In this document: piece after piece, positions 1 through 9,761 of the stretch
How the letters are laid out: every line of letters begins with the position of its first letter
Position numbering within the stretch: position 1 is the first letter of the stretch
DNA from: a virus
Lineage: Duplodnaviria > Heunggongvirae > Uroviricota > Caudoviricetes
Strand: one strand, 5' to 3'
IMG/VR virus record: IMGVR_UViG_2698536369_000012
Location: 1-9,761 of that record
Length of the DNA stretch: 9,761 bases
Position numbers and translations under genes: made by a program
Notes under the pieces: generated by a model
Told to the model about the DNA's origin: nothing
Seen by the model: the letters and a program-made list of their open reading frames with translations, nothing else
The model's database searches: none

Positions 1-134
1 GCAATGGCCAGCTCTTCGTCACGCATGTTCTGCATGATGATGCGACGGCGGCGGTAAGCCGGGTCCGCCAGATTCTGCGGATCTTCATCCGGCAGGCGAC
101 GCAGGGTCATCTGCGGATTCACTTCATGCTTCGG
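1..134 (-). pseudogene. 3' internal fragment of a lambda-type major capsid protein E gene; runs off the left edge, 5' side cut by an in-frame TAG at 135-137
   Basis: Minus-strand translation of 1-134 gives PKHEVNPQMTLRRLPDEDPQNLADPAYRRRRIIMQNMRDEELAIA, which I recognise as an internal segment of phage lambda gpE. The next upstream codon (plus 135-137) is a stop, and sequence beyond it is AT-rich and unrelated. Confidence 0.7.
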
Positions 135-213
135 CTACATGAGTCAAATATGAAAGGATGTGAATGAATTTACTTGATAAAACATCATCAAATCGACATT
201 ATTCCTCCTTAAT

Positions 214-237
214 GCAATACAGCGTGCAATACAGCGT
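214..237. repeat. Perfect tandem direct repeat GCAATACAGCGT x2 upstream of the nuclease-domain gene
   Basis: Read directly: gcaatacagcgt at 214-225 and again at 226-237. Confidence 0.6.
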
Positions 238-240
238 GAA

Positions 241-283
241 GTGACATAAATCTGTTCATAGATTCAAGGTGTATAAATATTTA
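241..283 (+). promoter_or_regulatory. Putative sigma70-type promoter region for the 318-1190 gene
   Basis: AT-rich stretch with GTGACA (241-246) and TATAAAT (272-278) about 40 nt upstream of the start; exact -35/-10 spacing is not canonical, so this is tentative. Confidence 0.25.
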
Positions 284-317
284 ACCGTTACTCTGATGAT
301 TGGAACGAGGCTGCACA

Positions 318-1190
318 ATGACTAAAAACACTGGCAGAGATTATGAGGAATTTGTTGGGGCGATTCATCAAAGCTTGATACAAGCTGAGAAAATTTCTCA
401 CTTGAAAAACATCACCGTTGAAGTAAACAAAAAAATCGTAGATAAAAACGGCATAACTAGGCAATTCGATGTGTATTGGGAATTTAACTTAGGAGGTTAT
501 GAATATAAGACCGTAATCGAATGCAAAGACTACGCTTCAAGTGTAAGCATCGAGAAAATTGACGCATTCATCGGAAAAACAGCAGATATTCCCGGCCTAA
601 GACTAATTTATGCAACCAAAACAGGGTATCAAAGTGGGGCTCAAAAAAAAGCCGAACAATATAAAATTGACCTTCTAATAGTTCGTGAAGCTGATAACGA
701 AGACTGGCGCGCGCCAGATGGAACACCACTTATCAAAACTATTCAATTGAATATCGTCGCGATAACTCCCCCCAGAATAACTGCATTCTCACCAATGATA
801 GATGCAAGCTGGCTTGAGTCGCAAAAAAATTTAAACATAGATGATTTAAATTCAAGGTTCAGTCGACTACTTAACAACCAAATATTCATCGTTGATAATA
901 CTACCCACGACAAGTATTCTCTCTGCGACTTAGAAAACTCCTTATCCGCGAGAGTACCTAACATCCAATATGGTGCAGGTACTTACAAAGAAGAGCTAAC
1001 CGACGCTTATTTAGAGTTAGAAAATGGTGATTTAAGATTAAAGCTGAGAGGTTACTCACTTAATTACACATATAACAAACCGGCAGAGACAATTTCTACA
1101 ATTGACTATTCAAAAGAGTTATTGGGAATTGTTCAAAACTATACCTCTGGCGCTAAGAAAATGGTTTTCAAAGACGGAATTATAAAGTAA
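318..1190 (+). CDS. Mrr-like PD-(D/E)xK restriction-endonuclease-domain protein with an uncharacterised C-terminal domain (~290 aa); candidate defence or restriction gene
   Basis: ORF track 300-1190. The first ATG is at 318 with GAGG at 307-310 (7-nt spacing); the track's first codon at 300 is TTG. The N-terminal ~120 aa carry the Mrr catalytic-domain pattern (DYEEFV ... FDVYWEF ... VIECKDY ... GLRLIYATKTGYQSGA ... IDLLIV), i.e. a D...E.K nuclease core. Residues ~125-290 match nothing I recognise. The gene is markedly AT-rich compared with its flanks. Confidence 0.75.
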   Translation: MTKNTGRDYEEFVGAIHQSLIQAEKISHLKNITVEVNKKIVDKNGITRQFDVYWEFNLGGYEYKTVIECKDYASSVSIEKIDAFIGKTADIPGLRLIYATKTGYQSGAQKKAEQYKIDLLIVREADNEDWRAPDGTPLIKTIQLNIVAITPPRITAFSPMIDASWLESQKNLNIDDLNSRFSRLLNNQIFIVDNTTHDKYSLCDLENSLSARVPNIQYGAGTYKEELTDAYLELENGDLRLKLRGYSLNYTYNKPAETISTIDYSKELLGIVQNYTSGAKKMVFKDGIIK

Positions 1191-1247
1191 CAGCATATCA
1201 TTCGAAGTGATTTCCTAATCTAGTGATAAGTCGTTCAATATAAAGAT

Positions 1248-1285
1248 GCGGCCCTTAGCAGGGCCCATTTCACTTTCCTCTCTTC
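1248..1285 (+). terminator. Possible intrinsic terminator downstream of the 318-1190 gene
   Basis: GC stem GGCCC (1250-1254) / GGGCC (1261-1265) with a 6-nt loop, followed by a T-rich tract catttcactttcctctcttc. Confidence 0.35.
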
Positions 1286-1468
1286 GATTAAATCACGAAT
1301 TAAATCACAGCGAACTCAGTTTACAGTCTCAGTATATTTTTTAAACCTATGTTCATTTTCTGCCAATCTGCATTTCATATAATCCGCCCAGCATTTGAAA
1401 AGTGCTTCATCAGTGCCTAGGTAAGCATATAAATATCCCTTAAGAGCTTGGTCAGTAAGCACACTCTC

Positions 1469-1954
1469 CTAATCCCAGTCCACAATGAATTGACGGAAAA
1501 AACCGAATGATTTTGCCGGATCCACATTCCTCCATGTTCCCACCACGATACCAAACACCGGAATCTTAAACGTTACCATTATAGGAAAATCTTCATACCC
1601 AACTTGCTCGATAACTTCTTCTGGTTGTCTTAAACCTGTAGAGATGATACTTCCCTGATAAATTGCTCACCCTCCGGCCAGATGCGCATACCACATTTTG
1701 TCTTCGACATAGATCCACGCAGAAATGATTGCGCCCCCGATACGGCTCTTTCCATAAACTAACAAAACGGGATTCACCTGAGCGGTTGTGTTCGGTACGC
1801 CACAAAACGCATAGGATGCCTTGTAATCCGCATTCTGCTTACTCAATAGCTCACCAGCAGGGCGCATAAGGCTGTTGCGATAGTGCAGAAGTAGGCCACG
1901 ACCATGAAGCGAAGCCAGCGGCGCGTTATTGTCTACTTTAGTGTAGAGCCTGAT
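1469..1954 (-). pseudogene. Decayed gene of unknown family: ~160-codon reading frame with an internal in-frame TGA and no start codon at its 5' end
   Basis: Minus-strand frame translates as IRLYTKVDNNAPLASLHGRGLLLHYRNSLMRPAGELLSKQNADYKASYAFCGVPNTTAQVNPVLLVYGKSRIGGAIISAWIYVEDKMWYAHLAGG, then TGA at plus 1667-1669, then the same frame continues AIYQGSIISTGLRQPEEVIEQVGYEDFPIMVTFKIPVFGIVVGTWRNVDPAKSFGFFRQFIVDWD to a stop at 1469-1471. The track shows only the 66-aa piece (1667-1867). Confidence 0.4.
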
Positions 1955-2015
1955 TCAACGCAGGGGTGAGAGTTTTTTCTGGTGACAGACCGCGACAGAC
2001 GGCAACAAAACCAGA

Positions 2016-2070
2016 GAAAGGAAACGACACTGTCCAAAAAACACGTTTTCAGCATCTGTTGTTTCCTTTC
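2016..2070. repeat. Long inverted repeat: 14-bp arms (one mismatch) around a 27-nt loop, T-rich on both flanks
   Basis: gaaaggaaacgaca (2016-2029) pairs with tgttgtttcctttc (2057-2070); followed by tttttag on plus, and by a T-rich run on the minus-strand side as well. Confidence 0.5.
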
Positions 2071-2235
2071 TTTTTAGTGGGTGTTTCTAATAAAAACATT
2101 AAGTTACGGCGAAGAAGAACGGAAACGCTTTAAACCGGAAAATTTTCATAAATAGCAAAAAACTGCGCGCCTGACGCCCCGTAGTCTGCCGGATTGCCGG
2201 AAAGGACCCGCCAGCCAGAGCGGGCCCTAATTTCA

Positions 2236-2619
2236 TCAACCAATCAGCTTATAGCGACCATCCCGTGCATTGCGGCGTACACGCTCAATCTTGAGGCATA
2301 GCGCCGCATCTGGCTTTTTTGGGACAGGTACGCGGCAATATTCAGAAGCGCGAGGAATATTATTTATCCAGTCGATCACTTCACTTAAATACCAGGCCTT
2401 ACGCCCTTCCGTAACCTGCACACGCTCCGGGAACTCTCCACTAGCCTCAAGGTTTAGCAGTGTACGACGACTCAGGGTTGTAATTTCCATCACCTGATTC
2501 ATATCAACAAGGCGCTCGCTTAAACACATTTTGTCAGCGATAGCTTTTAATTCCTCTACAGCTGGATTCGGGTACATCATTTCGGCAATTGGCTTAAGGT
2601 CATTGTAATCATTCTGCAT
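2236..2619 (-). CDS. AlpA/Xis-type (MerR-like) helix-turn-helix DNA-binding protein, 127 aa, with N- and C-terminal extensions
   Basis: Central segment VMEITTLSRRTLLNLEASGEFPERVQVTEGRKAWYLSEVIDWI fits the AlpA/excisionase pattern (ITxLSRxTL ... G.FP ... W..SEV..WI). Strong RBS AGGGGGA 4 nt before the ATG, 11 nt after the stop of the decoration gene. Confidence 0.7.
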   Translation of the reverse strand: MQNDYNDLKPIAEMMYPNPAVEELKAIADKMCLSERLVDMNQVMEITTLSRRTLLNLEASGEFPERVQVTEGRKAWYLSEVIDWINNIPRASEYCRVPVPKKPDAALCLKIERVRRNARDGRYKLIG

Positions 2620-2630
2620 TGTATCCCCCT

Positions 2631-2972
2631 TTACACACGAGCCAGCGGCTGAACAGAAATACCTGAGCCAACAAACGCTGCAACCTTTACTGACAGTTCT
2701 TTAACAGACTCAGGCCAGTTCAGAGCATCAACATTTAAGACACCTGTCTTATAGACCTGAGCCTGTGTTTTTTTCGCGGTGTCGATTTGTACAGCGGAAA
2801 CATAAACCGCTTTACCTACGCTCGAACCATCCCATACCACCAGTGCACCTGTTGCATCTTCCTGCATCAGTGGCGTAAATGCAGGAATTACCCCTTTATT
2901 AGCTGAAAATATCCCCAGCGTAGTCACCAGTGCTTCAGTGCCAGCCATGAGTTCAGTGTAATGAGTAGCCAT
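2631..2972 (-). CDS. Lambda gpD-type head decoration protein homologue (113 aa)
   Basis: PAFTPLMQEDATGALVVWDG ... YKTGVLNVDALNWPE ... AAFVGSGISV parallels lambda gpD as I recall it ([20 protein letters not shown] ... YKSGTFRYEDVLWPE ... TAFAGTAISIV). Its RBS GGGGGAG overlaps the stop codon of the upstream capsid gene. Confidence 0.8.
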   Translation of the reverse strand: MATHYTELMAGTEALVTTLGIFSANKGVIPAFTPLMQEDATGALVVWDGSSVGKAVYVSAVQIDTAKKTQAQVYKTGVLNVDALNWPESVKELSVKVAAFVGSGISVQPLARV

Positions 2973-2981
2973 TGCTCCCCC

Positions 2982-4022
2982 TTAGCCAATGCGAACGGTA
3001 ACAAAACGATTGATGCGGGCCGGTATTGGCTGTGGTGCTGAATGTGTCTGCACATATTCAATAGCCGGATCACCAGGCACAATATAGTTTTTCGGCGCAA
3101 GTTCGGCTTTAGTCAGCCCCATTCGGATTAGCTCCGGATCCTGAATACCGCCATAGGCGACAATCCCCTGAAGAGCCGTATTGCCAAGCACCATCAAATC
3201 AGGATCAAGGAAATGTTTTTCAGTTCCGTCCTCGTCGGTATAACGCCCGCTGTATACAACAATCGCAACATCGCCCATATACCCTTTAAAACTCACCGAA
3301 TCACCAAGGTCTTTGAGGGCCGTTTCCAGTTCGGAATTAGAACCACGACGGGTATCCAGAGCCTCTTTTATCGCTCTGAATGAACGGTATTTCTTCCATA
3401 CATTACCGCCCATAATGATGATATTAGTGACGCCCTCACTAAATTCTGCGTAGCTCTCAATATCATCATTTGGATCAAAAGTTTCTTTATCCTTACCTGA
3501 CCACTCAGCACCGCCAAACTGAGTGATGATATTTTGTGGTTTAATATTCCAGTCCAGCTCATAACGTTCAATACCATCGCCCTCAATGATATTTTTCCCC
3601 GTTGTGATTGCCTGAACGGCAAGCCATTCAATACGTGCACGAATAGCTTTAGCCTGATTTACAATCGCCTGTTTAACTTTAATATTACGCGCTCCAAAAG
3701 CATTGTATTGCTCAGGTGATACACCAGCAGGGCGCACAGCTAACTTATTTGGATCAATGCTGCTTTTCGGCTTCATATAGCCTGGACGAATTGTTTTTGA
3801 TTCGTACCCTTCGTCACGTGAAACTTTACTACCCACCATAGGAGAACAAAACGCTGCAATTGGGATATTTGGATCGTCGATTGTATCAAGAATAATATCG
3901 CGCGATTCAAACATTACCGAGCGAGTAAAAAACAAACTGGTAAACAACGCATTTAGTTGTTTTTGTACATCTACAGCATTAACCACCTGTACAAGCTGGG
4001 TAGGCGAATATAAATCAACCAT
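2982..4022 (-). CDS. Lambda gpE-type major capsid protein, full length (~346 aa), divergent from lambda
   Basis: Blocks GGAEWSGKDKETFDPNDDIESYA and TRRGSNSELETALKDLGDSVSFKGYMGDVAIVVYSGRY closely match recalled lambda gpE (GGTEWSKRDKSTYDPTDDIEAYA; TRRGSNSELETAVKDLGKAVSYKGMYGDVAIVVYSGQY). The track ORF runs to 4196, but the start is most likely ATG at 4022 (MVDLYSPTQL...), which has GAGG 6 nt upstream and gives a lambda-E-like length; ATG at 4028 is an alternative. Confidence 0.85.
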   Translation of the reverse strand: MVDLYSPTQLVQVVNAVDVQKQLNALFTSLFFTRSVMFESRDIILDTIDDPNIPIAAFCSPMVGSKVSRDEGYESKTIRPGYMKPKSSIDPNKLAVRPAGVSPEQYNAFGARNIKVKQAIVNQAKAIRARIEWLAVQAITTGKNIIEGDGIERYELDWNIKPQNIITQFGGAEWSGKDKETFDPNDDIESYAEFSEGVTNIIIMGGNVWKKYRSFRAIKEALDTRRGSNSELETALKDLGDSVSFKGYMGDVAIVVYSGRYTDEDGTEKHFLDPDLMVLGNTALQGIVAYGGIQDPELIRMGLTKAELAPKNYIVPGDPAIEYVQTHSAPQPIPARINRFVTVRIG

Positions 4023-4196
4023 ACGCATCCTCTTTGCATTCATTAAAAATAATTGTGGATATATGCTATCACCGATATTTGTCATGCGAATACATGCAAC
4101 CGAGTGCAATGTTGTATAAAGTTTTGGGATGACAACTTCAGCGCGGATAATTAGTGTTAATATCTTCACTCCCTTTGGTCTGGATTTATGTAGCAT

Positions 4197-4230
4197 GCCG
4201 GAAAATTTATTTTTTTCCGGCCTTTTTTAT
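4197..4230. terminator. Strong hairpin between the SSB and capsid genes; T-tract lies on the plus-strand side, so function for the minus-strand operon is uncertain
   Basis: gccggaaaa (4197-4205) / ttttccggc (4213-4221), a perfect 9-bp stem with 7-nt loop, followed on plus by cttttttat. May act bidirectionally or as an RNA structural element. Confidence 0.3.
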
Positions 4231-4239
4231 TGGCAATAT

Positions 4240-4689
4240 TTAAAACGGAATATCATCTCCCCATTGCTCATTATCTCCCACTGGTGGATGGCTTCCTTGC
4301 TGATCTGCCTGTTGTTTTGCTCTGTTCAGTGCGTCAGTAGCCTGACCCTGTTGATCTTTTTTGCCGCCCGGTCGCACAGTTCGCGCACTGATTACGCTGT
4401 CTGCGATAACCTGCCACCCCTGCCGCGTTTCACCGTTCTGTCCAGTCCACTGGCTCACCTGCATATTACCCGCCACGCTCAGGAGTTCGCCTTTGTGATG
4501 CTTTGCCAGCGCGTCGGCTTGTCTGCCAAACGCCAGCACAGATAACCACATCGTCGCCGTTCCGTCATCTGCCTGGCTGCATGGCAAAGATACCGCCATC
4601 CGTGCCAGTGTCATGGGTGTTCCCTTGCTGGTATGTTTTACCTGTGGGTCGTCCACCAGCCGCCCGTAAGCTGCTATTTGCGCCGTCAT
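4240..4689 (-). CDS. ssb: Single-stranded DNA-binding protein (SSB), 149 aa
   Basis: OB-fold-like N-terminal region, a Gly/Gln-rich linker (QQGQATDALNRAKQQADQQG) and the hallmark acidic C-terminal tail ending DDIPF. Confidence 0.8.
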   Translation of the reverse strand: MTAQIAAYGRLVDDPQVKHTSKGTPMTLARMAVSLPCSQADDGTATMWLSVLAFGRQADALAKHHKGELLSVAGNMQVSQWTGQNGETRQGWQVIADSVISARTVRPGGKKDQQGQATDALNRAKQQADQQGSHPPVGDNEQWGDDIPF

Positions 4690-4700
4690 GCTGCCTGCTC

Positions 4701-4943
4701 TCAGGACTTAATATTGATGGTTGTCACTTCCTCCGCTTCGGCAATCTCCCGTTCGGTCAGCGTGGCAAAGTTTGCAGCCGCCGTTGTCATGAATGCGCTT
4801 ATCAGTTCGGGATGTGCTTTCGCGTATCCTTCCCCGGCGTTGCGGTCTATTGCCTTAATCGCCACCCTTAGCCAGTGTTCAGCCATATCAAGGGCGCGGT
4901 AATGTGGCTTTATATGTTTGTTCAGTTTTCCTGATGTGTGCAT
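4701..4943 (-). CDS. Hypothetical small protein (80 aa), first gene downstream of the iteron region
   Basis: ORF track; GAGGGGG upstream of the ATG; stop lies 11 nt before the SSB start. No recognisable motif. Confidence 0.45.
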   Translation of the reverse strand: MHTSGKLNKHIKPHYRALDMAEHWLRVAIKAIDRNAGEGYAKAHPELISAFMTTAAANFATLTEREIAEAEEVTTINIKS

Positions 4944-4990
4944 TTTTATTTTTACCCCCTCGTTTAAAAAGTTTTTTGTGCACCACCACC

Positions 4991-5218
4991 TTGTCTACCT
5001 TGTCTACCTGATTAGTTATCAGGCCAGTAATGGCGCGGGTTTCAGGGAGGTAGACAGCCCCAAATAGCTGTCTACCTCATCTCTACCCGTCTCCTTACCT
5101 GTCTACAAAAATGGGTAGATAAGGTAGATAACAGGTAGACAGTGAAAAATAGTTATCTACCTGCATTAATACATTGAAATAAAAGTATTTTATTTCAGTC
5201 AGGTAGACAAGGTAGATA
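4991..5218. repeat. Iteron array: at least 12 copies of the octamer GGTAGA(C/T)A / TGTCTACC in both orientations, with an AT-rich spacer; putative replication origin
   Basis: Copies read at 4991-4999, 5000-5008, 5049-5056, 5069-5076, 5080-5088 (variant), 5100-5107, 5114-5121, 5123-5130, 5134-5141, 5153-5161, 5202-5209 and 5211-5218. AT-rich block at 5161-5200. Sits immediately 3' of the primase-helicase gene. Confidence 0.7.
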
Positions 5219-5232
5219 ACCATTGCCATTTT

Positions 5233-6984
5233 TTATAAAAACGCATCGCAATCATCAGTAGTCGTTGCGTTGGTCTGCGTGACTCCCTTAACTTTTCGCG
5301 TAATATATTCATATCCGTAAACTTTCGCCGCTGACCTCATAGCCTTTCCGAACTCATTCACGCTCAAACATTTCCCCTTTCCTGTATATGCCATGAAGGC
5401 CATATAGACACGGTAAAGGCTGTTTCTGGTCGTGTACTTCACGGTGTCACCACCACCGCCCATCATTAGCCCACGAGCTTCCTCCAGAAACTCCAGCGCC
5501 GCGCAAAGCTCAACAACCGGATCCGTTTGCTGCTTTATTGCCAGAGCTTCATCACCGTCACGCTGTTCCAGTAATAAAGCCCGTGCCTTTTCAGGGTCAG
5601 CAAAATTAGCCAGCAAGCGGCGGATAATTACGGGGATTTCTGCCGCTATCTTTTCCGGTAATTCCTTGTCTTTTTCGTCCTCCCTTACAATGTTGTCGAA
5701 CCGGAAAATCACCCGACGGCGTGACACACCTCCGGCCCGTTCGGTAAAGATCATCGGGTCGTTATTGGTTGCCAGTACCACCGCCCTTATTATCGTCGTG
5801 AATCGCTTCTCATATTTCGGGTTAATTTCAACGGGATCGCCTCCCGTGATTTTCTTGATGCCCGTGCCTTCCCCCGTATATTTCGGCTGATCGGCAAGGA
5901 CGATAAGACGACTCCCGACAACCTGCGCGCGCCCTCCTGCATCATCGAGTGATGTCATCTCTGCGCTTACGGTGTTCTGTTTGCCAGCAAGCAGGGTGGC
6001 AATATGGGTAAATGTACTCTTACCGCTTCCCCCGTCTCCGGTGGCCTCAATGAACATCTGCCAGTCGTAGCGGTTCGCCATAATCATGTATAACGCGGCA
6101 CATATACGCATCATCTTGCGCGGGTCTTTTCCTGCAGCATGTTCAAGCCATTTATGGAAATTTGGCGCATTATCGCGGATGTTTTCCCCTGCTACTGGTG
6201 GCGTGTACTCAATGCCATTGTGCGTGGTGCTCCAGTGCTCCGGTGAGTGCGGAGAAAAATCCCCCGTTTTCAGGTTAAGCACACCATTAGTGAACGGTAG
6301 TAAATCACCGGACGGCTCCCCCATGGGGTCGGCAATAACTTTTAACGCTTCCACGGCGTTATTGATTACACGTTTGCTGAACGTGGCCCTGTGCTCTGAA
6401 TAGATCGCCACCATTTCGCGGCTCAGCTCCATTGTGCTGACCGGACACCATACCCCGCCGCGCCATACGTGGACGATTTCACTTTCTGCATGAACACACA
6501 CACCATCAAAGCGATCGGCAAGTAGTTGTGCACGTTCACTGTCTGCCATCTGTGAAAGTTGCGCCTTTTGCTTCGTCGGAAGATTAAGCACCAGACTTTC
6601 CCCACGCTCGCATTCCTCTTTGAGTCGCGGCAACTGGTCGGATAAATCCACGGGGCTGGTGTCAGTAATCCCCGCGTATTCGTGTACGGTCTTCACTCCA
6701 GCCACAGCCAGTAACGTAACAATCTGCGTCATGCTGTGCTCTGTGATATGTCCTGCGCGGTAAACACGCACACACTGACGATCTTCATCAATGATCCGGT
6801 AATCGATGATGTTTTTCAGTTGCTCATCAGCCAGCACGACAGGCGGCACATCGTCGGCGGCAATATGTTTACCCGCCCATTCCTGCCACTCTTTCGCATG
6901 GCTCCACGCATCACTACCTGCAAAGATGATTACCTCTGTCAGTCTGTCGCGTGGCTGTTTTTTTAAGTTCGGTGCCAGTTTCAT
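5233..6984 (-). CDS. Replication primase-helicase, P4-alpha/D5-type with SF3 helicase domain (583 aa)
   Basis: Walker A GDGGSGKST, Walker B-like RLIVLADQP and motif C VVLATNND are in the order typical of D5/P4-alpha SF3 NTPases. RBS AGGGG lies 7 nt upstream. The start overlaps the upstream gene's stop (ATGA). Confidence 0.85.
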   Translation of the reverse strand: MKLAPNLKKQPRDRLTEVIIFAGSDAWSHAKEWQEWAGKHIAADDVPPVVLADEQLKNIIDYRIIDEDRQCVRVYRAGHITEHSMTQIVTLLAVAGVKTVHEYAGITDTSPVDLSDQLPRLKEECERGESLVLNLPTKQKAQLSQMADSERAQLLADRFDGVCVHAESEIVHVWRGGVWCPVSTMELSREMVAIYSEHRATFSKRVINNAVEALKVIADPMGEPSGDLLPFTNGVLNLKTGDFSPHSPEHWSTTHNGIEYTPPVAGENIRDNAPNFHKWLEHAAGKDPRKMMRICAALYMIMANRYDWQMFIEATGDGGSGKSTFTHIATLLAGKQNTVSAEMTSLDDAGGRAQVVGSRLIVLADQPKYTGEGTGIKKITGGDPVEINPKYEKRFTTIIRAVVLATNNDPMIFTERAGGVSRRRVIFRFDNIVREDEKDKELPEKIAAEIPVIIRRLLANFADPEKARALLLEQRDGDEALAIKQQTDPVVELCAALEFLEEARGLMMGGGGDTVKYTTRNSLYRVYMAFMAYTGKGKCLSVNEFGKAMRSAAKVYGYEYITRKVKGVTQTNATTTDDCDAFL

Positions 6985-7280
6985 TTTTTGCCCCTGAATG
7001 CGTTAATCATGCTTTTCATTTTCTGGATGTTTCCCCGCGCTTTTTCCCTGCTGGTGGGCTTACTGCGGGGTGCGGCATATACCAGGGAAAAATCACGCCG
7101 GAACTGATAAACAGGCATCACGCAGTCATAGCTATACCCCTCACGGCGGTAAGTGATGCGCCGTTCTGCCACGCCTTTAATCTTTACCGTGCCGCCGTAT
7201 TTATCGCGGTAAATATCGCCGTTCATAAATTCAGGCCGAGCGGGGCCGCTGGCAATAAAGCCAGAATTTTTCATTTCCAT
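6981..7280 (-). CDS. Hypothetical basic protein (99 aa), translationally coupled to the primase-helicase
   Basis: ORF track; GAGGAA RBS; 4-nt stop/start overlap with the primase gene. Function not recognised. Confidence 0.55.
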   Translation of the reverse strand: MEMKNSGFIASGPARPEFMNGDIYRDKYGGTVKIKGVAERRITYRREGYSYDCVMPVYQFRRDFSLVYAAPRSKPTSREKARGNIQKMKSMINAFRGKK

Positions 7281-7297
7281 ATTATTTATTCCTCGAC

Positions 7298-7519
7298 TTA
7301 ACTCGACTTATTTGATAGCAGGGCACTATTTATTGCGTCATTGAGTTTTTCTGCTGATTCATCAATAAGTGACAACAGGCCATAAGCAATATTTGCATCT
7401 TCATTGTCATTTATGCAATCAAGCCACATATTTAATATTGCTTTTGCTGAATTATTTAAAGTTAATGAACTTTCTGTACATGCTAACAATTTAAAAAAGA
7501 CTTGCCGTTCTGTATTCAT
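7298..7519 (-). CDS. Hypothetical small protein (73 aa), AT-rich
   Basis: ORF track; GGGGGA RBS 4 nt upstream; start is directly adjacent to the upstream gene's stop. Confidence 0.5.
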   Translation of the reverse strand: MNTERQVFFKLLACTESSLTLNNSAKAILNMWLDCINDNEDANIAYGLLSLIDESAEKLNDAINSALLSNKSS

Positions 7520-7711
7520 TTAATCCCCCAGCAGCTTACTTTCTTCCTCAATCAAAAAACTAGCGACACTTCCCGAAAGACGCGCCAGTAGGCTCGCCAG
7601 TGCGGATATATCAGCATCTGTAATTTTGTTCGGGTATACCTCAAGAAGGCGGCAAATAATTTCTGTCTGGTGCGCACGTTCAGCGGCTTCGTGTAATGTA
7701 ATTTCCTGCAT
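7520..7711 (-). CDS. Hypothetical small protein (63 aa)
   Basis: ORF track; AGAGGTG RBS; its start overlaps the upstream gene's stop by 1 nt (TAATG). Confidence 0.5.
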   Translation of the reverse strand: MQEITLHEAAERAHQTEIICRLLEVYPNKITDADISALASLLARLSGSVASFLIEEESKLLGD

Positions 7712-7896
7712 TAATGCACCTCTTTTAATTCATACACTGCTGAAATAATGACTTGTGATAAGCCATATTCTGATGATTCGCTTCTCACCGCAGCAATAGC
7801 CGTCTGAACATTAACAGCCTTCACATTCTGAGCGATACCAATTGTGTGGCCTAGTGGGTTAACAGCTCGGGCAAATACACGGAAGGTTTTAAGCAT
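7711..7896 (-). CDS. Hypothetical small protein (61 aa), first gene of the minus-strand operon
   Basis: ORF track; GGGAG RBS 5-6 nt upstream of the ATG at 7894-7896. Confidence 0.5.
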   Translation of the reverse strand: MLKTFRVFARAVNPLGHTIGIAQNVKAVNVQTAIAAVRSESSEYGLSQVIISAVYELKEVH

Positions 7897-8177
7897 GACT
7901 CACTCCCTGGCGGATTTTTGCAGCGAATACAGCAACACAACCGGACGGGCAACGGCTACGCGCTTCGCGTTCCGTCCAGGCGGTTACGTGGATGATTTGA
8001 GATTCTCCGGCACTCAGTGCCAGAAAACGCCACACAAAGGCCGTTTGTGTGTGTACAAGGTGTGGTATATGATTTACAGCAACCATAACGGCTCCTAGTT
8101 TACGTTGTTGGTTAGACGCCCCGTATGTGTTCCCAGCACTGCGGGGCGTTGCTCTTTGTATTTCAACAATCCTTTCG

Positions 8178-8255
8178 GTGTGTTTCATGTTATGAGCGCA
8201 TGAAACACACGTCAAGGCTTTTTGTATTTCTTTTTTTGTGTATACTGAAACACAC
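8178..8255. promoter_or_regulatory. Operator-like site set in the divergent intergenic region: perfect 12-bp inverted repeat plus a third half-site overlapping an extended -10 element
   Basis: gtgtgtttcatg (8178-8189), 9-bp spacer, catgaaacacac (8199-8210); a third gaaacacac copy at 8247-8255. TGTG-TATACT (8237-8246) looks like an extended -10 for the 8277 gene. Confidence 0.5.
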
Positions 8256-8276
8256 CGATGATTAGGAGTTTCAGAA

Positions 8277-8582
8277 ATGGCAACGGCTAACAAAAACGCA
8301 AAATCACAACTGACAACTGTCAGAGTCCCACTAGATGTTATGCAAGGGATGGAATCCGTTAAGCTGGACGGTGAAAGCAATGCCGGATTTATCGTAACCG
8401 CCATGCGCGGAGAAATAGCCCGCCGCCAAGCAGAAGGCAGCGGAGAAAATCCCCTTGTGTCGTCACTGGATGCCCTGGCTAAGGTCGAACAAATCGGCAT
8501 CAAAGCAGCCGAGGAGATCGGGCAACTCGTCACCGTCGCGCGTGAAGAACTCCAGCGACGCAAGGTCAAAGAGCATGAATAG
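8277..8582 (+). CDS. Hypothetical protein (101 aa), possibly a small DNA-binding regulator
   Basis: ORF track; AGGAG RBS 8 nt upstream; sits next to the operator-like repeats. N-terminal LTTVRVPLDVMQGM is reminiscent of a ribbon-helix-helix beta strand, but that is weak. Confidence 0.65.
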   Translation: MATANKNAKSQLTTVRVPLDVMQGMESVKLDGESNAGFIVTAMRGEIARRQAEGSGENPLVSSLDALAKVEQIGIKAAEEIGQLVTVAREELQRRKVKEHE

Positions 8583-8639
8583 CCAATATCAGCGCCATAG
8601 TTTGAGGAACGCAGGCGCATTGCTTTACAGGACAGCACC

Positions 8640-8819
8640 ATGAGCGACACAGAATCAACCAAAACACCATCACCAACTCGTAAGAGACGACGCAAAAATA
8701 TAGCGCATGAACATGAATCAGAAAGATTCGCACCTTGTTCGTTTGCTCTTGAGAAATTCCTTAAAGAGCACAGGAAAAAGCTCTCGTTGCAAACCTTGGA
8801 ACGAACCAAATCTGACTGA
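8640..8819 (+). CDS. Possible small basic protein (59 aa), not in the ORF track
   Basis: My own translation from ATG 8640 to TGA 8817-8819: MSDTESTKTPSPTRKRRRKNIAHEHESERFAPCSFALEKFLKEHRKKLSLQTLERTKSD. AGGA lies 7 nt upstream, and a terminator follows. Confidence 0.35.
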   Translation: MSDTESTKTPSPTRKRRRKNIAHEHESERFAPCSFALEKFLKEHRKKLSLQTLERTKSD

Positions 8820-8885
8820 TCACATTGCCCACCAGCCGCAAATGTGGCATTGTTGGTGATGCTTTTGTTTTCCCTTGTTCCCACT

Positions 8886-8916
8886 GGCGACCCTTTTGCG
8901 GTCGCCTTTGTTTTGT
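8886..8916 (+). terminator. Rho-independent terminator between convergent genes
   Basis: ggcgacc (8886-8892) / ggtcgcc (8900-8906), a perfect 7-bp stem with 7-nt loop, followed by tttgttttgt. Confidence 0.6.
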
Positions 8917-9494
8917 CACTGAATGCGGTTACCAAAGTAAAACTCAGGCTGATATTCACGTATCAGCGTTTTTTCTTCTTCCTCCAGCTCACGCTTTTTG
9001 CGCTTACATGCCTGTAGCTCCCTCCCCTTCTCGCTGGCACTTATTTGATATTGCTCTTTACGGCGGGAAAAATCCTGTAATGCACCCCACGGGATACCAT
9101 AAGTCCCCGTTTTTCTGATACCTGGTATCACATTTCTGAATACCCAGTTACTGAAACGATGAGCAAATGTGCCAGGCGTCGTTGCTTTGCGGCTGCGGGC
9201 TATTAGTTTGTAGAAACCTGACTCAGAGATAATTCTCATATTCTGATTTCCTCCTGGGGTGTAAGTTAAATTTACTCCCTTTTCATCATCATCAAGCATC
9301 TGCAACGCCGTACGCGAATTGGTTAGTTCCAGCGCAGCACAAACATCTTTTGCAACAAACCACGGATCGCCGTTCAGATACACCACACGAACGTTCACAC
9401 TATCAAAGCGCAGAACGACGAGATCACGAATATCGCAGAATTTTTTCACTGGACGAGCGTACCCCTTGCCCGTCACGGCAATATTTTTATTCAT
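8916..9494 (-). CDS. Bro-N domain protein (phage antirepressor-like), 192 aa
   Basis: N-terminal ~100 aa (RFDSVNVRVVYLNGDPWFVAKDVCAALELTNSRTALQMLDDDEKG ... ISESGFYKLIARSRKATTPGTFAHRFSNWV) fit the Bro-N / antirepressor N-terminal domain pattern. C-terminal region is charged and coiled-coil-like. Confidence 0.8.
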   Translation of the reverse strand: MNKNIAVTGKGYARPVKKFCDIRDLVVLRFDSVNVRVVYLNGDPWFVAKDVCAALELTNSRTALQMLDDDEKGVNLTYTPGGNQNMRIISESGFYKLIARSRKATTPGTFAHRFSNWVFRNVIPGIRKTGTYGIPWGALQDFSRRKEQYQISASEKGRELQACKRKKRELEEEEKTLIREYQPEFYFGNRIQ

Positions 9495-9513
9495 CGCGTT
9501 TTTACCTTATAGA

Positions 9514-9537
9514 CAAAAAACCCCTCGTGATGAGGGG
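9514..9537 (-). terminator. Rho-independent terminator on the minus strand, downstream of the IS-truncated gene
   Basis: cccctc (9521-9526) / gagggg (9532-9537) with 5-nt loop; on the minus strand it is followed by TTTTTTG (plus 9514-9520). Confidence 0.5.
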
Positions 9538-9543
9538 CATTAT

Positions 9544-9646
9544 TTACTGGTTATTGCTGTTTTGTTTTTCCAGGTTTCCATCCAGGATGCCACTCACCAC
9601 GGATCCATGCCTGAACCTCTGAAAGTCGATACCCTGCAGCACGTTC
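9544..9646 (-). pseudogene. 3' end of a minus-strand gene truncated by the IS insertion
   Basis: Minus-strand frame is open from the IS boundary down to TAA at 9544-9546: NVLQGIDFQRFRHGSVVSGILDGNLEKQNSNNQ. No start codon; the 5' part must lie beyond the IS. Confidence 0.4.
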
Positions 9647-9761
9647 TGAACCGCCCCGGGAATCCTGGAGACTAAACTCCCTGAGAAAGAGGTAAACAGA
9701 ATGACTAAAAATACTCGTTTTTCCCCCGAAGTCCGTCAGAGGGCGATTCGTATGGTTCTGG
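9647..9761 (+). mobile_element. Left end of an IS629-like IS3-family insertion sequence (partial, continues past the window)
   Basis: Terminal sequence TGAACCGCCCCGGGAATCCTGGAGACTAAACTCCCTGAGAAAGAGG matches the IS629/IS3411-type left inverted repeat as I recall it, followed by the orfA start. Confidence 0.8.
9701..9761 (+). CDS. IS3-family transposase OrfA, N-terminal 20 codons (partial)
   Basis: Translation MTKNTRFSPEVRQRAIRMVL matches the N-terminus of IS629-type OrfA; GAGG RBS upstream. Confidence 0.8.
   Translation, partial: MTKNTRFSPEVRQRAIRMVL

Follow-up and report, generated by a model that had tools for sequence, protein, structure and literature searches.

What could explain a short internal piece of a lambda-like capsid gene that ends abruptly against unrelated AT-rich DNA, only about 3 kb from a full-length but divergent gene of the same family? 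This question is posed by the left edge of a 9,761-nt stretch of viral DNA (IMGVR_UViG_2698536369_000012:1-9761; hereafter the window), for which a first-pass annotation had suggested either the insertion of foreign DNA into a lambdoid E gene or illegitimate recombination between a prophage and a satellite carrying an E paralogue. We consider it very likely that window positions 1-136 represent the beginning of the tail fragment that arose when a lambdoid prophage E gene was split by the integrase-mediated insertion of a phage-inducible chromosomal island (PICI) of the helper-embedded kind (HE-PICI), and that the window contains a mosaic copy of this satellite that has been hit by an insertion sequence.

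The minus strand of window 1-136 was identical at 136 of 136 positions to lambda (J02459, 6370-6505; E = 3e-65 by megablast against the phage collection), and the same perfect match was found in about 37 other lambdoid phage records. Lambda gene E occupies J02459 6135-7160, so the match corresponds to E nucleotides 236-371, or codons about 79-124, and represents the 5' part of a C-terminal fragment of the helper major capsid gene that extends past the left window edge. The first mismatch to lambda E fell at position 137, and alignment to lambdoid genomes thus placed the breakpoint at 136/137, two bases further than the end at 134 originally assigned to this lambda-like segment. The minus-strand translation of 1-134 reads PKHEVNPQMTLRRLPDEDPQNLADPAYRRRRIIMQNMRDEELAI and is preceded by an in-frame TAG at 135-137, as the first-pass annotation had also read it; the plus strand of 1-140 ends in ...cttcatgcttcggctacatg. 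The reported AT-richness of the DNA to the right was evident as a drop in GC content from 60% (1-136) to 37% (137-1300), with 47% in the remainder of the window. The reported divergence of the neighbouring E-like gene was equally clear, with about 11 of 45 residues identical to lambda E over the stretch of the fragment, compared to 45 of 45 for the fragment itself.

The closest complete genome over the left end of the window was that of E. coli SCU-316 (locus L001), with 99.5% identity over window 1-2300, and this genome was compared with those of MLI108K3, UID2309220033, FDAARGOS_1268, and EC21Z-147 as a set of five siblings. The late operon of SCU-316 consists of Nu1, A, W, B, C, D, a 246-nt E head, an element of about 11 kb, and a 789-nt E tail, after which FI, Z, U, V, G, T, H, M, L, K, I, and J follow. 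Read in the direction of E, the element starts with a tyrosine integrase, a small AlpA-type helix-turn-helix protein, and a variable zone, continues with Icd-like, DUF4222, D5-type primase, and SSB genes, and ends with an E-like capsid protein, a D-like decoration protein, a 127-aa AlpA-family protein, and a restriction-endonuclease-like cargo gene on the opposite strand. The other four siblings carried different cargo with the same layout and fragment lengths, such that in all five, within a lambdoid late operon that otherwise looked complete, an inserted element of about 10-11 kb was flanked by a 246-nt E head adjoining a 1236-nt tyrosine integrase and alpA, and by a 789-nt E tail adjoining the cargo. 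Metagenome contigs were also found with the identical cargo variant inside E and int at the far end, and one nuclease-carrying metagenome contig of the E-integrated type (L010) was 99.7% identical to the window over 1-7895. The split E genes around these elements agree with the first of the two original suggestions, namely insertion into a lambdoid E gene by a satellite that carries an E paralogue. Extrapolating from the siblings, the far end of the window copy would comprise an integrase, attL, and the E head.

Both ends of the insertion carry the same short sequence. In the sense of E, the integrase-side junction reads ...GGATATGTCAA(G/A)CC(G/C)AAGCA followed directly by CTTAGCATGG..., and the cargo-side junction reads ...TTTGACTCATGTA(G/A)CC(G/C)AAGCA followed by TGA(A/G)GTGAATCC..., with lambda having GGATATGTCAAGCCGAAGCATGAAGTGAATCC at this site. 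The window copy of the block, AGCCGAAGCA, lies at 127-136 on the minus strand (lambda E nucleotides 236-245, codons 79-82), occurs only once in the window, and belongs to a set of variants described by A[A/G]CC[G/C]AAGCA. The short repeat that the first-pass annotation had proposed to look for at 130-140 and at the other end of the inserted block corresponds to the block at 127-136, which in the siblings has its match beside the integrase. The attL and attR copies were identical at 10 of 10 positions in loci L004-L007 and at the last 8 of the 10 in L001, and since the second base of the block differs between the two ends in SCU-316, strand exchange is placed within the last eight bases, CCCAAGCA.

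Joining head and tail at the block in silico produced a 1026-nt ORF of 341 aa without stops in five of five siblings, and the restored E proteins were identical to lambda E at 328-338 of 341 residues. The element is thus an insertion with no replacement sequence in attP, and precise excision gives an intact E in silico; the predicted attB (restored E) is ...GTCAAGCCGAAGCATGAAG... and the predicted attP is ...CATGTAGCCGAAGCACTTAGC... In the integrated state, the E head continues past the block into satellite sequence (...KPKH-LAWLSEAFV-stop), and E falls into two pieces without function, a head of 82 codons and a tail of 259. Judged by its sequence, the insertion is site-specific and mediated by a tyrosine integrase at a 10-bp sequence in E codons about 79-82. 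The second original suggestion, illegitimate recombination, did not hold, as the junction is a tyrosine-integrase att site with a 10-bp block and spaced arm motifs that recurs at the same base in 175 complete genomes.

The satellite end before the att block was CTCATGTA at window 135-140 and at all sibling junctions. This arrangement places an ATG and then an immediate TAG or TAA ahead of the E tail fragment with either synonymous E-codon variant, and because the satellite contributes its terminal TA to this stop codon and the core contributes its first variable base, an in-frame stop always stands ahead of the tail fragment (TAG at 135-137, minus strand, in the window; TAA in siblings with the A variant).

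To estimate how widespread this junction is, a 222-bp query across the integrase-side junction was used with a coverage of at least 80%, since the window's own attR junction was unsuitable for counting: cargo variants cease to agree in its satellite arm after about 17-35 bp, and it was common to only three genomes. The integrase-side junction was present in 175 of 5426 complete E. coli genomes, a 3.2% occupancy of the E site, and in the other 2992 E-bearing genomes all of the matches listed ended either on the junction base or within a few bases before it. These data bear on the notion that the E fragment is debris of a decayed prophage, left by illegitimate recombination or random deletion and only fortuitously close to a satellite. 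Such an origin might be entertained because the window shows one side of the junction and contains an insertion sequence, and because truncated lambdoid remnants are abundant in E. coli, but the breakpoint was identical to the base across independent genomes with differing cargo and chromosomal prophages, it coincides with a 10-bp direct repeat that has an integrase beside its other copy and arm motifs at the published spacing, the fragments rejoin to an intact E, and 175 genomes share the integrase-side junction. We therefore regard prophage debris as extremely improbable, and random prophage decay in particular is refuted by a recurrent, repeat-flanked junction that restores the reading frame. 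An assembly chimera was likewise rejected, and the exact window junction is no artefact, since junctions agreeing with it to the base were found in independent complete genomes as well as in metagenome contigs.

The integrase-mediated insertion corresponds to an arrangement that is already known. Tommasini, Mageeney & Williams (NAR Genom Bioinform 2023; PMC10111431) described the HE-PICIs with the prototype Eco567.11capE, an 11-kb PICI-like satellite that lies in, and is co-oriented with, the lambda-E-like capsid gene of its helper prophage, has its own capsid gene, and shows a 10-bp attL/attR identity block. They reported 201 instances at this site, termed E:Phage_cap_E:80, with sister groups at 13 other late-gene sites, and estimated an occupancy of about 5.4% for all HE-PICI sites (PMC10111431), which is of the same order as the 3.2% observed here for the E site. 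A doubled motif, tgTGTATTGCantgTGTATTGCa, was found only in HE-PICIs, with one copy 81 +/- 2 bp upstream of the attP centre and another 132 +/- 2 bp downstream (PMC10111431). In the window, the satellite-side arm of attR (the P arm; 137-299, minus strand) contains the doubled motif as TGTATTGCACGCTGTATTGC at 214-233 (minus strand) with 0 mismatches to the published motif, compared to matches in 0 of 200 shuffles, and the proximal end of the doubled TGTATTGC motif is 82 bp from the block centre; the five siblings had motif copies at -81/-82 and +133 bp relative to that centre. The order of zones was also that of HE-PICIs (Bro, Replication, Late), with the Integration zone represented in the window only by a 96-nt alpA remnant. 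Based on the att block, the motif spacing, and the zone order, we concluded that the window covers the attR end of an HE-PICI of the E:Phage_cap_E:80 group together with most of this element's body, and that 127-136 is its right-hand attachment junction (attR). As this group was described in 2023 with 201 instances at the site, the window is a further instance and not a discovery.

The window shares with Eco567.11capE the target at about codon 80 of a lambda-E cognate, a length of about 10-11 kb, the 10-bp block, the spacing of the doubled arm motif, the co-orientation with the late operon, and the Bro, replication (D5-type primase, SSB), and late (E-like capsid, cos) zones. It differs in its Mrr_cat nuclease cargo beside attR, in an alpA cut by an IS3-family element, and in a Bro/alpA end that is identical to that of elements targeting the portal gene.

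The satellite extends from window position 137 to about 9646, and most of its genes are co-oriented with E: the E fragment, primase, SSB, E-like, D-like, Bro-N, and alpA-remnant genes are all on the minus strand, and the satellite int, alpA, primase, and capsid genes run in the direction of the helper late operon. The satellite major capsid protein, a lambda E paralogue of 346 aa encoded at 2982-4022 (minus strand), matched Pfam Phage_cap_E (E = 9e-41) and was identical to lambda E at 146 of 349 positions of a global alignment. The full-length E-like gene of the first-pass annotation is thus a genuine member of the family, but the upstream start of the 404-aa ORF first assigned to it is spurious, 2982-4022 being the extent that relatives have in their annotation. 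At the equivalent of the att block (3763-3772), this gene reads AGCCGAAAAG, with 7 of 10 matches, and its surroundings match at 27 of 54 positions. Adjacent to it are a head-decoration protein paralogous to lambda D (2631-2972, minus strand; Pfam HDPD, E = 4.5e-15; 40 of 119 residues identical) and, also in the late zone, a 127-aa AlpA-family helix-turn-helix protein (2236-2619, minus strand; Pfam Phage_AlpA, E = 7.6e-9) whose sole sequence match in the PDB was the AlpA-family protein 8c3t (E = 2e-9). A match of this protein to a solved packaging-redirection (Rpp-type) protein was considered and not found, its only PDB match being an AlpA-family regulator.

The replication zone (4240-7280, minus strand), assigned by Pfam and constant in order in all siblings, consists of SSB (4240-4689), an 80-aa ORF (4701-4943), a D5_N/DUF5906 primase-helicase (5233-6984), and DUF4222 (6981-7280), all on the minus strand. 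The SSB gene is intact in the window and annotated as frameshifted in SCU-316 (L001 24240-24690). The zone of small ORFs and Bro (7298-9494, minus strand), delineated with Pfam, NCBIfam, and the annotation of locus L003, contains ORFs of 73, 63, and 61 aa, an Icd-like protein (7889-8086, minus strand; E = 1.2e-17), a YlcI/YnfO-family protein (8277-8582, plus strand), and a Bro-N protein (8916-9494, minus strand). A 356-aa ORF at 7889-8959 (minus strand) fits a known family, Icd-like, only at its 3' end (7889-8086); given this and the YlcI/YnfO-family gene on the opposite strand, it is probably spurious.

The full head module of capsid-forming PICIs (cfPICIs), made up of portal, protease/scaffold, head-tail connectors, and small terminase, was absent, with no portal, protease, or terS ORF in the window and only the E-like and D-like genes present; terS was found in some siblings. 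A Pfam search of the ten main window ORFs detected neither the Psu/Sid capsid-size module nor the Delta/Ash regulators of P4-like satellites, and an Rfam search of the whole window at gathering thresholds detected no P4 CI/isrK-type RNA. The window has only a D5-type primase, AlpA, and an Icd-like protein in common with P4-like satellites, whereas its cos and the interrupted gene are lambdoid, P4-like satellites having a P2-type helper.

A cos-like packaging site of the satellite, lambda-like in its cosB part, is located at 2005-2210 (minus strand) and was 87% identical to lambda 13-176 and 85% identical to the cos region of the helper prophage in SCU-316. At the position of the 12-nt cosN (about 2165-2176, minus strand), the satellite has GGGCGTCAGGCG, compared to GGGCGGCGACCT in lambda and the SCU-316 helper, a difference of 6 of 12 bases; the lambda cosN was not found in the window with up to two mismatches. 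The cosQ-like and cosB-like flanks of the satellite sequence are kept. A shared cos-like segment in 11capE was noted by Tommasini, Mageeney & Williams 2023 (PMC10111431).

In contrast to its E-type left end, the right end of the window copy resembles elements that target the portal gene. A 3' remnant of alpA, 31 codons and a stop (96 nt; 9551-9646, minus strand), occupies the place that alpA normally has between the Bro zone and the integrase, and is followed by the left end of an IS3-family element (IS1203/IS629-like; 9647-9761, plus strand) that starts with TGAACCGCCCCGG and has its transposase ATG at 9702. This IS end had counterparts of 97-99% identity at more than 23,000 places, spread over 3606 genomes and annotated as IS3 family or IS1203 transposase. 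Satellite matches all stop at 9646, and the break in alpA comes after codon about 54, a position at which none of the complete E. coli genomes in the collection had an IS. The remnant, which ends in ...ERAAGYRLSEVQAWIRGEWHPGWKPGKTKQQ and a stop, was 100% identical to AlpA of L003, a portal-integrated element in E. coli A0 34/86, and differed from AlpA of the E-integrated elements L001, L004, L005, and L010. Segment by segment, the window was about 100% identical to L010 up to about 7900 and, from 7601 to 9646, 99.8-100% identical to L003 in each of the 400-bp segments, with L003 being the sole match among seven sampled loci over 8401-9646. Overall, the window and the portal gene B elements shared 96% nucleotide identity over 2146-9646, 100% over the Bro-N/alpA end, and the same architecture and motif family; the portal-type elements differ in being inserted in B with another attR arm, E being intact in those genomes. 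These comparisons show the window copy to be a recent mosaic of E-targeting and portal-targeting lineages.

Within the complete genomes, the gene adjoining portal-type alpA was a portal-type integrase in 61 of 64 cases, and no other integrase was seen beside it. Portal-type and E-type integrases are 53% identical, sibling E-type integrases are identical to one another at 410 of 411 residues, and the window copy's own integrase would lie beyond 9761, behind the IS. As the alpA remnant is linked to the portal type and the two integrases are only 53% identical, the integration module may not match the E-type attR, and the IS in alpA together with the mosaic right half means that the copy may be unable to excise, and may thus be immobile.

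These observations permit a more drastic version of events, in which the window copy is a dead, non-excisable hybrid of two co-oriented HE-PICIs and 127-136 is a fossil att site. Under this scenario, satellites in portal gene B and in E of the same prophage recombined through their near-identical replication zones with loss of the B tail, C, D, the E head, and the E-type integration module, so that an E-type attR came to be combined with a portal-type int/alpA; alpA was subsequently hit by an IS3-family element, and E can no longer be restored. The scenario draws on the 99.7% identity to E-type L010 over 1-7895 and the 99.8-100% identity to portal-type L003 over 7601-9646, on the portal-type alpA remnant with its 61/64 contiguity with a portal-type integrase, on the IS in alpA, and on the consideration that one crossover between two integrated co-oriented copies suffices. 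A helper occupied by two HE-PICIs, each in a different late gene, is on record, as are many truncated helpers (PMC10111431). However, no complete genome showed such a layout or covered at least 80% of the window, and the exact alpA/IS junction was absent from the metagenome and species-representative contig collections. Furthermore, the Bro zone is highly mosaic in HE-PICIs (PMC10111431), and a second crossover in conserved stretches of alpA/int could have kept the E-type integrase. A dead hybrid is accordingly possible, if doubtful, in our estimation. Recombination between two co-oriented satellites of one prophage would be the simplest single-event origin of the copy; that it deleted B'-C-D-E', so that the capsid genes ahead of an intact tail operon were reduced to the E-like and D-like genes of the satellite, seems to us rather unlikely. 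If true, such a hybrid would indicate a route by which satellites and helpers merge into chimeras, or one for the exchange of integration modules between different late-gene targets.

For the split E gene and its HE-PICI, a cycle can be proposed from work on the prototype. After mitomycin C treatment, the composite of prophage and Eco567.11capE was excised at about 1 h and replicated, and the satellite followed at about 2 h (PMC10111431). Excision yielded the predicted attB and attP and re-created an intact E, as measured by qPCR and read counts, and virions of the prototype could not be recovered by the authors (PMC10111431). According to their model, helper late transcription through the E head would read into the satellite and switch on int and alpA (PMC10111431). 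The helper capsid protein would be made only after departure of the satellite, which would be packaged through its own cos by the helper terminase, with its own E-like and D-like capsid proteins and the helper portal and tails. The E-like and D-like proteins might serve to form small capsids or as a backup for the split E. A parasite of a virus here sits inside the virus's own capsid gene, where helper capsid production would hinge on the satellite leaving first and where helper replication and late transcription could act on the satellite in cis.

Classical PICIs reside in genes of the chromosome, their interaction with the helper being confined to trans, whereas HE-PICIs sit within the helper's own late gene. 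EcCICFT073 of Fillol-Salom et al. (cited in PMC10111431), reportedly a classical gram-negative cos-type PICI, is said to resemble the present element in its int-alpA, primase, and capsid-gene homologues, in a cos for the lambdoid helper terminase, and in accessory or defence genes near the element end. A gene that is split by an integrase-bearing element and restored by timed, precise excision is also found in the skin element in sigK of B. subtilis and the comK prophage of Listeria. Here, in contrast, the split gene is viral, and the proposed timing would serve the inserted parasite and not the host. Regulated gene integrity of the skin/sigK and comK kind was discussed in PMC10111431. As far as the main text of that paper goes, three aspects of the present data extend beyond it: the exchange of defence-type cargo in the slot between cos and attR, the 3.2% of complete E. 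coli genomes with the E-site junction, and the IS-hit mosaic of E-targeting and portal-targeting lineages.

The cargo slot also accounts for the AT-rich DNA that was noticed at the outset. The AT-rich cargo gene (318-1190, plus strand) encodes a two-domain protein of 290 aa (296 aa from a TTG at 300) on the strand opposite to most satellite genes, with an N-terminal PD-(D/E)xK (Mrr_cat) nuclease domain, for which the Mrr_cat match was weak, and an unmatched, beta-rich C-terminal domain. It might be supposed that only this AT-rich block, from 137 to about 1300, was inserted into E and that the E paralogue belongs to a separate neighbouring element, given the sharp drop in GC at 137 and the differences in cargo between similar elements. 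Yet the right edge of the block has no junction repeat, the 10-bp block being single in the window, and an att arm with the doubled motif stands between the junction and the cargo gene. In the siblings, moreover, the E head lies about 10-11 kb away beyond the integrase, and cargo exchange takes place in the slot that cos and the att arm delimit. The odds of this reading are in our view negligible, and the architecture of the siblings refutes an insertion of the AT-rich block by itself. Both the cargo and the E paralogue are in the insertion, as parts of one element and not as separate actors.

The cargo nuclease had no match in PADLOC (v2) or NCBIfam and belongs to a family of proteins of about 290 aa across Enterobacterales in which D51, E68, and K70 are invariant; a relative with 49% identity stands alone in another AlpA-bearing island. 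Its position and fold suggest a defence gene, and the protein may be an undescribed single-gene anti-phage nuclease. The rest of the slot (1191-2004, minus strand) is mostly non-coding or made up of gene remnants, including 1667-1867, which is annotated as a 5'-truncated pseudogene in SCU-316, and the sequence that siblings have in common with the window begins only at about 1570, 1750, or 2005.

Between the satellite cos and the attR arm, content varied among otherwise similar elements (window about 170-2004; L004 12344-13486; L006 4291-6007; L007 4418-5176; L005 4264-5199). With PADLOC, the sibling slots were found to contain a TIR-domain protein with matches to Aga/Thoeris-type TIR models, a DUF262 + HEPN pair (NsnA, E = 2e-59; PD-T4-2), a DUF2971 protein (PDC-S31, E = 6e-26), and an unclassified 311-aa protein. 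With known or candidate anti-phage systems in the siblings, the slot has the predicted character of a defence-type hotspot; the terms defence and restriction are absent from the main text of PMC10111431. It is comparable to the hotspots of P2 and P4 (Rousset et al. 2022, PMC9122126) in being a fixed satellite slot in which unrelated anti-phage genes are exchanged, and differs from them in the satellite family and in its location between cos and attR. Within the variable slot, window 1571-1752 matched L005 5652-5471 in inverted orientation with 89.6% identity, directly adjoining a match in direct orientation from 1749, which indicates a small inverted duplication or rearrangement.

Follow-up and report, generated by a model that had tools for sequence, protein, structure and literature searches.

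A satellite island in a prophage capsid gene

The window analysed here is a stretch of 9,761 nucleotides of viral DNA (IMGVR_UViG_2698536369_000012:1-9761). It is a helper-embedded PICI (HE-PICI) that interrupts the capsid gene of a lambdoid prophage, at site E:Phage_cap_E:80; HE-PICIs of this site group ('11capE' type) were described in 2023 by Tommasini, Mageeney and Williams (PMC10111431). In the RefSeq annotation of strain SCU-316, whose island is 99.5% identical (L001, NZ_CP054371 2346260-2365300), halves of a capsid pseudogene stand on both sides of the island, and lambdoid head and tail genes follow further out. In the window, the start of the 3' fragment of the host prophage major capsid gene occupies 1-135 on the minus strand according to RefSeq, position 135 being approximate for the right junction of the satellite, and window 1-171 is 96% identical to positions 4368-4538 of the island of strain 20Ec-P-124 (L002). 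The window resembles other HE-PICIs in its insertion into a capsid gene, its primase and SSB genes, its own cap_E (2982-4196) and head-decoration (2631-2972) genes, its alpA-like gene, its helper-type cos and its variable 'late zone'. The primase, SSB and alpA-like genes and the cos site all lie inside the window; int lies beyond it in the SCU-316 island, and no Nu1/TerS gene was found in the window.

Inward from the right junction come an intact nuclease gene of the Mrr_cat type (318-1190, plus strand; 290 aa; PF04471, E=1.2e-4), carried as cargo in the 3' slot of the satellite, a bidirectional terminator-like hairpin (1250-1265) and, on the minus strand, the remains of two genes. We call these geneA and geneB, names used here for a 'tail assembly protein' gene and the subsequent 'hypothetical protein' gene. 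Just upstream of the relic, a lambda-type cos site comprising cosN and cosB (2005-2211, minus strand) was recognized by its similarity to lambdoid phages: it is 86-89% identical to their sequence just upstream of nu1 and aligns with lambda nucleotides 1 to ~175. The cohesive-end region reads GGGCGTCAGGCG in the window and GGGCGGCGACCT in lambda. Between cosB and the geneA relic lies a spacer of 120 nt (1884-2004) with a GC content of 0.54, for which nhmmer, HMM and tblastn searches detected no similarity to geneA or Nu1; it shows no detectable relation to lambda either and is conserved in related E. coli islands only.

A minus-strand frame open except for one internal stop

On the minus strand, the frame running from 1954 to 1469 comprises 162 codons, with a single internal stop (TGA 1669-1667) and a terminal TAG (1471-1469). 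It is bounded upstream by a TGA at 1957-1955, and no ATG, GTG or TTG occurs in frame ahead of the ATG at 1867. Its 2 stops in 162 codons compare with a mean of 7.7 in 5000 dinucleotide-preserving shuffles, in which two or fewer stops had a probability of ~0.01 for this frame and of ~0.03 for any of the three frames. The openness of the frame exceeds chance, though modestly, and is only moderately unusual.

The initial annotation had read this stretch as one decayed gene of about 160 codons, with an internal TGA and no ATG at its 5' end, AT-rich like the nuclease gene and converging on it. Translation of the minus strand reproduces the single TGA and the missing ATG, the frame does face the 318-1190 gene tail-to-tail, and the homologies and lesions set out below confirm that it is decayed coding sequence. 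The composition, by contrast, is not that of the nuclease gene: the GC content of the frame is 0.469, close to the 0.462 of the window, against 0.371 for the nuclease gene, and only the 3' part taken alone, which corresponds to geneB, is lower (0.408). Nor does the frame end at 1469, where the TAG proves to be a nonsense codon: the frame and the same homology extend past it to a TGA at 1318-1316. Finally, the stretch is not one gene, since the halves on either side of the internal TGA derive from two different genes.

The upstream half is the 3' end of a gpI-type gene

In E. coli genomes, a BLASTN search for distant matches returned 'tail assembly protein' genes followed by 'hypothetical protein' genes. 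With the two proteins of a capsid-forming PICI (cf-PICI) of E. coli SCU-125 as queries, tblastn split the frame into two homologies, one on each side of the TGA. The upstream homology corresponds to geneA. Positions 1864-1694 match residues 149-204, the C-terminal end, of the 204-aa cf-PICI protein with 70% identity (E=1e-18); a protein HMM built from five PICI homologues aligns with the relic at model positions 148-202 of 202 (E=5.6e-25); and nhmmer delimits the geneA-derived DNA to 1883-1692, equivalent to model nucleotides 433-611 of 612 (E=9.5e-41). The relic (1692-1883, minus strand) thus holds the last ~56-60 of ~200 codons of a lambda gpI-type tail-tip assembly gene, without its start codon, N-terminal domain or native stop. 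In strain SCU-316, RefSeq labels 1667-1864 a pseudogene 'missing N-terminus'; flagging this segment only, as a partial pseudogene, the annotation misses the geneB pseudogene, and our reconstruction corrects it on this point.

The family assignment of geneA comes from its intact copies. The cf-PICI protein matches phrog_32 (E=4e-73) and PF06805 (E=5e-7), the full-length Citrobacter protein shares ~65% identity with gpI of N15 and of mEp234/237/390, and intact geneA matches the chains of tail tip assembly protein I in solved tail structures. On these similarities, we assign geneA to the lambda gpI family. What the relic preserves is homology to the last ~56 residues of this tail tip assembly protein I family (PF06805, PHROG 32, chains in PDB 8IYK and 9E7M), with the C-terminal pattern ...SKQ.AD.KASYAF.GV.NT.AQ..PV.L.YGK.RIGGAIISA.IYVED. 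Intact satellite copies carry the N-terminal, ubiquitin-like Lambda_tail_I domain, which is absent from the window: Pfam gave no match to it, and no homology was found upstream of 1883. The read-through translation of 1954-1469 has no Pfam match at all because the relic lacks the only domain of gpI that Pfam models. An ORF at 1933-2055 (MLKTCF...), suggested by an extension in the 20Ec-P-124 island to be the lost N-terminus displaced by a frameshift, was rejected: its DNA is cosB, with which its first ~50 bases overlap, and the remainder lies in the spacer.

The downstream half is a geneB pseudogene

The downstream homology corresponds to geneB. Against the 116-aa cf-PICI protein, tblastn aligned 1618-1319 with 47% identity over 100 aa (E=2e-29), the match passing straight through the TAG at 1471-1469, and against the Citrobacter protein it found 63% identity over 110 aa (E=4e-44). 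The first 14-21 codons of geneB match in another frame, at 1689-1648 (frame -3), where they read MRIWPEGEQFIREV. Combining tblastn and reconstruction, we delimit a pseudogene at 1316-1710 on the minus strand, of ~130-131 codons once restored, starting with an ATG at 1710-1708 and ending with its true stop, TGA 1318-1316. The ATG lies inside the geneA relic, in a different frame; intact geneB likewise overlaps geneA, by 4-20 nt. The same layout, a gpI-type gene followed by an overlapping geneB, occurs in further loci (L003, L008-L017, L028-L030 and L032).

The lesions were read from a nucleotide alignment of the window with four intact loci, in which the true stop of geneB is conserved. The first is a deletion of 1 nt between 1647 and 1648, on the minus strand, where the window reads GGGAAGTA-TCATC and the intact genes read GAAGTGCTCATT; it moves the remaining ~110 codons of geneB into the frame of geneA. 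The second is the TAG at 1469-1471, at about codon 81, where homologues have CAG or CAA. SCU-316 and a metagenome contig (L026) carry this TAG too. With the one base restored, geneB becomes a 131-codon member of a subfamily of 128-aa proteins, aligned without gaps, and is homologous to the family over its whole length, including the invariant motifs W-PEG..F, FRQF..W and G-TD. Two other accounts of the frame change were rejected. An insertion of 35 nt is not needed, since the 12 extra codons are native to the 128-aa subfamily, which leaves a single missing nucleotide. Nor does a programmed frameshift as in tail chaperone genes fit, since intact homologues are continuous at this point and no slippery heptamer occurs at 1643-1655.

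The geneB family consists of PICI proteins of 112-132 aa in 55 clusters, all annotated as 'hypothetical', and no homologue was found in 50,697 phage records. A sequence search against solved structures returned no match. The best structural match is ORF19 of the V. cholerae PLE (PDB 5IR0), and the fold may, on weak indications from such comparisons, be tail-assembly-chaperone-like. Scores against the tail assembly chaperones (lambda gpG-like proteins, the HK97 chaperone 2OB9, PF08748 Phage_TAC_4) and against 5IR0 are weak, and no tested member of the family reaches the Pfam cutoff. In contrast to tail chaperone genes, geneB has neither an adjacent tape-measure gene nor a programmed-frameshift partner, and the frameshift in the window, unlike the programmed one of the chaperones, is a mutation absent from intact copies.

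The native stop of geneA is lost as well. Where L013, one of the intact loci, ends geneA with GAT AAA ATG TGA, the window reads GAC AAA ATG TGG, so that a TGG at 1691-1693 (minus strand) replaces the TGA. Beyond the lost stop, the geneA frame runs for eight further codons to TGA 1669-1667, the first stop of this frame after the stop loss, which is located within the out-of-frame 5' part of geneB. This TGA is thus off-frame for geneB and beyond the original end of geneA, and it is not a nonsense mutation inside a gene. A single long frame with one TGA is seen because the 1-nt deletion puts the body of geneB into the geneA frame. Very probably, then, the frame is an accidental composite, the relic of the last two genes of the satellite's late operon, and a product of ordinary decay. 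It provides a clear case of a frameshift by which what is left of two overlapping genes comes to read as a single, deceptively long frame.

Intact and eroded copies in other islands

Five loci of a Citrobacter type were found through one geneB protein (P0027). Their gene order is cap_E (346 aa), HDPD (head decoration, 113 aa), an AlpA-like gene (125 aa), cos, Nu1 (169 aa), geneA (203 aa) and geneB (128 aa), followed by a convergent gene of 290 aa and then by a prophage capsid remnant. Window 1-1843 is collinear with this region, with 74.6% nucleotide identity. Compared with the Citrobacter loci, the window has no Nu1 and is missing about two-thirds of geneA, and its cosB is of the lambda type instead of the Citrobacter type.

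Intact geneA-geneB pairs also occur without the nuclease gene: in a cf-PICI beside fis, where they come after terS-terL and before a lipoprotein gene and an Abi gene; in PICIs beside rpoD/mug that have a protease-capsid fusion; and in four GTDB species representatives. Other copies are eroded. After cos, L018 retains only the N-terminal 125 residues of geneA (5003-5377), and L004 retains geneA residues 46-202 with a frameshift. L027 keeps only the C-terminus of geneA, geneB is truncated in L031, and L032 has a frameshift. As a separate observation, L004 has, between alpA and cos, a lambda-type K'-I fragment that is intact. The stretches of L004 concerned in these observations are 5000-5444 and 5820-6467.

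Probable order of the lesions and fate of the relic

The comparisons above show the homologies, the 5' truncation, the three point lesions, the context of the relic and the intact architecture elsewhere. We infer the following order and mechanism of events, and likewise that no functional product is made from the relic now. A deletion or recombination by the lambda-type cos site would have removed everything upstream of about codon 145 of geneA, and the same event would have taken with it any Nu1 gene formerly present between cos and geneA. The truncation could have been a deletion in place, together with replacement of cosB, or else an already truncated 3' module could have been acquired by recombination inside geneA. 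The stop codon of geneA mutated to TGG, and geneB lost one base near codon 21 and gained the TAG at about codon 81. The relative age of the last two lesions can be read from the island of 20Ec-P-124. Its relic is more decayed, the equivalent of window 1571-1752 being inverted (L002 5837-6018), and it shares the 1-nt deletion but has CAA (Q) at the position of the TAG, which makes the frameshift the older of the two lesions. A protein with Q at this position (P0039) was considered as a TAG-free copy and rejected: its contig, L026, has the TAG, and the Q is an artefact of a gene caller using an alternative code, which could mislead searches for an intact orthologue.

Substitution patterns cannot show a relaxation of constraint: with saturation of synonymous sites in all comparisons (pS 0.59-0.93), dN/dS is uninformative, and it is the lesions alone that testify to decay. 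The non-synonymous divergence of geneB from intact copies is 0.22-0.33, against a range of 0.18-0.31 among the intact copies, which suggests that inactivation came late compared with the divergence of the lineages.

A value no higher than that among intact copies might also be expected if the relic were still used, be it as a truncated geneB product, a short peptide or a transcript, for instance by interfering with the helper or in a regulatory role downstream of cos. Short ORFs do remain, at 1316-1462 (48 aa) and 1667-1867 (66 aa); the relic lies directly downstream of cos along late transcription, and read-through from the late operon across cos could transcribe it. At least four near-identical copies of different origin moreover carry the same lesions without change. 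The four copies, however, are 99.5-100% identical throughout, so that their agreement is uninformative on selection, and in sister islands the geneA-geneB region shows deletions, inversions or replacements that affect different parts of it. The frameshift strips the conserved N-terminal WPEGE..F.REV strand from any geneB product, and the TAG strips its C-terminal helices. No sigma-70-like promoter was found in 1100-2300, and Rfam gave no match in the window. A present use of the relic is thus very unlikely.

The nuclease gene appears to stand alone

The initial annotation had proposed that the decayed frame was the lost second component of a two-gene system with the nuclease, in an immunity, modification or sensor role, and had suggested a search for intact orthologues next to homologues of the 318-1190 gene. 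Such orthologues exist. In the Citrobacter HE-PICIs, intact geneA and geneB adjoin, in the same convergent arrangement, a nuclease gene at the same position whose product is 80.7% identical to that of the window, and the supplement of PMC10111431 lists a 'Lambda_tail_I,-Mrr_cat' adjacency for Klebsiella HE-PICIs at a different integration site. This part of the proposal thus holds; the partner role does not follow from it. What was found beside the nuclease is not one gene but two, which lie in different frames when intact; the initial annotation had itself named segments of unrelated frames as grounds for refutation, and this is essentially what is seen. Both genes are of tail-morphogenesis types and end a co-oriented late operon; no domain of methylase, antitoxin or sensor type was found in geneA or geneB, whose families are tail-assembly types, and PADLOC had no match for the nuclease, geneA, geneB or Nu1.

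The distribution of the genes points the same way. The pair is intact without the nuclease in the cf-PICIs, the rpoD-side PICIs and the GTDB representatives cited above. Conversely, nuclease homologues of 72% identity in Pantoea, among conjugative-transfer genes, and of 51% in E. coli have no geneA or geneB within 5 kb. The nuclease family, at least 398 clusters of proteins of the same length across Enterobacterales, found as single-gene cargo of satellites and conjugative elements, is far larger than the 55 clusters of geneB. In sister islands, the same slot holds an Abi-family gene (L004) or two hypothetical genes (L002). In the window itself, the nuclease ORF is intact and geneA-geneB is dead. 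With its separable distribution, the pair lends no support to a lost partner, and it is extremely unlikely that the frame was ever the second component of a nuclease system. The most plausible reading of the adjacency is a shared 3' end module that has moved between satellites, with no functional coupling. This removes the story of an orphaned defence partner for the Mrr-like nuclease. From these comparisons, the nuclease seems to act on its own as a cargo gene; no domain is assigned to its C-terminal ~170 residues. The other suggestion, a decaying moron, came nearer the truth: the decay is real, but what decays are late-operon genes of a satellite, and no moron.

That the frame is merely open by chance in non-coding DNA, with no coding ancestry, has practically no probability given the strong protein- and DNA-level homology across 1316-1883, which refutes it there, and the shuffling result, and it probably applies only to the uppermost ~24 codons, the 71 bases of the spacer at 1884-1954, which lack detectable homology.

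A possible role of the intact pair

The relic itself, read as the composite remains of geneA and geneB, holds nothing new; the intact pair is a mildly interesting by-product of the analysis. A fixed, overlapping geneA-geneB pair ends the late operon of tail-less PICIs of at least three architectures. Intact satellite copies differ in this from lambda gpI: they lie outside a K-I-J tail operon, after the terminase genes of tail-less elements. We found no described role of gpI-like genes in PICIs in the literature, and PMC10111431 does not discuss pseudogene relics or geneA-geneB, Lambda_tail_I appearing there only in supplementary gene strings.

The presence of the intact pair in tail-less satellites suggests a hitherto undescribed engagement of helper tail-tip assembly by PICIs, and it is a speculative idea that geneA-geneB acts on this assembly. 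We consider it possible, though rather doubtful, that the intact pair is a dedicated satellite module which re-tools the helper tail tip or poisons helper tail assembly. Re-tooling for the satellite might concern, for example, tail-tip assembly, DNA exit or host range. If this reading were true, the lineages of E. coli HE-PICIs in which the pair has repeatedly eroded would be those that gave up the function. A purely functional analogy is offered by the Tai genes, which inhibit tail assembly and serve PICIs, P4-like satellites and prophages as defence genes (He et al. 2024, PMC11364771). They are described as single genes without known homology, and their escape mutations fall in the central tail fibre J (PMC11364771). 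Like geneA-geneB, they are satellite-borne and sit in cargo hot spots, the Tai genes of P4-like satellites being next to cos (PMC11364771), and by this analogy intact geneA-geneB might likewise act on helper tail assembly.

Distribution of the relic and mosaic structure of the island

In a megablast search, 713 E. coli records match 1200-2240. Most of them match the cos element only, and they include the cos sites of ordinary prophages. A count of ~700 genomes sharing the relic was rejected, most of these matches being to the cos element alone. The geneA relic next to cos is kept by only a few tens of genomes, and the full region is found at 99.5% identity in three.

The island is a mosaic with respect to its relatives. 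Window 1-4896 is 98.2% identical to the SCU-316 island, and window 1749-8240 is 97.7% identical to the island of 20Ec-P-124; the cargo end and the replication zone therefore differ in their nearest relatives.

Follow-up and report, generated by a model that had tools for sequence, protein, structure and literature searches.

A probable lambda-type cos site between the AlpA-like gene and the cargo of a helper-embedded PICI

What is the function of the non-coding stretch that separates the AlpA-like gene from the cargo of this phage-borne element? The window, the whole stretch of DNA analysed here, comprises 9,761 nucleotides of a Caudoviricetes record (IMGVR_UViG_2698536369_000012), and the stretch in question lies at positions 2000-2235. 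The original prediction, made from the letters alone, offered a bidirectional terminator, a small RNA, or a recombination or packaging site as possible roles. The structural elements on which it was based are present. A repeat finder recovered the inverted repeat, with arms of 15 nt (2015-2029 and 2057-2071) that are 93% complementary and have 27 nt between them. T-tracts flank it: UUUUUA follows the hairpin on the plus strand, and there is a U-rich stretch on the minus strand. The gacagac direct repeat occurs as GACAGACCGC at 1984-1993 and GACAGACGGC at 1994-2003, and folding of the minus strand gives two GC hairpins, one with a 10-bp stem (2203-2228) and one with a 4-bp CCGG stem (2189-2200). 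The region was also rightly called non-coding, as the three small overlapping ORFs that touch it (1933-2055, 1966-2133 and 2099-2239) have no PHROG matches and were rejected as genes. Among the proposed roles, the packaging site fits. Judged from its sequence, window 2004-2211 on the minus strand is very probably the cos site of a phage-inducible chromosomal island (PICI) embedded in a helper, an HE-PICI of the 11capE type, residing in a lambdoid prophage.

Among the products encoded in the window are head proteins like lambda E and D, a 127-aa AlpA-like protein, an SSB, a D5-type primase, a DUF4222 protein and a Bro-N protein. In complete E. coli genomes, near-identical copies split the major capsid gene of a lambda-like prophage and run in the direction of its late genes. 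The C-terminal part of the surrounding prophage's lambda E-like capsid gene makes up window 1-134, with the attachment junction at ~134-155. The other part of the capsid gene lies beyond the integrase in the near-identical copies, and the integrase falls just outside the window in relatives. The element is thus an 11capE-type HE-PICI, lodged in gene E. The satellite unit measures ~11 kb and is mosaic, in that SCU-316 holds a near-identical late half while the early region is different.

The AlpA-like gene next to the region (2236-2619, minus strand; PHROG 2790, E = 1e-49) is the second of its kind in the satellite. It always ends 55 nt before cosN and is distinct from the alpA beside the integrase (33-36% identity). 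We considered its product as an analogue of Rpp or TerS, and this is unsupported: the only PDB relative is the AlpA-family regulator 8c3t. Between Bro-N and the small early genes lies an ORF of 356 aa (7889-8959, minus strand) with no Pfam or PADLOC match.

The identity of the region emerged from a sensitive BLAST search of its minus strand against 50,697 phage records. Matches were found in 102 records, and the best are all to lambdoid coliphages and cover window 2005-2211 ungapped. Identity reaches 88.9% with phage YDC107_1 and 85.4% with lambda and DE3, so that the alignments to lambda and other lambdoid phages span 206-207 nt without gaps at 85-89% identity. The matched phage segments are the intergenic region upstream of nu1. 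In YDC107_1 the segment lies upstream of Nu1, and in DE3 it holds an annotated 'cos site' directly upstream of nu1 and A. With lambda numbering, in which bp n corresponds to window 2180-n, all lambda subsites are in register in alignments with lambda, with the prophage housing a near-identical element and with sister elements. The homology to lambda ends at bp ~176 (window ~2004), 15 bp short of the lambda nu1 start. The window holds neither terS nor terL, so the site lacks the adjoining nu1-A of lambda, as expected for a satellite copy. The sequence identity, the register and orientation of the subsites and their conservation in relatives are observed directly; we infer TerS binding, the cleavage positions and packaging from lambda biology. 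A complete lambda-type cos (cosQ-cosN-cosB, 2004-2211, minus strand), recognized by its ungapped alignment with lambdoid phage cos, accounts for the region fully.

The packaging-termination signal cosQ, GGGTCCT (2203-2209, minus strand), is identical to that of lambda at 7/7 positions and would have the role described for it there (PMC4669245). It stands 23 nt from the predicted top-strand nick, the same distance as in lambda. Alignment to the annotated lambda cohesive end places cosN at 2166-2181 (minus strand), with a predicted 12-nt 5' overhang GGGCGTCAGGCG at 2168-2179. The CG pairs on its two sides (2180-2181 and 2166-2167) are both kept as in lambda. The overhang itself shares 7 of 12 bases with the lambda overhang GGGCGGCGACCT: bp 1-5 are identical, and bp 6, 8, 9, 10 and 12 differ. 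The nicks would fall at the two ends of this overhang.

On the other side of cosN, the interval to R3 (the lambda I2 segment; 2131-2165, minus strand) matches lambda bp 15-49 at 32 of 35 positions. It contains no indel, and the critical spacing between cosN and R3 is therefore kept; this spacing is important in lambda (PMC9026076). R3, the predicted TerS/gpNu1 box nearest cosN (2115-2130, minus strand), agrees with lambda bp 50-65 at 15/16 positions, including all nine of the TerS contact segment (bp 55-63). Between R3 and R2 lies the I1 region, a putative IHF bending site (2072-2114, minus strand) with 36/43 positions as in lambda, whose core block GTAACTTAATGTTTTTATT (2089-2107) is identical to lambda. 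Two IHF-consensus-like matches fall within it (2089-2101 and 2094-2106), in a window where this consensus is no commoner than chance, and I1 is assigned as an IHF site through homology only.

The remaining two boxes form the hairpin. R2 is a predicted TerS box in the opposite orientation (2056-2071, plus strand; 15/16 as in lambda bp 109-124) and makes up the right arm. R1 (2015-2030, minus strand), predicted to be a further TerS box, is identical to lambda bp 151-166 at 16/16 positions and makes up the left arm. The 'loop' is the partly self-complementary R2-R1 spacer (2031-2055, minus strand), with 19/26 positions as in lambda bp 125-150. The box core GTTTCCNTTCTT occurs in three exact copies in the 9.8-kb window, where 0.25 is expected by chance, and all three are in the cos region: 2014-2025 (minus), 2061-2072 (plus) and 2115-2126 (minus). 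Accordingly, the repeat finder reported an additional inverted pair (2061-2075 and 2112-2126) and an additional direct pair (2015-2026 and 2116-2127). Because the arms of the hairpin also pair with or copy this third site, the locus contains three copies of one box and not a simple hairpin. The arms fall short of full complementarity, at 93%, since R2 carries one substitution. R2 and R1 are likewise inverted relative to each other in lambda (PMC9026076). We conclude that the hairpin is best read as the inverted protein-binding boxes R2 and R1, rather than primarily as an RNA structure.

The 10-bp-stem GC hairpin at 2203-2228 (minus strand) is a different matter. It is specific to the satellites, being found in all satellite copies and absent from phage cos regions. 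It comes directly after the AlpA-like gene's stop codon and holds cosQ in its 3' arm; its U tract is only UUU, and its fold is not exceptional (z = -1.3).

Could the R2-R1 dyad act as a bidirectional terminator or insulator between the leftward capsid/AlpA-like operon and the rightward cargo gene, beside or instead of a role in packaging? The genes on its two sides do converge in the window. The hairpin, for which the original prediction had proposed a calculation of the RNA fold energy, comes to -22 to -23 kcal/mol and beats shuffled sequences: z is -4.8 (plus strand) and -2.6 (minus strand) when it is folded as RNA, and -3.7 and -2.1 when it is folded as DNA. The U-rich sequence that flanks it on both strands would suit a terminator too. 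The dyad furthermore extends past the box cores through the spacer (window 2015-2071), and in diverged cos sites compensatory changes preserve its pairing at 8 of 25 pairs, a number that none of 500 shuffles reaches and that slid controls, at 2-4, fall below; this covariation comes mostly from one divergent lineage (the L013 type). Our literature search found no described role for an extended R2-R1 dyad. The covariation could reflect co-varying paired binding sites, and it does not by itself establish an RNA or cruciform role. Against termination, a consensus scan of 1700-2700 called no terminator. Intrinsic terminators have a short GC stem, a small loop and at least five U, whereas the interior of the dyad is 27 nt and the hairpin at 2203-2228 has just its three. 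The arms are TerS boxes, whose complementarity follows from their inverted arrangement. Lambda, too, has this dyad between cosN and nu1, a position that its Q-modified late transcription must cross. Overall, we regard a terminator at this position as unlikely.

As a cos site, the region would operate in the following way. After induction, the satellite would excise and replicate into concatemers. The gpNu1/TerS of a helper with lambda specificity would bind R3, R2 and R1 while IHF bends the DNA at I1. Thus positioned, gpA/TerL would nick cosN 12 bp apart and leave the 5' cohesive ends GGGCGTCAGGCG. Filling of the prohead would start at the cosB side and proceed toward lower window coordinates, so that the cargo genes would enter first and the capsid, decoration and AlpA-like genes last, and a downstream cosQ-cosN would end packaging. 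This scheme uses the packaging of lambda by TerS, IHF and TerL as its analogy (PMC4669245, PMC9026076). The Nu1 of the SCU-316 helper is 98% identical to lambda Nu1, and residues 1-47, with the DNA-binding helix and wing, are identical. The window copy has no terS or rpp of its own, which argues for mimicry of the helper cosB and against redirection of the terminase. The product could take one of two forms: ~4 units (~44 kb) may fill one lambda-sized head, or the satellite's own E and D homologues may build smaller heads. About four units per lambda-sized head have been described for EcCICFT073 concatemers (PMC6092414).

Such a site is an ordinary feature of a known satellite family, as the literature already describes E. 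coli PICIs with cos sites and reports a cos-like segment for the 11capE family. In 11capE itself, Tommasini, Mageeney and Williams (2023) described a 258-bp sequence, 90% identical to the helper cos, at the usual place of cos in PICIs (PMC10111431). By its published description, Eco567.11capE belongs to the same family as our element, is inserted in gene E, carries its own E homologue and has the cos-like segment at the same place. That report gives one sentence to cos; the anatomy of the subsites, the allele difference and the swapping of modules are absent from it. Lambda cos has the same order, orientation and spacing of subsites over an ungapped ~207 bp, with identical cosQ and CG flanks and R3, R2 and R1 at 15-16/16. 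It differs from the window site at five overhang positions and in the adjoining nu1-A, and the window site follows an AlpA-like gene and belongs to a satellite of 11 kb.

Other satellites use related strategies. EcCICFT073, another E. coli PICI, has at cos1 a cosQ and a cosN that resemble those of lambda, and the terminase of lambda-like helpers packages it (Fillol-Salom 2018 and 2019; Murialdo and Feiss 2022). A phage cosB with R boxes is missing from it, and Rpp, which it encodes itself, re-targets TerS to the island (PMC6739421). The cosB of the window, in contrast, is complete and phage-like, and there is no Rpp-sized or TerS-like gene; this absence is judged from the neighbouring genes, an AlpA-family protein (PDB 8c3t) and the tail-assembly remnant. 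P4 (with a P2-type cos) and SaPIbov5 carry the helper cos so that the helper terminase packages them (PMC6092414). The principle is the same, although the sequences are unrelated and the helpers and cos types differ. The cosN variants of N15, phiD326 and Gifsy-1 concentrate their variation in bp 7-12 and conserve cosQ and the CG flanks (PMC4669245). Compared with these, the satellite allele is also changed at bp 6 and differs from lambda at five positions, rather than two or three.

The cohesive-end allele further distinguishes the satellite from its resident helper. The satellite overhang GGGCGTCAGGCG and the helper overhang GGGCGGCGACCT differ at 5/12 bases in 6/6 capsid-gene-embedded pairs (L001/L005, L007, L008, L076, L077 and L079). 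These are not six independent events, given how closely the satellites are related and that the allele of lambda is the common one. The comparison draws on these pairs, the helper cos of the window's exact source strain lying outside the window. In one of the strains (UID2309220033; L076), the housing prophage has a phage-21-type cosB and the satellite has lambda-type boxes, which the TerS of this prophage would not be expected to recognize. The housing prophage therefore need not be the packaging helper. A few IMG/VR prophages carry the satellite cosN allele, and the phage collection holds no record with this allele and the same flanks (best match 88.7%).

Feiss and co-workers found that lambda terminase tolerates changes at bp 7-12, that a two-base mismatch between ends lowers the yield about fourfold, and that the left half of the overhang is the half under selection (PMC4669245). 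The change at bp 6 of the satellite overhang falls in this left half. With five mismatched bases, cross-annealing of satellite and helper ends should therefore be prevented. The satellite and helper cos have the same orientation on one composite prophage, and if a packaging run began at either of them and finished at its counterpart, the resulting ends would mismatch at 5/12 positions and should cyclize poorly. One might suppose that the satellite deliberately keeps a mismatched overhang while matching the helper cosB, with an allele that may insulate the satellite or interfere with the helper. We find this idea rather doubtful, and selection for the mismatch is speculation on our part.

The site is widespread among relatives. 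An exact scan of IMG/VR for a 19-mer spanning cosN returned 56 contigs, of which ~52 have the satellite order E - D - AlpA-like - cos at fixed spacing. Three others (L019, L053 and L063) carry the same cosN allele followed by nu1 and A, and are thus true prophages. The same 19-mer produced 11 matches among species representatives; every one is in an unrelated GC-rich taxon and lacks cos architecture, and these were set aside as chance. The R-box cores do not vary among 41 unique lambda-type cos sequences, whereas just 4 of 25 columns of the R2-R1 spacer (bp 125-149) are invariant, a pattern that fits protein-binding boxes. The long inverted repeat is conserved through its box cores. The gacagac repeat belongs to junction DNA, is not kept in related elements and looks like chance.

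The relatives also show where the cargo begins. Measured against the window, homology breaks recurrently at ~2139, ~2062, ~2014 and ~2005, and a minority of relatives continue to 1803, to 1749 or through the cargo. The break at ~2139 lies after cosN and leads into a different cosB and an own terS of another type. At ~2062 and ~2014 the cosB is diverged and the R boxes are still present, and the break at ~2005 follows R1 and leads to a nu1-like terS or its remnant. Since the breaks lie inside or directly after cos and variable genes follow, the cargo slot begins right after cosB, and the proposed cargo border is borne out across the 52 related satellites. In the window, unrelated DNA of ~140 bp comes after cosB, then a gpI-like remnant and then an Mrr-like nuclease gene. 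The remnant (1667-1867, minus strand) matches the last 50 residues of PHROG 32, a lambda gpI-like tail assembly protein (E = 6e-13). What had been taken for a decayed cargo gene is hence the remnant of a captured helper late gene.

Sister satellites that share the E-D-AlpA-cosQ-cosN block encode their own terS after cos (L006 13951-14699; L007 11283-12084; L010, L017 and others). These are of two types, one resembling lambda Nu1 (with 70-74% identity to the Nu1 of the helper) and one distant (35-39%) and accompanied by a different cosB. The cos site could possibly be a preferred crossover for the exchange of cosB/terS modules and defence cargo. The overhang mismatch with the helper and the swapping by sister satellites of cosB/terS modules, and then cargo, after cosN appear to be new. 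The mismatch adds a little to the published picture, as do the breakpoints that make cos a mosaic.

A cos site of this kind could also be a relic, captured from the helper along with late genes and now unused, with the satellite moving by other means or not at all. Several observations are compatible with such decay: in the window copy no terS follows cos and a fragment of a decayed tail-assembly gene adjoins it, R2 has its one substitution, the cosN allele is unlike that of the resident helper in all six pairs and one helper has a 21-type cosB. In addition, those who described 11capE were unable to detect any virions of its helper (PMC10111431). An unused site would hardly be preserved in this manner, however. 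All subsites and spacings are intact, the R-box cores stay invariant in the 41 unique sequences while the neighbouring spacers drift, and the block is kept in every one of ~52 satellites though the sequence immediately past it is swapped freely. We consider a relic quite unlikely.

That the region encodes a small regulatory RNA is very unlikely. It is a structured and conserved intergenic region, as such an RNA would require, but the cos subsites fully explain the conservation and the fold of the whole region reaches z-scores of only -1.6 and -2.2. A search of Rfam 15 was negative both for the whole window (gathering score) and for 1850-2350 (E<=1), the scan of 1700-2700 found no promoter-like site and no canonical terminator, and a tRNA/tmRNA scan found none. 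The recombination site, in the form of an integrase attachment site of the element, is least probable of all: the region does contain repeats and lies close to one of the element's ends, but the capsid-gene junction lies at window ~134-155 and not at 2000-2235, and the attachment site of the family is a 10-bp identity block within gene E (PMC10111431).

Elsewhere in the window, the Bro zone contains a GC hairpin (8107-8150, minus strand) formed by ACGCCCCG and CGGGGCGT, which shares the 11-mer TACGGGGCGTC with cosN and has no cosQ nearby. C4/isrK-like RNAs are reported in the Bro zone of some PICIs; this hairpin has no Rfam match (7600-9000, E<=1). We also considered a second cos, as in EcCICFT073, and rejected it: the only other partial cosN match (8107-8125) is an arm of this GC hairpin and lacks cosQ.

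If the region is a cos site, it marks the predicted DNA cut, the direction of packaging and the start of the variable cargo slot. It would be useful for annotating such elements and for predicting, through lambda packaging specificity, the helpers that mobilize them. The slot lies between cos and the attachment site (window 160-1900; L002 7591-8733; L008 10291-12007; L007 10418-11176), and its contents vary by strain. They include an Mrr_cat nuclease-like gene in the window (300-1190), a TIR protein in IAI39, DUF262 with HEPN, DUF2971 and others. PADLOC returned no match for the nuclease of the window (300-1190). The slot beside cos looks like a hotspot for defence genes. Within it, a segment of ~180 bp (window 1571-1752) is inverted in six relatives (L018, L021, L038, L039, L043 and L055), with one breakpoint at ~1750 in the tail-assembly remnant.

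Follow-up and report, generated by a model that had tools for sequence, protein, structure and literature searches.

Gene content of the locus

The window, that is, the whole analysed stretch of 9,761 nucleotides, opens in the capsid gene of a lambda-like prophage and ends in an insertion sequence; between them lie a cargo gene, a lambda-type cos site, a pair of head protein genes, a replication module and several small conserved genes (Table 1). The genes named in an earlier sequence-only reading of this DNA were found at or near the positions it had given, and each family assignment was statistically strong.

Table 1. Features of the window. L001, L002 and L004 are related genomes.
Feature	Position	Strand	Evidence
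3' part of helper prophage major capsid gene E	1-136	-	96-98% nucleotide identity to prophage E genes of L001, L002
att core TGCTTCGGCT, 10-bp identity block of site E:Phage_cap_E:80	127-136		Junction comparison
Doubled motif TGTATTGC-N4-TGTATTGC, specific to HE-PICI attP arms	214-233	-	One exact match
Accessory cargo, Mrr_cat-like restriction endonuclease	300-1190	+	Pfam Mrr_cat 1.2e-4; PGAP 'restriction endonuclease' in L004
Lambda-type cos: cosQ-like box, variant cosN GGGCGTCAGGCG (2168-2179), cosB R3 (2110-2127), R2 (about 2056-2073), R1 (2015-2026)	2011-2226	-	Sequence and alignment
AlpA2, second, cos-proximal AlpA-family wHTH protein, 127 aa	2236-2619	-	Pfam Phage_AlpA 7.6e-9; phrog_2790 1e-49; PDB 8C3T 2e-9
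D', gpD/SHP-family head decoration protein, 113 aa	2631-2972	-	Pfam, PHROGs, PDB profiles
E', gpE-family HK97-fold major capsid protein, 346 aa	2982-4022	-	Pfam, PHROGs, PDB profiles
Hairpin within the 217-nt SSB-E' gap (4023-4239)	4197-4221		Terminator-like on + strand only
SSB	4240-4689	-	Pfam SSB 7e-15; phrog_44 3e-37
Conserved 80-aa protein	4701-4943	-	phrog_1231; 94% identity to L001 homologue
Replication origin, nine AGGTAGAYA iterons	4988-5224	both orientations	Just downstream of primase gene
pri-rep protein, 583 aa, D5_N / DUF5906 / Pox_D5 helicase with primase annotation	5233-6984	-	Pfam, PHROGs
DUF4222 protein	6981-7280	-	Pfam 9e-24
Three small conserved ORFs	7298-7519, 7520-7711, 7711-7896	-	97-100% identity to annotated L001 genes
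Icd-like cell-division inhibitor homologue	7889-8086	-	Within the same 97-100% identity range to L001 genes
YlcI/YnfO-family protein, sole + strand gene of core	8277-8582	+	NCBIfam NF041551 1.6e-17; phrog_6522
Bro-N domain protein ('Bro zone')	8916-9494	-	Pfam Bro-N 5e-20; 100% identity to L001 homologue
Integrase-proximal alpA, last 31 codons	9551-9646	-	First 54 codons removed by IS
End of IS3-family insertion sequence interrupting the satellite	9645-9761		94% identity to left ends of two IS3-family copies in CFT073

The pri-rep protein matched the profiles D5_N (7e-15), DUF5906 (5e-10), Pox_D5 (6e-4) and phrog_864, 'DNA primase' (2e-160). Its description as a P4-alpha/D5-type primase-helicase held for the D5/SF3-helicase part, but no primase domain was recognised by profile in the N-terminal ~135 amino acids. 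The iteron origin, the SSB and the AlpA-like protein that had been proposed were all recovered. The nine exact copies of AGGTAGAYA all lie in 4992-5218, as opposed to 0.07 expected by chance, and the position of the origin agrees with the description of Gram-negative PICI origins (PMC6092414).

Coupled translation, claimed for the whole minus-strand unit, was apparent in two stretches: the DUF4222 gene overlaps the primase start by 4 nt, and the E'-D'-AlpA spacers of 9 and 11 nt each contain a GGGGGA-type Shine-Dalgarno sequence. However, the unit is interrupted by the 289-nt origin gap and by the 217-nt gap with the hairpin. The replication and capsid genes do share a strand but, because these gaps break the unit, we infer rather than observe their co-transcription.

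Profile searches confirmed the proposed gpE and gpD family membership of the 346-aa and 113-aa proteins. E' matched Phage_cap_E (Pfam, 1.6e-40) and phrog_29 (PHROGs, 2e-92), and its residues 12-345 aligned with the lambda gpE structure 7VI9 (1.4e-75). Its mechanical ORF extends to 4196 (404 aa), and RefSeq homologues begin at the Met that gives 346 aa. D' matched HDPD (4.5e-15), phage 21 SHP (1TD0, 5e-16) and lambda gpD (1e-11). As members of the gpE and gpD families, E' and D' are intact and of full length, although they differ considerably from their phage counterparts: identity is 42% between E' and lambda gpE or helper E, and 38-40% between D' and the phage decoration proteins (38% to helper gpD). 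As had been noticed, the order of E' and D' is the reverse of that in lambda. Both genes are detached from portal, protease/scaffold and FI, and ORF, Pfam and PHROGs annotation found no portal, protease, scaffold or terminase genes in the window.

The window belongs to a helper-embedded satellite

The translation of positions 3-134 (PKHEVNPQMTLRRLPDEDPQNL...) corresponds to gpE residues 80-123 and matches the intact lambda-like gpE of L001. Helper E is cut at codon 80 by the satellite insertion. The att core was defined from the window junction, the intact attB of L001 and both junctions of L002, and a 10-bp block at codon 80 has been described for this site of helper-embedded PICIs (HE-PICIs) (Tommasini et al. 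2023, PMC10111431). The doubled arm motif, which has one exact match in the window, was found in 0 of 200 shuffled sequences, and the distance from its near edge to the att centre is ~82 bp, in line with the published 81 +/- 2 bp.

The sequence-only reading held that a complete, canonical lambdoid head module on the extended contig would make the element ordinary prophage DNA. Such modules do occur in related genomes, but they belong to the helper and not to the element: the complete lambdoid prophages of L001, L002, L004, L006 and L008 carry the same element type inside split capsid or portal genes. Since the module is that of a helper with the satellite inserted in E, it does not make the element ordinary prophage DNA; we classify the element as a phage satellite rather than as structural DNA of a prophage.

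Moreover, its kind has already been published, as an E. coli helper-embedded PICI that is inserted in a lambda-like prophage, within its capsid gene, and has diverged capsid and decoration genes of its own. The type HE-PICI is Eco567.11capE of E. coli NRG857c (Tommasini, Mageeney and Williams 2023, PMC10111431). It shares with the window the integration site (helper E, codon 80), the 10-bp core, the doubled arm motif and an identical variant cosN, and over the late block (window 2005-4896), which comprises ORF80, SSB, E', D', AlpA2 and cos, nucleotide identity is 97.3%. E' and D' each differ from their 11capE counterparts by one residue, and AlpA2 by none. The E'/D'/AlpA block is thus almost the same sequence as a published one, contrary to the novelty ascribed to it. 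The published four-zone order was also found: alpA and Bro-N; DUF4222, pri-rep, iteron origin and SSB; a late zone of E', D' and the second AlpA, followed by the lambda-type cos; and variable cargo. The two elements differ in the pri-rep allele (583 aa here, 606 aa there, no megablast match), in the Bro zone, which here holds the Bro-N gene, and in cargo, which is an Mrr-like endonuclease here and HEPN plus DUF262 in 11capE; additionally, alpA is cut by an IS3-family element in the window copy. The likely start of the cargo gene is the ATG at 318. Its product had no PADLOC match, and a search of 5426 complete E. coli genomes recovered the gene in only 3.

The two AlpA proteins of the element are 33% identical. 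In EcCICFT073, the model Gram-negative PICI, alpA is essential for transfer (PMC6092414). By analogy, the present copy, in which the IS3-family element truncates the integrase-proximal alpA, is probably neither inducible nor mobile. Neither the integrase nor the second att junction is within the window; both lie past the IS, which we count against the interpretation given below.

The cos region of the satellite is 74% identical to the sequence that precedes terS in helper prophages. In an alignment with the cos sites of lambda, the helpers and 11capE, its R3, R2 and R1 elements proved to be shared with lambda and the lambda-type helper in L004. In contrast, 6 of the 12 cosN positions differ between the satellite and each of the embedding helpers examined. 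This also counts against our interpretation, and because of it packaging by the embedding helper is assumed.

Comparison with other capsid-encoding satellites

The statement that classical E. coli PICIs encode no capsid proved incorrect. A capsid gene is carried by 21 of 29 reference Gram-negative PICIs (PMC10111431), and EcCICFT073 encodes, in the same order as in the window, a capsid homologue, c1499, and then a head-decoration homologue, c1500 (PMC6092414). E' is 55% identical to c1499, the crystal structure of which is PDB 3BQW, and D' is 54% identical to c1500. EcCICFT073 also resembles the present element in its int, alpA, pri-rep, origin and cos and in its lambdoid helpers (Fillol-Salom et al. 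2018, 2019). However, it resides at a chromosomal site and not within its own helper, it has a canonical cosN, and, as its cosB lacks the lambda R elements, it needs Rpp (RppA) to redirect TerS. The window retains lambda R3/R2/R1 and has no Rpp but a second AlpA, which showed no similarity to RppA.

SaPIbov5 likewise places a single HK97-fold capsid homologue, Ccm, in the assembly pathway of a cos helper. Ccm directs the formation of small capsids and is not known to have a decoration partner; in contrast, packaged EcCICFT073 DNA is phage-sized (PMC6092414), and its capsid homologue had no detected effect.

Possible role of E' and D'

Wherever context was examined, the E'/D' clade occurred only in satellites, and the E'-then-D' pair was always found together, in satellites of Escherichia, Serratia, Edwardsiella and Salmonella. 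Among complete E. coli genomes, 365 of 5426 have the E'/D'/AlpA trio. The E' clade branches apart from all gpE sequences of phages and helpers. The dN/dS values (0.06-0.19 for E', 0.05-0.19 for D') are similar to those of the primase. Judged by these comparisons, the clade is diverged and under purifying selection.

Taken together, we consider it highly probable that the window is the downstream 9.5 kb of an Eco567.11capE-type HE-PICI that would be packaged and would use E' and D' as follows. After helper induction, the satellite would first be replicated passively within the composite, and then from its own origin, and its genes would be expressed through late-operon transcription running on from the helper and/or upon activation by AlpA. 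Excision would restore helper E; while helper E is split, E' and D' could serve as the intact capsid gene source. Satellite concatemers would be cut and packaged by the lambda-type terminase of the helper, which could act directly because the satellite cos retains the Nu1-binding R3/R2/R1, and satellite DNA would be received by heads built on helper portal, protease/scaffold and completion proteins. The translationally coupled E' and D' are most likely true shell and cement subunits that would enter, or substitute in, helper-driven assembly. Under laboratory conditions they may be redundant with helper E and D. Excision of 11capE has been demonstrated, but its authors detected no helper virions, which counts against this scheme (Tommasini et al. 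2023, PMC10111431).

The proposal that a satellite supplies its own shell subunits was borne out insofar as the only head genes of this satellite are of the E and D type, but in its single test, deletion of c1499 or c1500 in EcCICFT073 left both transfer and lambda interference unchanged (PMC6092414). One could therefore imagine, although we find it doubtful, that E' and D' are interference or decoy factors, i.e., poison subunits that spoil helper heads or baits for capsid-sensing defence. Transfer without the homologues fits such a role, as do the 42% identity of E' to helper E, by which mixed lattices could be defective, and the interference of Ccm with its helper in SaPIbov5, as cited in PMC6092414. 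On the other hand, the deletions gave no relief of lambda interference, the interference by EcCICFT073 is explained by Rpp, and a poison or decoy needs no conserved, translationally coupled cognate cement protein. Lambda gpD binds expanded shells only. As conservation of a cement protein is hard to explain were E' only a decoy, it suggests a structural role for both proteins.

It is considerably less probable that E' and D' were recently taken over from the late genes of a helper and are neutral, functionless passengers that are being lost. The late zone has been described as dynamic and capturing helper late-gene clusters, a 25-codon patch of E' is 80-86% nucleotide-identical to helper E, and the EcCICFT073 knockouts had no phenotype, as would be expected of passengers. 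However, the closest relative among 50,697 phage records is only 41.7% identical for E' and 40% for D', members of the clade occur in several genera of enterobacteria, in each case in satellites, the dN/dS values are low (0.05-0.19), and the genes are intact in 365 complete genomes.

Still less credible is a degraded mosaic prophage with leftover structural genes beside a foreign replication module, the alternative left in the sequence-only reading, which we reject. Lambda-family head genes without their usual neighbours, the IS and the truncated alpA could give this impression, but the att junction is exact and carries the core and arm motif known from the published elements, the element has its own cos, the same bounded element occurs in many genomes at differing late-gene sites, and 11capE excises. 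Least probable of all is a capsid-forming PICI (cf-PICI) or a P4-like satellite: a satellite-encoded HK97-fold major capsid protein is shared with cf-PICIs, and a D5-type primase/helicase, an AlpA-family protein and a cos site with P4, but cf-PICIs add portal, protease, head-tail connectors and TerL and borrow tails only, their defining portal, protease, head-tail adaptor and TerL genes being absent from the window and from the element of complete relatives, the window has no psu-, sid- or delta-type ORFs, and its cos is lambda-type, not P2-type.

What the window adds to the published work on HE-PICIs, as an Eco567.11capE-type element, is an E'/D' clade found only in satellites wherever context was examined, a lambda-type cos with a variant cosN, and an alpA gene cut by an IS.

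Gene Content and Identity of the Element

The core genes of the window, with the exception of ylcI/ynfO, all lie on one strand. Profile searches and the iteron count confirmed that satellite-type replication genes (primase/helicase, iteron origin and SSB) are followed by genes for capsid, decoration, and AlpA proteins, as had been noticed from the sequence alone. The same reading had taken the 346-aa and 113-aa proteins as members of the gpE and gpD families, and this held when the profile check was run. The first, here called E', matched PF03864 with 139.6 bits against a gathering cutoff of 22.9, with 324 of 329 profile positions aligned; the second, D', scored 56.3 bits with PF02924, for which the cutoff is 29.1. 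When solved structures were searched by sequence, E' matched lambda gpE (7VI9) over its full length (1.4e-75), and D' matched the SHP protein of phage 21 (1TD0, 5e-16) and lambda gpD (1e-11).

Features of the window and its flanking helper sequence
Feature	Position	Strand	Basis or remark
Helper gpE, residues 80-123	3-134	-	translation; left 136 bases lie outside the element
att 10-bp block TGCTTCGGCT	127-136		limit of similarity to intact prophage E genes
Mrr-like endonuclease and small ORFs	137-1760		variable cargo between att and cos
Doubled motif TGTATTGC-N4-TGTATTGC	214-233	-	
Lambda-type cos with recognisable cosB R3/R2/R1	2011-2226		downstream of AlpA2
AlpA2, AlpA-family, 127 aa	2236-2619	-	
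D', gpD-family decoration protein, 113 aa	2631-2972	-	
E', gpE-family capsid protein, 346 aa	2982-4022	-	
Gap of 217 nt			between SSB and E'; hairpin at 4197-4221
SSB	4240-4689	-	
80-aa ORF		-	between origin gap and SSB
Iteron origin, nine exact AGGTAGAYA	4992-5218		within 289-nt gap; 0.07 expected
pri-rep, 583 aa, D5_N/DUF5906/Pox_D5	5233-6984	-	profile search
DUF4222	6981-7280	-	profile search
Icd-like gene and three small ORFs	7298-8086	-	comparison with the related genome L001
Bro-N gene	8916-9494	-	profile search
Integrase-proximal alpA, last 31 codons only	9551-9646	-	cut by IS
IS3-family element	9645-9761		right end of window

The spacers within the E'-D'-AlpA2 trio are 9 and 11 nt long, with a strong Shine-Dalgarno sequence in each. 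Co-transcription of the trio with the replication genes we only infer, because two larger gaps and the hairpin interrupt the unit. Promoter-like sites did not exceed their frequency in shuffled sequence, and no promoter is claimed; a search of the whole window against Rfam (E <= 0.1) returned neither a C4/isrK-type immunity RNA nor any other family. The 9 nt between the E' stop and the D' start (2973-2981) are in frame, and a 463-aa protein from one contig (P0005) is an E'-D' read-through fusion with both Pfam domains.

The element belongs, with near certainty, to the helper-embedded PICIs (HE-PICIs), a published class organised in four zones: Integration, Bro, Replication, and Late (PMC10111431). 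In the survey of this class, 201 elements were mapped at the site E:Phage_cap_E:80, where they lie inside the helper late gene, co-oriented with it, at codon 80 and with an identity block of 10 bp (PMC10111431). In the window, the left junction falls at codon 80 of helper E, the capsid gene of the lambda-like prophage that hosts the satellite; the second junction is seen only in relatives, namely the E. coli genomes L002 and L004 (SCU-316) and Eco567.11capE (11capE, L008), the type HE-PICI of E. coli NRG857c. The doubled motif occurs once, ~82 bp from the att centre compared with the published 81 +/- 2 bp, and the other copy belongs 132 bp away, towards int, which is outside the window. A tyrosine integrase stands at the corresponding place in relatives, beyond the right end of the window. 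As to the traits by which Gram-negative PICIs were defined (Fillol-Salom 2018), pri-rep is followed immediately by the iteron origin, and a helper-type cos is present, while the ORFs contain no genes for lysis or tails and no complete head module. The alpA gene beside int is represented by its last 31 codons, and int itself is outside the window, beyond the IS.

The same element occurs within a split capsid gene (L002, L004, and 11capE) or a split portal gene (the E. coli genome L001), the prophage being otherwise complete and lambdoid, and the satellites in all four are co-oriented with the late operon of the host prophage. That the region is merely a degraded prophage we regard as highly improbable. 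Still less probable is a P4-like satellite or a capsid-forming PICI (cf-PICI), the latter defined by its own portal, protease, head-tail adaptor/connector, and TerL: none of these four is encoded in the window or in the complete relatives of the element, psu, sid, and delta are absent (no suitable unassigned ORF, no profile match), and the cos is of the lambda type, not the P2 type. A megablast search of positions 2236-6984 against 50,697 phage records gave no match. Compared with 11capE, window positions 2005-4896 are 97.3% identical, one residue differs in E' and one in D', and AlpA2 is identical; for 11capE, only excision and replication have been shown (PMC10111431). The element type, its nesting in a helper capsid gene, and its own capsid gene are already known, having been published in 2023.

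The cargo next to att is variable. Of 5426 complete E. coli genomes, only 3 contain the Mrr_cat-like endonuclease, for which, as for the small ORFs, searches with PADLOC and NCBIfam yielded no defence assignment. In SCU-316 this cargo is linked to a pri-rep and a Bro zone that differ from those of the window, an example of modules being shuffled. Positions 1571-1752, a 182-bp stretch downstream of cos, are 90% identical to positions 13471-13652 of L002 in inverted orientation; no inverted repeat that would explain the inversion was found within the window.

Disrupted alpA and the Second AlpA Protein

The IS3-family element splits the integrase-proximal alpA after codon 54. In EcCICFT073, the model Gram-negative PICI, alpA is essential for induction (PMC6092414). 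As alpA is not intact, the window copy is probably stranded in place, with the helper capsid gene kept split.

The element has two AlpA-family genes, the one adjacent to int and AlpA2, encoded between D' and cos, with a mutual identity of 33%. Both 11capE and a Serratia PICI at fis conserve AlpA2, whose position is that of Rpp in EcCICFT073. AlpA2 was rejected as an Rpp homologue, as its sequence resembled neither RppA nor the adjacent 137-aa CFT073 protein; by sequence it is an ordinary AlpA-family wHTH protein. A fold comparison of AlpA2 with Rpp would not discriminate, the MerR-like wHTH fold being common to Rpp, Nu1, and AlpA.

The cos Site and Packaging

The 12-nt cosN of the satellite (2168-2179, minus strand) is GGGCGTCAGGCG, differing from the lambda cosN, GGGCGGCGACCT. 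The variant is common to 11capE and two other capE-embedded satellites (L002 and L004). The canonical cosN was present in all 6 helper prophages examined, so that the satellite and its embedding helper would make non-complementary cohesive ends. Among 56 IMG/VR contigs with the variant, 47 are satellite contexts; in three (L015, L055, and L066) it lies upstream of a Nu1 99% identical to the lambda type, followed in L015 by terminase, portal, protease, D, and E in the lambda order.

The helpers in L001 and L002 have a cosB sequence of a different type, presumably phage-21-like, and their embedded or similar satellites carry lambda-type R elements. As only the helper in L004 matches the satellite cosB type, packaging may in some cases depend on a helper other than the embedding prophage. 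EcCICFT073 lacks the lambda R elements and needs Rpp, whereas in the window element R3/R2/R1 are retained and no Rpp homologue is encoded; the simplest view is therefore that a lambda-type Nu1 would recognise the satellite cos directly.

Combining the published HE-PICI model with features read from the window, the satellite would first be replicated and transcribed passively inside the induced composite, and would then use its own origin and pri-rep. Its excision would restore helper E, and the helper terminase would package the satellite from the satellite's own cos.

Lineage and Conservation of E' and D'

The closest match of E' among the 50,697 phage records was lambda gpE (41.7%), and that of D' was ~40% identical. 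In a large protein database, the matches of E' fell into two groups, one at 49-99% identity and the other, comprising helper and phage gpE, at ~41%. The former came from Escherichia, Cedecea, Scandinavium, Serratia, Edwardsiella, Salmonella, and Lelliottia. The three non-Escherichia relatives examined were all in islands with int, AlpA, and primase genes, always with E' followed by D' and never with a portal or protease of their own; the three islands occupied different places: fis, the interior of a portal gene, and a further chromosomal site. Pairwise dN/dS values of E', D', and AlpA2 were 0.05-0.19, comparable with the primase, and the AlpA2-D'-E' trio was present in 365 of 5426 complete E. 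coli genomes (about 7%). E' and D' are not fresh captures; taken together, their divergence from phages, their occurrence in satellite islands, the dN/dS values, and their frequency argue for a maintained function.

One patch of E' (3254-3387, codons ~216-240; LDTRRGSNSELETALKDLG...) is 80-86% identical to helper E at the nucleotide level, compared with about 45-50% elsewhere. It contains exact 17-29-mers common to helper alleles, and c1499, the E' counterpart in EcCICFT073, lacks it, which suggests that the capsid genes of helper and satellite underwent gene conversion long ago. In a chimeric protein, P0044, encoded at 2801-3829 of the metagenome scaffold L009, residues 1-~225 of helper gpE are joined to the C-terminus of E', with the crossover inside the shared patch; portal, protease, and helper D genes lie upstream, and D' and AlpA2 downstream. 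P0044 is known from this single 4.4-kb scaffold and from 0 of 5426 complete E. coli genomes. It is either a rare recombinant or an assembly artefact, the latter being plausible because exact words of 17-29 nt are shared. Another candidate, H86, was rejected as the reciprocal chimera, as it is an E' truncated by IS1.

Role of E' and D'

The sequence-only reading had placed classical PICIs among the E. coli satellites without a capsid gene. This is wrong: Fillol-Salom et al. (2018, PMC6092414) reported genes for a capsid protein (c1499) and for a head decoration protein (c1500) in EcCICFT073, and a capsid gene is present in 21 of 29 reference Gram-negative PICIs (PMC10111431). The order of c1499 and c1500 is the same, E then D, and they are 55% and 54% identical to the window proteins. 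Induction and high-frequency transfer of EcCICFT073 by a helper phage have been shown, its packaged DNA is phage-sized, and deletion of c1499 or c1500 affected neither transfer nor interference (PMC6092414). The sequence-only interpretation is partly supported: the element is indeed a satellite and carries E and D genes of its own, but it is no new kind of element, and the idea of self-supplied shell subunits had already been put to the test in the EcCICFT073 knockouts. The homologous pair was described, deleted, and crystallised (c1499, 3BQW) before 2023.

The conservation of a cognate cement protein favours a structural role for E' and D'; lambda gpD binds expanded shells only. Our preference, only a slight one because the sole knockout test was negative, is that E' and D' are real subunits of shell and cement which take part in the assembly driven by the helper and serve as a backup for its split E gene. 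More doubtfully, they may be an old capsid and cement lineage, seen so far only in satellites, that builds PICI shells, or co-builds them with helper gpE and gpD, by means of the helper portal, protease/scaffold, and terminase. Interference or decoy factors are a less probable reading again, one that would also have to accommodate the unaffected interference of the EcCICFT073 mutants, and neutral captured passengers would be very unlikely under the observed purifying selection.

If E' and D' do build shells, the element would represent an intermediate state between classical PICIs, which take all head parts from the helper, and cf-PICIs, which take none, and the variant cosN and the cos-proximal AlpA2 would be parts of a satellite-specific packaging identity. 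The residual value of the element lies in the unexplained conservation of E' and D' and in side observations, chiefly the variant cosN. About 7% of complete E. coli genomes keep intact E' and D' under purifying selection, without a knockout phenotype; explaining this retention would reveal whether there are PICIs with partial capsid autonomy, intermediate between the classical and the capsid-forming kinds.

Follow-up and report, generated by a model that had tools for sequence, protein, structure and literature searches.

The window analysed here, a stretch of 9,761 nucleotides, is a helper-embedded PICI (HE-PICI) lodged in a lambdoid prophage, within its major capsid gene, and it is a relative of EcCICFT073. 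Its DNA matches thousands of E. coli genomes, and annotated copies of the element lie in lambdoid prophages, with the capsid gene split in one locus (L001) and the portal gene split in another (L002). The C-terminal part of the helper's major capsid gene E occupies positions 1-135, and therefore the satellite is inserted inside E. Read along the coding strand, the genes of the element run from int and a short AlpA through Bro-N (with YlcI/YnfO divergent), Icd-like, small ORFs and DUF4222 to a D5-type primase, SSB, capsid, decoration and a further AlpA-family gene, and then to Nu1-like or accessory genes. The 127-aa product of that further gene, the ORF at 2236-2619, is called AlpA2 here. The split helper gene, the doubled TGTATTGCA arm motif and the int-AlpA/Bro/primase-SSB/late order of zones by which HE-PICIs are recognised are all found. 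The '11capE' type of HE-PICI, described by Tommasini, Mageeney and Williams in 2023 (PMC10111431), shares with the window the insertion in E, the doubled TGTATTGCA motif, the Bro/replication/late zone order, a helper-like cos of about 250 bp and the lack of terS. The main features of the locus are as follows.

1-135, minus strand: C-terminal part of the helper prophage major capsid gene E
213-234, minus strand: doubled attP-arm motif cTGTATTGCAcgcTGTATTGCA (TGTATTGCA-N3-TGTATTGCA) of HE-PICIs, beside attR
2012-2210, minus strand: complete lambda-type cos site (cosQ, cosN, R3, I1, R2, R1)
2204-2227, minus strand: hairpin just past the alpA2 stop codon, with its 3' arm entering cosQ
2236-2619, minus strand: alpA2, encoding an AlpA-family winged-HTH (wHTH) protein of 127 aa (from ORF, Pfam, PHROG, AF2 and dN/dS)
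2631-2972, minus strand: satellite head-decoration gene of the lambda gpD family, directly upstream of alpA2 (from ORF, Pfam and PHROG)
2982-4022, minus strand: satellite major capsid gene of the lambda gpE family, 346 aa (from the conserved start)
4197-4221, no strand assigned: hairpin between ssb and the predicted capsid promoter P_cap, separating the replication and capsid modules
9551 to about 9650, minus strand: remnant of the canonical int-proximal alpA, its last ~32 codons

The satellite capsid protein is 41-45% identical to the gpE of the helper. A program-listed capsid ORF of 404 aa (2982-4196, minus strand) over-extends the start, the true conserved start being at 4022, and its 58 surplus codons span the promoter and repeat-array region. 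As the preliminary description had it, alpA2 closes the capsid operon, directly after the gpD-like decoration and gpE-like capsid genes; it is also the last gene before cos, because cos occupies 2012-2210. Between the decoration stop codon and the alpA2 ATG lie 11 nt (TAA-AGGGGGATACA-ATG), the Shine-Dalgarno sequence is good, and the capsid, decoration and alpA2 genes are almost certainly co-transcribed. They are closely spaced without overlapping, so that strict translational coupling of alpA2 to the decoration gene, as had been proposed, would be no more than a possibility. In most lineages, hairpins or clear intrinsic terminators are found at the ssb/array and alpA2/cosQ junctions, and because it is flanked in this way on both sides the capsid cassette looks like a self-contained transcription unit. 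Canonical terminators sit at the position of the ssb/P_cap hairpin in other lineages, and clear intrinsic terminators follow alpA2 in L012, L014 and L019; the window's own two hairpins are not canonical terminators.

The AlpA-type HTH core with extensions of about 40 aa, which had been read from the 127-aa protein at the outset, was borne out by profile searches. The Pfam Phage_AlpA profile (PF05930) matches aa 36-85 of AlpA2 with a score of 35.8 bits where the curated cut-off is 21 (E 7.6e-9), covering positions 2-51 of the 51 in the profile and leaving 35 aa on the N-terminal side and 42 aa on the C-terminal side. PHROG 2790, 'excisionase and transcriptional regulator', matches aa 11-109 (E 1e-49). 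Database annotation of AlpA2-type proteins goes only as far as 'AlpA family' or 'helix-turn-helix' regulator, and NCBIfam and PADLOC gave nothing useful on AlpA2. N-terminal extension, core and C-terminal extension have median dN/dS values of 0.26, 0.07 and 0.26, respectively, and purifying selection acts on all three parts. Because of these values, and because full-length relatives retain both extensions, the extensions are taken to be real protein.

An AF2 model of AlpA2 was generated from an alignment of 106 sequences, with a mean pLDDT of 81.3 and values above 90 at aa 40-90; an earlier run with 22 close homologues (pLDDT 60.8) was discarded. Two N-terminal helices at aa 8-15 and 19-33 precede a winged HTH at aa 36-86, built of helices 40-47 and 51-60, strands 67-70 and 73-77 and helix 78-86, and a low-confidence linker at aa 87-104 leads to a basic C-terminal helix at aa 105-119. 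This succession of helix, helix, two-strand wing and helix is that of the MerR-like winged helix-turn-helix fold. The closest solved structures are excisionases, and AlpA2 belongs to the AlpA/excisionase branch of wHTH proteins. The likeness to the small-terminase wHTH that had been suggested for AlpA2 holds at the level of the MerR-like superfold and not at that of the branch. None of the recombination directionality factors (RDFs) compared, namely the GIsul2 excisionase (8C3T), RdfS (8DGL), P2 Cox (4LHF) and P4 Vis, matches its layout of extensions, with two N-terminal helices and one C-terminal helix after a linker of ~18 aa. The AlpA antiterminator of P. aeruginosa was rejected as an analogy, being a Q-like protein with no relation to AlpA2 beyond the name (PMC9371919). 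That protein has an eight-helix Q-like fold with an N-terminal ring that reaches inside the RNA exit channel, plus a C-terminal HTH (PMC9371919), whereas the model of AlpA2 is a wHTH with a beta-wing that matches excisionases and not Q proteins.

Members of the AlpA family usually have a tyrosine integrase beside them, a habit that stands outside the Pfam definition and that alpA2 does not follow. In relatives the integrase is ~7-8 kb from AlpA2 and has its own short AlpA of 75-85 aa; the small int-side regulator, present in each element, is a Phage_AlpA protein or, in some lineages, HTH_17. AlpA2 is the second AlpA of the element, because the canonical short alpA adjoins int at the opposite end. 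The preliminary description was thus right that the gene is not beside an integrase and that its product is not the conventional int-adjacent AlpA or Xis. It had also allowed for an integrase and att site just beyond the window, with AlpA2 as their excisionase; both exist, and the integrase has an AlpA neighbour of its own. In the window, the end of an IS3-family element at ~9633-9761 (start near 9633-9637) truncates the canonical alpA, and the int gene lies outside. Because of this insertion, the satellite copy in the window is probably defective for induction or excision.

The canonical AlpA of EcCICFT073 (Fillol-Salom 2018, PMC6092414) is likewise PICI-encoded and has the same Pfam family and wHTH core. 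Canonical PICI AlpA proteins are 62-85 aa long, whereas AlpA2 has 127 aa with conserved N- and C-terminal helices, and the int-proximal AlpA of the same elements is 33-36% identical to AlpA2 over the core. AlpA2 co-exists with this canonical AlpA, and its gene lies at the opposite end of the element, beside cos rather than int.

The arrangement was followed through about 140-145 loci (given L numbers here). AlpA2 is present in 95 of the 96 loci with this capsid type, and the capsid gene stands at a fixed distance in 140 of the 140 AlpA2 loci with enough flank; on both counts, the placement of AlpA2 is not due to chance. The order of capsid, decoration and AlpA2 is followed by cosN, 55-82 nt past the stop codon, in 131 of 137 loci. 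The six exceptions are mostly pattern misses (L130-L132), and L057, L062 and L064 are recombinants that have a tail-I-like gene in place of cos, just after alpA2. Full-length relatives are found only in Enterobacteriaceae, including Escherichia, Citrobacter, Enterobacter, Klebsiella, Salmonella, Kluyvera, Kosakonia, Cedecea, Buttiauxella and other genera. When 1.8 billion cluster representatives were searched with a profile, only three full-length AlpA2 clusters at 50% identity came up, and the more than 2,000 remaining matches cover the AlpA core alone. No full-length relative beyond the PICIs of Enterobacteriaceae was detected in the genome, metagenome and representative searches, and no phage carrying AlpA2 was detected in the phage collection.

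The DNA upstream of the capsid gene was aligned for twelve loci. It is otherwise unalignable and contains one conserved block, made up of three to four direct repeats with a period of 10 bp, which lies ahead of the predicted promoter. In the window, this region is laid out as follows.

4081-4120, minus strand: 10-bp-phased direct-repeat array, candidate AlpA2 operator, at about -64 to -28 of P_cap; the sequence from 4120 to 4081 is TTTATACAAC ATTGCACTCG GTTGCATGTA TTCGCATGAC
4120-4114, minus strand: array box TTTATAC
4110-4104, minus strand: array box ATTGCAC
4100-4094, minus strand: array box GTTGCAT
4090-4084, minus strand: weak array box TTCGCAT
4063-4071, minus strand: extended -10 element TGaTAGCAT of P_cap, at its predicted position

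TGaTAGCAT lies ~45 nt before the capsid ATG, and transcription is predicted to start near 4056. With a start there, the strong boxes begin at about -64, -54 and -44 and reach to -38, and only the weak box is at the -35 position. A generic sigma-70 scan, which requires a -35 hexamer, did not call P_cap. Judged by general promoter architecture, such a layout would be what one expects where a promoter depends on an activator. The distance from the start of the strong boxes to the TG of the conserved TGnTAnnAT is exactly 31, 41 and 51 nt in all lineages, with a further box at 61 in some; this fixed spacing is seen in E. coli, Kluyvera, Kosakonia, Superficieibacter and metagenomic lineages. A shift of the array by one 10-bp phase between lineages was considered and ruled out, because the distances from box to -10 are identical and some lineages simply have one more upstream box. 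A sigma-54 promoter (TGGCAC-N5-TTGCA) was rejected on the box sequences, which are spaced by 10 rather than 11 and lack the GG.

The array is the best single match in each AlpA2 locus, scoring 25-42 bits against a background of 8-12 and a shuffled-window maximum of 15.8, with a matrix that was built from the same sites later scored and is in this respect circular. It is found in all AlpA2 loci that include the region, L014, L012 and L017 among them. The 80 EcCICFT073-type loci, which have the capsid and decoration genes without AlpA2, have no array (maximum 12.9 bits), and the median array score is 7.5 in these loci against 27.2 in AlpA2 loci, a comparison that is phylogenetically confounded in that a single deep AlpA2 lineage is compared with a single EcCICFT073 lineage. 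The EcCICFT073 capsid operon is preceded by a looser TTGCA-like pattern, which amounts to two unphased boxes of at least 5 bits and was not accepted as an equivalent array. A gene for a PerC-family regulator is found upstream of the EcCICFT073-type capsid operon. Among array-bearing elements, the box variants TTGTAC, TTATAC and TTGTGC coincide with an altered recognition helix or wing of AlpA2 in four divergent lineages; in L134, R51G in the recognition helix (window numbering) is accompanied by unchanged boxes.

Sites for the OmpR/PhoB family characteristically consist of direct repeats with a 10-bp period, and the boxes resemble a -35 hexamer (TTGCAC vs TTGACA). Together with the lineage confounding, these points speak for a reading in which the array is bound by some other factor, such as a host regulator of the OmpR/PhoB type or another protein of the element, or is a set of mere -35-like hexamers, and in which the role of AlpA2 is unrelated. 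That reading is improbable given the distribution of the boxes. Their sequences differ between element lineages of closely related hosts, and therefore an element-encoded binder is a better fit than a conserved host factor would be. The cassette encodes no DNA-binding protein other than AlpA2, which is also the sole one common to all array-bearing elements.

On the leading reading, which is put forward tentatively with a probability of roughly 0.45, AlpA2 would be a module-specific transcription factor of the satellite capsid cassette that oligomerises on the candidate array and auto-activates the capsid operon. Monomers would bind head-to-tail, one per helical turn, on the ATTGCAC-type repeats centred near -61, -51 and -41, and the target would be a promoter with TGnTAnnAT and without a good -35. 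Head-to-tail binding with one protomer per turn is known from BldC, Xis, RdfS and Cox, the closest structural relatives of AlpA2. Contacts between protomers would be made by the extra N-terminal helices and the basic C-terminal helix, in the manner of the added helices of RdfS and P2 Cox; oligomerisation of these proteins proceeds via alpha-1 of RdfS and the C-terminal helices of Cox (PMC11963761). Binding of AlpA2 would then recruit RNA polymerase and turn the capsid operon on, so that the satellite's capsid and decoration proteins would be made in a burst late on. Self-activation has a precedent in canonical PICI AlpA, which acts in this way on its own promoter (PMC6092414).

With alpA2 standing last in the operon that it is proposed to activate, such a circuit would be one of positive feedback. 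An operon-terminal activator needs some other trigger, and helper-driven read-through or basal transcription would supply the first round of expression, with the feedback taking over from there. In helper-embedded copies, the Q-modified late transcription of the helper could express the operon without the activator. Repression of the operon by AlpA2, instead of activation, is a less likely sub-variant.

The trio of capsid, decoration and AlpA2 is kept in elements of quite different make-up. It is found in L014, a fis-site PICI with a DUF927 primase, and in L012 and L017, where the int-side regulator is HTH_17 instead of AlpA. The PICIs that share the cassette differ in integrases, int-side regulators and primases, and the cassette, from the array and extended -10 through capsid, decoration and alpA2 to the hairpin or terminator and cos, moves as a unit between Gram-negative PICIs. 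AlpA2 is best regarded as an RDF-family wHTH protein with added helices that has probably been recruited to regulate this mobile capsid cassette.

With excisionases as its nearest solved relatives and a PHROG annotated as excisionase/regulator, AlpA2 could also be taken for a second, late RDF or integrase regulator that acts on the attP, attL or attR arms and drives or times excision. The reported delay of satellite excision relative to composite excision (PMC10111431) would suit this role, as would the destruction of the canonical alpA by an IS in the window. In E. coli elements, moreover, the doubled att-arm motif TGTATTGCA (213-234) and the P_cap boxes (4094-4110, ATTGCAC/T) share an ATTGCA core, which may be coincidental or may reflect partly overlapping recognition. 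Every element, however, already has an AlpA or HTH_17 beside int, and EcCICFT073 excises without any AlpA2 (PMC6092414). The att motif remains TGTATTGC in L006 (boxes TTATAC) and L019 (boxes TTGTAC), where AlpA2 has also changed, and it is missing from L014, L017 and L018, all of which have AlpA2 and boxes. Because it stays constant while the boxes vary and can be lost while they are kept, the att-arm motif was not accepted as being in general the same site as the P_cap boxes. AlpA2 follows the capsid module and not the integrase clade, and therefore no role at the att site is indicated; a part in excision is doubtful.

A dual-site late switch, with AlpA2 on the P_cap repeats and also on the ATTGCA att-arm repeats or on cos-adjacent DNA, would combine such functions and is very improbable. 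If it did operate, production of satellite capsid would be coupled to excision from the helper late gene and/or to recognition of cos, and repair of the helper gene and packaging of the satellite would be timed together.

The cos site that follows alpA2 has these parts.

2180-2210, minus strand: cosQ-like sequence
2168-2179, minus strand: cosN 12-mer GGGCGTCAGGCG
2110-2127, minus strand: cosB R3
2056-2072, minus strand: cosB R2
2012-2030, minus strand: cosB R1

Positions 2012-2210 of the window (minus strand) are 86-89% identical to the lambda left end and to the pre-Nu1 region of lambdoid phages. The cosN 12-mer is GGGCGTCAGGCG in the window and GGGCGGCGACCT in lambda, and cosB is nearly that of lambda. 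The repeat at 2016-2070 that had been named as a possible binding target for AlpA2 is indeed a repeat, the inverted R2/R1 pair of cosB, and carries no motif specific to AlpA2. The same holds for the cos region as a whole, where nothing is conserved beyond the features of lambda itself, and no ATTGCAC-type array was found near cos. No Nu1 or Rpp gene follows cos within the window.

The preliminary description had suggested a role in packaging, by analogy with the small terminases. AlpA2 would then sit at or near cos, or on the helper terminase, and aid recognition or cutting as a functional analogue of Rpp or Nu1. Its gene is adjacent to cos, and the fact that cos marks the end of the late module suffices to explain this. 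AlpA2 has no sequence similarity to Nu1 or Rpp and is much closer to excisionase-type AlpA: Pfam Nu1 was not matched, and a phmmer search against the PDB with E up to 10 returned neither the lambda Nu1 N-terminal domain (1J9I) nor RppA/RppC (6HLK/6HN7). Homology to Rpp (RppA/RppC) was rejected, as phmmer gave no match to RppC and the structural match is at the level of the superfold only. The genes for Nu1 and Rpp lie downstream of a matched cosB, whereas alpA2 lies on the opposite, upstream side of cos, and AlpA2 is without a terminase-interaction, oligomerisation or dimerisation domain of the Nu1/Rpp type beside its wHTH. Lambda, which lacks AlpA2, shares the conserved cosQ/cosN flank.

Three unrelated kinds of cosB occur downstream of AlpA2 (lambda-like, GGTGGTGG and CCCACTTCC), and AlpA2 is unchanged across them. 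Elements without a Nu1-like gene of their own, the window included, have a helper-type cosB that needs no redirection; 45 loci have a lambda-like cosB without a terS-like gene. A function in packaging is for these reasons unlikely, and a better candidate target for AlpA2 is found at the promoter of its own operon.

Where cosB is of the GGTGGTGG type ('GCTGGTGGTGG', in full GCTGGTGGTGG(T/G)TTGTTG), a satellite Nu1-like gene follows in 70 of 70 loci. The protein has 168-180 aa, and its N-terminal part has no match to the DNA-binding region of Nu1. A Nu1-like gene with a distinct cosB is found in L002, L006, L008, L016 and L018, and a helper-like cosB in the window, L001, L009 and L017. This pairing of Nu1-like gene and cosB points to a single satellite family with two alternative ways of packaging. 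In L017 (10660-11259) and L014 (9720-10346), a protein with a lambda tail-assembly-I-like N-terminal domain is encoded just downstream of cos.

AlpA2 might also act on helper DNA or proteins, for instance by repressing the helper capsid genes to let the satellite's capsid and decoration proteins prevail, or by titrating a helper or host protein in the manner of TorI, a protein with the excisionase fold. No ATTGCAC array was found in the ~60 kb of helper prophage that was scanned, the best match of 12.6 bits being inside the shuffled range, and a single Q-dependent promoter drives the helper late genes and leaves few obvious targets. Interference with, or hijacking of, the helper by AlpA2 is improbable.

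EcCICFT073 has no AlpA2; an unrelated ORF of 137 aa, c1502, occupies the slot and is followed by cos and rppA. As a candidate homologue of AlpA2, c1502 was rejected, with nothing found by BLASTP and an hhalign probability of 0.1. The 137-aa protein (L007 12084-12497, c1502) is present in 74 of the 80 EcCICFT073-type loci and has no similarity to Pfam, NCBIfam or AlpA2. It may be a non-homologous counterpart of AlpA2. Deletion of the capsid and decoration genes of EcCICFT073 reportedly gives no clear phenotype.

E. coli and its relatives commonly contain Gram-negative PICIs and HE-PICIs, which move defence and virulence cargo. The element type has already been described. The 2023 account of HE-PICIs (PMC10111431) places Phage_AlpA in the 'Integration' category, with no mention of a second AlpA in the late zone or of an array upstream of the capsid gene, and a full-text literature search returned no paper that describes either. 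Should AlpA2 act on the array as proposed, the capsid cassette would be a self-regulated, exchangeable unit, and a dedicated regulator with a recognisable operator would offer a handle to switch the capsid module and to probe what the satellite capsid proteins are for. The finding would extend known wHTH/RDF biology rather than establish a new principle. For annotation, a match to Phage_AlpA alone is no evidence for an integration module or for the boundary of an element.

Scans of the window for tRNA genes and Rfam families found nothing. The stretch from cos to attR is a variable cargo hotspot, and in the window it holds, at 300-1190 on the plus strand, a gene for a protein with an Mrr_cat-like nuclease domain (weak Pfam match), for which PADLOC gave no match and NCBIfam nothing useful. 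In other copies (L001, L008, H10 and H16), the cargo at this slot is Abi_C, DUF262 plus HEPN, or DUF2971.

Follow-up and report, generated by a model that had tools for sequence, protein, structure and literature searches.

The question that this locus raises is whether a dense cluster of octamer repeats directly behind a replication gene is a replication origin and, if so, to what kind of element it belongs. The window, that is, the whole stretch of DNA analysed here, comprises 9,761 nucleotides (positions 1 to 9,761 of the IMG/VR record IMGVR_UViG_2698536369_000012, Caudoviricetes). An exact search of both strands of the whole window found ten copies of GGTAGAYA, all of them within 4992-5218, against a chance expectation of 0.38 per window and a maximum of 3 in 200 dinucleotide-preserving shuffles. 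When one mismatch is allowed, GGTAGAGA at 5080-5087 and TGTAGACA at 5100-5107 are added, resulting in 12 copies within 227 bp. A preliminary description of this DNA had counted at least 12 octamers in both orientations, tandem pairs included, within about 230 bp, and the count is reproduced as ten exact plus two one-mismatch copies. Relatives keep 11 of these 12 copies; the exception is the copy at 5100-5107, which is doubtful for that reason. The same description had placed the array immediately 3' of the gene at 5233-6984, and indeed 14 bp separate the last iteron from the gene's stop codon (5233-5235, minus strand).

The array is a pseudo-palindrome centred at about 5105, whose two modules mirror each other and have five to six sites each. 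When 5106-5224 is reverse-complemented, 4986-5104 can be aligned to it gap-free and five iterons coincide. Both halves follow the same pattern: two tandem sites are separated by 48 bp from a single inverted site, and 20 bp further on come more tandem sites. In the Rep-proximal half, the tandem pair GGTAGACA and GGTAGATA (5202-5218; sites 5202 and 5211, plus strand), whose core is invariant in the 13 representative arrays described below, is followed by an A+T-rich spacer (5162-5201) and by a group that borders this spacer, with one inverted iteron (5154, minus strand) and three tandem iterons (5114, 5123 and 5134, plus strand) at 5114-5161. The Rep-distal half (4992-5107) carries sites 4992 and 5001 (minus), 5049 (plus), 5069 (minus), 5080 (minus, the GGTAGAGA copy) and the doubtful 5100 (minus, the TGTAGACA copy). 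A 9-bp spacing recurs in three tandem pairs, 4992/5001, 5114/5123 and 5202/5211.

The spacer at 5162-5201 corresponds to the 40-bp AT-rich segment of the preliminary description and is 80% A+T. Two iterons flank it at one end and at least four at the other, and the orientation is reversed across it. By nearest-neighbour energy, only one 40-mer of the 9.7-kb window is less stable than 5154-5193, which overlaps the spacer (-41.9 kcal/mol, compared to a window mean of -53.7 and a standard deviation of 4.4). The low predicted stability agrees with the role as DNA-unwinding element suggested before, a role that is presumed here as well. In the distal module, the place held by the A+T-rich segment in the proximal one is occupied by a G+C-richer, conserved non-iteron block, GCCAGTAATGGCGCGGGTTTCAGG (5023-5046), which is nearly invariant in both of the iteron flavours considered below. 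This block was not recognisable in the arrays of Serratia, Morganella, vB_KppS-Ant or P4 with which it was compared.

The gene upstream of the array (5233-6984, minus strand) encodes Rep, a protein of 583 amino acids recognised as an initiator-helicase by Pfam, PHROG and PDB matches. An N-terminal domain (residues 1-130) is followed by D5_N (152-282), an SF3 helicase P-loop domain (DUF5906, 315-416) and a C-terminal winged-helix origin-binding domain; the Pfam matches are D5_N (7.4e-15), DUF5906 (5.4e-10) and Pox_D5 (6e-4). The protein belongs to PHROG 864, 'DNA primase' (2e-160), its residues 219-441 match the helicase of SaPI5 PriRep5 (PDB 7OLA, 9.5e-15), and it is 42% identical to residues 321-762 of P4 alpha. 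Residues 487-578, encoded at 5251-5526 (minus strand), match the origin-binding domain of P4 alpha (PDB 1KA8; phmmer, E = 2.3e-7). The gene had been called a primase-helicase in the preliminary description. A helicase and an origin-binding domain were found, but domain searches recognised neither the Zn-ribbon nor the Toprim domain of P4 alpha in Rep; since a recognisable primase domain is missing, 'primase-helicase' should be regarded as an inherited name, and initiator-helicase is the function that is supported.

The N-terminal domain of Rep (residues 1-130, 6595-6984) stands where P4 alpha has its primase part. It gave no Pfam match, and it occurs as alleles 43-49% identical to each other that are joined to a helicase at least 89% identical. 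In the AlphaFold2 model, made from an alignment of 23 sequences that was too shallow, residues 1-127 form an alpha/beta domain and are the only confident part (overall mean pLDDT 45); a homologue search, with hits of at least 80% identity only, added little for modelling. A Foldseek comparison of the model with the PDB returned nothing at E <= 0.001, the best match, a suggestive one, being the RNA polymerase domain of S. aureus DnaG (E = 0.035); the domain may or may not be a degenerate Toprim. A scan of genome contigs with the single Rep protein found 4 loci.

The closest described counterpart of this region is that of EcCICFT073, the prototype of the Gram-negative phage-inducible chromosomal islands (PICIs), which lies in the chromosome of E. 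coli CFT073. Its gene order is pri-rep, a 288-bp intergenic region, an 85-aa ORF, SSB, PerC, one small ORF, capsid and decoration genes. The intergenic region aligns over its full length with window positions 4944-5232, the octamers have the same sequence and orientation and mostly the same positions, and the Rep proteins are 80% identical. Both elements have their array of GGTAGAYA iterons 3' of the initiator gene, with an A+T-rich centre and the same neighbours: DUF4222 lies upstream, and an ORF of 80-85 aa, SSB, capsid and decoration genes lie downstream. The two differ in the spacers, which are about 75% identical, in the N-terminal 150 residues of Rep, which are another allele (47% identity), and in location, since EcCICFT073 resides in the chromosome and the window element, a helper-embedded one, in the capsid gene of a prophage.

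These similarities matter because the counterpart has been studied experimentally. Fillol-Salom et al. (2018, PMC6092414) located the origin of Gram-negative PICIs directly 3' of the initiator and described it as 'two sets of iterons' around 'an AT rich region'. A cloned pri-ori segment of EcCICFT073 maintains a plasmid, an ability abolished in a rep mutant, and deletion of ori left colony formation 'significantly reduced', not abolished (PMC6092414). Deletion of the EcCICFT073 pri-rep gene lowered transfer about 100-fold, not to zero. The window array shows the same position 3' of pri-rep, the same arrangement of iterons around an A+T segment, and homology to the tested ori. The full-length alignment, the shared octamers and the identity between the Rep proteins, together with the published test (PMC6092414), therefore indicate that the window array is an allele of an origin already described and tested.

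The preliminary description had compared the array to the ori/crr system of phage P4, and the comparison is only partly borne out. For P4 we relied on the GenBank annotation NC_001609, on PDB 1KA8 and on a review (PMC4889955). Rep and P4 alpha share homologous D5_N, SF3 helicase and origin-binding domains, the last of these being homologous to 1KA8, and both systems use octamer iterons in both orientations. Each half of the array has the layout of P4 ori, and for the proximal module the agreement is close: both have two tandem sites, a gap, one inverted site and three tandem sites, with spacings of 9, 48, 20, 11 and 9 in the window and 10, 43, 22, 11 and 10 in P4, and the A+T-rich spacer resembles the P4 ori gap in position and size (40 bp and 80% A+T, compared with 35 bp and 83%). 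On the other hand, the P4 iteron, the type I octamer TGTTCACC, differs from GGTAGAYA, the sequence TGTTCAC(C) being found only in P4 and more distant relatives. Moreover, P4 has two clusters (4314-4585 and 9310-9413), with ori and crr about 4.7 kb apart, instead of one dyad-symmetric cluster, and its alpha protein has the Zn-ribbon and Toprim primase part that is not recognisable in Rep. Because the iteron differs, the cluster is single and the primase domain is missing, the window does not belong to the P4 ori/crr system. The resemblance stands for mechanism, homology and layout; the closest family is the PICI ori.

In P4, however, the region directly 3' of the alpha gene, which is the place of the window array, is crr, and ori lies about 4.7 kb away. 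It could thus be argued that the array is a crr-like replication enhancer or a copy-control (handcuffing) site bound by Rep, with initiation at another site, and the spacer of the distal half, which is not A+T-rich, would fit such a role. Against this, the exact octamer forms a single cluster in the window and in each of three complete related elements and occurs nowhere else in them, so that the second cluster is absent, and the proximal half has the layout of P4 ori, including the 80% A+T gap. In EcCICFT073, in addition, rep with its 3' region is what maintains the plasmid, with the losses in the rep mutant and on ori deletion mentioned above (PMC6092414). We consider a crr-like or copy-control function unlikely.

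The reading of the array as an origin also agrees with what is known of the staphylococcal islands. SaPI origins consist of six to twelve iterons just downstream of rep, with an A+T-rich centre and opposite iterons on each side (PMC9371898), and the helicase core of Rep matches SaPI5 PriRep5 in 7OLA. Unlike the window octamers, the iterons of SaPIs are five or six nucleotides long and unrelated in sequence, and beyond the ATPase core the relationship between the proteins is distant. SaPI Reps recognise their iterons through a C-terminal winged helix and have a self-loading helicase of the SF3 type (PMC9371898); in P4, likewise, the C-terminal winged helix of gp-alpha binds the origin (PMC4889955).

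Comparison among relatives allowed us to ask which parts of the array are maintained. The intergenic region has matches, diverged to about 75% identity, in 567 of 5426 complete E. coli genomes, and the Rep gene plus array of Nissle, a related replication module, matched in 1195 of 5426. A set of 86 related loci yielded 54 distinct arrays, which were thinned to 13 representatives with pairwise identities below 95%. Every one of the 54 arrays has 9-11 copies of the 6-bp core GGTAGA, while the spacers drift. Among the 13 representatives, the iteron core columns have a mean conservation of 0.90 and 74% of them are invariant, compared to 0.73 and 26% for the other array columns (Mann-Whitney p = 3e-9; the observed value was reached by 0 of 240 circular shifts of the mask). 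More distant relatives preserve the same layout with other iterons: TGTTCAC in Serratia (Rep 51% identity), TGTTCAT in Morganella (52%) and TGTTCACC, as in P4, in the induced element vB_KppS-Ant (41%).

Within the 54 arrays the octamer exists in two flavours, GGTAGAYA in 29 and GGTAGANG in 25, and nearly all copies within one array carry the same flavour. Octamer positions 7-8 have thus changed in concert, the pattern to be expected of sites recognised by one sequence-specific protein. Only two of the 211 variable Rep columns separate the flavours perfectly, with N543 and G546 accompanying GGTAGAYA and A543 and S546 accompanying GGTAGANG; in the window the two codons lie at 5356-5358 (N543) and 5347-5349 (G546) on the minus strand, coordinates that were confirmed by translation. 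No flavour-separating column was found in the 80-aa ORF, SSB or DUF4222, although these genes are just as closely linked to the array. Since the end of the Rep gene adjoins the array, the association between protein and iteron could be partly due to linkage; linkage alone, however, does not account for the fact that only residues 543 and 546 track the iterons. In the closest pair of opposite flavour, the last 600 nt of rep show 19 differences, 8 of which are concentrated in codons 543-546. For the C-terminal domain (pLDDT about 55) the AlphaFold2 model predicts three helices (489-507, 520-534 and 542-556) and then a hairpin, which would put both residues at the start of the third helix, a placement that is tentative because the model is poor in this domain. 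The earlier prediction that the octamers are binding sites of the protein is consistent with the 1KA8-like C-terminal domain and with a flavour that tracks residues 543 and 546, and at the level of sequence they are good candidates for Rep binding sites.

Based on these observations we hypothesize that a two-residue switch at 543 and 546 sets the replication specificity of E. coli PICIs and divides them into orthogonal replicon groups, and that the double module brings about asymmetric loading of a double hexamer. We put this forward tentatively, as a proposal whose chances fall slightly short of even. According to it, a Rep with N543/G546 would read GGTAGAYA and one with A543/S546 would read GGTAGANG, and all 9-11 iterons of an array would have changed in concert with the switch. 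The spacers of the dyad double module, A+T-rich in one half, conserved and G+C-richer in the other, would cause the two hexamers, placed head to head, to be loaded asymmetrically. The predicted discriminating duplex pair for the switch is GGTAGACA versus GGTAGAGG. If the proposal is true, several PICIs, or a PICI and a prophage host, could share a cell without cross-firing. Its practical gain would be that specificity might be predicted from octamer positions 7-8 and Rep residues 543 and 546, which could be used in the construction of orthogonal PICI replicons.

The position of the array between co-oriented genes also invites a transcriptional explanation. The 80-aa ORF directly downstream (4701-4943, minus strand; PHROG 1231, 8.5e-46) is syntenic in EcCICFT073 and in all relatives examined, and its ribosome-binding region (4948-4976) is conserved. 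The array lies just upstream of that region and contains the conserved non-iteron block 5023-5046, so that it might be an operator or roadblock, bound by an island regulator or by Rep as a repressor, for read-through from rep into the 80-aa, SSB and capsid genes, with no role in replication. A scan of 4700-5500 found neither a sigma-70-like promoter nor an intrinsic terminator, and hence the position of the array is what such an operator or promoter function would have to be argued from. In addition, the iteron flavour tracks only the origin-binding domain of Rep, the architecture is that of P4 ori and PICI ori, and the orthologous region affects replication (PMC6092414). We therefore regard a purely transcriptional role as very unlikely.

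The surrounding genes identify the element that carries the array. On the minus strand the order is Bro-N, several small ORFs, DUF4222, the helicase gene, the array, the 80-aa ORF, the SSB of the island replication module (4240-4689, minus strand; Pfam SSB, 7.2e-15; syntenic in relatives), a lambda gpE-like major capsid gene, a gpD-like decoration gene and an AlpA-family regulator. Gram-negative PICIs are recognised as small islands with int, an AlpA-type regulator, a primase-family Rep, unidirectional genes and a helper cos site, and helper-embedded PICIs (HE-PICIs), in addition, by their insertion into a late gene of a prophage, in the same orientation as that gene. The window shows the Rep, SSB, capsid, decoration and AlpA genes on the minus strand, a cos-like segment and a fragment of lambda E; the int gene lies outside the window and is present in the related element of E. 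coli strain 104. That fragment, window positions 1-136, shows 100% identity to E, the major capsid gene of lambda, and the junction is near 137. In strain 104, whose array is identical to that of the window, the element interrupts a lambdoid prophage in its major capsid gene and carries a tyrosine integrase, Rep, SSB and its own capsid and decoration genes. The identity to lambda E at 1-136 and the split capsid gene of strain 104 therefore lead us to assign the window to a helper-embedded PICI like 11capE (PMC10111431).

Satellites of this kind need packaging and attachment sites in cis, and the inverted repeats detected in the array (I2, I3 and I7) give a strong single-stranded DNA fold (z = -9.7), which raises the alternative of a packaging (cos/pac) or recombination (att) site. 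A cos-like segment, however, is found elsewhere, at 2006-2167, with 87-89% identity to the cos region of phages 434 and 2B8, and the attachment junction lies near 137, at the lambda E fragment; we judge a packaging or att function of the array to be extremely improbable. The fold itself was rejected as evidence of structured RNA or DNA, being a trivial by-product of the inverted iterons. The match at 2006-2167 spans the binding sites of the terminase small subunit and of IHF, and from its sequence the segment is presumably the cos site used by the island for packaging by the helper. Searches of the whole window with Rfam (gathering threshold) and for tRNA genes gave nothing.

Four independent lines, which are the homology with EcCICFT073, the match to 1KA8, the conservation of the iteron core and the co-variation between flavour and protein, support the preliminary description of the array as a putative origin. 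We consider it highly probable that the array at 4992-5218 is the ori of a Gram-negative PICI that is helper-embedded in a lambda-like capsid gene. By analogy with the systems discussed above, replication would begin with the production of the 583-aa Rep upon induction. The C-terminal winged helix of Rep would recognise the GGTAGAYA octamers, and the protein would assemble on the oppositely oriented sites around 5162-5201 and melt the spacer. In the next step Rep would load onto the DNA by itself in the form of an SF3 hexameric helicase; probably two hexamers would be loaded head to head, in the way put forward for SaPI Reps (PMC9371898). The island SSB would coat the unwound strands. Since Rep has no recognisable primase domain, priming is expected to come from the host, presumably by DnaG.

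It had also been claimed that the array marks an autonomously replicating unit. This can be maintained only in the sense of an induced satellite. For the related HE-PICI 11capE, the attP:attB ratio was near 1 in two of three induction repeats (PMC10111431), and because it stayed near 1, self-replication of 11capE after excision may be weak or ambiguous.

The origin type is thus one already described, its EcCICFT073 counterpart has been tested, and the array is an ordinary, well-explained feature. It is settled as an allele linked to a tested replicon, and the window as a satellite residing within the capsid gene of a prophage. Its family is common in E. coli; no new kind of biology is opened. 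The additions made here are modest: the two-residue specificity correlation, the dyad double module shared with P4 ori and the missing primase domain.

Some further observations concern the remaining genes of the island. The element has its own gpE-like capsid and gpD-like decoration genes (2631-4196, minus strand) while interrupting the capsid gene of its helper. For the EcCICFT073 homologues of these genes, c1499 and c1500, a phenotype was not detectable (PMC6092414). A cargo ORF at 300-1190 (plus strand), opposite to the island genes, has a weak match to the restriction endonuclease family Mrr_cat (Pfam, E = 1.2e-4), and PADLOC returned no match for this ORF and its neighbours. In strain 104, DUF262 and HEPN genes occupy the place of the cargo ORF. 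Given Mrr_cat here and DUF262/HEPN there, the cargo slot looks variable and is possibly defence-related.

On the other side of the replication module, a minus-strand ORF of 356 aa (7889-8959) is probably spurious. Related islands in RefSeq show a short Icd-like gene and, on the opposite strand, a gene of the YlcI/YnfO family that corresponds to the plus-strand ORF 8277-8582 of the window. Finally, the module formed by DUF4222, Rep, ori and SSB was found joined to other late genes, namely portal, protease and HK97-type capsid genes at one locus (L004) and a ClpP-protease/capsid fusion at another (L003). The presence of different late genes behind the same module shows modular exchange downstream of the origin.

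Follow-up and report, generated by a model that had tools for sequence, protein, structure and literature searches.

The region at positions 8156-8255 and its flanks, in a 9,761-nt stretch of viral DNA (hereafter the window), probably acts as the on/off switch of a phage satellite of E. coli, judging from comparison of its sequence with relatives. Our preferred reading, which we consider likely, is a two-layer PICI switch. In this switch, a predicted ribbon-helix-helix (RHH) repressor would act at five DNA sites, and an antisense RNA would act on icd, the first gene of the leftward operon.

Island context and gene content

By its gene content, the element belongs to the Gram-negative PICIs of the helper-embedded type (HE-PICI). 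The window encodes the regulator AlpA (2236-2619, minus strand; Pfam/NCBIfam scans), a D5_N/DUF5906 primase (5233-6984, minus strand; Pfam), captured lambda-D-like and lambda-E-like head proteins and an SSB (all minus strand; ORF map with Pfam/NCBIfam), and it has an origin-like field past the primase. An int gene is present in the relative from E. coli strain 104 (L001, NZ_CP029164.1), which is 100% identical to the window over the 380-bp region 7897-8276. The strain 104 island carries int, alpA, primase and capsid genes and lies inside the major capsid gene of a lambdoid prophage, the two halves of which flank it; this matches the HE-PICI layout described by Tommasini, Mageeney and Williams (PMC10111431). 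In the terms of that paper, the 380-bp region forms the border between the 'Bro zone' and the 'Replication zone'. The split lambdoid capsid gene is found at 173-961 and 12270-12515 of the strain 104 locus, and the island has capsid and decoration genes of its own. DUF262 and HEPN genes occupy its cargo end, and the window carries in their place an unrelated 296-aa ORF (300-1190) with no NCBIfam or PADLOC match; PADLOC likewise returned no match for the Bro-N gene, ylcI or the 59-aa ORF described below. Among 5426 complete E. coli genomes, 956 (approximately one in six) matched at least part of the 380-bp region, and 127 carried at least 80% of it.

Beyond its first gene, the leftward operon continues through 5233..7896 (minus strand) with three small ORFs, a DUF4222 gene and the primase gene, all presumed to be controlled by the promoter P_L described below; the DUF4222 gene and the several small minus-strand ORFs of the window were identified from the ORF map and Pfam/NCBIfam scans. 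The ORFs of this segment overlap or abut in the ORF map, which fits translational coupling, and their order is identical in L001 and a second relative, L002. Directly downstream of the primase gene, at 4988-5224, at least 12 copies of the iteron GGTAGAYA/TGTCTACC are arranged in both orientations around an AT-rich core. This field is probably the replication origin of the island, and PICI origins have been described downstream of the primase (PMC10111431, PMC6092414).

To the right of the control region, on the plus strand, are the ylcI gene (8277..8582), which encodes a 101-aa YlcI/YnfO-family protein, and a 59-aa highly basic ORF (8640..8819) that matches phrog_21027 (function unknown) and converges on the Bro-N gene (8916-9494; Pfam). 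The 59-aa ORF is probably co-transcribed with the upstream repressor gene, and a small ORF resembling it is annotated in L002.

Extent of the gap and the icd gene

The original prediction treated all 380 bp as a region lying between the operon and the 8277 gene. This proved to be partly coding: PGAP annotation of an identical sequence places a 65-aa Icd-like CDS, the first gene of the leftward operon, at 8086..7889 (minus strand), and the true gap is 8087-8276 (190 bp). The product is named 'host cell division inhibitor Icd-like protein' in RefSeq and scored 63.7 bits against NCBIfam NF033153 (cutoff 25). Its SD (AGGAG) is at 8097-8093 and its ATG at 8086-8084, and its stop codon overlaps the ATG of the next ORF.

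All five sequence elements that the original prediction had listed are present as described, but three of them (the GC hairpin at 8116-8149, the palindrome at 8009-8021 and the inverted repeat at 8031-8051) are not operators. As icd occupies 8086..7889, the latter two sit in coding sequence. The palindrome was rejected as a functional element and is a chance occurrence: among 80 close relatives, a synonymous change breaks it in 15 and its centre is altered in 8. The inverted repeat has 8-bp arms (8031-8038 and 8044-8051) in icd codons 12-19, and on the minus strand it forms a hairpin followed by GCGUUUUCUG, matched in a terminator scan. The arms are invariant in 79 of the 80 close relatives and variation is confined to the loop, so that the alignment carries no covariation information. 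By analogy with P4 and P1, this hairpin might, speculatively, be a translation-sensitive terminator that couples a block of icd translation to polarity on the primase gene.

A 356-aa minus-strand frame (7889-8959) is in frame with icd, runs antisense to ylcI and the 59-aa ORF, and starts beside the stop codon of the Bro-N gene, recalling the nested eta/kil genes of P4. It was rejected as a gene, as distant loci (L006, L008, L010 and L011) do not keep the frame open, and it is probably a chance frame.

Half-sites and divergent promoters

The perfect 12-bp inverted repeat in the gap was confirmed, with arms GTGTGTTTCATG (8178-8189) and CATGAAACACAC (8199-8210) separated by a 9-nt spacer, as was the third copy of the repeat, TGAAACACAC at 8246-8255, where 8175-8187 and 8246-8258 are complementary at 13 of 13 positions. 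Only 10 bp of each 12-bp arm is kept in relatives. Across the 9761 bp of the window, the 10-mer TGAAACACAC has exactly three copies, which share a stretch of 81 bp. When the 190-bp gap was shuffled 20,000 times with dinucleotides preserved, only 60 of the shuffles held any 10-mer in three copies. Such counts weigh far less as evidence than the conservation in relatives.

We applied a k-mer scan for the most-repeated 9-mer per locus to 49 non-redundant upstream regions. In most loci, the repeated 9-mer was found at near-constant positions of approximately -120, -98, -76, -54 and -31 from the ATG. The window has five such half-sites (S1-S5). The copies noted in the original prediction are S2 (GTGTGTTTCA, 8178-8187, the left arm), S3 (TGAAACACAC, 8201-8210, the right arm) and S5 (TGAAACACAC, 8246-8255), while two degenerate copies had been missed: S1 (TTGTATTTCA, 8156-8165), which matches S2 at 8 of 10 positions and lies at -120 from the ATG in group A, and S4 (TTGTATTTCT, 8222-8231), which matches at 7 of 10. 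Stronger copies of S1 occupy the same position in other groups. The centres of S1-S5 are 21-24 bp apart, giving a spacing of ~22.5 bp, or about two helical turns, in phase.

The half-sites appear to overlap two conserved divergent promoters, one directed leftward to the icd-to-primase genes and the other rightward to the 8277 gene. The leftward promoter, P_L (8187..8215, minus strand), is of the sigma-70 type and scored 9/12 in a consensus scan, with a -35 box TTGACG (8215-8210), a 17-bp spacer and a -10 box TAACAT (8192-8187); transcription would start near 8180. The pattern TTGACx-17-TAAnnT is kept in most specificity groups, and weaker variants (TTGCAA, TTGATA and TATAGT) also occur. The rightward promoter, P_R, is marked by the -10 hexamer TATACT (8241..8246, plus strand), conserved as TGTGTATAnT across specificity groups. 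The original prediction had called this an extended -10 (TGTG-TATACT); the hexamer stands, but the TG abuts it directly and is off by one from a TGn motif. P_R has no recognisable -35, and its weakness in this region is why the consensus scan misses it. S2 lies over the putative +1 region of P_L and S3 in the P_L spacer beside the -35 box, whereas S4 lies over the -35 region of P_R and S5 over its putative +1 region; S2 and S3 bracket the P_L -10 box, and S4 and S5 that of P_R. In the 15 unique group-A sequences, the half-sites, both -10 boxes, the P_L -35 box and the SD of the 8277 gene (AGGAG, 8264..8268, plus strand) are invariant, while the spacers vary.

An inverted repeat spanning 8164-8224 and followed by a T-run could also be read as an RNA terminator or attenuator on a plus-strand transcript rather than as a protein site, since its arms extend to 26 nt with 81% complementarity and are followed by TATTTCTTTTTTT. 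However, only the 10-bp cores are kept and the remainder of the stem varies without compensation, the motif recurs in phase at S1, S4 and S5, and in two groups (C and E) S2 and S3 are direct, not inverted, repeats. This last arrangement indicates that the sites act as DNA and rules out a role as an RNA hairpin. We consider such a terminator highly improbable. A further reading takes the repeats for replication-origin iterons bound by the primase or an initiator, as five phased repeats lie near a replication operon. This is barely credible, because both promoters are overlapped by half-sites that track the RHH protein, and because the separate iteron field at 4988-5224 lies where PICI origins have been described.

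Covariation of half-sites with the protein N-terminus

Searching one genome per species for the 101-aa protein yielded seven loci with 50-74% identity, from Photorhabdus, Yersinia, Scandinavium, Pantoea, Lelliottia, Xenorhabdus and one record labelled Pseudomonas. A metagenome scan added 74 further loci, and mosaic relatives were collected from E. coli genomes. Nearly all examined loci have a small first leftward gene (mostly Icd-like), a gap of ~190 bp and then ylcI.

Between locus groups, the half-site copies all change together, and the change tracks residues 9-18 of the protein, which comprise the N-terminal arm and beta-strand. The types found between groups are GTGTGTTTCA, GTGTGATTYA, GTGTGCAT, GTGTAAG.. 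and GTGAKATACA. The protein segment KSQLTTVRVP is paired with GTGTGTTTCA, KSKQISIRIP (group B, ..NDKSKQISIRIP) with GTGTGATTYA, KSQIKNVR(V/I)P with GTGTG(C/T)AT, KSQSLTARIP with GTGTAAG.., and the group E segment KSQMTTIRVP with GTGA(G/T)ATACA; variants beyond the five named also exist. The proteins of loci L027, L031, L049 and L061 are near-identical from residue 19 onward, while their residues 1-17 and their operators differ. Conversely, a single N-terminus/operator type was seen in combination with three distinct C-terminal domains and with differing icd types, and the operators travel with the ylcI gene, independent of the icd type.

The operators are only 20-120 bp from the codons for residues 1-17, and co-inheritance through linkage therefore contributes to the correlation between protein and site. 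Linkage cannot account for the concerted change of five dispersed copies.

The half-sites might instead be bound by another protein, such as AlpA, the Bro-N protein (encoded nearby at 8916-9494), a host factor or a regulator from the helper phage. Among regulators of Gram-negative PICIs, AlpA alone has experimental backing (PMC6092414). Against this, the half-site follows the N-terminus of the adjacent protein across at least six specificity classes, including proteins that differ in residues 1-17 only, and the operators recombine with ylcI independently of the icd module. We consider binding by another protein unlikely. These comparisons favour the 101-aa product, one of the two ligands originally proposed, as the likely ligand, given that the half-site copies track its N-terminus and an RHH fold is predicted for it. 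The other proposed ligand, a helper-phage protein, gains no support, although a helper-encoded anti-repressor is possible. The suggestion of a repressor-controlled divergent switch is likewise upheld on comparative grounds, by half-sites over two conserved promoters, the covariation of site and protein, and the predicted RHH fold.

The 101-aa YlcI/YnfO-family protein

The 101-aa candidate repressor scored 63.3 bits against NCBIfam NF041551 (cutoff 30) over residues 9-50, and RefSeq names the identical protein YlcI/YnfO. Homologues of YlcI form ~216 clusters across Enterobacterales, some of which UniRef calls 'Arc-like DNA binding domain'. In a structure predicted with database homologues, an RHH domain at about residues 9-54 is followed by a long C-terminal helix (59-100), and the N-terminal strand and two helices superpose on solved RHH domains. 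Since a monomer was modelled, the paired beta-sheet is presumed. Alignment by hhalign puts QLTTVRVP on the DNA-reading strand of Arc, QFNLRWP, with probabilities of 8% for Arc and 1% for Mnt. The protein scored 16 bits against the curated RHH family Pfam PF07704, below the cutoff of 28.3, and 28 of 35 homologues match that family weakly. A sequence-profile search of the PDB with the 101-aa protein gave no match, and the best Foldseek hit, Arc, was non-significant (E = 5.6). Because this sequence-level evidence is weak, we regard the RHH fold as supported and membership in the curated RHH family as unproven.

The C-terminal helix recalls the C-terminal tetramerisation domain of Mnt and probably mediates oligomerisation. 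Short repressor forms of 60-64 aa (L010, L081 and L083) do not have this helix, and their upstream regions have no recognisable S1 and S4, which hints that the helix may mediate cooperative binding. In the phage collection, we found no YlcI homologue and a single Icd match, in a satellite-like 'phage' of 16.5 kb. We also considered the hairpin as a cos site and the protein as a packaging factor, and rejected this: a lambda cosN search with GGGCGGCGACCT returned nothing above chance.

A candidate antisense RNA over the icd start

The GC hairpin cited in the original prediction is present, with 8116-8123 paired with 8142-8149, but it is not an operator and appears to terminate a conserved plus-strand RNA that lies antisense to the ribosome-binding site of icd. 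The candidate cis-antisense RNA (8081..8163, plus strand; ~80 nt) is supported by folding, covariation and G·U asymmetry. It would consist of a first stem-loop (SL1, 8081-8113) that displays an anti-SD sequence CUCCU in its loop, a terminator stem-loop (SL2, 8115-8150) that contains the GC hairpin and is backed by both folding and covariation, and a U-rich tail (8151-8163). As in intrinsic terminators, the GC-rich stem at 8115-8150 is followed by UGCUCUUUGUAUUU, which contains an interrupted U-run. The RNA would have full complementarity to the 5' UTR, SD and start codon of icd.

The proposed promoter of this RNA has a good -10 box, TATGAT (8068..8073, plus strand), located inside icd codons 5-7, with a -35 or TGn motif in some classes only. 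In the form TAnnnT, the T, A and final T of the box are invariant in 27 of 27 distinct aligned sequences, even though the overlapping codon encodes His, Cys, Tyr, Arg, Asp or Ser. From type to type, the start codon of icd is displaced by 6 nt, while the box stays at a fixed distance from the structure, and a near-invariant A lies ~8 nt downstream of it, at 8081.

The 83-nt window version folds at -33.5 kcal/mol (z = -4.77), in contrast to the complementary mRNA leader on the minus strand, which is not unusually stable (z = -0.41). From the 27 distinct sequences, RNAalifold gave 21 pairs, 12 of them with double changes. In the tested structure, 95.9% of cells pair and 11 pairs change on both sides, values reached by none of 500 shuffles, while slid controls showed ~40-54% pairing.

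Alternatively, the hairpin at 8116-8149 could be no more than a terminator or insulator, or could belong to the fold of the icd mRNA leader, with no regulatory antisense RNA involved. This would fit the weak -35 in several classes and the ability of the minus strand to form the hairpin as well, with 83.9% of its cells paired. G·U cells, however, number 58 on the plus strand and 0 on the minus strand, the -10 box stays invariant and at a constant distance from the structure even though the codons change and the start moves, and a second covarying stem-loop displays the anti-SD whereas the minus-strand leader has the unremarkable z given above. We consider this alternative doubtful and favour the antisense RNA.

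Rfam searches of the whole window (E<=1) and of 7850-8300 (E<=10) gave only meaningless eukaryotic miRNA/lncRNA matches and no C4, isrK or c4-a1b1, whereas the same search detected C4 (77.6 bits) and isrK (66 bits) in the relative L004. Literature searches by literal sequence and keyword retrieved nothing relevant on the antisense RNA or on an RHH PICI repressor, and the RNA is apparently undescribed.

We also considered a longer Icd protein starting at ATG 8188, or a leader peptide running through the hairpin. The frame is open in 6 of 9 loci, but both were rejected, as the frame relative to the conserved hairpin differs between the window and L002 and ATG 8188 falls within the P_L -10 box.

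Proposed mechanism

In the first layer of the proposed switch, the 101-aa RHH repressor would bind the five ~10-bp half-sites S1-S5, with its specificity residing in residues 1-17 (the N-terminal arm and beta-strand). P_L would drive icd, several small ORFs and the primase gene, and P_R would be the repressor's own promoter; binding would thus both silence replication and autoregulate the repressor. In the second layer, a ~80-nt RNA would start near 8081 and end at the hairpin 8116-8149 and its U-rich tail. By displaying an anti-SD in a loop, this RNA would block icd translation, and the block would lead through polarity to lower expression of the downstream replication genes. The replication operon would then be under a double lock, formed by an autoregulated RHH repressor and a cis-antisense RNA. 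Release could occur via a helper or island anti-repressor, or by read-through from the int/alpA side.

Modular exchange at this position

Many E. coli genomes match 7920-8159 only, which corresponds to the icd and RNA module, and others match 8100-8276 only, the ylcI module; O157:H7 strains are among those that carry the 7920-8159 segment. Other divergent genes lie beside the window-type icd and hairpin in L003, in L004 and in 80 loci from IMG/VR, and several of these genes have RHH-like N-termini (...PPYQMRLPEDF..., ...PTFQIRISK... and ...PPFQFRLDPDL...). L003, at least, has repeats of its own (TGGTAATTACCATG, twice) beside the same TTGACA -35. Unrelated small divergent genes with RHH-strand-like N-termini, e.g. 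MSTPLEKRSPPYQMRLPEDF..., were observed at 2740-2900 of L003 and in IMG/VR loci L108-L149. A RefSeq 'Icd-like pseudogene' on the opposite strand of L003 may be spurious.

In L004 (NZ_CP074958.1), a P1/P4-type C4 RNA and an isrK/seqA-like RNA, detected at the bit scores given above, lie at 2713-2898 in the 5' part of the window-type icd, and a second icd copy follows downstream of this insertion. The C4 and isrK insertion and the swapped divergent genes mark the position as a hot spot for exchangeable immunity devices, and from these sequences RNA-type and protein-type devices appear to exchange here.

Meaning and novelty

In the PICI EcCICFT073, AlpA acts as an activator and no repressor is needed (Fillol-Salom et al. 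2018, PMC6092414), and our literature searches found no description of a master repressor in a Gram-negative PICI. In a large subset of islands, the ylcI cassette is a candidate for such a repressor. Its candidate operators and promoters are mapped, and a candidate RNA absent from Rfam adds a second layer.

A broader claim, which we put forward tentatively as falling a little short of probable, is that many Gram-negative PICIs carry a swappable RHH master-repressor cassette placed head-to-head with the icd-primase operon, together with an undescribed cis-antisense RNA, and that swapping of the 17-residue N-terminal arm/strand and the five operators has made at least six heteroimmune classes. 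If true, this would speak to a question posed in 2018, namely whether a global repressor exists in Gram-negative PICIs, and would provide a natural specificity-swap series for RHH-DNA recognition. A 17-residue segment paired with a 10-bp site in otherwise identical proteins is a data set for an RHH recognition code, and N-terminal swaps could define immunity groups among satellites.

Comparison with known systems

The immI region of P22, known from the work of Susskind, Sauer and McClure, combines the RHH repressors Mnt and Arc with the divergent promoters Pant and Pmnt and the antisense RNA sar. The switch described here resembles it in having a predicted RHH repressor divergent from the controlled operon, with predicted operators over both promoters, and a small candidate cis-antisense RNA (~70-80 nt) over a ribosome-binding site in that operon; Mnt, too, has a C-terminal helical oligomerisation domain. 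The two differ in that the 101-aa protein has no detectable sequence homology to Mnt or Arc, that P22 has one operator of 17-21 bp where five half-sites at ~22.5-bp spacing are found here, and that the P22 operon encodes an antirepressor whereas this one encodes Icd-like, DUF4222 and primase proteins.

Copy control of pMV158 relies on the RHH repressor CopG and on the antisense RNAII, which acts on repB. Both arrangements pair an RHH transcriptional repressor with a translation-blocking antisense RNA (each a candidate here), the two limiting expression of a replication gene. CopG, however, is encoded in the repB operon and has one pseudo-symmetric site, whereas the repressor gene here is divergent and the direct antisense target would be icd, upstream of the primase gene.

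In the immI region of P1/P7 (c4-icd-ant) and in P4 immunity (CI RNA, seqA/seqC, kil/eta), as here, the controlled operon begins with an Icd-like ORF whose translation start is the target of RNA control, by a candidate RNA in our case. The L004 relative carries a C4 and isrK cassette in the same leader, and PICIs carrying C4/isrK-type RNAs have been reported (PMC10111431). By contrast, the window has no C4 (RF01695) or isrK (RF01394) match even at E<=10, and the candidate RNA would be encoded in cis by the opposite strand, between a promoter and a terminator of its own, rather than processed from the sense transcript. In the Stl/Rpr systems of Gram-positive PICIs/SaPIs (PMC6092414), the repressor gene also faces the replication module across divergent promoters, but the candidate repressor described here is a small protein, and its gene does not share the orientation of int.

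By sequence and Rfam comparison, the switch is not a member of the P22, pMV158, P1 or P4 systems. Its nearest counterparts by logic are P22 immI and the CopG and RNAII pair of pMV158, and by gene content P1 immI and P4 immunity.
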